This document shows positions 1 to 64,000 of a stretch of DNA of 64,000 nucleotides, in pieces. The DNA is from Negaprion brevirostris (Eukaryota). How positions within the stretch are numbered: position 1 is the stretch's first letter; the number at the start of each line of letters is the position of its first letter. The stretch spans positions 50,130,495 to 50,194,494 of the forward strand of contig JARDVH010000025.1 of NCBI GenBank assembly GCA_030324005.1, written 5' to 3'. Below the pieces are notes generated by a model. That model was not told the DNA's origin, searched no databases, and saw only the letters and a list, made by a program, of their open reading frames with translations. The translations under genes and the position numbers were made by a program.

Positions 1-180
1 TGTGCAGTGCTTTATGGACTCCCAATCTCTGAACTTCTGCTTCTTTATTGGCTCCCTCTCTCTGAATTCATACTGCTTTATGTGCTCCCTCTTTCTATGA
101 ACCTCCACTGTTTAATGGGCTCCCTCTCTCTCTTAACTTTTGCTGCTTTATGGGCTCTCTCTCTGAATTCCCTCCTAAAA
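1..180 (+). repeat. Degenerate ~33-35 bp tandem repeat, about 5 copies
   Basis: Recurring unit similar to tgctttatgggctccctctctctgaa(t/c)ttc at ~8, ~42, ~75, ~110 and ~145. Confidence 0.6.
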
Positions 181-434
181 CCTTGTTTCCTTACCTGCTT
201 GGGCTGACTTTCAAAGGGTACTCAAGATCTATCATTTTGACAAAGATCTTCTAATCTATCCCTTCTTGGCTAAGTATTCAGTGTCCTTGTGGCTGTTTGT
301 GAAGCATTTGCAATTTTTTTCTTTATACTATAGTGGTAAATATAGATTAACATTGATGTTTTATTAAATGTTAGATTTGATGGCACAGTAAGTTATACAA
401 ATTTTTAATATTTTTGATTTTTTTTAACCTTTAG

Positions 435-478
435 TGTAACCAGACCTTCAGCAGTTTCGTTGTCCAAGCATTACAAGG
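435..478 (+). other. Candidate 44-nt internal exon of an unidentified upstream gene
   Basis: Long T-rich tract ending ..aacctttAG (433-434) and donor AGG|GTAATT at 479. Two frames are open (CNQTFSSFVVQALQG or VTRPSAVSLSKHYK). No homology recognised. Confidence 0.3.
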
Positions 479-2865
479 GTAATTTTCAAGATCAGCTGTC
501 TGTTGTACTTACCCAATTTTCATCCCATTGATTTTATGGAATGTGTACAAGACATATGTGTAACAGCTGTGCTAATATGACAGATTGGTGAGAAACAATA
601 GGGACCAATAAATTGGAGTACAGAGAAATAGACTTCAACAGTTATGATTAACTCGTTAGAATAATGGATAACTGAAAATTAGAAATGAGTAAGTATCTTG
701 TGTATAGTTCAAACAAGAAAGAAAACAAATAGTCAGAAAATGAGTTATTAAAAAAACCCAACTGCACACTGAGCCACCTGTGACATCTTATGGATCAATA
801 TAATTTGAACAAATAAATCATTTTTGGTGCCCAGAGTGCTAGGAGACAGAAAAGTTGAACTTTCACTACACCGAAGGCAATAATAGTATTTAATTTACAA
901 CATCAGGATGAATTGAAATACTTTCTTCATAAAATCTTCCTTTGAAATGCTGGCTATAATAGCAGAAGAGCTGTGAACCAATAAATTGTATTTTGTTCAA
1001 ATATTGCAATTAATCTAAATTTGTCACTGTGTCATGATGCCTTATATGAAAGGATGCACTTGAAATCTCTTTTGGATAAATAGTCTTGGTTTACTGTGCT
1101 GCTTATTACACTTTTAGAAAATAATGTTGTTGCTGTTGAGTACTACCATCATTCTGTACTATACATGCAAAACAAAAACCATTGTCAGTGCTCATGTTGC
1201 AGTTAGTTTTCTAGATTATTACATTTGCTAGCTGTCTAAACAAATTAGGAATAATTAATCAGGTAATGATATTTTAGATTTAATTTGCTACTTATAATGC
1301 TTTCTGTGCTCTGCATAAATATTGGTTTAATGCTTACGCTAATATTTTTAAATGCAGTCAATGTTCTGGAAAGTCCATATTGCAGCATATTATTATTTGG
1401 CCTGTTCTCAAAGTAGCTCAGTGATGTACATAAATCCTTGTAATGAATCAAAGGAGGCAGAACAATTGTGCATCATGTATACATTAGTGTGATGACAGGA
1501 TAAAAGGAAAATATTATTCTGCATATGATTAACTGAAAGAATTACAAAACGTTTGAGATCAAAAAGCATCTATCTCTTTGAAGCTGATCAGCACAATTTA
1601 AAAACAATTATCAAAGACAATGTTTTGTCAGCTGCGTTTAACAGTATCAGCCGAGTACAAACAAGACAATTCTTTATTTTTGTGCCTGCAAATACACTCC
1701 CATTTAATTTTAATATTATAGAATTTTCAGACAAGATAATATTGGAATTCTCAAAACAATCATATATATTATTCACAAATTTGTTTTGGTTACATAAACA
1801 TTGAATATTCAAACTACTGCAAATAAAAGTTAATGAAGTTGACAATTCTGCCAAACATTTTCCAATTTTTGTTTATCTTTACTGATTGTTGATAGCTACT
1901 CCGTTGACTTGACGAAGCAACAGAACCATATAGATTAGGAAGGTTACTTCCTGGTCTGTGTTGAGTGGTTATCTTAGCTGAAGCAGTGGTAGGGATGCTG
2001 CAGTTGGGCCTGAAAGTTTAGGGCTCTTGAAGTGGAATGGAGATAGCTGAGCCCTAAAAATACCAGTACTGGGCAGCATGTCCTCTTCAGGATGCCATTC
2101 CAGCCTTCAGTCATTTTGCAGGAGACAAGATTAGACCCAGGGAAAGGCACACCCTCTTCCCCACCCAGAGAACAGCAGATGATTAGGCTGAGTAAGACTA
2201 TTGCTAAAGGTCGGTTAGGTGAGATGGTCAGTTTCTCAACACAACAGGGAGGAGGTTAATTGCCTAGAGACAGTCCCCAGGGACAGGTTGGGATGACTGA
2301 ATTCCTGGTAGATCTATAGCCCCTTCCTATCTGCGTGGGTAAGAATTCATCTTAAAATTACCCTGTAAAAGAAGTTTCCCCACCTCTTGCAGTGATGGTC
2401 TGGCTGTTTTTATTTTTTCCTGTTAATTTTATTTTTAAAATTGAGGCAGCACCTTTTTGTTGAAGGAGTTTCCCAGTTATTTGCCTTTTCCTACAGCCAG
2501 TTGCTTTTCTGAAACTGGAAGACTTCTGATTGGCCCTCGAGCTCTGAAAGCCTGCCCTGACTGAAACAGAAACCCATCTCCAGGCCAGTTAAGGGCTTAC
2601 GTACACTTCTTATCTGAAAACAAACCTATCTTTGTTTCCTGCCTCTGTGGCAAAACTTTAGCCCTTAATCTCAGCAGACCAGGGTTCCGGTAAACAGGAT
2701 TATGGTAACTAATACAGATTGCATCATGCATTCTTTTATTCATTATGGTGTTGAGTGACCTTGCAAAACCCAAATTAAGCATTAGGGAGCAGGTTATTAG
2801 CGACTAAGTATCAATTGATGTCACTGACACCTTTCATAGCTTTCTTAATGATTAGGAATAGACAG

Positions 2866-3590
2866 GAAGAATAGAAAAGCAGGATATTTAAATGAAGAGA
2901 TACAGCAGAATGCATGTCTTTGTACATTAACCACAATAGTATGCAGGTCCAGCAAGTAATTAAGAAGGCTAATGGAATATTGTCCTTTATTGCAAAAGGA
3001 ATGGAGTATAAAAGTAGGGATGTCTTGCTACAGTTCTACAGAACATTAGTGAGAGATTTGGTGTCAATACTTAATGAAGGATATACTTGCATTGGAAGTA
3101 GTTCAGAGAAGGTTCGTTAGGCTGATTCCTAAAGACAGAAGGGTTGGCTTATGAGGAAAGGTTGAACAGGTTGGGCCTACATTAATTAGAAATTACAAGA
3201 AGAAGCGATCTTATTGCAACATAAGATTCTAAGATGGCTTGATGGATGCTAAGAGGCTTTGCCGCTCATGGGGAAATCTAGAACTAGGGCTCATGATTTA
3301 AAATGAGTGATCTCACATTTAAGATGGAGCTGAGGAGGATCTTTTTCTTTCAGAGGGCCGTTAGATCTAGTGAAATTCACTTCCATAGAGAGCACTGGAG
3401 GCTGGGTCATTGAATATATTTAAGGCTGAATTTGATCAATTTTGATTGACAAGGAAGTCAACGGTTTTGGAAGACCAACAGGAAAGTGGAGTTAAGACGA
3501 CAATCAGATCAACCTTCTGTTATTGAATTGTGGGTTGGGCTCAAAAAACTGAACGGCCTGTTCATGCTCCTTATTATCTTATTATCTTAG
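2866..3590 (+). mobile_element. CR1-type LINE 3' fragment (HER1-like), decayed
   Basis: Peptide QVQQVIKKANGILSFIAKGMEYKSRDVLLQFYRTLVR is typical of the CR1 ORF2 C-terminal part. Ends in a ggcct..tgctcct tail with short (attatctt) repeats. Confidence 0.8.
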
Positions 3591-3594
3591 ATTC

Positions 3595-3810
3595 TTGGGC
3601 TGGTAATTAGCTGGATTGGATTTATCAAGCTTCTTGTAGACATTACTTTGTTAGGTAAATACCAGTGAAGTAACTGCACTTAAATATCTTGGCTATTGGT
3701 ACAGCTATGTCTTGGGTACTACAGCAAAGATGTTGTCAGGTCCCAGAACTTTTGCTGTAACCAGTGCATTTGTACCCTTTTTGACATCAACAAAATGAAT
3801 CAAATTGGCA
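3595..3810 (-). mobile_element. Fragment of the second abundant CR1-like LINE family
   Basis: Reverse complement resembles 49140-49380 of the long LINE copy in this window. Confidence 0.55.
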
Positions 3811-3814
3811 TAGG

Positions 3815-4320
3815 GCAATGCCAACACAGCAGGGGCTGATTGGTGGGGATGGGTTTCCCGCTGAGCGAGAGAGTAGGGTGATTGGGGCTGGACATTGGTG
3901 TGGGGGGAAGTGGGGTAGGGGTTGTGGAGGGAGGTCAGGACTGGGGTGGGGGGTGGAGTAGCTGGGACTGTCAGGGGAGAATGGGAGGGTGTTGGGGAGA
4001 TCAGGATGGGATGGGGCGGGGTGGAGAGTTCGGGACTTGCCCAGAGAGGTCGAAATGTCGGGGAATCCAGCGATCAGGGAGGGGAGGCGGGGAGTTGGTG
4101 GGGGAGTTGGAGAGGCAGTGATGCAAGGTCGTGGGGCTGGACAGCAATCGGGCTGGCCAGTAATTCAGAGGGCAGCAATGCCGATCCACTGCGGGTGTGC
4201 CGATTTTGGCGCTGACAGATTGGCGCATATGCAGTGGCCCACTTAGCACTATGCTGCCAGCCTCTCCAGTGGGAATAGGCCTCCACACCACCCATCTGAT
4301 TTTCAGCATGAATCTCTCTG
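3815..4320. repeat. G-rich dispersed element, probably a non-autonomous DNA transposon
   Basis: Many G-runs (3835-4140). Similar composition to the C-rich elements at 60011-60470 and 63480-64000. Confidence 0.4.
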
Positions 4321-4996
4321 AGGCAATGCAGTTTTTAGAGTTGCAATTTTATGATCCTAAGGAGACAATTACCCTGGAGATGAATGAGTCACAGAAAGGG
4401 CTGGGCAGAGGCATACTATAAAAAGGCAAACTGATTGCATTTGCTTCTAAATATCTGTCTGTAACACAATCCACTACTCCAACTTTGGCAGGAAACATTA
4501 GTTTTAACGTTTGAAATCATGGCAAAAAGTTTATAGTGGGGACAGATCACATGCCACTGGAGATGAAAACCAATGTGTGCTGTCAAGATTGCAATGTCTC
4601 TTGATAAAGTCTTAAAGTTATGTTTATGAGATTAGGTACAAGCCAGACAACTTGATGATACACTTAGCAGATTGTCTAACCCAAAAAAAAAGATATGTCC
4701 TTAGATCAACAAGTTGACTCTATTTACACTGAAATTGAAAATTCTCCAAATTGATCCAGTACATTTTGTGCAAAGCAAATGCCAGCAGCTACAAGAAGAT
4801 GTGGTAAAAGATTCCACACTGCAGAAGCTGTGGAAAAACATTATTGAAAGATGGCTGGATTCAATTCAGCATGTCCATGAACATGTGCAACTATTTTGAC
4901 CTTATTAGGACAAGCTCTGTATCTCCTCTTTAAAGCAAGATCATCATACCAGAATCTTTGTAACCTGATACTCTTCAATAACTTCATCTCTCACAC

Positions 4997-5290
4997 GGCT
5001 GAGATCAAGTGTAGTATTGATATGCTATACTTGGTTGAAGTCAGTAGGTTACATTTTAGCTTCATTTGAAGCAATTTTTAAAAGTGACATCTTGGCCTTT
5101 TGGCTAAGGTACAAATGAAATCAAGCCTTGGAGGAGGAGCTATGCCTACTCCAATCAGCTTGGATCATGTAGATCGAGTCCAAGATAGGAGGTGAGAGTC
5201 CTGTCTTGTCAGCTTGGATTGGGAATGTCTCAAATTGTTGAGACTCTGAATTGGACTTGATTTGATTGAATTGGAGTAAAAACAAAAAAA
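4997..5290 (+). mobile_element. U2 snRNA-headed, poly(A)-tailed retroposon (candidate SINEU-like element)
   Basis: 4997-5017 matches U2 nt 19-39 at 20/21, and 5090-5108 matches U2 nt 7-25 at 18/19. A-rich tail at 5278-5292. 17-bp TSD AACTTCATCTCTCA(C/T)AC at 4980-4996 and 5291-5307. Confidence 0.75.
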
Positions 5291-5599
5291 AACTTCATCT
5301 CTCATACATGGACATAGATTGGAAGAGAAGTCTCCCAAGAAAGACAGTATATTGGCCAGGTATGAACAATGACTTTGAAGTTGTCGTCAAGATGCTTGAG
5401 GCATGTCTAGAGCACATGCCAAGTCAGCACAAAGAATCATTGATTCCACATGAAGAACCTATCCATCCTTGGTCCAAAATCACAACCGACCTCTTTCAAT
5501 GACTTAATCATTATCTTCATTGTCAACTACTTGAAGAAGTTTCCCTTTATTCAATAATTGCACAATATATCCAGCACAACAATCTCACACATACTCTAA

Positions 5600-5710
5600 G
5601 GGCAGAATTTTCCCATCCTGTATGCCAGGGGAATTGTCATGGACAGGACGTTGTTGACCTCGGGTGGGATTTACCAGTCTTGGGGAAAGCACGGCTAGAA
5701 AAGCCTGTCC
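5600..5710. mobile_element. ~110-bp MITE, PIF/Harbinger-like, inserted in the Gypsy integrase
   Basis: TAA on both flanks (5597-5599, 5711-5713). Imperfect terminal inverted repeats (TIRs) GGGCAGAATTTTC / GAAAAGCCTGTCC. Related copy at ~60616-60741. Confidence 0.65.
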
Positions 5711-6646
5711 TAACTATTTTTTTTTTCAGTTTATTTAGCGTGCTAGAGATATCATTATGGATAACATTCTGCAATTTGTTGGTAAGCCATTTCAGGATAC
5801 ATGTGGGACTAATCAATCAATCATACTAATTCTTCTCCTCATGACCCTCGATCAAATGGCCTGACTGAAGGACTGATTTACCCAATAACATTCCAAATTC
5901 TCAAATGTAGACAGACCAAGTAAGATCTGCATATTGCAATATTACCTCTGAGATGAATACCTTTAAATGCAACTATTCCTTTGCTGGCAGACCCCATGCT
6001 TGGGCAACCAGTGAGTACCAGTTTATCCACTCTTACCAAATCTACTGTTTCAAAAATTAGAGAAAAACTTTTAAAACTACACAAGAAGATGACCAATGGA
6101 CCCGATAAAATTGCAGGTACAGAATTGTTGAATTTGCAGCTGGGACAATAGGTTCACATCCAAGATCCCACAGAAGGTATAAGGCAACCAGCCAGGGTGA
6201 CAAGGATTTGTTCAGAATCAAAGTCTTGTGAACTCATTACACAAAGGTACAACAATGAACCATAACCAAGGACAAGTCAGATCTACTCTAAATCCTTGAC
6301 CACTATATGGTCTGATTGAATCTAGGATTAGATCCCAAATGTAACCAAGAACAACATCCAGGAATGAAAATCTCACAGAGCACTGTGAAATTTAAAGAAT
6401 TTTGTCATTAAAGAATTTTGGTGGTATGGACAAGTTGGGCTGAAGGGTCTGTTTCCATGCTGTAAACCTCTATGACTCTAAATCTTCAGACAAGGTTACT
6501 ATTATGAGACCTGGGTGGACCAACAATTTATCTTTAGGGACTGAGGTTCATCAATTCCAAACACTTATTGAAATTAAACATAAACATTGTGGTAAACAGT
6601 TATACTTCTTTGGAAAGGAGAAATGTATTTTGAAAAGAAAGGGAGA

Positions 6647-6875
6647 TATCAGCATGACATCACTAGAAGGGAAATGTGTCATCTGATCCAGTTTTGGTTT
6701 CATGTTTCCCTTTGAACAGAGCACACACACACACATCTCCTAATGTCTCCAAACTATACAACTATGCAAGACTGTTCTCATGTGCTTAGCCTTTATAAAT
6801 GAATCCACACTGAGCATTACTGTCTTGTGTCTTCTACAGTAAATAAGTCCAAGGTGTTGTATCATTATAATAACA
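6647..6875 (+). mobile_element. Probable 3' LTR of the Gypsy fossil
   Basis: Starts directly after the polypurine tract and ends ..ataACA. The 5' TG appears mutated to TA. Confidence 0.5.
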
Positions 6876-7110
6876 AGGGCAATTGATGATAATCAGTAGG
6901 AGGTTTCCTTGCCTATGTTTTACCTGATGACATGAGACTCCATTGTGTTTGTAGTCTATGTTGAGGTCTCCAAAGTCCAATTCCTTCAGAAAGTATACCA
7001 CTGTGCCACCATCTTTCGTTCAGTTATGCTGCCAGTGCATCAAAACATGTCCAAGAATGGTGATGGAAGAGTTTGGGGTATTGGCTTTAAGGTATGCCCT
7101 ATGAGTATGA
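6876..7110 (-). mobile_element. CR1-like LINE endonuclease-region fragment
   Basis: Motifs aggtttccttgcc..catgagact..ccactgtgccacc resemble, on the minus strand, the 5' ORF2 region of shark CR1-like LINEs. Confidence 0.5.
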
Positions 7111-8819
7111 CTCTATTCAGTTCTATGTCTCCCCTTGAGTTACTATCATACAATATTTGTAACTCAGAATTCAGCAGCAGCAACATAGGATAGTCATTCT
7201 AAAATTTTCATTACTTTTNNNNNNNNNNNNNNNNNNNNNNNNNNNNNNNNNNNNNNNNNNNNNNNNNNNNNNNNNNNNNNNNNNNNNNNNNNNNNNNNNN
7301 NNNNNNNNNNNNNNNNNNTTTCTCATTCCAACAGCAGCTGGCACCGTTGGAAAAATTTGGAGAGTAGCCAAAATTTTCCTGCCTGTCTGCGATGATGCCC
7401 GCTGCAGGTGTGACTGGAAATTCCCAGCCTTACAGATAAGGAGGAAAATTCTGTAAATATGCTTTGAGGTGGACTTGAAGGAAGGTGCTCCCTATCCCGA
7501 TGATTCTATCATTCCATGATCCCCTTTTGCATAGTTTGATACCAAACCAGCTCAAAATTGAACAATCGTCCTGAGGACTGTGTACATTTCACACCTTAAT
7601 ATATTTTCTCAAGTTGATACACTACAAATTAAATTTGCTGCAGATGTGCAATCAAAATACTGTCAATATTTTTCAAACTTACACAAAAAACACACACAGC
7701 CTATGCTTTCTTTTCTAAAAAAGTGCACAACTTGCTGTTACATTAAGTAATATAAATTTTACTTGGAAAACGAGGCTTAAGAAATATATCCTCTAGCTTT
7801 CCTTTGAATAATCTTGAAAACATAAGTGAACAGTATTTGCTCAAACTTGAAAATATATATGCCAGAGGTTTAATAGACTGTCCAGTTTTTTGATACATTC
7901 TGAGAAATTGGGAACATGATAAGAATAATGCAATGCTTTCTAAGACTCACACACAGCAAGATATCTTGCACATCACCAGTTCACACTGGGAAATTGCAGA
8001 CAAAGTGCCAACATATTTCTGTCCAATGATTTTATGCATGCAGCGTCCACTTTGCTCCAAAATCTTTTTCTGCTCTCTGAAAACGCTGCCACAGTTGGAG
8101 TGGGTAATATGGGAATATGAAAGTGAAACTGAATGGTAGTAATTTTGTAGCACAATTTCTCGGCATTTGTCGGAATAATGATGGAAAAGCATTTGCCATC
8201 ATTACTCCCCTGAAACTAAAAGCATTTAAACTGTCAGTTGTTCTATGCTTCTGCAGTGAGTGTACTGCTGAGTTCCCTCCAGAGGGCAAACAACTCTGGA
8301 TTATTGCACAGAGGAGAATTCCTCTTTCTTTCTGTAATATTGCTCTTAAAAACCTCTGAAAAGTTATGCTTTGTTAATGAGGTGTAATTGAGTTTTTAAT
8401 GACACACTAAGTTACAATGAGCTGAAGAACCCCCTGCCCTTAAAATCTATTTTCTATTTGTGCGTAACATCACTTTTTCCATTAAAACTCCATAGTTTCA
8501 ATCTGATAAAAACTGTTTTTTTTAAGTTTGTTTCTCATGCTTAAGGTTCTAATGTCTATGTCCCAATCTGTATTTAAAACACTGTAAAATTTGTAAAAAT
8601 AGTAGGATAATCTTGCTTCCTGATTTTCTGTCTGTGAATTGATCGGATGCTCAGCTAGCTTGATGGCATCACTGCTGCTGGATATGTGAAGATCCCCTTG
8701 ACCGAGCATTGGTTAAATTAATGTTGAAAAAAAGGTGAAATCAAAAAGGCCGTCTGCATTTATTAATCCAGGCTGGCCAACAGGAGCTTTTTTGTCTACT
8801 AGGACAAAAGATCATGCAA

Positions 8820-9186
8820 GGTGCATCCAACAGTGTGTACCATCCACAAAATGCACGGCAGAAACTCAAAGTTCCTTAGGCAACACCTTCCAAACCTACA
8901 ACTGCTACCATCCAGAAGGACAACAGATACATTGGAAAACCACCATCTGTAAGTTCCCTTCCTAGCCATTCAACATTCTGGCATGGAAATATATGGCCAT
9001 TCTTTCACGTCTGCTAGATCAAAATCCTGGAACCCTCCTTTCCTAACAGCACTGTGGGTGTACCTACACCACAGGGACTGCAGGCTTCAAGAATGCAAAA
9101 TATTATCATCTTCTCAAGGGCAGTTAGGGATGGGCAATATATACTAGCCAGCTAGTAATGCTCATTTCCTGTAAATGACTAAAAAA
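8820..9186 (+). mobile_element. CR1-like LINE 3' end (second family)
   Basis: Matches 50290-50620, with the cttctcaagggcagttagggatgggcaat tail and an A-rich end. Confidence 0.8.
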
Positions 9187-9449
9187 TCATTCCTTTCAAG
9201 TCTTAATGATTGGAACACTTACACATCTCTTATCAAAGACAATGTAGGAAGGTAGGAGTCATGTGATGTAAACCTCTAACTTGTGAAACCAGTTATGTTG
9301 CCTTGCTGTACTGTAACCTTGTTTGGCCATTTTACCATCTGCAAGCAGACTCAGAAAGAAAAGTGCCCAAATTGAATACCTGGCCGTTATTATAGAATCA
9401 ATACTCAATTTCTTATCCACACAACAAAGTGAGTAACAAGGCTGGAATT

Positions 9450-9560
9450 CATAGAATCCCTACAGTGTAGAAGGAGGCCATTTTAGTCCATCAAGCCTGC
9501 ACGGACAACAATCCCACCCACTCCATATCCCCATAACCCTACATATTTACCCTGCTAAAC
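9450..9560 (-). mobile_element. HE1-type SINE 3' fragment
   Basis: atagaatccctacagtgtagaaggaggccatt is the reverse complement of the HE1/CR1-type tail. Confidence 0.7.
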
Positions 9561-10371
9561 TGCGTTTGAATTCATCCTATCTCACATTTGCTGTGGGGTC
9601 ATTAATAGAAAGTTGGATCACACCAAAGCTAAGAGGTTGGGAAAAATGACAACATTTATAAAGGGGGAAGAAAATCAAAACACTTTTTACAAACAAGTGG
9701 AAAGATTGGAAATCAGCACTGTTTAAACTAACCCTTCCACTTCCATAACTAGTGGCCTGAGCACATGTTCATTTCAAACATGGGTTGCTTTACTGCTAAA
9801 TTGGTTATGCATTTTAGCTGCACCATTTTACTCTGGTAAATGATGTTGAATTTCTCTCCCTGTCTCTTTCTGTGAGGAGGAGGCAAAATGGAATACGCTT
9901 GAATACTTTTAATATTGAAATATCACTGTTTGTTTAGGGTCTCATATAGGTTAAAATCTTACAATAGAACCAGCAGAAGGAGATAGTTGAATTCCCAGAC
10001 TTGACAAACATCTCAGGGTAATTATTAATGCTTTCAATCATTTGACTGTGGAAAGGATTACAGATGGTGAGACTTCCTCTTTAATCTGACTATTTAATAG
10101 TTCTAACAGACTGTTCTGCCGCCTGTTCAATACATCAGGGATCCAGCACACCCATCTAATGTGTACACATTTGTTAAACAAACCTATATAATGTGCACTT
10201 TACTGTTAAGTCAAATTGTAACACTGATGAGGGTCATAATGTTGCAAGAACCAGAAATAATGTTCCTCTTCAGTCATTTATTCACCTTTGATGAAGAATA
10301 ATATTACCTTTAGTCACAAAACACCAGACATTATGCGATAAAAGTAAAACAATTATGTGATTTACTTCTAG

Positions 10372-10412
10372 ATTCTTGGCAGTCTTGCTGGTGATGAGTT
10401 TCCCCATAGGAG
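10372..10412 (+). other. Candidate 41-nt internal exon of an unidentified upstream gene
   Basis: tgatttacttctAG acceptor and GAG|GTAACT donor. Phase-compatible with 435-478 and 11972 onward. Confidence 0.3.
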
Positions 10413-10434
10413 GTAACTCTGTGTTACCTCTGTG

Positions 10435-11400
10435 TTAAATACTACATGGTGTGGTGAGGAACCCCATTCTGGCATGGCAGCTTCTGCCACATTTGCTGCA
10501 GAGGAAGACAGGGGGCTGAGAAAGTGCAGAATTTGCTGGCCTCAATGTTTGTCTAAATTCTCTTCTCGGCCAGCTGGACTTTTTGTTTCTGCTCACCTCT
10601 TGCATGCAGAGGTCATGGCCATTGACTGTCTCCAAGGTTTAAATGTTATTGCTCCACCACCTTCACATCTTGTTTTTAGGTATCCTTATGATGGAGATTG
10701 GGATGCCCAGTAGGTTGTGACCCAGTGGCCAGTTCAAGGTACAGAAGGCCATTGGGTATATGGCTGTCATTCATCTGATGAACATGGCCGAACCAACATG
10801 ATCTCAATGGTTTAGCAAGAGCGTATGTTGATTGAATTAGCAATCTCTGATTTGATAATCTGATATGGTCAAGTGATGCCGAGGATATATCTAAGACAAC
10901 AAAGATGAACGCCATTCACCCTTTTCACCTGCCTCGCATATGTTGGCCAATTCCCATCACTGTAGGGGAGCACACTGAGGATACAGGCTTGGTGGACTCA
11001 CAGTTTGCTGCTGCTTGGCACTGTCTTTCTCAGATTGAACATAACAGCTGCATCTTTAGCAATACATGTATTGATTTCAGCATCAATAACAGATTGCTAT
11101 TGACTGTAGAGTCAAGATATGTGAAACTATCAACAACCTCCAGTGTCACATTTCTGATAGATGACAGTATGGCAACATCCTGAACCATGACATTGCCTTC
11201 CTGGCACTGATAGNNNNNNNNNNCAAGTCAAACCTCTTAAAGGTGTGAGACAGTTTGTCCACTTGCCACTGAAGGTTTTCCTCAGGTTGGAGTATGTTAC
11301 ATTGCCAGTGTAAGCAACTCTCTGATGAGCACGTGGTGCACTTTTGTCTTGGAAATCAGGTGGACATAGCTTTCCATCAGTTCTGGAATGCAAGTAGGTT
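10435..11400 (-). mobile_element. RTE-clade LINE 3' fragment, decayed
   Basis: Peptides WFGHVHQMNDSHIPNGLLYLELATG..GHP and C-terminal FLCSKCGRSCHARMGF are typical of RTE ORF2 ends. Confidence 0.8.
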
Positions 11401-11412
11401 CCTTGTGTAGAT

Positions 11413-11725
11413 TTTTTTGTTCATTCGTGGGACATGGCCAACTTTTATTGCTCATCCCTAGTTGCCCTTAGAGGGCAGTTGAGAGTGAACCATGTTGCTG
11501 TAGATCTAGAGTCACACTGTAGGCTAGACCTAGTAAGGACAGCAGATTTCCTTCCCTAAAGGACATTAGTGAACCAGATGGGTTTTTCTGATAATTGACT
11601 ATGGTTTCATGATCATGAGTAGATTCTTAATTCTGGGTTTTTTTATTTTCCACCATGTGTTGTGGCGGGATTCGAACACAGGTCCCTAGAACATCAGCTG
11701 AGTTTCTGGATTAATAGACTTGTGA
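11413..11725 (-). mobile_element. tRNA-headed SINE sharing its 3' tail with the second CR1-like LINE
   Basis: Minus-strand B-box GTTCGAATCCC at ~11667-11677 and a tail equivalent to aagggcaactagggatg..aataa. Partial relatives at 45310-45480, 60750-60912 and 43470-43560. Confidence 0.65.
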
Positions 11726-11971
11726 TAATTCTAAATTCTAAATGTATATAACACAGTAAAAAGTAGAATATGCCAAAGAGCATCAGTGATATATTAGTTC
11801 TGTTTGATTCCTGAGTGGATCTCAAAGGGTTCCGATGTTTTCCCATCTGAACTGACCCTTGCAAGATCGATCCAGTGGTTTATATGTTGTAACATATTTA
11901 GAATAATTGATGCTACTCTTTATTTTGCTTGCTTTCTACATACCCATCTTTCTGACTCTTCACCTCTTCAG

Positions 11972-12225
11972 GAGAATGTTGCCCAATAAGAGTGAATGGA
12001 GCATCTTGCTCTTTCATTTGAATCTCTGCTGGTGGTTGTGGAGGCAGAGCTCCTATCTAGAAGCATAACTTTGAAAAATTGTCTTTGTATTTCAACAAAA
12101 AAACTTTTTGTACAAGTTTAATATTTTGTAATTTCTGTAATTAATTTTGTTTATCTTTGGATAGTTATATGCATATTAAAAGTGACAATGAAATTCCTAA
12201 TAAAAGAAAGTAAAGTGATTATAAA
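11972..12225 (+). other. Candidate terminal exon (stop codon, AT-rich 3'UTR, poly(A) signal)
   Basis: Branch-like CTGAC, long pyrimidine tract and CAG at 11969-11971. TGA at 12019-12021 in the chained frame. ATTAAA at 12175 and AATAAA at 12199. Confidence 0.35.
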
Positions 12226-12264
12226 TAGCTGCTTGATGATACAGAACCACTGAAGAAAGAGAAA

Positions 12265-12530
12265 GGTAAAATGCTACCGTCATTGGAATCTGAAACAAAA
12301 ACAGAAAATGCAGGAGAAACTCAACAGGTCTGACAGCATCTGCAAAGAGGGAATAGAGCCAACTTTTCAAGTCTGGATAACCCTTCGTCAGAGCTGAAAA
12401 AAGAGATTCTTTGTTGAAGCTTTTCATCTTGCACTTATCAGGACATTCACAAGAATACAACGTAAGGTAAGCCAGCACGTTTGTTCTATATGAAAAGAAA
12501 GTGCTGATTGGTTGGCAAGAAATTAAAGAG
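12265..12530 (+). mobile_element. Penelope-like short repeat fragment
   Basis: ggaatctgaaacaaaaacagaaaatgc..caggtctgacagcatctg motif, shared with 19225-19465 and 42715-42790. Confidence 0.6.
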
Positions 12531-14064
12531 TAATGATGAAAATTTAATGCAAAAATATTGTTTTGAATCAATGAAGAAATGTTATAGTGGTACACTATTT
12601 TAAGTTTGTAGGTTGTTAAAATCAATAAGATTACATGAACAGTTTGTCACATTTGCAAAAATTTGCTGATTTTACATTGGTGCAGTGAAGTCAGATAGTT
12701 TTTTGTTGGGATGGGAGGTTACATTAAATAGGGAGATGTTGAATGGCTTGAGACAAGAGTTAATTATCAAGGGGACATTAAAAATTACATAGATGTAAAT
12801 CTGAATTCGCATCTTTTTTAATTGCGCAACCTAACTTGTGCACTAAAAGCATTTTGCATAACTGTCAAGAATGTGACAGTAATGCAGTCAATTAGTTATC
12901 TACTGCCCAAGTGGGAAAAGCTGGAAATGATGGTACACGGCAGCATAGTTTACCATTATGCTTCTGGGTAAGTCACTTTACTTCGTTTCAGTACGGAACA
13001 AGTTAGAGGTAAAGAAAAGTTGGAACCTGAAAGGTCCTGAGATGCTGCAACCATGAGAATATGTGCACTGAAATCTCCCAAATTATGAAATTGCAGACTT
13101 GTCCTTCTTCTTTGTCTGTGCAAAAATTAATAGAAAATTATGAGAAGTGTCCCAGTATGTGTTCCTAAGGGACAATACGCCACATCAAGGATACATTGTG
13201 GCATCAGCAAATCAAATGAATAATAAACTGAAAGATGTAAGTTCTGAGCTTAGNNNNNNNNNNNNNNNNNNNNNNNNNNNNNNNNNNNNNNNNNNNNNNN
13301 NNNTTAAAGAAAACTGAATAGATTGAGTAGAAGACAGGATGGGGAAAATTGTAGTGGAAGCACTGAGCTTGATGGATTGACCTTTTTCAAATTAATGCTT
13401 TACCTTATCTACATGTTATATATTAGGTATCTCAGGAATGTATTGGAAAAACATACATAACTTTAATATTTGAGCAGGATTCACATCCAGAGCCTAGAAA
13501 ACTGTTGGAAACTCCACGTCGATCATTTTTAGCAGGCCAGGCAAGATTTTGTAAGAACCTAGGCTGAACCAAGCCTCCCATTAATGTTAGCCCCAAGTAG
13601 GAGGAAACCCTGCCCCCAATAGCTACCTGCCAGCTGAGACTGGCAGCTCTCCAGTACAGGCAGCAGCACCTGGAGTGATGGTCTCTACTGATATTACACT
13701 GAGGTCACCACCAGAAATCACCAATGAATCCCCGGAGAGTGGGGCAAGATTGGGGTTTCGAGATATCAAGGAGGCGAGGGTAGTTGACAGAAAAGGTTGG
13801 AGGGGGGAGAAGGGTGAAGGGCACCTTCCTGAGGGACCCTCTCTCCAAAGCCAGGCCCCTTAATCAGATAGAGTGCCACTGGTAGAATTCCGGTACCAGA
13901 GGGATGAAGCCTTTAAATAGGCCCCTCTTCCTATCTGAAACTTGATCGGGGAAAAAGTTAGTAGTCAGAAGGCAGCAGGATATCCACTCTGCATCGCCCT
14001 GCCCAATCCAACCTCCATCCTCACCTCCAATCTCACCTCCAGTGGAGCATAAAATTCCACCTTT

Positions 14065-14355
14065 CAAGTAAGCTGTGGCATAGTTGGTAGCATTCCCACC
14101 TTTGAAATGGAAAGTCTCACTCCAGGGACTTGAATGTAAAAATCTAGGATGATGATGGGGTATAGCACTGATGGAGTGCACTGCTGGAGGTGCCATCTTT
14201 TGGATGATGTTATCTGCTCTCTGGAGTGAACATAAATGATACTATGGGATTATTCCAAAGAAGAAGAGGGGAATTATCCAAGTGCATTGGCCAACATTTA
14301 TCCCTCAATCATCATCATGAAAACACATTATCTTGTCATTATTATATTGTTCACC
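14065..14355 (+). mobile_element. Deu-domain SINE (SacSINE1/AmnSINE1-like), old and diverged
   Basis: tRNA-like head (gtggcatagttggtagca) followed by gcactgctggaggtgccatcttttggatga..ccaaagaagaagagggg..ggccaacatttatccctcaa, which resembles the Deu core. Confidence 0.65.
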
Positions 14356-15060
14356 CATGAAATAGCATCAATTTTGTTCTCCTGCAATGCTGGTAACAGT
14401 CTTTAAGTAGGTCATAAGGGTGGAGGCATTGTACAGTTAACAGATCCCGGGATGTTGGTCCTGATTCACATTCAAGTAAGTACTCTCTATTCATCTTACC
14501 CTTTTGGTGGCAGAGCTCAGAAGTCCTGATTGTAGCAGCCCAGCATCAATTGTGTTCAAGGGCTGCCCAATTTCAGGTAGGAATCCTGAGGCAGGAGCAA
14601 CATCACTTAGTTCAAAATTTCTAATACCTGTTTGAAGGACGTGTCCTAGGCTTTATTCTGGGACCCTGTACTTCCTCTGTAGATTGTATATGTAAGCCAT
14701 CCACTGTTTTATTTGCTTAGGAGCTCATCCTATGCTGCAAGATTTCTTGGCCATGGATTGGAAAACATGGTTATGGTAATAATTCATCCAAAGACAGTTT
14801 CCCATCACAACAGACCCTTTTATCATAAATCAAAAGGAAATGCCACACCTAAAGTCTACAGCTAGCCAGTCTGTACCCCAGGACCTATATCTACAATCCA
14901 GGTTGAAGCAACAAGTTTTTAACCTGCTCACTTCTCATTAGGCGAGCCTCCACTTGCTCAACAGGGAAGTTCATATTCTATGAAGCTCACATTCCATAAA
15001 TGGGGAGAATTAGCAATGATCCCCCATGTTCTTTGTGCCATCATAACAGTAACAATCTCA

Positions 15061-15885
15061 AGAACAAAGAACAAAGAAAAGTGCAGCATGGAAGAGGCCC
15101 TTCAGCCCTCCAAGTCTGTGCAGATCATGATGCCTTAATACACTTAAAAAAACTTCTAGCCTTACTCAGTCCGCATCCCTCTATTCCCTCATGCAGCCAT
15201 CCATATGCCTCTTAAATGTTACTAATGGGCTGACCCCATCACCTCCACTGGCAGCACATTCCAGGCACCCACCACTTTTTGTGTGAAAAAATTCACCCTC
15301 TCACCTTGAACCTGAGCCCCCTTGTAATTGATGTTTCCACTCTTGGAAAAAAACCTCTGACTATCCACCCTGCCTATGCCTCTCATAATTTTGTAGACCT
15401 CTATCAGGCCTCCCCTCAGCCTCTGTCTCTCCAATGAAAACAATCCTAGTTTATTTAACCACTTTTCATAGTCAACACCCTCGACTCCAGGCAACATCCT
15501 GGTGAACCATCTTTGCAATCTCTCGTGCTGTTAGTGTGGTGACCAGAACTGCACGCAATATTCCAAATGCCACTGAACCAAGGTTTTATATAGCTGCAAC
15601 AGGGTTTCTCAATTCTTGTACTCAATGTTTTGGCCATATGCTTTCTAAATCACCTTGCCACTTTCAGGGAACTGTGGACCTGCATGCCCAGATCCCTCTA
15701 TATGTTAATGTTCCTCAGGTTTCTGCCATTTACAGTATAATTCATACCTTAATTTGATCCTCCAAAATACATCACCTCACATTTGCCCGGATTAAAATCC
15801 ATCTGGCATTTCTGTGCCCAAGTCTCCAATCTTTCTATATCCTGTTGTACCCTCTGACAATCCCCGGCACTATCAGCAACTCCAT
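15061..15885 (-). mobile_element. CR1 (HER1-like) LINE 3' fragment
   Basis: MQRWFTRMLPG..KLGLFSLERQRLRGGLIEVYKIMRGIGRVD..FFTQKVVGAWNVLP. Tandem (agaacaa) tail repeats at 15061. Confidence 0.88.
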
Positions 15886-16060
15886 AGCAGTATAATAACT
15901 TGCTTTTTCACTTAAAGTTGAACAAAAAGTTAAGTAGCAGTGCAATTACTAACATTTCATCTTCCATGTAGTGATTCTAACTCTATAATCTAATGCTAAA
16001 TCTAGAGATTGTGAGTTCAAATCTCTTCATTGCTGTGACAATTGAATTCAATACATTGAG

Positions 16061-16365
16061 TGGGCAACATGGTTGTGTAGTGATGTCTCACAGGGACCTG
16101 GGCTTGGTTATCAGCTTGGGTCACTGTTTGAGTGGAGTTTGTACGTGCTCCCTTTATCTGCATAGGTTTCCACCTACAGTCCAAAGATGTGCAGGTTAGG
16201 TACACTGGCCATGCTAAATTGCCCCTTAGTGTCCCAGGATGCATCGGTTAGAGGGATTAGTGGGGTACATATGTGGGGTTATGGGGATAGGGCCTGGGTG
16301 GCGTTGTTGTCGGTGTAGACTCAATGAACCAGATGGCCTCCTTCTGCATTGTAGGGATTCTGTGA
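16061..16365 (+). mobile_element. HE1-type tRNA-derived SINE with CR1-type tail
   Basis: tRNA-like head, central ggagtttg..ctccc..ccaaagatgtgcaggttagg domain, tail ggcctccttctgcattgtagggattct. Confidence 0.8.
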
Positions 16366-17399
16366 TCTTTGATCTACGTCATCATCTATCTGAAGAAAGC
16401 TTTTGTAACAACTCTTCGCAGCAAAAAACTCTGGGGGCCTTTTATTCCACCCTTGGATGTGAAGTCAAAGAAAATGTGTGGGCCACTTTCCCATGTCATC
16501 CATGCGACGACATCAAAATTGCACAGGCAATGTAAAATTTCTTTCAATTGGTAAATTAATGGCCTCAGTTGGCACTGACTCCTCTAGGTGCCTGCCGATC
16601 ATTAAATCACTTGAGTGCCTCCTGACATTGGGATTCTTACCTAATATGATTTTATGTGTTTGAGTCAGTGCACACTAGCTTTCTTCGTGTAAAGATCTGA
16701 CCCCTTTTTCAGAAGATTGAAGGATTATCTAATTGAAGTATATTTGACAAAATGATTCAACAGGATAGAAATGGAAAATAACTATTTCCTCTGGTCAGGC
16801 AAAGTAAACAGTCTTAAAATTAGAGTTAGGCCTATCAGGAGTGAAATCACACAAAGGGTAGTGGAAATTTGAAACAATCTTTGCTCGAAAGATGATGGAT
16901 TCTGAATCATTTGAAGTTTTAATAACAGGACATTAATTGATATGATTCTTCTCCAACAGGATCGAACACGATTAAGGGGCTGAATAGATTACTCCTGTTT
17001 TGTTTCGGCGAACTTGGGAAACTCAGTATCAACTTTGCATTTAAACCCCACCCAGGAGTTTGAATACTCTTTCCAAATCTCATAGTTGCAGTGACCTCTA
17101 GCTGACAGAAGATGGTGATCTTGGCACATATTGTCACCTGTATTCTTTTACCTTGATCATCACATTGCCTTCAAAGAATCTGATTTCTAATCTGGTTCTG
17201 CTGCAGTGACTCTTTATGACAGTTTAATTATTTGCACAAAGAAAAAATGATATCAATTGTATTTTGTTTCATTGTGTATATATATGTAAATGAAATATTA
17301 ATCATTTATATTCATAGTCACAGTTTTACAGCACAGAAAGAGGTCCTTCACCCATAGCATCAGGGACAGCCATCAAACAATTATCTATTCTAATCAGCA

Positions 17400-18008
17400 G
17401 CAAGAATAGGCTATTTGGTCCTTTGAAAGAGAAGTCTCCTGTCAATCTGTAGCGAGAAACACTAATGACCATGGAGTGAAGAAATCCTTCCCCATCTCCA
17501 TCTTAAATGGGAGATCCCTTATTTTTAAACTGTGCCCCCCAGTTCTAGATTGTACCATGAGGTGAAGTATCCTTTCAGCATCTACCCTGTTAACCCCCAC
17601 AGAATCTTATATGTTTCAATTAGATCACCTCTCATTCTTCTGAACTCCAATGAATATAGGCACAACTTGCTCAACCTATCATAAAAAAGCCCTTCCCTGA
17701 ATTAAGCAAATCGCCAGTTCTCTGATGAACAGACTAAATATCAACCCTCTACAAAGGAGAATGAAAGGAAAAAAAGTAAGACCTACATTATATAGTACCT
17801 TTACTGACCTCAGGACATCCCAACCCCCTTTACAGCCAGTGAAGTAGTTTTGAAGTTTTAGAGTCATAGAGGTTTACAGCATTGTAACAGGCCCTTTGGC
17901 TCAACTTGTCCATGCCGGCCCTGTTTTTTAACCACTAAGCTAGTCCCAGTTGCCTGTCCTTGAACCATATCCCTCTATACCCATCTATACCCATGTGACA
18001 AAATTGTA
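17400..18008 (-). mobile_element. Cluster of CR1 3' fragments and a Deu-SINE/L2-like tail
   Basis: gtttcaattagatcacctctcattcttctgaactcc and tagagtcatagaggtttacagc are reverse-complement CR1 3' motifs. Confidence 0.55.
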
Positions 18009-18608
18009 NNNNNNNNNNNNNNNNNNNNNNNNNNNNNNNNNNNNNNNNNNNNNNNNNNNNNNNNNNNNNNNNNNNNNNNNNNNNNNNNNNNNNNNNNNNN
18101 NNNNNNNNGGACAATATACAGTAAAGGAACATTTTTCACCAACAAAATCAACAAACCTGGATTTTCTAAGTGCTTATGTACAATAATTACAAAAATGTGA
18201 ATGGAGACTGATTATGCCAGATCTCTGTCCATTAGCCCTCCACTTAGTATTGAGTTCAGGTTTGCAATTGGTGACAAAGGTTCCTGGTTGCCATAGTCTA
18301 ATAAAGCCCTGAGGTGTCATTTAGACAAGCACACAGTTTCCTGGAGTTTGCTCAGAATAGCAACATATCATTCAACTATCCATATCTGATGGCTGACCAG
18401 GATTGCTAGGAACTGTGCTATTAAAAACAGAAGGTGAATTTTAAGTGCTCTAATACTGATAGCTGTGATTCAAGATGTTTGTGGCCTTTTGTTGATATCT
18501 GTTCCTCTTTTGCCTTTTAACATTAAGTTGCTCCAGAGATTTTCTTGAGAATATTGTTAGTGTAATAGGTTCTCTGGAGGGAATCCACTTTCACTCCTTT
18601 TTTTGCAG

Positions 18609-18646
18609 GAAGAAGGTGAACAGGAAGCTGCCAGGTTGTATCGAAG
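18609..18646 (+). other. Candidate 38-nt exon
   Basis: Strong acceptor ctttcactcctttttttgcAG and donor AAG|GTAAAT. Purine-rich GAAGAA content. Confidence 0.3.
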
Positions 18647-19224
18647 GTAAATTTCCCACACCCATATTTGCATACAGAGGAACACCTGTCTGCAATTTTC
18701 AGAGAAATTGTCCTTGCCAATGTTCTGCATCATCAGGGAAATACAATTGAGCTATGCCATCTGGCAGAATCTATTTCTGACAAGCACCATTGAGGCAGGC
18801 GCTGCCAGTGGCAGTTGCATTATCTGTACGCATAAGTTCTCTCCCTCCTTCCAAGCATACTGTAATTCTGGCCTATAGGGAGGATGCCCCAGAATGGCAA
18901 ACAAAACCAATCTCCTCATCCATCTACTGCATCTCATATAACCTCCAGCTTTCAAGCATTTAAATTATTATTTTTTCAATACTCCACATCTCCATTCTGT
19001 GTCTACTGAGAAAGTATTTGCAAACAGTCTTTGCAAAGATTAAAACATGTGTTGAAAATATTCGACACCTCTTTAAAGACAAATCTACATTTCTATTCCC
19101 ATATGGGGCTTCTTGCCTATAAATGATGACATCCTTTCAATCATTGTAAACATCCCATCTCTGGCAATTTCCAAGAGTAGGCTAAGTGCTGATCTACACC
19201 GTAAATAAGGTAAGTGTATTAATG

Positions 19225-19465
19225 AAAAAGCAAAATACTGTGGATGCTGGAATCTGAAACAAAAACAGAAAGTGCCGGAAAATCTCTGCAGGTCTGACAG
19301 CATCTATGGGGACAATATAGAGCTAACATTTTGAGTCAAGATGACCCTATGGCAGAGCATAATGACGCTTTGATGAAGGGTCATCCAGACTCGAAATGTT
19401 GGCTTTATCCTCTCTCCACAGATGCTCTCAGACCTACTGAGATTTTCCAGCATTTTCTGTTTTTG
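19225..19465. mobile_element. Penelope-like inverted-repeat (hairpin) element
   Basis: ~100-bp arms at 19260-19358 and 19367-19465 are reverse complements of each other. Confidence 0.75.
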
Positions 19466-19629
19466 CGTAATTACTCATAAAACAGCATCCAATGGATGTC
19501 TGTTTGGAAAACAAATTGAAAACATCTTTAACTTTTAATGTTGAGAAAAGTGTTGAAGAATAATATTTAAGATAAGCAATAATGGTTTACAAATATAGGT
19601 TACTGCTGGAGATAACATACTTTATATAT

Positions 19630-19800
19630 CCAAAGTCCAAAGATGTGTGGGTTAGGTTGATTGGCCATGCTAAAAATTGCCTCTTAGTGTCCTGGGATGC
19701 ATTGGTTAGAGGGATTAGGGATATGGGAGTAGGGACTGTGTGGTATTGTGGTCAGTGCAGATTCAATGAGCCAAAATGGCCTCTTTCTGCACTTTGGGGT
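19630..19800 (+). mobile_element. 5'-truncated HE1-type SINE
   Basis: gtccaaagatgtgtgggttagg..ggcctctttctgcact. Confidence 0.7.
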
Positions 19801-19859
19801 TTCAATATCAAGTTACTTTCATCTGTAAATTTAACGTTATCGTGATTTACATAGTTACA

Positions 19860-20156
19860 GAGCGGCACGGTGGCACAGTGGTTAGCATTGCTGCCTCACT
19901 GCACCAGGGACCTCGATTCAATTCCTGGCTTGGGTCACTGCCTGTGTTGAGTTTGCACATTCCTCCCGTGTCTGCGTGGATTTCCTCCGGGTGCTTCCAC
20001 AGTCCAAAAGACTCACTAGTTAGGTGCATTGGCCATGCTAAATTCTCCCTCAGTGTATGCTAACAGGTGCCGGAGTATGGCAACCAGGGGATTTTCACCA
20101 TAACTTCATTGCAGTGTTAATGTAAGCCTACTTGTGACACAAATAAATAAACTTAA
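19860..20156 (+). mobile_element. HE1-headed SINE with alternative tail
   Basis: A-box tggcacagtgg and B-box gattcaattcc. Tail taacttcattgcagtgttaatgtaagcctacttgtgacac..aataaataaactt. Confidence 0.8.
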
Positions 20157-21234
20157 ATGTAGTATTATTATATAATTACTACCAGAATGTTTCACAATGG
20201 AAGGATTTATGAAGGCAAATTTAATTTCATTGAAGCAGAGGACATTAATCAGCTATGAGTTATCGCATGTGAAACAAGTAACAGTAAGTTTGTTCATTTC
20301 TGCCATCTGGTACCTTTTAATTACAATGGGAAATTATCATTTACTTTTGCTGAACACTTTCCATAAGCAGTGGTACTAGCTGGTACATTAAACAAGTGTA
20401 GATCAAAACATGTGAAAATCATTGGTTATAACTAATGTGAAGAAACCGTGACATGGTAACAATCTTGAGTTTGGCCATTTATGTTTGCACAAATGACACT
20501 GACTCAGTTCCCAGGAATATTGTTTAAACAAAATAGGTTGCATTTGCACTTTGTACATTAATGTATTTCCTTCTATTTCAAATGTACATATTTGTTTATT
20601 GTACGAAAGAGAAACTAACATGGCATTGTGCAAACATTCATTAAATTCATTATTGAATGTGGAAGGATTTTTGAATGTGAATACATGCTCATTTGCAGAT
20701 AAAACAGATGAAGCCCATTGTAAGGAACACACTCTTTGGAAACACATTTCATTAGCAGTGTTCCTTTCCTTGTAAATATAGAATGCAACAATGCCAGGAT
20801 CATATTTTGTTTGTGTGAAATTGAGCTTACAAAACTGCAATCATGGTCCACCACTGTAAACATTGCCAAATGGATGTTCCATCTCACCAGTGACTTCAAT
20901 GTCTGTCCCTATTTTAATTGCCAGGGTCAGTGGATTACAGTGACAAACACCAATATCAATATTGGCATAGCTGAAGCTTCAGGAAGTTGGAATGGGGTAG
21001 AAGCATATGACGGCGAAAAGCCACTTGGATTCAGTCAACGCCTGACTCAAGCAGCTATTCACTGCCATATATTACTGCATTGCTCTAACCTAGCAGTTGC
21101 CTGCCTGTTGTGTGTTAATTGACACAACTTCTGGCAAGTCTATGATGACATCCAGTTCTACCATCTCTCAAGAGTTGTTTACTATCTCGGCACCAGGCTC
21201 TTTGTTCAACATTAAGTCTTGTATCTGTTTATTT

Positions 21235-23670
21235 TTCATTTGGTCACAGGATGTGGGTGTTGGTGGTGAAATCAGCATCTATTATCCACCTGAATTGCCC
21301 TTGAGAAGGAAGTGAGCTGCTTTCTTGAACTGCAGCAATCAGTTTGGCATAGGTATCCAGGGTAGTGATGGGAAGGAAATTCCATTGATTTNNNNNNNNN
21401 NNNNNNNNNNNNNNNNNNNNNNNNNNNNNNNNNNNNNNNNNNNNNNNNNNNNNNNNNNNNNNNNNNNNNNNNNNNNNNNNNNNNNNNNNNNGGGGAGAGG
21501 TGGTGGGGGGTTATTTGTTGGTGGTGATTTTCCATGTATCTGCTGACTTTGTCCTTCTAGGTGGCAGAGGTCATGAGTTGGAAGGTCTTCTCTGAAGGAG
21601 CCTTGGTGAGGAACTGCTGCAGAGCATCTTGTAGATGGCACACACTGTTGCCAAAGTGTGACAGTGATGGAAGGAGTGAATGTCAGTGGATAGGGTGCCA
21701 ATCAAATGGGCGACTTTGTCCTGGATGGTGTCTGTCAATGTCTTATCAGCTACATTGTTAATGTTGGTTCATGTTAATTACATTGTTAAGGGAATCAGGT
21801 GATGCATATCTGAAAACATATAAGTTGGAGTTAGCACACTGGGTGGAACGTGAGGAGTATTGTCAAAAAACAAAGTTAATATTGTCTCTCAGCAAGGAAG
21901 GGTTCTGAATTCATCAACTAGTGGGGATCCTATTCACAGTGTTGAGTTTCTTAAGTCTTGTTAGAGCTGCATTATCCAGGCTAGTGAGAAGTATTCTATC
22001 ACATTCTTGATTTGTGCCTTGTAGATTATCTCCAAATTTAGGGGTGTCAGGAGATGATTTATTCTCGGAATTATTTATTCACAGGAATGAGATAGAGAAT
22101 CTGGTGAACTGGTGTGGCAACAATAACCTCTCTCTCAATGTCAACAAAACAAAAGAGATTGTCGTTGACTTCAGGAAGCATAAAGGAGAACATGCCCCTG
22201 TCTACATCAAATGGGGACGAAGTAGAAATGGGCGAGGGCTTCAAGTTTTTAGGTGTTCAGATCACCAACAACTTGTCCTGGTCCCCCATGCCGACACTAT
22301 AGTTAAGAAAGCCCACCAACACTGCTACTTTCTCAGAAGACGAAGGAAATTTGGCATGTCAGCTATGACTCTCACCAATTTTTACAGATGTACCATAGAA
22401 AACATTCTTTCTGGTTGTATCACAGCTTGGTATGGCTCCTGCTCTGCCCAAGACCACAAGAAACTACAAAAGGTGNNNNNNNNNNNNNNNNNNNNNNNNN
22501 NNNNNNNNNNNNNNNNNNNNNNNNNNNNNNNNNNNNNNNNNNNNNNNNNNNNNNNNNNNNNNNNNNNNNNNNNNNNNNNNNNNNNNNNNNNNNNNNNNNN
22601 NNNNNNNNNNNNNNNNNNNNNNNNNNNNNNNNNNNNNNNNNNTCTTCCCTGCTGCTGTCAGACTTTTGAATGGACTTACCTTGTATTAAGTTGATCTTTC
22701 TCTACACCCTAGCTATGGCCGTAACATTAAAGTCTGCACTCTCTCGTTTCCTTCTCTCTGAATGGTATGTTTTGTCTGTATAGAATGCAAGAAACAGAAC
22801 TTTTCACAGTATGTTAATACATGTGAAAATAGTAAATCAAATCAAACCAAGGAATTCCTGACCTCTGACTTGAGCTTGCAGCCATTGAGTTATTGGTCAG
22901 CAGTAATTTGCTGGATGTTGATAGTCAGGGTTCTGTGATGATAATGCCATTGAATGTTAAGGGGGGTGATTAAATTCTGTCTTGTTGGAGATGGACATTG
23001 CCTGGCATTTGTGTGCACAAATATTACTTGTTACTTATCAGCCCGAGAGTGAATGCTGACCAGGTCTTATTGCATATGGACATGGACAGTTTCACTATCT
23101 GAGGAGTTATGAATGGTTCAGAACATTGTGCAAACATCTAGCTTTATGATGAAGGGCAGGTCATTGATGAAGTAGCCGAAGGTGGTTAGGCCTAGGACAC
23201 TACCCCAGGGAACTCCTGCAATGATCTCCTGGAACTGAGATGATTAACCTCCAAAAACGATTACTCCCTTCCTTCGTGCTAGGTATGACTCTAATCAGCA
23301 GGGAGCTTTCCCCCGATTCCCATTGACTTCAGTTTTACTAGCCTCATTAATGCCATGCTCAGTCAAATACTGCTTTGATGTCAATGGCAGCCAGTCTCGC
23401 CTCAACACTTGGGTTCAGCTCTTTTGTCCACGTGTGGACAAAGGCTGTAATGAGGTCAGGGTCTGAGGTGTCCGGTGGATCTCAAACTGAGCATCAGTGA
23501 GCAGGTTATTCCTGAGTTAGTGCTGCTTGACATCTTCTGTCACTTTACTGATGATCGAGAGAAGACTGAAGGAGTGGAATTGGCTGGATTTGATTTGGCC
23601 TGTTTTTTGTGGATCGGACTTATTTGGGTAATTTTTACATTGCCAGCTTAATGCTAGTATTATAGTTGGG
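21235..23670 (-). mobile_element. CR1-like LINE (second family), interrupted by a Rex1/Babar insertion
   Basis: 21235-22030 and 22850-23670 are consecutive reverse-complement pieces of the 48405-50622 type sequence. Confidence 0.75.
22080..22850 (+). mobile_element. Rex1/Babar-clade LINE 3' fragment
   Basis: NLVNWCGNNNLSLNVNKTKEIVVDFRK and LTNFYRCTIENILSGCITAWYGSC. Ends in (aaatc)n. Confidence 0.85.
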
Positions 23671-24660
23671 GAATGGAAAAATTGTTAAGAAATAACTACG
23701 TTAACTGCAATCATGTTCAGCCCTTAGCACAAATTCTGCTCCCTTGCCATTGACTCTTCCCTTTCCAGCCATTGCCTGAGCTGAACTAGACTGTTTACAG
23801 CCTTGGCATTCTGTTTATTGGTGAGTTGAGCTCCTTTCCCATGATGTCTCCATGCTAAAAACTACTTACTTTGATCTCTGTTACATTGTCTGCCTCCAAA
23901 GGCTGTCATATTAAGCGGTTGTGAACCTACACAAAATATAATCTTAACCATCTTCTTTTGACAGATAGAAAACAACAATTGGAAGCACAGAGTATTTTAA
24001 AATGTGCTGTTGACTAGATACAGGATCCCTGGTATTAACCTTCAGGTGATGGTTTCAGATGGACTACTCAATTTAACGAGAAAATATAAATATATGTCTT
24101 TTAATTCCAAGATTTACTAACCAAATATATATAAAAATAAATGTTTGCAATTGCATTTGGATGTAATCCTAATTTCTTGGCCCTTGCATGATTTTACCAG
24201 CTTGCTCCTCCTATTGATGGACGGGGTGAGCCGGTAAAATTCCACCCAAAGTTTTGGACTACTTTCTTTCAGTTAAAATAACTTCTAATCCATGTGTATT
24301 TTGGCATAAAGAAACTCAGCTGATGGTACTTTCTGGACCAATCAATTTTGTTATAATGCTAACATTAAAAACAACAAATGCTGCCTTTTAAGGGTCCAGA
24401 AAGTTAGCCAGCGGATAATAGTTACATTGTGTGAAAAGAATAGCACAGCATCCTCAACAAGTTTGTTCTGAACACTAAAACGTGACGTTTCTGTCCTGAG
24501 TTTTTTAATGAGTTTTATGGTCCTTAAATTCCTGGTTAAAAGAATTGAGGACAAACCACATGGGGGCACTATATAAAAAGCCACATATAAGGAAGTCAGA
24601 TGGTGGCTGAAAATCTCTCACAGATGCAAATTAAAGTATAAATAGTTTTATACATCATAC

Positions 24661-25547
24661 TGTTACCATTAGCCCCAGGTGGGGATCCCCAAAAGTAATT
24701 GAACAGGGAGAGTCCCTTCAATTTGTCACCTTCCTCTAAGTGTCATAAATCTGGGTGAGGAGGAACGACTGGCTCTTTATCATTATTCAATCCACCCTCT
24801 GCTGGTAGCAGTAAAGGTTTTATCTAACAAAGTTCCCTTTCCCTTGGATACCTTTTCCAGACCCAATAATTATGGTTTAAAAAGAAGCCAATTCAACCAG
24901 GCTTTCTAGAGTTAAGATAGAGTAAGTTTGTTAACTCAGAGGAAAGGAGAAATGGTAAACTTGCATCTACATTCATTAGGGTTAAAGATAAGAATTGAGT
25001 TCAATGGTAAGTAAATATAAATAAAAAGTCACACAGAATGGTCCTTGAGTTGCAAGGAGTAGGATGATTATGCATTGCGGCCGTCACAATTATTTTCAGC
25101 ATAAAAGGCCTTTGCTGGCGAACAGTTAATTCTTCGGTTCAGGTATCCTGTATTTTGGTAGAGATTTCAGTGCTTTTCCAACTGAAATCCTCCTGTTGAC
25201 TTATTGACTTATGCAGAAGGAGATAAATGTTTAGATGTTCCTGCAAAAGTTGGTTATACTTGCAGGGGCCCTGCTGTTGGTTACTGTATCCTCCTCTGTG
25301 TGTGCACTCTTGCACACATGCACACACATACACACCGGTCTTCGGATAGTTGTACAAGTACTTTGTCTGGAAGTACAGGAAGGAGTTCCATTGTTCCTTA
25401 GAGGAACCACCTGCAGCTATTCTTATTAGTGACTGGTTGTACATACTCAACCATCTTTGGTGTCTATTTTAAAAAAAATACAACTTAAGTATTTTTTAAA
25501 ATTCAATATAATGTGCAATTCCAGGGCTTTTCTCCATTGTCATAACA
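24661..25547. mobile_element. Probable solo LTR
   Basis: Termini TGTTA...TAACA. Flanks ATAC and ACGC could be one 4-bp TSD after CpG decay. Confidence 0.45.
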
Positions 25548-27914
25548 ACGCTCAAATGTAATCAAATCACTTTGAACAATTTGACCACAGTTTCTCAAAA
25601 GTCAAGTTTCCTGCCTAAATCTTTCCACCGTGCTAATCTTATCTCTTCTTTTAGTTTATTCCACAAAACCTATCTCATTTCACAAGCTTTTGGCCAGCTG
25701 TCCTCATATATCCTTATGTGGACTGGTATCAAATGTTATTTCATAATGCTCCTATGAAGCACCTTTATGCATTTCATGATGTTAAAGATCCCATCTAAAA
25801 GCATATTTCATGCTGTTGTAAGTTGTCCATGAAAAGTTTAACAGATTGATGATGGAGAATGTTTTGGTTGAGTGCTTTTTTGAGATGCAGAACAATTTAT
25901 TCCAATCTGTTGTGTATTAAGAAATTTGGAACAATGCCCTTATTATTACCTTGGAGGAACTCAACATCAACAAGCTTATTTTTGTAATGTAGAGTGCAGG
26001 AGATTAAAATCCACAATAGTTCTGAGACTGATTGCTGCATCCACCTTTTACACGTGGCAGTCAAGGATACCCAATCTTTTCTGCCTTTTAGCAAACTAGA
26101 GAATGATTGGGAGCTGTGATTGAGATTTAGAAGGAGCACAGTTTTAAGATCCATAATTGAAGATTTATAGGACTACTAGTCTAAGAAACACCTTCAGAGT
26201 TACAAGATTCCAAATTGTATAAGCATGAATACTGCTAATTGGACATAAATTGAATATCTAAACTATATTAGTTAGAAAGTAGAGTCTCCACAAATCAAAA
26301 ATATTCCATCCATGAAATTTGATATAATATTATGTAATAAGAGATGATATTATGATTAATTATAATTGATTCACATAAGCAAATAAGTCAGATTCCAAAA
26401 CAAACTTTCCCTTATAATTGAAAAGGCGCAGGGCACTAAGTTACAAAATTCAGAGAAGAGAGTTCAAACCATTAATTACCTAACTATAAGATGTATTAGG
26501 CAGTGAATGATATGAAAATTATTATCTGATAGCTGATTTAAAATCTAACATTTCCAAAGCATATTCTGTCGGCTTTTATACCTGTTATTGTGAATGCCTT
26601 TCTTGCCAATTTTACATAGGTCATTACGATTATTACTCAAGTAACAATGTCATCCTCTACATAAACTGTTGCTTCCATCATTATATTACAGTGCACCAAA
26701 ACAAAAGTATTCAGTCTAATAATTTATACAATTTTCCGTTTTGCAAATCATTTCAGTACAATTAACGTGCACAACATAAAATATTAGTATTTTGCATGTA
26801 CATTTCAGACAAACAATGAAGAGTTGTGTCAGGCAAGTTATGTGTTTAACAGAAATGGAGAACATAATGGTAAAATATAATTTGAGCCTTTGGCATCACA
26901 TCATTATACCAAAATGTTACTTTAATGCATTCTACATGACTAGCTTTAACCTTGCTGGCCACACTCTAAAACAGTGAAGTTTCATCTGGAGATAATTTAT
27001 TGAGTTATGCTGCTGCCTTTTTACAGAAGGACTATTAGCATACTTGTCACACTGTATCTGACAGATGGACAGCTGACACCCACTGTATCTGCCACATCAA
27101 TGTGGCAAGACCATGAGATGTAGAGAATGAAAGAATCATAAATGACCTTCTGATTCAAGTAATCTTTATACATTTAAAAAAATATATATTTTCAGCACAA
27201 TCCTATCTACATCATACTTTCCCTGTAATTCCTCAGCTGTTTATGCCCAATGAGCTCAAAATTTGCTTTGTCTGCATCTTTGCAAACTGAACAGAAATTC
27301 ACAATTGGGATTAAAAATGTTAATTTATAACGATTCAAAACAGAAGATGATTGTTGGAGAGCCTCTTGCTGCAATCAGATGTATAAGTGGAAGCAAGCAC
27401 ATGTAATCCTACTATGTTGAACACTGAAACAGGAGTATCAGGAGAAGATGGTGTGGTAACTATGTCAAATGTTGCAGGATGGTCAAAAAAAATGAGGAGG
27501 GATTACTAAACCATGGTCACAGTCACAGAATCATTTGTTGGTTAGGCCTGTTTTGGCGCTGTAGCAAGAAAGTTTTGAACATTCAGTTAAGAGAAAGCTT
27601 GTTATGAATTCAGGGGATGGCAACATATTCAATAAGATCAGACAGTAAGCTGAGGAACTGGGGATGGAATAGAAGTTTACAAGGACAGGAGGTTGTGGAT
27701 AAGGTCTTATGAAGAGGGTGGAAAGGACAGTAATTTTGAAAGGCAGGAAGACAATCTGAAGAGAGAGCACCAATAATAATTCCAGTTAGTTTGGGAGCCA
27801 CGAAAGAAAGTTGGGCAGTTAGCATTTAATTGGGCTCATGGGGTAAGGAGGTCAATTTCCTGTGTGGGGTAATGTGGAGAGGGTATGAGAGGAGATGCTA
27901 AAAAGACAGAGAAT

Positions 27915-28250
27915 TATAGAATCCCTATAAGTGCAGAGGGGGGCCATTTGACCCATCAAGTTTGCATTGAACCTCTGACAGAGTACCTTACCCAATCCCT
28001 TTCTCCACCCTTTCCCTATAACCCCATATTTACCATGGCTAATCCATCTAAACCACACATCTTGGGGCACTAAGGGGCAATTTTGCAAGACTAATCCACC
28101 TAAACTGCACAACTTTAGACTGTGGAAGGAAACTGGAGCACCCAGATGAAATGCAGTCAGATATGGGGTGTACAAATTCTACACAGTCACAGTTGGATTA
28201 GAACACAGGTCTGTGGCTCTGTGAGGCAGCAGTGAGAACCACAGTGCCAC
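27915..28250 (-). mobile_element. HE1-type SINE
   Basis: Reverse complement of the 16061 and 38522 type element, with head and tail present. Confidence 0.8.
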
Positions 28251-30679
28251 ACATTAGGCCAAGTGCTGCCCATGTCAATGATGAGAATGTGGGAGGAGTA
28301 ATGCCTCAAAATGGCAAGGTCCAAGGGGGCAGTGTTGGTGGGGGGGGGGGGGGTGGGGTGGTGTGTGGGTGCGGAGTGCAGGCAATCATAATAAAGCCTA
28401 GCGCATTATTCTTTAATATGCTTTACAGTTTATATACTTCAGTCATGAATATATTGCCATAGAATAGTGGTGTCGAAATTCTTATTTTGAGGATGATTTC
28501 CTCTCTATTTCATCAGAGGGTGGACTTACATAATTCAGCTTAATTCTAGTGCCTTTTATAGGTTAACTTTCTCAATCCTGTCCCTGCTTAATGATCTCAC
28601 TTAAAATCTGTGACAATTAACTTTAACTTTATAATTTGAAACCAATACTTTTGGCACAAGTGTCAGTTGCAAGGTGACTATCTTGTTTCAACATAATGAC
28701 AGAACAGCCTTTTGTCCTCATTGAAAATTTATGTTCTGAGTTGATGGGCAAGTGTCTTTGAATGTACAAATAACCATTGTATATTGCTCTATTTAATAAT
28801 GAAAACAAATATTAACTGTATCAATAGAATACTTTTAGGGTTTTCTACAGCTGCTGAAACAGAATTTGTCTAAAAGATCATTTTCTTTTTATGTCCAACT
28901 GCTGGATCTAGTGGCAATGCTGACAATGAGTCAGAACAACCCCATGAATGTAATGTATAACGTATTAACAATGATTCACAGTGACTGAATAAGTCAAATT
29001 GTAATGTTTTTATATGGTAGTTGGGGATTCTGATGATTGTTCAGTGATGAAATTCTATAGCCTGTGACTTATGATAGCCATAGCCTATTACCCATTATTA
29101 TTGCATGCTATTTTATTGGTGTACTTATTTATTTCCTTTTACCTTTTTAAAAGGCCAGGATAAAGTTAACAGCACAGGGGGAGGAAGGGAGGGGTGGGTG
29201 GTGATGTAGAGAAGGGGGAAATCAAAGAGTTTAGCAGCACTCTGAGTCTTGGACTGTGTTCAATTTGAGGAAGGATGATCTTGAATTCTGTTCTTAAAAC
29301 GTGGTAATTGCTGTCAAGATCACACGTATTACCCATCCTTAGTTGTGTTAGATGGAAGTGGTGGATCTTCTTGACAGCAGTTATTGTAGTTATATGGTGC
29401 ATCTAGGTTAGGAGTGGGTGCTTGGCTGTGTCTTTGGCAAATTCTGCCCATTTGCAATACAAGGAGCTAATAGCATGGGGTGAATCTTGTGCTCAGATAC
29501 AAAATGGTGTCTGCAGTATGTACAAACACATCCGGTGCATTTCTGGAGCTGGGAACATCTGCCAGAGTATCATGCTGTCAATCTGTATGTAAGGCTGATT
29601 TCATGCCTGCAGTACCAACTGGTGAACACCCTCTCTTAATTTCAGAGAGCTGAATATACGTTCAACATCAGGAAGGAAAACCTCCGCAGCGCTAAGTCAA
29701 AGGATCATAAATTGCTTACAGGTTAGTTGCTGTATCACCATTCAACCAGGTTCTAATTTGTGAAAGAGATGGGATTGTAATTGAAATGGGATTGTGTTGA
29801 AGGGAGGTTTTGGGGGAAGAAAGAGGTGCGTGCTTAGATCATCTGCAGCTTGTAACTCAGAGAAGACCCTGGGCTGAGGGGGAAATGGGATATGAGAAGA
29901 TACATTAGGAGTGAGTTATAAGGTCACCTTTGATCTATTCAGCTCTGCTGCTGCCCTTGATCTCAATTATTGCTGCCTCAATGTTGACTGTCACCATCAA
30001 GCTTAGAGTATGCAACTATGATCTCCTCTGTCAGTTACGTGTTGCCACCTGTGGTGCTGAGCCAACTTACTATGCAGCATAGTGAGAGGTGTGTCAGTGA
30101 GTACAGCATAATGTGTTTGGATAATGTGTCTGTTATGGTTGAATAGCTGTGGGATCAAGCTGTGGGATATGAGTGCAAGTGCTTGAAGCTATGCATGCGA
30201 ATGAGTTATGAATGTAAGTTGTGATTCATAATTGATAATGATGATTGGTAGATGAATGAAAAGGTGTTCGTAAATTTAGAAGTTTGTGAGGTTAGTTGTT
30301 CATTTGTAATTTGTAATATAACATTTGAATATCGGAAAGAACAACACAGCACGGGAAACAGGCCCTTCGGCCCAACGAGCCCACGCCGCCGTCCCATTGT
30401 CAGTGACCTATNNNNNNNNNNNNNNNNNNNNNNNNNNNNNNNNNNNNNNNNNNNNNNNNNNNNNNNNNNNNNNNNNNNNNNNNNNNNNNNNNNNNNNNNN
30501 NNNNNNNNNNNCTGCCGCATGCGTGCCCCTTGCTGGTCAACAAGGTGGACTTAGATGCCTGTGGAGACAAAAAATTCATTATTAATATATCCATTCATTG
30601 CTTTTGACCACTTGTGTAATGTCATTGAATTTCTTGTAGCACTGGTATCCAGGCCCTTGGAGTTAGATGCTGGTGTTTT

Positions 30680-30855
30680 TTTTTACTGTTCATTTGTGGG
30701 ATGTGGCCATCGCTGCTAGGCCAACATTTATTGCCCATCCCTAATGTCCCTTGTGAAGGTTTGGTGAGCTGTGTCTTGAACCACTGTAGTCTATGTGAGG
30801 TAGATTCACCCACCATGCTGTTTGGAGGGAGTTCCAGGACTTTGGCATTGATCAC
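30680..30855 (-). mobile_element. CR1-like LINE 3' tail
   Basis: ttttttt..catttattgcccatccctaat..gaaggt..gagctg. Confidence 0.7.
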
Positions 30856-30859
30856 GATG

Positions 30860-31010
30860 GCTATCTGCTGCCACTATCTTACTGGTTTCTGTCTGGAGAA
30901 ACTCCTGGATCATCAAGGAAGATTTCTCACCTCCTGTTCCACTCCTCTATCAAGGCCTCTACTGCTTAATCAGAGAACCATGGAAATGCGTTCTGCCCTG
31001 TTCATGATTT
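30860..31010 (-). pseudogene. Myb/SANT-like DNA-binding domain fossil, probably a Harbinger accessory ORF
   Basis: Minus-strand translation PWFSD*AVEALIEEWNRR*EIF resembles the PRFSD.ELE.LVEEV..R..LF motif of MSANTD/NAIF1-like Harbinger proteins. Contains stop codons. Confidence 0.45.
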
Positions 31011-32714
31011 TTTTGTAATTTTCCTGCTCAAACACTCTTCCCCAGCTACTTCCAGCGGTTGCTCCAATCAAAATGTACTTCACCTTATGGAGGTGTAGGT
31101 TGGTTTTATGTGGTGCAGACCAACTTGAACTCATCCTAGCCCCTCATGATTTTTTTCTGTCTCCTCACCACCATTCAGCAGCACACTTGACACTGGCTGC
31201 ATGCTGTTATCAGGTTGCCTGCATCAGGTGCAGGATAATTGCATATTACAATGCCAATGCCCATTTTCATGCCTTACTGAATTTCACAGGACTGGGGTCC
31301 AGCAGAATTGAGGGGATGTTCCCACCATCAGACCCTTGGCAGCACAGGGAAGAATGTCATTCTAGAGTCTGGCAGTAAGGGAAATTCTCATATTCTGTTG
31401 CTGTTAGGTAGAATTTTAAGTCAATAGAGCAATAAAGGGCCTTGTGGCACTGGTGAAGGTGAGTTCCTATACTGTTCATATTAAGAATTGTTATATAAAC
31501 TCCTATCATCTTCTTGACTTCCAAAAGAAAAATCAGATCTTGTGTGGGTAGAACAGCTCAACAGGGACAATAAATGTGGTCCTGTGGGCTAGGAACTTTG
31601 TGCAGTAATTTGGGTTGGACATGTGACTAGACCTGTAACACAGGCTAAACTGTACTGACAACACTTAGCTTCTGGTAGATTTTGTTCAGCTAGGAGAGCT
31701 AAATGGTTGAAGCTGAAATGAAATGAATTTATTGATTGATTGGATTGGTTCTACTTGGTTTTGTTGGTAGATGTTGCTTGAAATCTTAGCCTATGAGTTA
31801 AACTTTGTTGAGAATGAAATATAAGCACATTAAAATGAGTTACTGAAGTTGGACTGAATCAGAAAGTGTACCCTTAGGTCTGAGCTAGGAAAAATGATAT
31901 GAAAACTGAAAAATGTATATCACTATATTTTAACAATATTATGTATAATTTAAGTCTAGGAATTATAGTTGGCAATACCAGATAAATATTTTAATATGTT
32001 CATATACTATTCTTCTCTAGGTTACTTTTGCAAATGCATTCACCCATTTAAAACCATTAGCTTTTATCATATTAAAACTGGTACTGTTGCATATTTTACG
32101 TGGAGCGTAAAAAGGATTCCCAATTCCACTCTGCAGTGGGGAGGAGAGGATGGAAAATAGTTGTGCTAAGTTTTGGGCATTTATGTTGCAGGAAAACATG
32201 GCTGGAAGCTAGTGGGAATGCCCATTTTTGTTTCAAACATTTTTTGGCCCAATTCCTGTCTTAGCCAATGCAATCAACTGTGACAGATGGAAAATTAAGT
32301 AGACAGCAGATTTATCTCATGCAGCAAAATCCCACTGAGGGCAGATGTATACCACGGCCCTGTCACTTCTGGCACGAAAACTTGCAAGTGGCAGAGACTG
32401 ATGACGAATCCGAGTCTCTGCTTGCAGTTTTCCAAACAACATGTCTTACGAACGCTATTCTTTTGCACTCTGACTTTAGTGGGTCATATCAGCCCCAGCT
32501 TTATAAAGGATGACAGTAATGTTGCAATAAGCTTCATCGAGGCAAATTCTGTGTAATAACACACACACGAGAGAACATGTTCAGAATGTCGCTATATATT
32601 AGGGTCCTCTGCAGTAGACTTGCCTGAATCTTCTACAGAGTCACTGACATGTTCAGGGCTTGAGGAAAAGAAACTGGCGAGATAATTGCTTTAAATCGGG
32701 ATTATCCCATAAAA

Positions 32715-32787
32715 TCTCTGTATAGCGCGCAAGAAACAAAACTTTTCACTGTCTGCCAATACATGCGGCAATAAATCAAATCAAAAT
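32715..32787 (+). mobile_element. Extreme 3' tail of a Rex1/Babar LINE
   Basis: tgtatagcgcgcaagaaacaaaacttttcactg..aataaatcaaatcaaa matches the tails at 22775-22850 and 54740-54805. Confidence 0.7.
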
Positions 32788-34434
32788 GACAATATACCAT
32801 GTGGCTTCACTGGTTCACCAAATAATATTTTAGGACAAGCATTGTCGGGATTTCTTTCAACTTTTACATATTCTAAATGAGAACATTGTGCAGAATAATT
32901 CAATTGAATAGATTTTCAGGTAAAATAACTGAGAAACAATGAAGCAGCATTGCAAAAATGCTGTAAAAGGCTGGCGTGTAGTGTGTATGTTGTGGAGGAG
33001 TGGGGGGAGGGGGTCGAATTAAGAAAAAGTCGAAAACCCAGCTAAAGGAAAGTGCATGAAGCTGAATGACACGACGAGGGAGGAAACAAAACAAAACGAC
33101 GAAATCAAAGCTTCTTGCTCGTTGCAAATTCACAGACTGGTGCAAAACACAAGCTCCCCCCACGCCCCCACCCCCCGACCCACTCCATCTCCAATAGATA
33201 GAGCAATGCATGCTACTAAAATGCTGAATAAAGCCTCACAAAATACGTGCGTAAATTTATAATCGAATTAGTTCATAAATTCAAAATAACCGCCAGTAAT
33301 TTTAAATGACAACTGTTAATTAATCCTCTGTCAGTTCACATAAAAATGAATATTAGTCTCATGCAAAAGATTTAGCCTCGAGGATCCATCTGTAGCAAAT
33401 AACACCAATCACGCCTGGTGGGGCACTGGCATAAGATATGAAAGCTCACGGTACAGTTTATTATCTAGTAACCTTTTATTTTCTATTCTTAGTTGACTTG
33501 AGGTTAAAAATACTCCACGCTAAACAAGATTCACACACACACGCACAGAGCCAACAGTGCTCTTGTTTAAGGAGCACTGAGGAAGTGGTGCTGAAGGATA
33601 GTTGGAAGCGTGCAGTATACAATTACAGACCTTCTGTCCACCAGTTTTAGATGTACGAGGAAGTGCGAGTGGAAACAATAATTACACCAATGCATTTTTT
33701 ATTACCCCTGACTAATGATTGACATCAATGTTTATCGGTCAATTACATGCACCAACTCAGATTACGGCTTTGGAATATAACATCTGCCTGCAACAGTCAC
33801 CAACACAAGTTTGCGTTTATTTATTTTTTGGTTCTTTTCTTTCAAATGTATGAAAACCCATGCGGCATTGTGTGCGCATTCGTATTTAACGCTCCCGGTG
33901 CCTGTGTGTGGGATATGGAGATCCACTTTGCAACTGTTTACCGCTGCCATTGTAACAGACCAATTTGCCTTTTAATACAACTAGATTCCCAGTCCCAACT
34001 GGGGTCCGTGCCTTTCCTGCAATTGCCCTCGTGTGAGTCAGTAAGCTCTCGCTGTCTCTCTGCCCCTCACCAGCCCCTCCCCTTATCACCTCCCACTCCC
34101 TGCTTTTCCTCCCCTTAACAACATCCCTTGCTTGCTGCCTCTCTCCTGCTCACCACTCTTCCTCCTACTGATTCTCCATTTACCACAGGCGGAATCCTGT
34201 GCAGGGACCACATGTCCTTTCTGCCTCCACCCCAGTTAATTCCATAGTCAGGAGGCCCATGAATAACCTTCCTGCCCTGCTGCCAATTGACACCCTGAAA
34301 TGGGCAATTAGTGCTCACTTCAGAATCTTATACTGCTGACACTGGGAGTAACCCAGAAGCAAGGGGGGCAGGAGGATTACCATGTGGGCGTAATAACTCC
34401 CATGACTTCACTGGATCCCCTCACGGGATCGAGG

Positions 34435-34578
34435 GTGATGTATCTAAATGGATATAAAACTGGCTTGATGACAGAAGCCATAGGATGGTTGTAGGGGTTG
34501 TTTTCCAAACTGGAGGCATGTGACCAGTGGTGTGCTTCAGGGATCGGTGCTGGGTCCACTGTTATTTGTCATTTATAT
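34435..34578 (+). mobile_element. CR1 reverse transcriptase fragment, cut by an assembly gap
   Basis: VTSGVLQGSVLGPLLFVIY (the SGVPQGSVLGP motif). Confidence 0.75.
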
Positions 34579-34678
34579 NNNNNNNNNNNNNNNNNNNNNN
34601 NNNNNNNNNNNNNNNNNNNNNNNNNNNNNNNNNNNNNNNNNNNNNNNNNNNNNNNNNNNNNNNNNNNNNNNNNNNNNN

Positions 34679-35216
<538 letters not shown>

Positions 35217-35819
35217 TAGTACTCCCCCACTCCCCCTCTATCACAGATTTACACTTTTCTTTCTGCATTTATGTAATTCATTAGTTAATAGAAAACAGCC
35301 TCTGATTTATCAGACCACGTTTGGGCGCTGTTTTACTCAAAGTTAATACCTGTGGCAGTTTACAATATTTATTTTGTTCAAGATAATAAAGATTTTTTTC
35401 TGTAGTTTGTTAAAGGCAGAGTGATTGAAATAAAGTTTCAAGGATGGAAGCGTGTTACATAATCCCATGGACTAAATTTTCGTTGTCCACGGCAAGACAG
35501 TTTCAGTGACATCTCTTTTTTTTTAAGTTATGGGGTGGAGTATAGTTCAGAGTAGCTGCTTCTGTCTAATCAATTCCAGAATTTCTAACATTGGAGTCAT
35601 TTACCTGTTGTAAGCCTTTATGAACAATCCTGGCCATCAAACCGGGGAATGTTAAAGCCCATGAAATGCTTTCTTCCAGGAGAAAGGGAATCGTGGAAAT
35701 GGCTAAAAAAAAATCCACTTATTAACAAAGACTTTTTATGAAATATTGTTATCATTCAGTCTGTGGATATTAGATAATTCCAACCGTTGAAACATTACAA
35801 CTGTGATTATTTCTTAAAA

Positions 35820-36490
35820 CACTGGCGAATTTGTAGGAGCCCAGATAAGGGTAGCGGAACAAAGGGATTTAGGGCAGGGATTCACAAATCAATAAAAGTG
35901 ACATTGTAGGTTAGCAAAGCCATAACAATCCAAACAAAGCACTGGGGCTCATTTCCAGAGAAATGGAATTGAAAAGCAGAAAAGTTATGCTAAACTCATC
36001 TCGGACCTTGGTCCCACAGTACCAAATACATAGTTCTGGTCTCCATATTCGCTAAAGAGGAAAGGGACATTGGGGAATTTTTTAAAAATTACAAGGATAA
36101 TACCAGAACTGAGAGATTAGAACCGACGGGAAAGATTGAAAAGCTACAATTCTTTTCTCTAGACTGGGGGCAATTTGTTGGACGTCTTTAAGATTGTGCA
36201 GGGGAGATGCAGAGAAGGTGTTTCCACATTGAGGACTCCAGAACTAGGGTTCACAAATATAAAGTAGTCAACAATGAATCCAGTCAAGAATGCAAAGAGA
36301 AACTTTGTGGCCCAAAGAGTGAGGAAAATAGCATTGGTGCATTAAAGAAATGCATGCGGAAGATAGGAATAAAAGACTTTGCAGATAGGCTTAGAAGAAG
36401 TAGGATGTGAGGAAACTCATGTGAAGCATAAACGTTAACGTAGATGAGCTTCTCTGAATGAGCTGTTTTCTGTGTTATAAACGGTACACA
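35820..36490 (+). mobile_element. Old CR1 LINE 3' fragment
   Basis: Degenerate RTLV, DVFKI and SRTRVHKYK motifs of the CR1 ORF2 end. Confidence 0.6.
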
Positions 36491-37379
36491 AGTCCATGCA
36501 AGACCTTGACTTGGTGCACTGTCTTTGGAGGTCTGGGTGCTGGTCCATATCACTATTGCCCTAAACCTTTCTATCACTATGTTTACTTGTCAAAATCTCT
36601 CCAAATTCATCTTTCCAACCAACATTTTCATCTCCCACCAACACCCACTCCAGTTTTCTTTTTCCCTTCCTGGATTGACATCTACCTTGTAATTCTTATT
36701 TGTGTAGTAGCCTTGGCATGTTTCGACATTAAATATAGAGTGCAATTTGTTGTTGCTTTTGTTATTTAATGATGATCCACATTTATAGGGATATTTAAAT
36801 TAGGTGCAGGTTCACTCTACTTGTAGCATTCCTCTGCAATATTTTCAGCAGCTCTACCCATTTTAGCAACTGCTTAATCCAAGTATGTGTCATGTTAAAT
36901 TGGAAAGCTGTCAGCTTTGTGAAAAAATGGCTATGTTGTTTAGAGAGCTCCTATCTGTTATAAATGATCAGATGGTCTATTTTTAACTGCTTTATTATGC
37001 AGCTATTGTAACTCTTCTGATTTTATTTAGATGTGCTGCAATTATTTGGATATTCCTCCAAAGTGACAATGAATGAAAGGTGTAAAGAGTGATAAAATTA
37101 GATTTTCTTCATAACTGTAGAATCCAATCATGTAATTAATTAATAGTGAAGGAAGAGGGGAACATTCATCAACTTCCCTCTGACATGGACACAGACGCAT
37201 TGTAGCAGCTGTGCTTATAGCTGGCATTGGGAGGTTTGAACCATTTTCAGATTTGGTCCTCATTCAAATGCTGCCAGTGCACTAGAAGAATGCACCAAAT
37301 GGGTGCTTTATTGCAGATTGCTAGCTGTGAGAGGGCAGAAAATCTGTAAACCCCCAAGCTGAGCTGGCTAACAGGGCAC

Positions 37380-37780
37380 AAAGGAACGTAGGAAATAAGA
37401 GCAGGAGTAAATAATATGGCCATTTGAGCCTACTCTGCCATTCAATACAATCACAGATAATCTTCAGCCCCAACTCTATCTTCCCACTGGCTCTTCATTT
37501 ATGTTGATTCCCTGAGAATTCAAACATCCATCCAGCCCATGCTTGAATATAACTCAAAAGGGAGCATCCACAACACTCTGGAATTCCAAAGACTTACAGC
37601 TCTGCGAATGAAGAAATTTTGCCTCATCTCAATTCTACATGATTTGCTCCTAATTTTGAGATGGTGCCCCTCCTTGTTTCAGATTCTCCAGCCAGGTGAA
37701 ACAATCTCTCAGTATCTACCCTGCCTAACAACTTCAGATCATATGATTCAATTAGATCCCTTCTCATTCTTATCTGGTTC
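37380..37780 (-). mobile_element. CR1 LINE 3' fragment
   Basis: RMRRDLIESYDLKLLGRVDTERLFHLAGESETR. Tail aggaaataagagcaggagta. Confidence 0.7.
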
Positions 37781-38521
37781 ACTTGGATTGGGGAGAGGGG
37801 GAAGGGAAGGCAAATCAGCTGGGAGCAGGTGTGTGTAGCAGGGAGCAAGGTGGGGTTAGGTGATGTCGAGTAGGGTGGAGGAAGATGCAGTCCTTGCACA
37901 GGCTCACAGTTCAGTTGGAAAATTTTCATGGCCCCACCATTGCTCACTTTAACCTAAAGTATCCCAAGATACATCAAAAGGGTGTCACAAAGCAAAATAT
38001 GACACAGTCACGTTTGGGTTAATGACCAAAAATTTGGCTGAAGGAGTATATTTAAGCAACATTTTAAGGAAGGAAAAAGAGATAGAGGTTTGGTGAAATA
38101 ATTCCAGAGTTTGCTAACTGAAAATGTGATGAATGAATTATCATCTGGAATACACGTTAGTAAATTAGAATCGCCAAGAGTTAACAAAGATATAGGTGAG
38201 GGTTTTAGCAGCAAATGAGTTAAGGCAGCAATTGATTCGAGTAATTGATAATTGGAAACAGTCAGTCTTAGTGACGATGTGACTATGTAGTCAGTTCAAC
38301 TTGAGGTCAAATGCAGAAGCAACATTGCAGTCTAGTTCAGCTTCAAACAGTAGTGAGTGTGAAGGGATCAATGGTTAGGGAATACAGTTTGTCATCCCAA
38401 ATTTTAAGTGGAGGAATTTGCCCTTCAGTACTGGATGTTGGGCAAGCAGTCTGATGTTATAGATACAGAGGGGGGGATTAGGAAAGTTGGTTGTGAGGTT
38501 GAACTGGTATGGTCAGTGTAA

Positions 38522-38860
38522 ATTGGTGGTACAGTGGTTGGCACTGTCACATCACAGCACCAGTGACCCAGGTTTGATTCCAGCCTTGGTGACTGTGTGG
38601 AGTTTGCACATTTCCCCCAGTGTCAATATGGGTTGCCTCCAGGTGCTCTGGTTTCCTCCCATAGTCCAAAGTTGTGCAGGTTAGGTGGATTGACCACAGT
38701 AAGTTGCCCCTTAGTGTCCCAAGATGTGTAGTTTAGAGGGATTAGTGGGGTAAATATGTGGAGTTATTGGGATAGGACCTGAGCAGGTTGCTCTGTTGGA
38801 GAGTCAGTGCTGACACAAAGGGCTGAGTAGCCTCCTTCTGCACTGTAGGGAGGCTATGAA
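38522..38860 (+). mobile_element. HE1-type SINE
   Basis: Head ggtggtacagtggttggcactg..ggtttgattcc and tail gcctccttctgcactgtaggga. Confidence 0.8.
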
Positions 38861-39725
38861 ATGTGGAAACTGATGCAATGCAAAATAAAGGTGACAAAAG
38901 AGAACGATAAGAGTGAGCTCATTGATTCTTACAAAGAATCAAAGTTCATGTTATTGTTGGTGCCTACGTCAATCAGTGTAATCCTGCACACACCAATCTG
39001 GTTGCAATATTGATTTGAAGTGATAATTGGTTCTTCAGAGGGTGGATTGCCACCTATAATTTCTAGCAGTTTGTGCCTTTGTGATTACTCATGTGACACC
39101 TGACGGTCCAGAACATTGTTCTTATCCATTTGCAGTGAGGGAGCTTAAAGGTAGACATTTTGAAGCCTCATCAAAAGGTACGTTCTCACCTCAAGGTAAT
39201 AATTTGTATTGACAGTTTAATGGGCTGAGTTTGCTTCTCTGAGATTTAAAGGAGAGCAGTTCACAGAGGGGCAGTTTTTTCTCTCCAATCACAGAATGTC
39301 TCTAATCTAGGCAACCAGCAAGAAAAAGCTGTCTGTCTTTTAAAGTATGTATCAATTGAAGGAATAATTGAGATAAAGAAACCTTCCATCTTAGCACCTA
39401 TATTTAGAAAGAAAGAGATTGAGTTTTATTGTTTCTATAACCAAGGAATGTAGGAGAATTTATGCTTTCACTATGAAAAATGTACACTGTTCATTATACT
39501 ATTTGTGTTATTGATCTAAAGCTTGTGCTTTATTTCAGCAGAAAGCATTGGAACATAGTAACAGGAGTAGACCATTCATCCTCTTTTGCCTGCTCTGCCA
39601 TTCAATTAGATCATGGCTGATCTGTGGCTTATCTCGACTTTAGTTCTATATCCCTTAATAGCATTATCTATCAGTCTCAGTTTTGGAACTTTCGATTGAA
39701 TTGGAATGAAAATATTTTTCACTAC

Positions 39726-40902
39726 TGTTATGACCAAGTGAGGAGCAGTACAAGGTCTTCCCTCTTTTCCCTCTCCTCGTTTGACCACAACAGTTTTTTT
39801 TGTTCGAAGATGATATAATTGTCAATTCAGTGAGTACTTAACTCTATGTGTTTTGATCATAAAAGATCCAATTGGACTGGCTTTCTGGAGTTTAGTTTAA
39901 AAAAAGGTTACTTTTATTGTACTTGAACCAATTTAAGTAATAAAACTTCATTTTTGCACACACTCATTCGAAGTTTACACACACATAAATGAAAATTACA
40001 GAGTGGAGATGGATAACTACCAAATTAGAGTGGTTAAAAACGGAATATATTTAGTTTGACCCAACTGGCTTCAGACTTTTCTTCATTGGTGCCATTGCAT
40101 CCAATTTAAAGGCATAACCTGCTGATTTGGTTATTTTTCTGCAGATCTTAATGATCCGTAGATGTTAAGAAGTCTGTTTGTAGGAGGAGCATCTCTGATT
40201 GGTCACAGATAACAAACAGGTCTTGAAAATTGCCCGGTGGGTTGGAAGAAGACGGAGGGACGAAAGGTTCCCAAACAGCTCTTATCAAAGTTTTTTTAAA
40301 GTTAAGAAGATTTTTATTAGTCACAAGTAAGACTTGCCATTAATACTGCAATGAAGCTACTGTGAAATTTCCTCAGTTAACATATTCTGGGTCATTGTGC
40401 CTAGCCTATCTTTCAACCTCTCAGCTTTTCCTCTGTTCTGCTGAGAAAATATATGCTGAAAATCTACAAAGAATTAATTTAACGTGTGACCTTCTTTCTC
40501 CAACTGGCGGGGAATCCAATTGAAGTAATTGTCCACTTAGCCTGAGGGTAACTTGATTAGATCAAGTCTGGAAATCTGTCTTGTCCAAATGATTACTCTT
40601 AATGGTTCATCTCCAATAGTTGAACACCCCAGGTGATTGCCTTAATACCTTGTTAATTGGAAAGGACATGTACATCTTTCTCATTCCACAGGGGGTCATT
40701 GTCTTTGGCTTTGCAGACTTGCTGTCTCCATTCCAAAGAATTGGAATGTGAGTTGTACAGTAATGTAAATTGGAGTAGCCATCTTTGGCTATGATCTCAG
40801 GTCACCTTTAGTCCGTTTTTAAAAGTCTGTTTTTTATAAGTTGAATTTAAGTTTCCAGGTGGAGGATTAAAATCTTTTTTGAATAAGCATGTCTTCATGA
40901 CA
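39726..40902. mobile_element. Solo LTR (Gypsy-like, 4-bp TSD) containing a SINE-tail fragment
   Basis: Termini TGTTATGA...TCATGACA with CTAC on both flanks (39722-39725, 40903-40906). An inverted SINE tail lies at ~40310-40380. Confidence 0.75.
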
Positions 40903-41039
40903 CTACTGTTTACATAAAGAAGGTCTTCCTAACATTGCCTGAAATATAAAGTAGACAGATGCTCCACAGAGGAAATTGTTCTTCTCCATTTACTCGAATA
41001 TCATTTGAACATCTTAAGCTTCCTAAATAAATCACCATC

Positions 41040-41255
41040 AACATCCTGAGAGTTACCACTGACCAGAAATTTAACTGCTCTTGTGGCTGCAAGAGCAAGC
41101 CAGAGGCTGGGAATTCTGCTGTCAGTAATTCATTCTTGAATCTCTGAACTTTTTCCATCACTTCCAAAGCACATGTCAGGAGGATGATGAAATACTCTGC
41201 ACTTGCCTGGATGACAGCAGCTCCAAAAATATACAAGAAATTTGGCACTATCAAA
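41040..41255 (+). mobile_element. CR1-like LINE fragment (second family)
   Basis: gaccagaaatttaact..gcaagagca..aggatgatgaaatactct..cttgcctggatg matches 44310-44400 and 44680-44750. Confidence 0.65.
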
Positions 41256-43645
41256 AGAACATTTCATCATAAGATTGTTTATTTTAATTACATTCTTACA
41301 CACATTCATCCCTGCAGACCCAACTCTTAACCTGACACTACTTCAGCTATGTTCTGTTTAAGTTTCTGTCCAGGACAAATCTGTGCTGAGTTAACTCTGG
41401 ATAAAGTATCAGCATCATTGCTATTTTTCTGCAACATGGGTAATCCTTAGATGACAAAGTTGCAAAACAGGCTCCATCAAAGTAACATTGCATTATGGAT
41501 TTTGATGAGTTGGGGTCTGGCTTAAGGAAGGAGTTGTTTCAAAAGCTGATGCCTTTTTTCCTTTTAGATTCCTGTAGGTATTGTCTAGGAGGATTGAGGT
41601 TATCACTAACATCTATGGTAGGATTTTGGATTTCCTAGCTTTTGGATGGATACCTATCATTAATCACTTGGCTATGCTTTGTTCAATAGACAATGTGTTT
41701 AAACTGTCTGAAATTACCCCACTCTGTTCTAGGAAGGTACTGGTTTTGGATGCAGGCATTTTTACTACACTGNNNNNNNNNNNNNNNNNNNNNNNNNNNN
41801 NNNNNNNNNNNNNNNNNNNNNNNNNNNNNNNNNNNNNNNNNNNNNNNNNNNNNNNNNNNNNNNNNNNNNNNNNNNNNNNNNNNNNNNNNNNNNNNNNNNN
41901 NNNNNNNNNNNNNNNNNNNNNNNNNNNNNNNNNNNNNNNNNNNNNNNNNNNNNNNNNNNNNNNNNNNNNNNNNNNNNNNNNNNNNNNNNNNNNNNNNNNN
42001 NNNNNNNNNNNNNNNNNNNNNNNNNNNNNNNNNNNNNNNNNNNNNNNNNNNNNNNNNNNNNNNNNNNNNNNNNNNNNNNNNNNNNNNNNNNNNNNNNNNN
42101 NNNNNNNNNNNNNNNNNNNNNNNNNNNNNNNNNNNNNNNNNNNNNNNNNNNNNNNNNNNNNNNNNNNNNNNNNNNNNNNNNNNNNNNNNNNNNNNNNNNN
42201 NNNNNNNNNNNNNNNNNNNNNNNNNNNNNNNNNNNNNNNNNNNNNNNNNNNNNNNNNNNNNNNNNNNNNNNNNNNNNNNNNNNNNNNNNNNNNNNNNNNN
42301 NNNNNNNNNNNNNNNNNNNNNNNNNNNNNNNNNNNNNNNNNNNNNNNNNNNNNNNNNNNNNNNNNNNNNNNNTGGACTTGCTTTATATCCCAGCATCTAT
42401 TCCAACCTCCCCTCAGATATTCTGTTTCCAGATAACATAAGAACTGTCATCTGCAGAACCAGGAGATAAAGGGAACAAACTGCACCAGACCACTGATGAA
42501 GAAGCAATGTCAATGATCTGACACTCACATCCACCAGCTCAAATACTGGATGGCTGGTAACCCATCAGGCATGAGAATTCTGCAGTCTTCCGAGGAAAAG
42601 GATAGGGCATGTGACAGCTCACTCAAAGGGCGAGGTTGCAGACGAGTTCTGTTACAGGGTATTTGAATAAGGACATCAATGGGGAATACCAGACAGCCTC
42701 CTGTCATTAAACTAAAAAGAAAAAATGCTGGAAATGCCCATCAGATTTGGCACCATTTATCAAGAGAGAAATGGGTCACAGTTTGGGTGACAGCATCCTG
42801 TCACTGTTAAAGATGTTGTAGGAGTCTGGCTCCATTGTGGCAGAGGGCATCACACAGAGCTTGGAGCCCATCCTTTCCATCGTCAAAATGTTGGCCACTC
42901 TATGGCAGCATTTGCAGATTTATTTGTGACATAGTTTCAGGTGCCACTGTCCCAGCTTTCATGTCAAAGTGGGTGTAAAAGCAGTGAAAGCCACTCAATG
43001 CTGCAGTGGAAGCTTAGACTGTGATCTTGAATTTCATTCTTGTTGCCAAGCTTTGGTACCATCATGACCATGGATCTTGATGTTCAAAGGAGCATGCAGG
43101 CAGCCATGACAATGCAGCAATCTCTCCTCCACCAGGTTACTAGGATTGTTGAGATTCCACCCCATGTGTGTGACAGTATCACTGAAGCATGAACCTTACT
43201 GTCCTCTCTCAGAAAGACACCATTCATGCCCGTAAAACTACCACTCCACTAGTATCCTAGTTGCTCCACCTCAGCAAACACCCTATGCCGCTGGCTGCCC
43301 ATTTTGAGGTGGTACAATGTAAAGCTGGGTTATCAAACCCCAGAGTTCTTGAGGATATGCTGCAAGGCAATCTGTAGTCTTTCCCACTAAAAATCAGCAG
43401 CCTTTCCCCAGTTACCGAGTTGGTACAGGCATGGGTGTAATAGGCCAGGCAAAGATGCACAGATGTTAGTGTAATGGTGAGGTCACTGCACTAGTAACCC
43501 AGCAGGCCCTTACCAATGATTTGATGACATGGGTTCAAATCCTGCAACGGTATCTGGTTTAAAAAAAACAGGATAGGACATACCTGGGAAAAATGTCCTG
43601 TACACAAAAAGCAGGACAAATCCACCCTGGCCAATTATCACCCAA

Positions 43646-43967
43646 TTAATCTACCCTCTGAGTAAAGAACCTACCTCTGACATCCGTCCTATAATTACCA
43701 CCCCTCAATTTAAAGCTATGTCCCCCTGTGTTAGCCATCACCATCCGAGGAAAAAGGCTCTCACTGTCCACCCTATCTAACCCTCTGATCATCTTGTATG
43801 CCACAAGTAGGTCACCTCTTGAGCTTCTCTCCAATGAAAATAACCTCAAGTCCCTCAGCCTTTCCTCATAAGACCTTCCCACCATACCACGCAACATCCT
43901 GGTAAACCTCCTCTGCACCCTTTCCAATGCCTCCACATCCTTCTTATAATGCGGCGACCAGAACTGT
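43646..43967 (-). mobile_element. CR1 (HER1-like) LINE fragment, relatively young
   Basis: EALERVQRRFTRMLRGMVGRSYEERLRDLRLFSLE..YKMIRGLDRVD..GRFFTQRV. Confidence 0.88.
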
Positions 43968-44049
43968 NNNNNNNNNNNGAATGGCGGGGCAGGCTCGAAG
44001 GGCTGGATGGCCTACTCCTGCTCCTATTTCTTATGTTCTTATGTTCTTA

Positions 44050-45245
44050 TAAGGTCAGAAGTTGGGATGTTCACTAATGATTGCACAATGTTCAGCACCA
44101 TTCGTGACTCCTGATACTGAAACAGTCAATGTTCAAATACAACAAAATCTGGACAATATCCAGACTTGGTGCTGACAAGTGACAAGTAACATTTGTGCTA
44201 CACAAATGCCAGACAATGACTATCATCAATAAGAGACACTCTAACTCCCATCCCTTGACATTCAATAGTATTACCATCATTGAATCCCCCATTGTCAATA
44301 TCCTTGTGGTTACCATTGACCAGAAACTCAACTGGACTCATCACATAAACACAGTGGCTGCAAGAGCAGGTCAGAGGCTAGAAATACTGCGGCAAGTATC
44401 TCACCTCCTGACTCCTCAAAGCCTATCCCCCGTCTACAAGGATCTTGATCCAGCGATTGCGAAGGAGCAGTGATAGATTTCCAATGGTGAGTGGTTTTAG
44501 GATGATGAGTGGCTTGAAGGGGAACTTGTAGGTGATGGTGTCCCCATGTATCTGCTGCCCTTGTCCTTCTAGATGGAAGTGGTCGTGCATTTGGAAGGTG
44601 CTGCCTTAGGATCTTTGGTGATTTGCTGCAGTGCATCTTGTAGATGGTACACATGCTGCTATTGAGCGTCAGTAATGGTGGAGTGTGATGGAATACTCCT
44701 CACTTGCCTGGATGGATGCAACTCCAACAACACTCAAGAAGCTTGACACCATCCTGCTTGATTGGCACCACATTAGAAACACCCACACCCTCCACCACCG
44801 ATGCTCAGTAGCAGCAGTGTGTACTATCTACAAGATGCGCTGCAGTAATTCACCAAAGATCCTTAGACAGCACCTTCCAAACCCATGACCACTTCCATCT
44901 AGAAGGACAAGAACAGCAGATACATGGGAACACCACAACCTGCAAGTTCCCCCCCAAGTTACTCACCATCCTGACTTGGAAATATATCGCTGTTCCTTCA
45001 CGGTCGCTGNNNNNNNNNNNNNNNNNNNNNNNNNNNNNNNNNNNNNNNNNNNNNNNNNNNNNNNNNNNNNNNNNNNNNNNNNNNNNNNNNNNNNNNNNNN
45101 NNNNNNNNNTGTGGGTCAACCCACAGCACATGGGCTACAGTGATTCAAGAAGGCAGCTCACCACCACCTTCTCAAGGGCAACTAGGAATGGGCGATAAAT
45201 GCTGGCCAGCCAGCGATGCCCATGTCCTGAATTAAAGAAAAAATT
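44050..45245 (+). mobile_element. CR1-like LINE 3' part with an internal inverted segment of the same family
   Basis: Sense at 44050-44440 and 44680-45245. The segment 44441-44680 is antisense and complementary to ~44800-45009. Confidence 0.8.
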
Positions 45246-48200
45246 CAAATACTAAATCTTTAGTGAAAGGCTAATTGCCCTAATTATTACCATGAAATAT
45301 TTATTTAAACGTGCTCTAGGGAAGGAAATCTGCATCCTTACCTGAACTGGTCTACATGTGACTCCAAATCCACAGTAATGTGGTTGATTCTCAACTCCCC
45401 TTTGAAACAGCCTAGCAATTAGAAATGGATGTAAACTGCTGGCTGTGCCTGTGTCATCCATATCCCATAGAAGAATAGAAAAAATAGACAGGTGAAGGCA
45501 TAAGCCTGAGTAGCTCAAATTTGTATATTTAGATATGTTTTTGGACAAACCTTGAGTGAAAAGTTGATCACTTTTATTGTAGGATTTGGCCACAGTGATG
45601 TTGAGATGGGGTGTCTCAGATGGATGCTACAATGGCAATGGTGGAGCGAAGATGATAAAGGGAATCTGTCCAAAGGGAAATGGAGACTGACAAAAATATA
45701 TTTAGATGAAAATAAGTTGAACCGAAATATGGTTAAAAGCGTGTTTTAAACTTCCAATCGTTGCATCTCCTGTAATCCACAACATGCACTAATGTCCTAA
45801 AATGCCCACAAGGAAGGTTGAAACCCTCACATCCACTTTTTCTGCAATTGTTATTCATTCACAGCCTAAAGTAATGGATCGCTTCTGTATCTTATTTCCT
45901 GCGCCTGTTCTCACACCTATTAATCAATGCTTGCTCACAAATATTCTATTAAAGTTCCTTCAGACTCTGCTTTATTCTTTAAAGGAGATAACTACATAAA
46001 ACGCCAGACAGAAAAATGCCAATGAAGACGACCCCAAGTCTTCATGCTTTTACCTGTCTTGAGAAGGATGACTTGAAAATAACCAACACAAGGACACAGC
46101 ATTATGACTTGGAAAAATGGGAAAGGTATTGCCAACTACAGCTAGGTTTCTGATTCTCAGTTCTTGCTTTTTAAGTGAGTTCTCTCCTCACAATGCTTAA
46201 GTTTACATCTTCTTCCAAAAGGACACTAGTATTTCACAGCTCTGTTACTCCTGCTAATCTTTCTTTCTTTTTTCCCTCCTAGAATAACTCCAGCCCGAGA
46301 AGCAGCTTGAAGAATCAGGCTTCTCAACTTTAGCATCACACAGCAGCACTCATTCTGTCATTCTGTTTGCACCCTCACAGGCAGTAATTTGAACATGAGC
46401 ACACACTGCTTTGACAGATAGGGGGCACACTACATGCAGATGCACAAAGTAAGGTGAGGAGATGAGAATATGGTAGTTGAGGAGATACCGTGGATATCTG
46501 AAGGGAGTCTACCCTTGATTGAGAAATCTCAGGACACATTTCAGGATCCACGATTCAAATAAAGAGTGCTTACAGAGCATCAAACACGTATGCAGATAGC
46601 TTAGCCAGGGTGCCAGAATTAGTGGTAAATGATGGGACAATTGGAGGAATCAGTTAGTTGCATCTGCACCACCACAGTGCTTGCATATATAACTGTGTCA
46701 CCAATCCTCTAGTGTCTGGCGCCTCCAGCCTGCCCTGTTGCACATACTTCCCCAAAAACCAATTAAAGGTTACGTATAGCCAAAGCATTGTAGCTAATTG
46801 TTTTCAGCAACGAAAAGATGAGGCTATTTCTCAGAGCTGCCAAGATCTATTTGGAATCGTTTGTTCTGGATGTTTACCAATCAGTGGCTAAACAGATTCA
46901 CATTTCAATGCTAGTGGTCTGGCCAGTGTACATATAAAGGATTATATTTCTCAGGCCAGTGGCATTTGTGCATCTTTCTTGCAGCTTTTGGGTCAGCCTC
47001 CCATATTCTTTCAGCTGCAGCATGGTTAGTCACTCCCGTAAGATTTTTGAGCAATTTTTGCCTGTCTTCCCCAGNNNNNNNNNNNNNNNNNNNNNNNNNN
47101 NNNNNNNNNNNNNNNNNNNNNNNNNNNNNNNNNNNNNNNNNNNNNNNNNGCGATGTTGTAACAGTAGAACCTGTTTGCAATCTGAACTGGATATTTTATT
47201 TTTCACATATTTCCATGCAGACTGTCCCAATAGATATGAAGAGAAACTGAGAAACATTTTAGTGAAATCTGGCCAACATTAATAGTTAAACTGAGATTAT
47301 ATATACATATTAAGCCTAATAAACAATTACTTGTATCCTTGGGCCTCCATTTTTGGATGCCTAATCCCATTTGGTGCTTGAAAACAGGTGTAAATTAAAT
47401 TCTAGGATAATGTTCCATCAAGAGGACAAATCAAAACTGTTTGATCTGCAGTTTGAATATGTAGTCTAGCAAAGGAAAGCCTCAGAGTGAGAAATACAGA
47501 ATGGGTCAGAATGACTAGTGGCAGTGGGTCAGTTGACTGAAATCATTGGATGCGTGTTCATTGGAAGCACAGGGTTGGTGTAGTTGGCAGAGCAATTATT
47601 TAGCTTAAAATCATGGATTCTGTTCACAGTATGGCATCAGGCAAAGGCTGGCCTTGTTTTGTTGCCTTCTGAACCATCTATCCTGAAATCACCTTTTTAA
47701 GCTTTTGCAACAGAGATGACCTGCAGCAGTCAATGAAAAGTTCACTGTCCTTTGCAGAGAATGGATGCCAAGGCAAACAAAACAAAAGAATGGAACTAGA
47801 TTGGTAAAGGCGCACAAAGTAAAAAAACACACTTAATATTCATAAATACTTAGGAATGGACAAAAGTCCTTTGAATCTGATGGCTTTTAACATTACTTGT
47901 ACTTTGACAACTGTTGCCTAGCCACTAGTAATGCCTCTTGTATACAAGTGTTTTCAGAGTGGATCAGGGATACTGGGGAGAGAAATCTTTATAAACTCAT
48001 TATAATGCAATTACCAAGGGTATGGTGGTGGCCACTGCTATACAGATATAGCAGCAAAGCTACAGCACACTTTGTTTCTGATCAATTATTGAGAGGAAAT
48101 TTTTACCTCGATAAATTCAGTATGTAATTCTAAAACAGATAAATTAATCATAGTCTTAAAATTATGTAAACGTTTATCAGTGTTATTAAAAAATTATGTT

Positions 48201-48404
48201 ATTCTGGACCCTTTGAGGACCAGGTTGGAGTTAGGAAGACTGATCAACACCTTGGTGCTGTCATGCTATTTCCCCAGTGGTGGAAAGGGGCCAGATAACC
48301 TCTGTACTCCCCCCTGTTGAATCACACTTGAAGGAAACACTGAGGATGGCAAGGGTGAAAAATTTACTCTGGGCAGCAGCACTACTGATCAGGCTGGTTG
48401 GGTC

Positions 48405-50622
48405 CTAAAGGATATAACTGCTAGACTGGGTCTGCAGCAGGTGGTGAAGGAAAAGGAAAAAAAAACTTGACCTCATCCTTATCAATCTGCCAGCTTCAGA
48501 TGCATCTGTCCATGACAATATCGGTAAGAGTCCTCGTGGGGACGATGCCCCGCCTTGACATTGAGAATAACCTTATCACGTTGTGTGACACTATCACCAT
48601 GCTAAATGGAACAGACTTTGAACAGATCTAGCAACTCAAGACTGGGCATCCATGAGGTGCTGTGGGTCATCAACAGCAGCAGAACTGTGCTCCAGTGCAA
48701 TCTGCAATCTCATGGCCAGGTATACCCCTTACTCAACCATTACCATCAAGCCAGGGGATCAACCCTGGTTCAATGGAGGATGCAGGAGGGTAACACCGAG
48801 CACACATAAAAATGAGGTATCAACCTGGTGAAACTACCAGACAGGACTACTTGCATGCCAAACAGCATAAATAACCAGTGATAGACCGAGCTAAAGCGAT
48901 CCCACAACCAACAGATCAGATCTAAGCTCTGAAATCCTGCCATCTCCAGTAATGAACGGTGGTGGACAATTAAACAACTCACTGGAGGAGGAGGTTAAAC
49001 ATATATCCCCATCCTCAATGAGCCCAGCACATCAATACAAAAGATGAGCATTTGCAGCAATCTTCAGCCAAAGTGACAGATAATCTATCTCAGCCTCCTC
49101 CAGTATCCCCAGCATCTCAGACGTCAGTCTTCACTCCACATGATATCAAGAAATGATTGGAGACACTGGATACTGCAAAGGCAGTGGACCTTGATAACAT
49201 CCCAGCAATAGTGCTGAAGACTTGCGCTCCAGGACTTACTGCTTCCCTAGCCAAGATGTTCCAGTACAGTAACAGCACTGACATCTATTCGACAAGGTAG
49301 AAAATTGCCCAAGTATGTCAAGTACACAAAAAGCAAGACAAATCCAATCCAGCCAATTATCACCCAATCAGTCTACTCTCAATCAGTAAAGAGATGGAAG
49401 GGGTCATCAACAATGCTAGCAAGCAGTACTTGCTCAGCAATAACCTGCTCAGTGACACCCAGTTTGGGCTTTGCCAGGGTCACTCAGCTCCTGATCTCAT
49501 TACAGCTTCAAACATGGACTAAAGAGCTGAATTCCAGAGCTGAGATGAGAGTGACAGCCCTTGACATCAAAGCTGCATTTGACCAAGTGTGGCATCAAGG
49601 AGCTCTAACAAAAATGGAATCGATAGGTGTCAGGGGGCAAACTCTCTGTTGATTGGAGTCATACCTGGCACATAGGAAGATGGTTGTGGAGGATCAGTCA
49701 TCTCAGCTCCAGGACATCTCATCTTGAGCTGCTTCATCAATGACCTTCCCTCCTTGATGAGGTCAGAAGTGGGAATGTTCGCTGATGATTGTGCAGTGTT
49801 CAGCACAGTTCGTGACTCCTCAGATACTGAAGCAGTCCACGTTCAGATGCAACAATATCTTGACAGTATCCAGGCTTGAACTGTGGCAAGTAATATTCAT
49901 GCCACACAAATGCCAGCAATGACCATCACCAATACGAGACACTCTAACTACCGTCCTTTGACATTCAATAGTGTTACCAACACTGACTCCCCCACTGTCA
50001 ACATCTGTGGCATTACCATTGACCAGAAACTCAACTGGACTCACCACATAAACAGGTCAGAGGATAGGAATACTGCGATGAGTAAGTCACATCCTGACTC
50101 CCCAAAGCCTACCCATCATCTACTAGTCAGAAGTCAGGAGTGTGATGATGAAATACTCCCCACTTGCCTGGCTGGGTGCAGCTCCAAAAATACTGAAGAA
50201 GCTTGACAACATCAAGGACAAAGCAGCCCACTTGATTGGCACCACATCTAAGAACATTCAATCCCTCTGCCACTGACGCTCAGTAGGAGCAGTGTGTACT
50301 ATTTACAAGATGCACAGCAGCAATTCACTAAAGATCCTTAGAAAGCACCACTTTCATCTAGAAGGACAAGGGCAGCAGGTACATGGGAACACCACCTGCA
50401 ATTTCCCCTCCAAGCCACTCACCATCCTGACTTGGAAATATATCGCTGTTCCTTCACAGTTGCTGGAATTCCTTCCCTAACAGCACTGTGGGTCAACCCA
50501 CAGCACATGGACTGCAGCAATTCAAGAAGGCAGCTCACTACCACCTTCTCAAGGACAACTAGGGATGGACAGTAAATGCTGTCAGCCAGCGACGCCCGTG
50601 ACTGATGAATGAATAAAAAAAA
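48405..50622 (+). mobile_element. Long (~2.2 kb) 5'-truncated CR1-like LINE with decayed reverse transcriptase
   Basis: NYHPISLLS, VTALDIKAAFDQVWHQG and MFADD (gggaatgttcgctgatgat) motifs with frameshifts. 3' tail ends gaatgaataaaaaaaa. Confidence 0.88.
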
Positions 50623-52361
50623 TGGGTGGGGAATCCTTTTTTGGGCACTTTTGGCCCAGGCAGGGTTCCCTCCAGTCAGGGTCTGCCTGACATCCTCAGC
50701 GCACCCTTACCCCATTTACCCAGTTGTGAGGGCATCCATCTATCGTCCTGCAGGTGCAGCTCCAGGAGTGATCACCACGCCTGATGGCACTGCTGAGCCG
50801 CCAGCCCTCTGACTGGACAGACTGATCTTCGGGTAAGCATCCATCCTTAATTGGATGCAACAATCAGTTGGCTTCTGCTTGAAAAAAATGAAACCACAGG
50901 TGCCAATACCCAGTCAGGTGAGGTTTATCCCATCCCTGATCCCCACTATAGACCCCAACAGTGGGATGCTTGTCGCCTTTGCAAACTCCCAGACTATGAG
51001 GCAAGTTTTAGGAGCTGGTGCTGCTTGTATAGTGCCTCATTCATTGGGAAGGTTGCCCAGACAATTGACAAGATTAATGCATACATTTTAAGACTCTTCC
51101 AATTATCTTTTTTTTAATTTCTGTAAAATTGTAATTCATGGGAATCACAAGTCAGGACTATCTTCCTATAGGAGCCTTGTCTTGTAAGATGTGCTCCCTT
51201 GTATCTGTTAGGCTGGAATGTACATTGCTGATTGTTCCCAGGTGTTGTGGTTTTAACATGAACCAATCAGATTCCACATTGACCATATTATATCAGTCCT
51301 GCATAAGATTACCACTTTTTATCCTTTTAGCTTTCTAATATTTACTTATTTTTAGTTAACTTTTCTGCTTTTTAAATTATTTGAGGTGCATCCTCCTTGT
51401 TGCTGTCCAGCTCTGAACTGTGTGAATCCCCCGCCCCCACCCCTCATCCTGAGCAGTGTACACTGTGTTCTGGCCTCAGAGTTCGCAGATATCAGTTTCT
51501 TTAACTCTCCTGTTGCTAACTTCCAGCCTCCACTTAGTAAGTAGCGACTATACAGGACAATCCGGGGGCTGGAGTACGTTGTCAACATCTGTAAACTGAA
51601 TCAAGGGCAACAAAAACTGAGATCAGAAGCTTGCTGTAGTTCAGAAAGCCAGGTGGTAAAGAATAAAACTGGAACCAATTGTTACACACACTACAAGCTT
51701 TTATTTACAGAGAAACCCAATNNNNNNNNNNNNNNNNNNNNNNNNNNNNNNNNNNNNNNNNNNNNNNNNNNNNNNNNNNNNNNNNNNNNNNNNNNNNNNN
51801 CACTCCCTGTCCGTGGCCATCAACAGCATACAAATAACACAATATACAATGAACACTTCAGAAACGCACTGTTTCATATTTCTTGAGAGGGCAGTATTGT
51901 AATGTAACAGGAGATCAATAGCTGAAAAGTATTTCCTTTTATTTGGATTATAAAGGGTAGATTTTCCTTTTTCATTGCCATATTCAGTTCCCAGGCACGA
52001 TGAAGATGAAGTGAGAAAGGAGATCCATGGAGTCAAGCCACCACCCACCTTACGCTGCCAAAGACTTTTGGGGGTTTCTAATATGGACAGCATGCCAGTG
52101 AGCTAAGAGGGGAAACTTTGGTCCTCCAGTCTCTCTTCCTTCCAGCCTAAGGGCTTAGTATAGTTCGCATGAATTATTTATATTTAAAAAGTAGGCATTT
52201 TCCCTGATCGTACCTACCACTCATGCTCTTCCTACTGACAAGTTCCAGGCTGTTTTATGCCTTCTCCTGGTCTCTCCTGTGGCAAACATATTGTGTCTCT
52301 ATAACAACTGGTAACTATTGTTTCCACATCCTGCATAAGTGGGGCCAAATCTCCTAACCTC

Positions 52362-52660
52362 AGGTGGCATTGTGGCACAATGGTTAGTGTTACTGCCTCA
52401 CAGGGCTAAGCACCTGGGTTCAATTCCCAGCTTGGTTACTGTCTGAGTGGAGTCTGCATGTTCTCCCCATGCCTGCATGGGTTTCCTCTGGTTTCCTCCC
52501 ACAATTTAAAAGACATGCTGGTTAGGCACATTGGCCATGCTAGATTCTCCCACAGTTAACCTGAACAGGCGCTGGAGTATGGTGACTAGGGGATTTTCAC
52601 AGTAACTTCTTTGCAGGGTTAATGTAAGCCTACTTGTGGCACTAATAAATAAACTTTAAA
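52362..52660 (+). mobile_element. HE1-headed SINE with alternative tail
   Basis: Same head and tail as 19860-20156. B-box ggttcaattcc. Confidence 0.8.
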
Positions 52661-53313
52661 CCGTTATCCGAGTTCTGTCGAGCTGATGCTGGAGACACAT
52701 GCTTCTGAACCCATGAGAGTGTATAGAGACAGAGGGAGGTCATCTTCTAGCATGTAAGTGACAGACACTTGTGCCACTGTGGACACATCTCACACATTTG
52801 CCAAAAGTGAGGAGAAATGCGCTTTGGAACAATGGCTTTAACAAGTCACTTTTTCCACATCTGGCACTGCTGGATAAAACATATTTCATCAGCCCAATAG
52901 GCCCTCCTTGTGATGGATCAATATCACAAGTGGAGCTGTATTTTGATTTGAGCTGCAGGCCAGAAATTATGTTGGGATCCCCAGATAAATCTCAAATTTG
53001 CACAGCTGCCAGGTTGTTTGCAGAAGATATGCCATTTTACAGCAGAGAAGTTCCAGCCAAGAAATTGCAGGTGAGTAGATTCAATCCCATGCCCCTACCC
53101 TCTCCAATAATCATGGGTCACGTTTATACAATTGGAGGCCCCATCAAAAATTTTCAGCCTGGCTCGAGACATCTGTACTCAGGCCCATCCTCCTGGTTTT
53201 GTGAGGTTAGCATGACCTCCTGTTCTACTTACTCTGGGGTTGTTCCTTTAAATCCCATGGGAATTGGAGGCTATTGTGCCATTGGGAAAGTGTGAATGTA
53301 TACGCTGTTGGAA

Positions 53314-53580
53314 AGGGTGGCATGGTGGTACTGTGTTTAGCATTGCTTTGTCACAATGCCAGGGATCCGGGTTCAATTCTGGCTATTACCTGTGTTGAGT
53401 TTGCATGTTCTCCCCGTATCTGCGTGTGTTTCCTGTGGGTGCTCTGGTTTCCTCCTACAGTCTGAAGATGTGCTGGTTAGGTTAATTGGCCATATTAAAT
53501 TTCTCCTTACTGTTCGGGTGACTAGTAGGTTAAGAGGATAGGGCCTGGGTAGATTGTTATTGGTGCACACTTTATGGGCC
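53314..53580 (+). mobile_element. HE1-type SINE
   Basis: gggtggcatggtgg..gggttcaattct..gagtttgcatgttctcccc. Confidence 0.75.
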
Positions 53581-53582
53581 AA

Positions 53583-53880
53583 ATTTTTTTAAAAATTCAT
53601 TTGTGAGACATGGACGTTGCTGGCTAGGCAAGCATTTATTGCTCATCCCTAATTGCCCTTGAGAAGGTGGTGGTGAGCTGCCTTCTTGAAACACTGTAGT
53701 CCATGTGTTGTGGATTGACCCACAATGCCATTAGGGTGGGGATTTCAGGATTTTGACCCAGCAACAACAAAGGAATAGTAACATATTTTCAAGTCAGGAT
53801 GGTGAATGGCTTGGAGGGGACTTTATATTTGGTGTTCCTATGTATCTGTTGCCCTTGTTCTTCGCAATGGAAGTGGTCCA
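53583..53880 (-). mobile_element. CR1-like LINE 3' end
   Basis: gcatttattgctcatccctaattgcccttgagaaggtggtggtgagctgccttcttgaa. Confidence 0.8.
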
Positions 53881-54189
53881 GATGAAATGGCTCCTTCTAT
53901 ATTGCAGAGATTATATGATTCTAATCTAAAGACTCATCTATTTACTGAGTATTTTCTGGAAGATCTGTTGTTTGTCCAAAAAAGCACACTTTTTTGGGGC
54001 AATAGGATACCCTGCTGTGAATGCTGAGTTGTAAGCCAGCAGAATGAAGGTGTGATGAATGTTAATTCAGTAAGAGGAATCAGGAGGAAGTTTACTTCTG
54101 TCAAGTGAAATGCCTAGGTAAGTATATCCATTTTTGCACAGGTTGGGTATATCAAAACTGACAACCTCGTGTCCTGGACACTTTAAAAG

Positions 54190-54808
54190 GGTTGAGGGCT
54201 TCTTTTCGGTGTCCAGATCATCATCAACCTGTCCTGGTCTCCCCATGCCAACACTACAGTTAGGAAAGCCCACCAACTCCTCTACTTTCTTAGAAGAATA
54301 AGGAAATTTGGCATGTCAGCTACGACTCTCACCAACTTTTACAGATGCACCATAGAAAGCATTCTTTCNNNNNNNNNNNNNNNNNNNNNNNNNNNNNNNN
54401 NNNNNNNNNNNNNNNNNNNNNNNNNNNNNNNNNNNNNNNNNNNNNNNNNNNNNNNNNNNNNNNNNNNNNNNNNNNNNNNNNNNNNNNNNNNNNNNNNNNN
54501 NNNNNNNNNNNAGGATCCTCAGCACCCTGGACATTCTGTCTTCCACTTCCGCTGGGAAAAAGATACAAAAGCCTGAGGTCACGGACCAACCAACTCAAGA
54601 ACAGCTTCTTCCCTGCTGTTGTCAGACTTTTGAGTGGACTTACTTTGCATTAAGTTGATCTTTCTCTATACCCTAGCTATGACTGCAACGCTACACTCTG
54701 CACTCTCTCATTTCCTTCTCTATGAATGGTATGCTTTGTCTGTATAGCATGCAAGAAACAATATTTTTCACTGCATACTAATATGTATGATAGTAATAAA
54801 TCAAAAAA
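54190..54808 (+). mobile_element. Rex1/Babar LINE 3' fragment
   Basis: MSATTLTNFYRCTIESIL..KRYKSLRSRTNQLKNSFFPAVVRLL, near-identical to the 22230-22850 copy. Confidence 0.85.
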
Positions 54809-57800
54809 GTTCTTTCTCGAAAAGCACCTGGCATTATATGTATCGGTGTGATTGTTTTCTTTTCTGAGGAGTCAGAAATTCAATTTGAGATCATAGTATG
54901 TAGAAAATATCTTGATAGCCTCTGAAACTAAAGCTTTTTTACTTTAGAACAAAAGTTTACTTTTCAGTATTGCTCTTGTCCTTCCCCACTCCCTGTGGCG
55001 GGAACTGCCTCTCTTTTCACAGCTCCTCCAATGCACAGGCAGGAAGACGATGTGGGCAATGGAGTAAATTGGTTTCCCATTGGTGTCAAATGACAGTGGG
55101 AATGTGCGCTCCCTCCTGTCTAGCAGGTTGCCAGTCCCACTAGTGGACAGCATGTAACCAATTTGCATCCCATTAATGGAGGTGGGGAGGGCCATGTTTG
55201 AGTATGGTTGGGATAAGAGGTATGTGCAGGTGTAAACAGTCATGAGGGTGTGTGCAGGGGTTAACAGGTATGTGGGGGTGGGGGGTTGCAGGGGGGTGGT
55301 AAGGGTAAAGGGCTCCAGAGGGAGGAACCTATAGAGTCAATTGAGGAACCAAGAGGGCATTTTCAGAATACTGGTAACAGGATATCATGGTGATGATTAA
55401 AGGGTACAGTATAGGGTGACACTGTGGGAGCTAGACTGTTTGGCAGCTGAAGGAGCACTGGGGAGATGTGGAAGGAAAAATGGATCCTGGGGGTCAGCAG
55501 GATGAGGGGCATGTCTAAAATAATTGGCGTGGGCTCTTCAGGAAGGTAGGGGACTTTGACATTCACCTGCAAGGTACAAAGGGTGATGGGGGAGGGTTAA
55601 AGGATAACAATGTAGATGGTAAGTGTTACACCTGGTTAGAGGGGATGGGTAACAGGGGAAGGGATAAAGGTATTTGATTCAATGCTGAAAGTCACATTGC
55701 TGTTCCAAACAACTCAGAGCCTCATGGTCGAGATCGCAAGATGCTGAATGGGAGTTGGCTATTTGGGAGTTGCAGGTCATCTCAACTGTGCAAGAGAAGG
55801 AGAACCTCAGCCTGTAATATTTACAATGCTAAGGCATTGGGGCAGATGGATGTTTGAAGGGAAAAGGCTCGCTGGGTGAGGAAGGCTTTGGGAACATGGC
55901 TGGTAAGGGCCCTAGCAAACACCTTTGCCTTCTTCCAATGCATGGTTCCAGGGGACATAGACCCAGTCTGGGGTGTCCTTTAGGAAATGTGGAGGTGGAG
56001 ACGGGGGGATGGGAACAAGCTTAAGGACCTCAAAGCAAATCAGTCAAAGTAGAGCTCATTAAAGTTGACTATATTTACAAAAGAATTATAACTTTAATAA
56101 TCAAAGTACCTCCCTGCAATCACATGTGAAATCAAAACGTTTTAATTCTTTAATACCTGTCACTTGTTCCAGGTGCTCCACCGACATCTGCAGCGGGGGT
56201 GCAGACAAACTGCTGACCACTTTGTCTCGTTGCCTTGAGTGACCTTGGCATCCATCTCTGACATCTGGAGTGCCCTGGCTTACTTTGGTTTTCCTGCTGC
56301 TCACTCTATGGTCACAATGGACAAAGCTGAAGGGGTCACAGGCAAAGGGGTTCAAAAGGGCTGGATATCCTTAGAGCAACAGTCGCTCCTTCTCCCTTTG
56401 GGATCACAAGCAGCCCTCCCTGATTCTCCGAGGGGAAGGGGCACTTGGAAGGCGGTCAACTTCCCTCATCCCCTTCTTGCATGGCCATTGCAAAAGTTCA
56501 CCCATGGGTGCAGTGATGGCGTGCAGGTCTTCACACATTTCTGATAGAAACTGTTGCACCAGGTTTACCTTGGCTTCTGCCGTCTCCCCATGAGACTTCG
56601 TCAGAGAGCAGGCAGGCGGGCTCCTCTGCTTTATATGCCAGTCTGTTAAAGGTCTGCACCATCTCTGTCTGATGTTTCTCTCACGTCTTGCTGCCTCTCC
56701 AGCACCTCATGCAAGGCCAGAGTTAGGGACACAGGCGCACAGAGATTAATTTCAGCTGTGGAAAATGTTGATACTTATGAATTAATCTGTACTGTTTAAT
56801 GCAGGCCCGGTACATTTTAAGGTCAGGATGTTGTAATGTCAGATATGAAGGTTTTGAGCTGGTTGAATTGTCTCTGCAGCTGTGATGGCTTCTCCAGTCG
56901 AATTTCTTTTGCTTTAACAGGTGAGCTTTGTAGGTGGAATCAGGGAATAGAGATGGTTCCTGAGTTTTGTTCTACAGCTATGGCACGTTTAACTGCCTAA
57001 ATACTTTACAGCAAAGCAGTAGCTTTTAAAATGCCTTTCTCTGCCTCTTCCAAGGCTGAAGCCTTTTCAGGTTTGTTTTCTGTGGATCTGCGTTCTTCCT
57101 GCCCATTTCAATGCTTTTTGTAGGTGAGTCCATTATCATATGACCTGTGCAACAATGCCGAGTTTCTTTCCACAGGAGGCAAGTGGTAATTCCGTTGCAG
57201 TTATCCAAAGTCCTTAGCCCCCTGTAGTGAACAAAATGGTCAAGATTGCTCATATCTTGCAGAGACTTTATCAGTCTATCAAGCCAACGAGTTTCTGTTC
57301 ATTCCTGTGGNNNNNNNNNNTTCCTTTGGAACACTCATTGCATTTTAAATGTATATGTCTGAAGAATGCACCCTGGTCTCCTCGGGAGATATGAGAAAGA
57401 TGGTTGAAATCTGTCTGGTAGCCTGGATCCATTTTGAGAATGGGCTTTAAATTCAGCCCGAGGCTTCCTTTAAAAATGTGGCCGTCAGAATAATTTTTCT
57501 AAAGTTCGTAATATCGTAACTGTGCATTGTATTCTGGACTGAGGCAGTGCCGGATTTTGGATCTTGCTGGTTTTCGACTAAGAGTAAAAATTCATGCATG
57601 GCATCATGAAAATAGTCTGGTTTTTGGAAACCACTGAATTTCAGACACCGCTGGTTTTCAGAGTCAGATTTGACACAATTTACCTGCATTATTATAGATT
57701 TATAGCACATAACTAAACTGAGCTGCAACATCATCAGGGAAGTAGCACTCAAAACATACTGAAAATCTTCACCTCATTTTTTAATTGTGAAAAACTGGAC

Positions 57801-57895
57801 AGCAGTTTTTTTTGTGGGGTGGAGAAATAATTTACACCGTGGCATAGAAACATTGAGATATCTGCCCTGACCCAGCACTGCCATTAGGAACATAA

Positions 57896-58187
57896 GGGTG
57901 GCATGGTGGCACAGTGACCCAGGTTCAATTCTGCCTCGGGTCACTGTCTGATTAGAGTTTGCACGTTCTCCCTGTGTCTGCGTGGGTTTCCTCTGGGTGT
58001 TCCAGTTTGCTCCCACACTCCAAAGATGTGCAGGATAGGTGGATTAGCCATGTTAAATTGCCCTTTAGTGTCAGGGAGATTAGCCATGGTAAATATGTGG
58101 GGTTACAGAATAGGGCCTGGATGGGATCGTTGCCAGTGCAGGCTCGATGGGCTGAATGGTCTCTTTCTGCACGGTAGGGATTCTGTG
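57896..58187 (+). mobile_element. HE1-type SINE
   Basis: gggtggcatggtggcacagtg..gagtttgcacgttctccc..tagggattctgtga. Confidence 0.8.
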
Positions 58188-60010
58188 AAAATGCATGTTA
58201 TAATGGAATGCAATCACACAAGAAGCATACAGGCATGAATGTCATCTACTGTGCCTTGAGCTCGAGTCAGCAGTCCTGTCAACATGACGCCACTTTCTTC
58301 AATGTGCTGATCTTCATAACTACAGGAACAACCTTATCTGTGGCACAAGTTGCAGGAAAGGTACATCCCTTTTGAAATGGAGGTATAGAACACAACATCA
58401 TATACACACATGTGAATTCTTATTAGATAAGCCACTAAACTCTTGAACTTTATTGAAGAAGTCATGTCCCATGTGGAATCGTGTGTGTAATCTCTTCTGC
58501 TAAGCCCAAGTGGAAATGTCTTGGTTTGTCCATACATTTGCTGGAGTAAAAGTCAGTGCAGACATGATGCTGCAGGTATCTTTACGTGTGTACTTGATAT
58601 TCCAAGTATTGGAACCTCCAAGATAATTTGCTTGCTGCAATGTGAACAGTTTTGCATAATAGAAGTCTTAGAATGCAAAGAACAATAATCTTCACGGGAG
58701 CAGGAACGAGAAAATAGCATCAAGGTATCAATACTTTTAAAAGCAGGAGGACACTCGTGACCATTTGCAAGGACCTAATGAGTGTTTCAGATGACCATTC
58801 AGCGGAGTTGCTAACCTTGCACAGTTACTCTGCAGTTTTTGGAAATTAAAGATTTATTTTCTAGTTATTGCTGAAAAGAAAGCAGGAGAAGAATTCAGGC
58901 ATCTTTTATTTTCATTTTCTTTGTCATAAAAAGGTTGAAAATGGTGGGGTGGGGGGGGCAGTTTGACTGGGTAAGGTTGTTGGAGGGAGGTCAGAGTTGG
59001 TAGTCCAAGCTGCCTAAAAAATCTCTCGACTGAAAATAGTGTAAGACTTTGGCCTTTTGCCTGAGGGTTAAGATACAGATCTTATTCTAAAAGCCTCGTC
59101 AAGCATTTCTGATCTTTTAATTGTGTTTCATTCTTTGGTGATAGGTTTTCCTTTAGTTAAGATATTTAAGAATTATGATGTCAATAGCAAGACAAGCAGA
59201 CAACTATGTGAGATATTACTGGTGATGCAATTTTTTTTTGCATCTATGGAGTATGTCTCCAGGCTAAACAACCAGCTTTCAGCCCACTTGAGCCTTTCTC
59301 ACTGCCTACTTTATAACCTGCTGAGGCTCCAGGGTGTACTCCAATGTCTGAAGCATTGAGTTTCAAAACATCTAGATATGATTTAGAAACATCAGATGAC
59401 AGCAGAATTAAACAATATGTTGGAATGAAAAAAAACACCTTGTATACAGATGCGTTTTTCTGTTTAATTGTAATTTATTTCTGTAAGAAGCATTTATAAT
59501 ATCCCAAGGGGACGGTGAGACTCTGACAGAATGGGAGAGAGGACGAAGAGACAAAATTGTATTCTCTCAAAAAAATTCTTAAGTGCCGAAGTCGCTTAAA
59601 AGCTGGAGTAAATACTGCCGTTTTTTTTTCAGTGGGAATTTCAAAATGAATTTCCCACACTCTGTGCACTGCAGAGTGCACTAGCACAAATCTNNNNNNN
59701 NNNNNNNNNNNNNNNNNNNNNNNNNNNNNNNNNNNNNNNNNNNNNNNNNNNNNNNNNNNNNNNNNNNNNNNNNNNNNNNNNNNNNNNNNNNNNNNNNNNN
59801 NNNNNNNNNNNNNNNNNNNNNNNNNNNNNNNNNNNNNNNNNNNNNNNNNNNNNNNNNNNNNNNNNNNNNNNNNNNNNNNNNNNNNNNNNNNNNNNNNNNN
59901 NNNNNNNNNNNNNNNNNNNNNNNNNNNNNNNNNNNNNNNNNNNNNNNNNNNNNNNNNNNNNNNNNNNNNNNNNNNNNNNNNNNNNNNNNNNNNNNNNNNN
60001 NNNNNNNNNN

Positions 60011-60470
60011 CCCTCCCCACCCTGATGGCCAGCATCGAATGCTGGCCTCCCTTGCTGTACACCCTCTGTCACCGCCAAGCGCAGAGTGACTGCAGGATCC
60101 CCCGCCCCCATTGACTGTGCCCCAATAGGTCCCCCCATTAGGCCTCACCCCTTTGCCACTACCCAGTGAGCAATGGGAAGTTGCAAGGTGCCCCTGGGCA
60201 TTTGCACTTTGCCCCTGAGGCAGTGCCAGGGGGTCCAGGCTGGCACTGCCAATGTGCCAATGCCAAGGGACACACCCCCCTCCCCGGCACCAGACCCTCT
60301 GGAGGACCTCGGTACCCTCCCCCCCGCCTTTACTCCAGCGGGGCCGAGCCGTCAACTCTTCACAAGTGGGAAGCTGTTGTAAACCCCGCTGGTGTGAACC
60401 CTTCTAGCGGGGTGGGGGGGGGGTTTGGTGGTGAGAAGCCAGCAGGCCCGGAGTTTTCAGTCCTGAGCCT
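60011..60470. repeat. GC-rich dispersed element, related to 63480-64000
   Basis: Shared ggcagtgccagg / ggcactgcc motifs and C-runs. Confidence 0.45.
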
Positions 60471-60615
60471 ACTAATGCTATTTAAATTAGATTTTAAATA
60501 AATTATGCAGCTCTTGCTGATTTCTGGGGCAAAACTGACGGCACCAAAATCCGGCTCTCCAGAATCATCCCCACAGAGAGTGTGTGCAAGGGAAATATCA
60601 AACAGCAAACTCATT

Positions 60616-60741
60616 GGCCAGAATTTTTCCGCCCCGCTCACCACGGGAATCAGAGTAGGTGAGGGATGGACAATGGGAAAGTTCATTGACCTCAAGTGGG
60701 ATTTCACAGTTTTGGGATGAGCGAGGCCATAAAATCCCACC
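60616..60741. mobile_element. MITE related to 5600-5710
   Basis: Termini ggccagaattttt...aaaatcccacc. Internal ttgacctc..gtgggattt is shared with 5655-5673. Confidence 0.6.
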
Positions 60742-63224
60742 TGTTATCACAAATACCATCAGAAGAAAATAAAGAGGATTCAACTTCATTGAGGAGGTTG
60801 AAGCATATAAACCCTGAATCACTTAGCACTTACCATGATGACCATGAAACCATTGTCAATTGTTGGAAAACCCCATCTGGTTCACTAATGACCTTTAGGG
60901 AAGGAAATCTGCNNNNNNNNNNNNNNNNNNNNNNNNNNNNNNNNNNNNNNNNNNNNNNNNNNNNNNNNNNNNNNNNNNNNNNNNNNNNNNNNNNNNNNNN
61001 NNNNNNNNNNNNNNNNNNNNNNNNNNNNNNNNNNNNNNNNNNNNNNNNNNNNNNNNNNNNNNNNNNNNNNNNNNNNNNNNNNNNNNNNNNNNNNNNNNNN
61101 NNNNNNNNNNNNNNNNNNNNNNNNNNNNNNNNNNNNNNNNNNNNNNNNNNNNNNNNNNNNNNNNNNNNNNNNNNNNNNNNNNNNNNNNNNNNNNNNNNNN
61201 NNNNNNNNNNNNNNNNNNNNNNNNNNNNNNNNNNNNNNNNNNNNNNNNNNNGGTTCGGATTTGGAATGCTGTGTCTCGTGAGGTGGAAGGTGCAACTTAG
61301 CAGTAGCTTGCAAGAGAACAAAAATGCAGAGTTATGTGGTAAAGGAGGGAAGGTGGGATTAACTTGATTGCTCTTTGAACATGCTGATGTGGCATCAATG
61401 GGCCAAATAGTTTCCTTCTGTGTTTTAGTACTCTCTGATTGTACCACATTTAGGTAAGAAACTGGAGGGTTGGCAGCATCTGTGGAATCATAAAAGAAAA
61501 TTCCTTCAGCAGGGGAGGGAAAAACTACATAGAAAATTGGTAGAAAAATAAAATTGGGTCATAAGCTTTTGGGAAAAGGTTGTAGTTTGCAAGTGTGGAC
61601 TTTTCACTTGAGCATTTGTTTCAATATTATGGACCAATAATGCAGTCCTGCCAGAGTGGAATGGTGCTTGTGTCCTGAGAAGCTGATTTGCTTGATAAAG
61701 TGTGGTCAGGTCATTAATAGAATTTACTAGCATTACTCTGACAAAGTGGGACTGCATTGTGTTCTGGGAGGGAGGGCTAAATGGAATTTCTTCCCCTTCA
61801 ATATGCACACCTTTTTAGGATGCAAACATGATGAATGGGACAGAGCAGCTTTATAAAATAATTGAGATCTGGAGGGCATTTTTCAGGAGGTCATTCTGTG
61901 AAGGGTGATTCTAATTGGAGCTGGGTACAGACAGAGCATCATGGTTATTAGAGCCTGCAGCAGACTGATGTATGTTTCTAACCTTTCCTGCGCAGTTCAA
62001 CCAGCTGCACCATTGCTTTAAGCATTCTGAATATTAGTTCCCTGTTTTACCCTATCAGCCTGCTGTTGCCTGCTACCTATCAGCACATGAGGATTGCACA
62101 AAGGTGCCATTAATTAGTTATGCAACTTCTATATGAAGAGTTAATCCTTACACATACCTGTTCCTTCAAAGAGTCCTAGCAAGCTTGATTAACTCAGATT
62201 GCAAGCACTGGCCCAAAGCTTTCAAGCTCTGGGGCATTAGTCTGAGGGGTGTCTCAAAGATTCNNNNNNNNNNNNNNNNNNNNNNNNNNNNNNNNNNNNN
62301 NNNNNNNNNNNNNNNNNNNNNNNNNNNNNNNNNNNNNNNNNNNNNNNNNNNNNNNNNNNNNNNNNNNNNNNNNNNNNNNNNNNNNNNNNNNNNNNNNNNN
62401 NNNNNNNNNNNNNNNNNNNNNNNNNNNNNNNNNNNNNNNNNNNNNNNNNNNNNNNNNNNNNNNNNNNNNNNNNNNNNNNNNNNNNNNNNNNNNNNNNNNN
62501 NNNNNNNNNNNNNNNNNNNNNNNNNNNNNNNNNNNNNNNNNNNNNNNNNNNNNNNNNNNNNNNNNNNNNNNNNNNNNNNNNNNNNNNNNNNNNNNNNNNN
62601 NNNNNNNNNNNNNNNNNNNNNNNNNNNNNNNNNNNNNNNNNNNNNNNNNNNNNNNNNNNNNNNNNNNNNNNNNNNNNNNNNNNNNNNNNNNNNNNNNNNN
62701 NNNNNNNNNNNNNNNNNNNNNNNNNNNNNNNNNNNNNNNNNTCCATCCAGTCTGTGCATTAGCTTTGTAACTCTGAAGATGATAGAATTTTTGAAGTTGG
62801 ATTGTGTCGGAAGGTCAGACGAGAAAGAAATGATTTCATTTCCAGGCAAGTAACTAGGATAATAGGTATGAAACCTGCCACCAGAAAACAATGCATATTC
62901 CTTGGGAAATATACATAATGGCCCATGTCAGTCTGACTCAGATTATCACTCCGTGGAAGATTCGGGCCATTATGTGTGTTCCCCAGGAAAGATGCATTAT
63001 TTTCTGGTGGAGGTTGCCCAGTTACATGTTTTTGAATAAATAATGGATTTGCCACTTAAGATTTGTTATTGACGTGTTAGGATAATGATTGCTTGCAGTG
63101 TGTGATGCCCCATAGCATGCATAAGTGTACATGCACAAACAAAGCAAAGCGCCAAATATTTGCCCAGTGAAACGGTTGCTGAATACAGATTGTGATTATT
63201 TATTTAATTACAGTTTCTAGAACC

Positions 63225-63362
63225 TTGCTGTGTAAAAAGTGACTGCCACATTTCCTACATTACGAAAACGACTACATTTCAAAAGTATTTCATTGACTGT
63301 AGAGTGCTTTATGCTATGCTGAGGTTATGAAAGATGCTATAAAAATTCAAGCCTTTCTTTCT
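63225..63362 (+). mobile_element. Deu-SINE/L2-type 3' tail
   Basis: ctgccacatttcctacattac..caaaagtatttcattg..gaggttatgaaagatgctata..aagcctttctttcttt. Confidence 0.55.
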
Positions 63363-64000
63363 TTTACTACTATTACAGATATGTAGTAAGCTTCATAAAA
63401 AGTGAGTGGGCTTCAGCTTCACTATTAATGCAATCACACTTGAAGGTATTCCCGGGCCAGACAGCACACCTTAGTAATTGCACCCCTACCAAACTTGATT
63501 CACGTTATGCTGTTGCTCTTTGTTATAATCAGCTGGGGACCTGAGAGCACAGAGACCTGTCCCTCCAGCTTCTGCTTTTCTCAGCCTGCCTCCATGGCCT
63601 AAAGAAGGCATCCCCCTCACCCCACCATGGACCCCAGCTACTGCAGGGGCCTGCAGCCAATCATGACACCTGAGGCCGGACCAATCGACCCATGAACCCC
63701 CCCCCCCCCCCCACCCAACCAGACTGTTTTCCCCCCTTACTTTCCCCACCACAAGGTGCAGTTACTAAGGTCACAACTGCAGAGTGGCAGCGTGCCCTTC
63801 ACCACCGATTTGCAGCTGCAGTGGTTCCTCCCCAACACCACCAATCGACCCACCTTGGTCTGACTCTGCCCCCCTGTAGCCCAGCTCCTCCCCCTCAGGA
63901 CCCACTCCCTTAGTGCCCAGTAGGCAGTATCTGGGTACCTGGGCACTGCCATGGTGCCCAGTGGGCAGTGCCAGGCAGGGTCAAAACATTCCCTTACCCT

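Follow-up and report, generated by a model that had tools for sequence, protein, structure and literature searches.

A candidate U2-headed, SINEU-like retroposon with a fold-back head and tandem hairpins in a presumed cartilaginous fish

Retroposition of the L1/Tx1 type is expected to leave two marks at the site of insertion, namely a long target-site duplication (TSD) and an A tail. Retrozymes and other ribozyme-bearing retroelements are strongly folded, non-coding mobile RNAs of ~300 nt. Short retroposons with snRNA-derived heads have been described as SINEU, which the text of PMC4494074 (Kojima 2015) places in crocodilians only and which PMC5381603 likewise names as crocodilian. According to the former, SINEU elements are marked by the repeated addition of U1 or U2 heads and by an internal oligo-T. 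Some of their Tx1 partners carry U1/U2 heads themselves, and two Tx1 families prefer LTR elements as targets (PMC4494074). How SINEU elements are transcribed was left open there, snRNA genes being devoid of an internal promoter.

Two further systems are relevant. Firstly, in the LINE Utopia the U2 3' flank begins at nt 39, and Keno uses the identical site (PMC4640811), on which PMC6136364 agrees; reptile Utopia elements have TSDs of 20 bp (PMC4640811). Secondly, the hallmarks of retroposition are set out in PMC4476161, and the break points of snRNA retrocopies fall preferentially within single-stranded stretches (PMC4476161; PMC5322556). Here, we describe an insert found in a 64-kb stretch of DNA, referred to in the following as the window, and compare it to these systems.

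The insert and its host site

Between two TSD copies that are identical at 16/17 positions lies an insert of 294 nt (4997-5290). The features of this locus are collected in Table 1. A TSD match of this quality would be expected by chance within 1 kb with a probability of ~1e-5, by rough estimate. The 3' end of the insert consists of a short A-rich tail that is interrupted by one C, and among the A6+ runs of the 64-kb window this tail was the sole one with an adjoining TSD-like repeat. On the basis of the long TSD and the A tail, 4997-5290 is an RNA-type insertion of structured non-coding sequence. The preliminary description of this DNA had proposed a retroposed 294-bp insert with a 17-bp, one-mismatch TSD and an A-rich tail, and both the limits and the retroposed nature of the insert are confirmed by these marks.

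Table 1. Position of the features in the window
Feature	Position	Strand	Remarks
Decayed Gypsy/Ty3-type pol remnant hosting the insert	~4400..6100 (approximate limits)	+	RNase H-like piece, then integrase H2C2
5' TSD	4980..4996	+	17 nt, inside Gypsy-type integrase zinc-binding codons
U2 head, nt 19-39	4997..5017	+	20/21; holds the branch-point recognition sequence
Antisense arm to U2	5022..5050	+	5022-5042 pairs with 4997-5017; 5043-5050 can pair with U2 nt 11-18, absent from the copy
Weaker hairpin	5048..5088	+	Inner 5-bp stem 5059-5072 (4-nt loop); Sm-like A-U5 run 5073-5080 without closing G
Second U2 piece, nt 6-27	5089..5110	+	19/22; forms a stem-loop I with 9 perfect bp
Hairpin module A	5113..5167	+	Basal helix, 1x3 loop with UCA strand, 6-bp and 3-bp inner stems
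Hairpin module B	5166..5221	+	Tandem paralogue of A, period 54; geometry as A, inner letters differ; B-box-like 9-mer at 5172
3' domain	5222..5278	+	7-bp hairpin 5227-5244; G/T-rich end complementary to parts of modules A and B, their starts included
A-rich tail	5278..5290	+	
3' TSD	5291..5307	+	

The duplicated target consists of codons of the integrase zinc-binding region of a Gypsy-type pol. This pol remnant contains numerous stops and frameshifts besides the insert. Compared to Pfam, the downstream flank of the insert matched Integrase_H2C2 (PF17921, E 0.0012) and the upstream piece of the remnant matched RT_RNaseH weakly (PF17917, E 0.14), both under the curated cut-off. The upstream integrase piece by itself gave no Pfam match, and no homologue was returned when the integrase fragment was used as a query.

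In an ORF search, the longest open frames lying mostly inside the insert reached at most 57 codons. As a low-power test, the 57-aa minus frame was compared with 1.84 billion proteins, giving 2 matches, both to repeat proteins by way of summed weak stretches; the 40-aa plus frame had no match in the protein set. Unlike retrozymes, the insert shows no hammerhead core motif on its plus strand, no Rfam ribozyme match and only one, non-credible match to an HDV descriptor, and it carries an A tail and a long TSD.

U2-derived pieces and the fold-back of the head

As the U2 reference we used human/mouse U2 as printed in bioRxiv 2021.08.01.454689, to which the pieces were compared by eye. In this comparison, the insert opens with U2 nt 19-39 (4997-5017, identity 20/21), and a second U2 5' piece corresponds to nt 7-25 (5090-5108, 18/19) or, when extended to 5089-5110, to nt 6-27 (19/22). 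Both pieces had been noticed in the preliminary description and are found again here. The second piece has three changes, each of which keeps or creates stem I pairs; one of them, C10-to-T, can be plain CpG decay. The chance of the U2 matches was estimated by hand at ~1e-3 window-wide and ~1e-5 given the insert.

The alignment of both pieces to Rfam RF00004 is weak, with 18.2 bits (E 0.2) for the first and 15 bits (E 0.51) for the second piece at a gathering score of 46. At gathering level no Rfam match was obtained anywhere in the 64-kb window, and region 5109-5285 gave no match to the Rfam U2 model. With a colinear match of 18.2 against the 46 bits needed, the earlier view that this is not a simple U2 pseudogene holds. 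The insert does resemble U2 retropseudogenes of the 3'-truncated, poly(A) and chimeric kinds in having a U2 5' fragment, a long TSD and a break in a single-stranded region, as these are described in PMC4476161 and PMC5322556. It differs from them in that it starts at nt 19 and in that ~250 of its 294 nt form a remodelled structured body, the divergence of which predates insertion.

The U2 identity of the head stops at nt 38 or 39, at most 1 nt away from the 38/39 site of the U2-targeting LINEs Keno (Tx1 clade) and Utopia (PMC4640811; PMC6136364), in agreement with the break point proposed earlier. Because snRNA retrocopies favour single-stranded break points, this coincidence is a fit and no proof. 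The birth of the element from a Keno-disrupted U2 gene, which had also been suggested, is one possibility; a break near nt 39 can also come about when the template is switched or when priming occurs inside single-stranded U2, as discussed in PMC4476161. With 20-bp TSDs like those of reptile Utopia, the U2 5' flank would be expected to be longer than it is here.

A related explanation makes the insert a non-autonomous LINE, namely part of a Keno/Tx1-type LINE that stems from its terminus or has an internal deletion, in which U2 nt 1-38 would have been co-transcribed from a disrupted U2 gene and followed by the 5' UTR and 3' UTR of the LINE. Apart from the position of the break, it can draw on the presence of Keno in fish, frogs, lancelet and hydra (PMC4640811) and on the U1/U2 heads of some crocodilian Tx1 families (PMC4494074). 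We consider it improbable, as the insert has no notable ORF, thus neither a reverse transcriptase nor an endonuclease frame, lies outside a U2 gene with a 3' flank of Gypsy instead of U2 nt 39 onward, and contains a second U2 piece in its body. In addition, an exact search with five short body and junction motifs in 10 Utopia supplement files gave 0 matches, the comparison covering Utopia. Altogether, the insert is neither Keno/Utopia itself nor a plain U2 pseudogene.

The head is followed, after a loop of 4 nt, by an antisense arm that had been overlooked in the preliminary description. Segment 5022-5042 pairs with 4997-5017 at 19/21 positions, five of them as G·U, with one tandem GA/AG loop. 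The resulting fold-back is 21 bp long and has a 15-bp core with a predicted pair probability of 0.99; only two further hairpins in the window reach 15 uninterrupted pairs, one on each strand. At 1928-1961 (+) there is a hairpin of 15 bp without interruption and with a loop of 4 nt, its sequence being unrelated to the insert. According to the predicted fold, the branch-point recognition sequence of the U2 head would be buried in the fold-back.

Divergence within this structure is uneven. The antisense arm differs from a perfect complement at 7/21 positions (33%), the U2 arm from U2 at 1/21 and the TSDs from each other at 1/17 (6%). As the arm differs at a third of its positions yet keeps 19 pairs, and the TSDs show a single difference, the fold-back is older than the insertion at this site. 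All transitions in the arm (5/5) are pair-keeping, the G·U bias being weak when taken alone (p 0.063).

The arm continues beyond the head. Segment 5043-5050 pairs at 7/8 positions with U2 nt 11-18, for which the second U2 piece of the window served as stand-in (749 of 60,987 window 8-mers do as well), and at 2/8 positions with the flank now present. Since the continuation fits the missing nt 11-18 and not the flank, the master probably begins further up in U2 and the copy at 4997-5290 is probably 5'-truncated, as had been proposed.

Tandem hairpin modules and overall folding

Downstream of the second U2 piece, the body contains the two hairpin modules A and B. Their paralogy was equalled in 0/2000 dinucleotide shuffles and in 23/5000 real neighbouring pairs. 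In a near-ungapped alignment of A and B, 14/14 pairs are kept, six by double changes and two by G·U changes, a covariation that consists of two sequences in one alignment, with a structure derived from those same two sequences. As controls, 3/500 shuffles were as good, and slid alignments were 29-54% paired. When the same substitution load was simulated neutrally, all 14 pairs survived in 43-60 of 400,000 runs at a ts/tv of 2 and in 347-374 of 400,000 at a ts/tv of 4; shuffled module interiors arrived at this geometry in 150 and 344 of 200,000 cases. Because an alignment based on sequence only shifts the inner register, it is possible that the inner hairpin was replaced wholesale in A or B.

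In both modules, the basal helix is similar to U2 nt 26-31 and its antisense, as in the fold-back of the head. Homology of the fold-back to module A is borderline (5/2000 shuffles, 126/5000 real pairs) and to module B not significant (1139/2000 shuffles). A derivation of A and B from U2 stem-loop III is suggestive by eye (12/14 ungapped, hand-estimated E ~0.2) and found no Rfam support; the likeness of module A to this stem-loop is weak and unproven. With its two U2 pieces and its tandem modules the insert has the multimeric build that had been attributed to it.

Overall, the insert folds with a z of -6.25 on the plus strand, 0/200 shuffles being as good, and of -4.29 on the minus strand, whereas its two flanks range from -1.26 to +0.36. 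The body is thus structured, as stated before, and the three hairpins named at that time (5181-5208, 5227-5244 and 5059-5072) are predicted with mean pair probabilities of 0.87, 0.94 and 0.97. Local and long-range folds of the insert lie within 3.5 kcal/mol of the minimum. The complementarity of the 3' domain connects 5170-5183 with 5251-5264, 5147-5155 with 5270-5278 and 5114-5125 with 5256-5267.

In the case of the left part of the insert, folding is strand-biased (z -6.89 on the plus versus -2.61 on the minus strand). In the case of the body at 5111-5280, z values are -3.3 and -3.4 on the two strands, without strand bias, and its folding may stem from inverted repeats at the DNA level. A strand-neutral count gave 9 G·T versus 2 A·C in the insert, which is itself G/T-rich, and 199:196 in 66 control tiles. 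Among 400 window tiles, comparable folding was seen only in a few inverted-repeat tiles. Inverted-repeat structures folding strongly on both strands occur at 44451-45009, at 19260-19465 and in the tile at 62765, the first two being head-to-head copy pairs of interspersed repeats.

Because the modules keep all their pairs, and because the insert folds far beyond its shuffles and the flanks do not, a long-lived structured RNA is most likely its source. Such a source stands against a one-off chimera of U2 and another RNA, produced by template switching or twin priming at the insertion here, which we regard as very unlikely. Twin priming is documented in human to yield inverted, 3'-truncated U1/U2/U5 pieces (PMC4476161), and a single copy is seen in the 64-kb window. 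However, the documented cases show an inverted piece beside L1, without the combination of sense piece, antisense piece and tandem modules; here, the antisense arm has diverged by 33% from the sense arm against 6% in the TSDs, and the covariation of A and B requires a long history. The strongest evidence of a long history of the master RNA lies in the antisense arm together with the covariation of the duplicated hairpins, neither of which appears in the preliminary description.

Copies, relatives and proposed origin

Within the 64-kb window, neither blastn nor nhmmer nor a CM built from modules A and B detected a second copy of the insert. Two candidates were dismissed: 18 nt resembling U2 stem-loop I at 59049-59066 (+), which lack the body and are probably a chance match (nhmmer E 8.4), and a tail-like match at 39691 that stands isolated. 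Matches to one plasmid and three phage records (E 0.9) were attributed to chance. GTDB loci found through a repeated 11-mer, mostly bacterial and archaeal tandem repeats, shared the motif and a few bases only in 8/8 cases. In literature that takes in neither subscription journals nor Repbase or Dfam, no SINE with a U2 head was listed for sharks or rays.

Other elements of the window were recorded along the way. A SINE-like repeat of ~300 nt, which we take to be V-SINE/HE1-like, is present in at least 7 diverged copies that are 69-79% alike (16063-16365, 19630-20157, 28008-28250, 38524-38861, 52363-52659, 53316-53525 and 57912-58190); a motif-based literature search for it returned no relevant paper. 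LINE-like fragments, presumably of the CR1/L2 type, lie at 43649-43966 (-), 22011-22846 (+) and 54186-54805 (+), and the first of them, a LINE tail, has 54 relatives in the protein set that are up to 91% identical. The repeated SINE and the CR1-like pieces look, in our judgement, like shark repeats. At 34932-35216 (+), ~30 kb downstream of the insert, lies an exon coding for part of a two-pore potassium channel that we assume to be KCNK3/KCNK9-like (Ion_trans_2 in Pfam, E 2e-5), and a degenerate minisatellite with a 33-35-nt unit occupies 8-164. V-SINE HE1 belongs to sharks and rays (PMC4824008; PMC3747384).

Compared to SINEU-1 through SINEU-3 as they are presented in PMC4494074, the insert is similar in being shorter than 500 nt (294) and non-coding, in having U2-derived 5' sequence with more than one U2 piece and an A tail, and in sitting in another transposon. 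Of the internal oligo-T without a clear internal promoter that marks SINEU, the insert shows three T4-T5 runs, along with one exact B-box match. The two U2 5' pieces of the one copy may go back to a recurrent addition of snRNA heads as in SINEU. Differences concern, firstly, the target, as SINEU shares with Tx1-Mar a preference for Mariner-N4 and the insert, in the one copy seen, lies in a Gypsy-type pol; secondly, the insert has an antisense arm to its head and covarying tandem hairpins, unlike SINEU as described in the text of PMC4494074. The insert works like SINEU and is at most a candidate member of it.

Another explanation would do without a mobile family: the insert could have been retrocopied, as a processed copy, from a U2-derived structured RNA gene present once or in few copies, that is, an snRNA-like variant with a U2 promoter. 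Structure-preserving divergence fits any conserved RNA, the Sm-like run lies 57 nt past nt 39 as compared to 60 in U2, module A looks like stem-loop III by eye, a second copy is absent from the window, and retrocopies of snRNAs commonly carry poly(A) and a TSD or are at least frequent in that form (PMC4476161). On the other hand, the Sm-like site has no closing G, the Rfam U2 score remains far under its threshold with no U2 match in 5109-5285, the antisense arm buries the branch-point sequence, and the stacked heads match the history of SINEU. We consider this origin rather unlikely.

With regard to transcription, general consensus motifs served as box patterns. The B-box consensus is matched exactly at 5172-5180 (expected 0.06 times per 284 nt in the window), and a one-mismatch A-box at 5101 is among five in the insert. 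The insert has three T4-T5 runs; one T4 run lies across the A-box candidate at 5101, with two further T4 runs upstream and none downstream, and ARAGORN detected no tRNA. These boxes, and the lack of T4 runs beyond 5101, would accommodate an ordinary Pol III SINE whose A-box-like element comes from the second U2 stem I and whose B box is 5172-5180, the left part having been added later at the 5' end. We give very little credence to this idea in view of the five equivalent A-boxes, the T4 runs over and upstream of the candidate and the missing tRNA.

Altogether, we hold it to be somewhat better than an even chance that the insert is a 5'-truncated copy of a non-autonomous, U2-headed, SINEU-like retroposon that arose independently and was moved by L1/Tx1, the host presumably being a cartilaginous fish. 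Such an element would have been assembled stepwise, by addition of U2 heads and duplication of the fold-back unit. Its master RNA would start further up in U2, at least at nt 11, and would be a Pol II product driven from outside, by an upstream promoter of the U2 type or by read-through; Pol II is preferred over Pol III because of the three T4-T5 runs. The antisense arm would hide the branch-point and U6-pairing region, and because of this masking the RNA would not behave as a broken U2. An ORF2 protein of the L1/Tx1 type would then prime on the A tail and copy the RNA into the site, halting at U2 nt 19. Full-length copies are predicted to start further up in U2, with nt 11-39 paired with the antisense arm and masters located behind a U2-type promoter.

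A more far-reaching version of this proposal, which we regard as unlikely but conceivable, is that retroposons with snRNA heads arose a second time, independently, in cartilaginous fishes. Here, the Keno site in U2 genes would harbour the masters, which would be transcribed from the U2 promoter, a built-in antisense would mask the branch-point head, and the tandem hairpins would be under compensatory selection as a protein-binding array. If true, this would answer how SINEU-type elements are transcribed, and it would present a selfish RNA neutralising the spliceosomal fragment that it borrows.

In conclusion, the fold-back together with the covariation of the twin hairpins suggests that the RNA has been under selection, beyond a simple pick-up of U2 fragments. 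If such an element arose independently in a further vertebrate lineage, this would make U2 heads a recurring route to the birth of SINEs.
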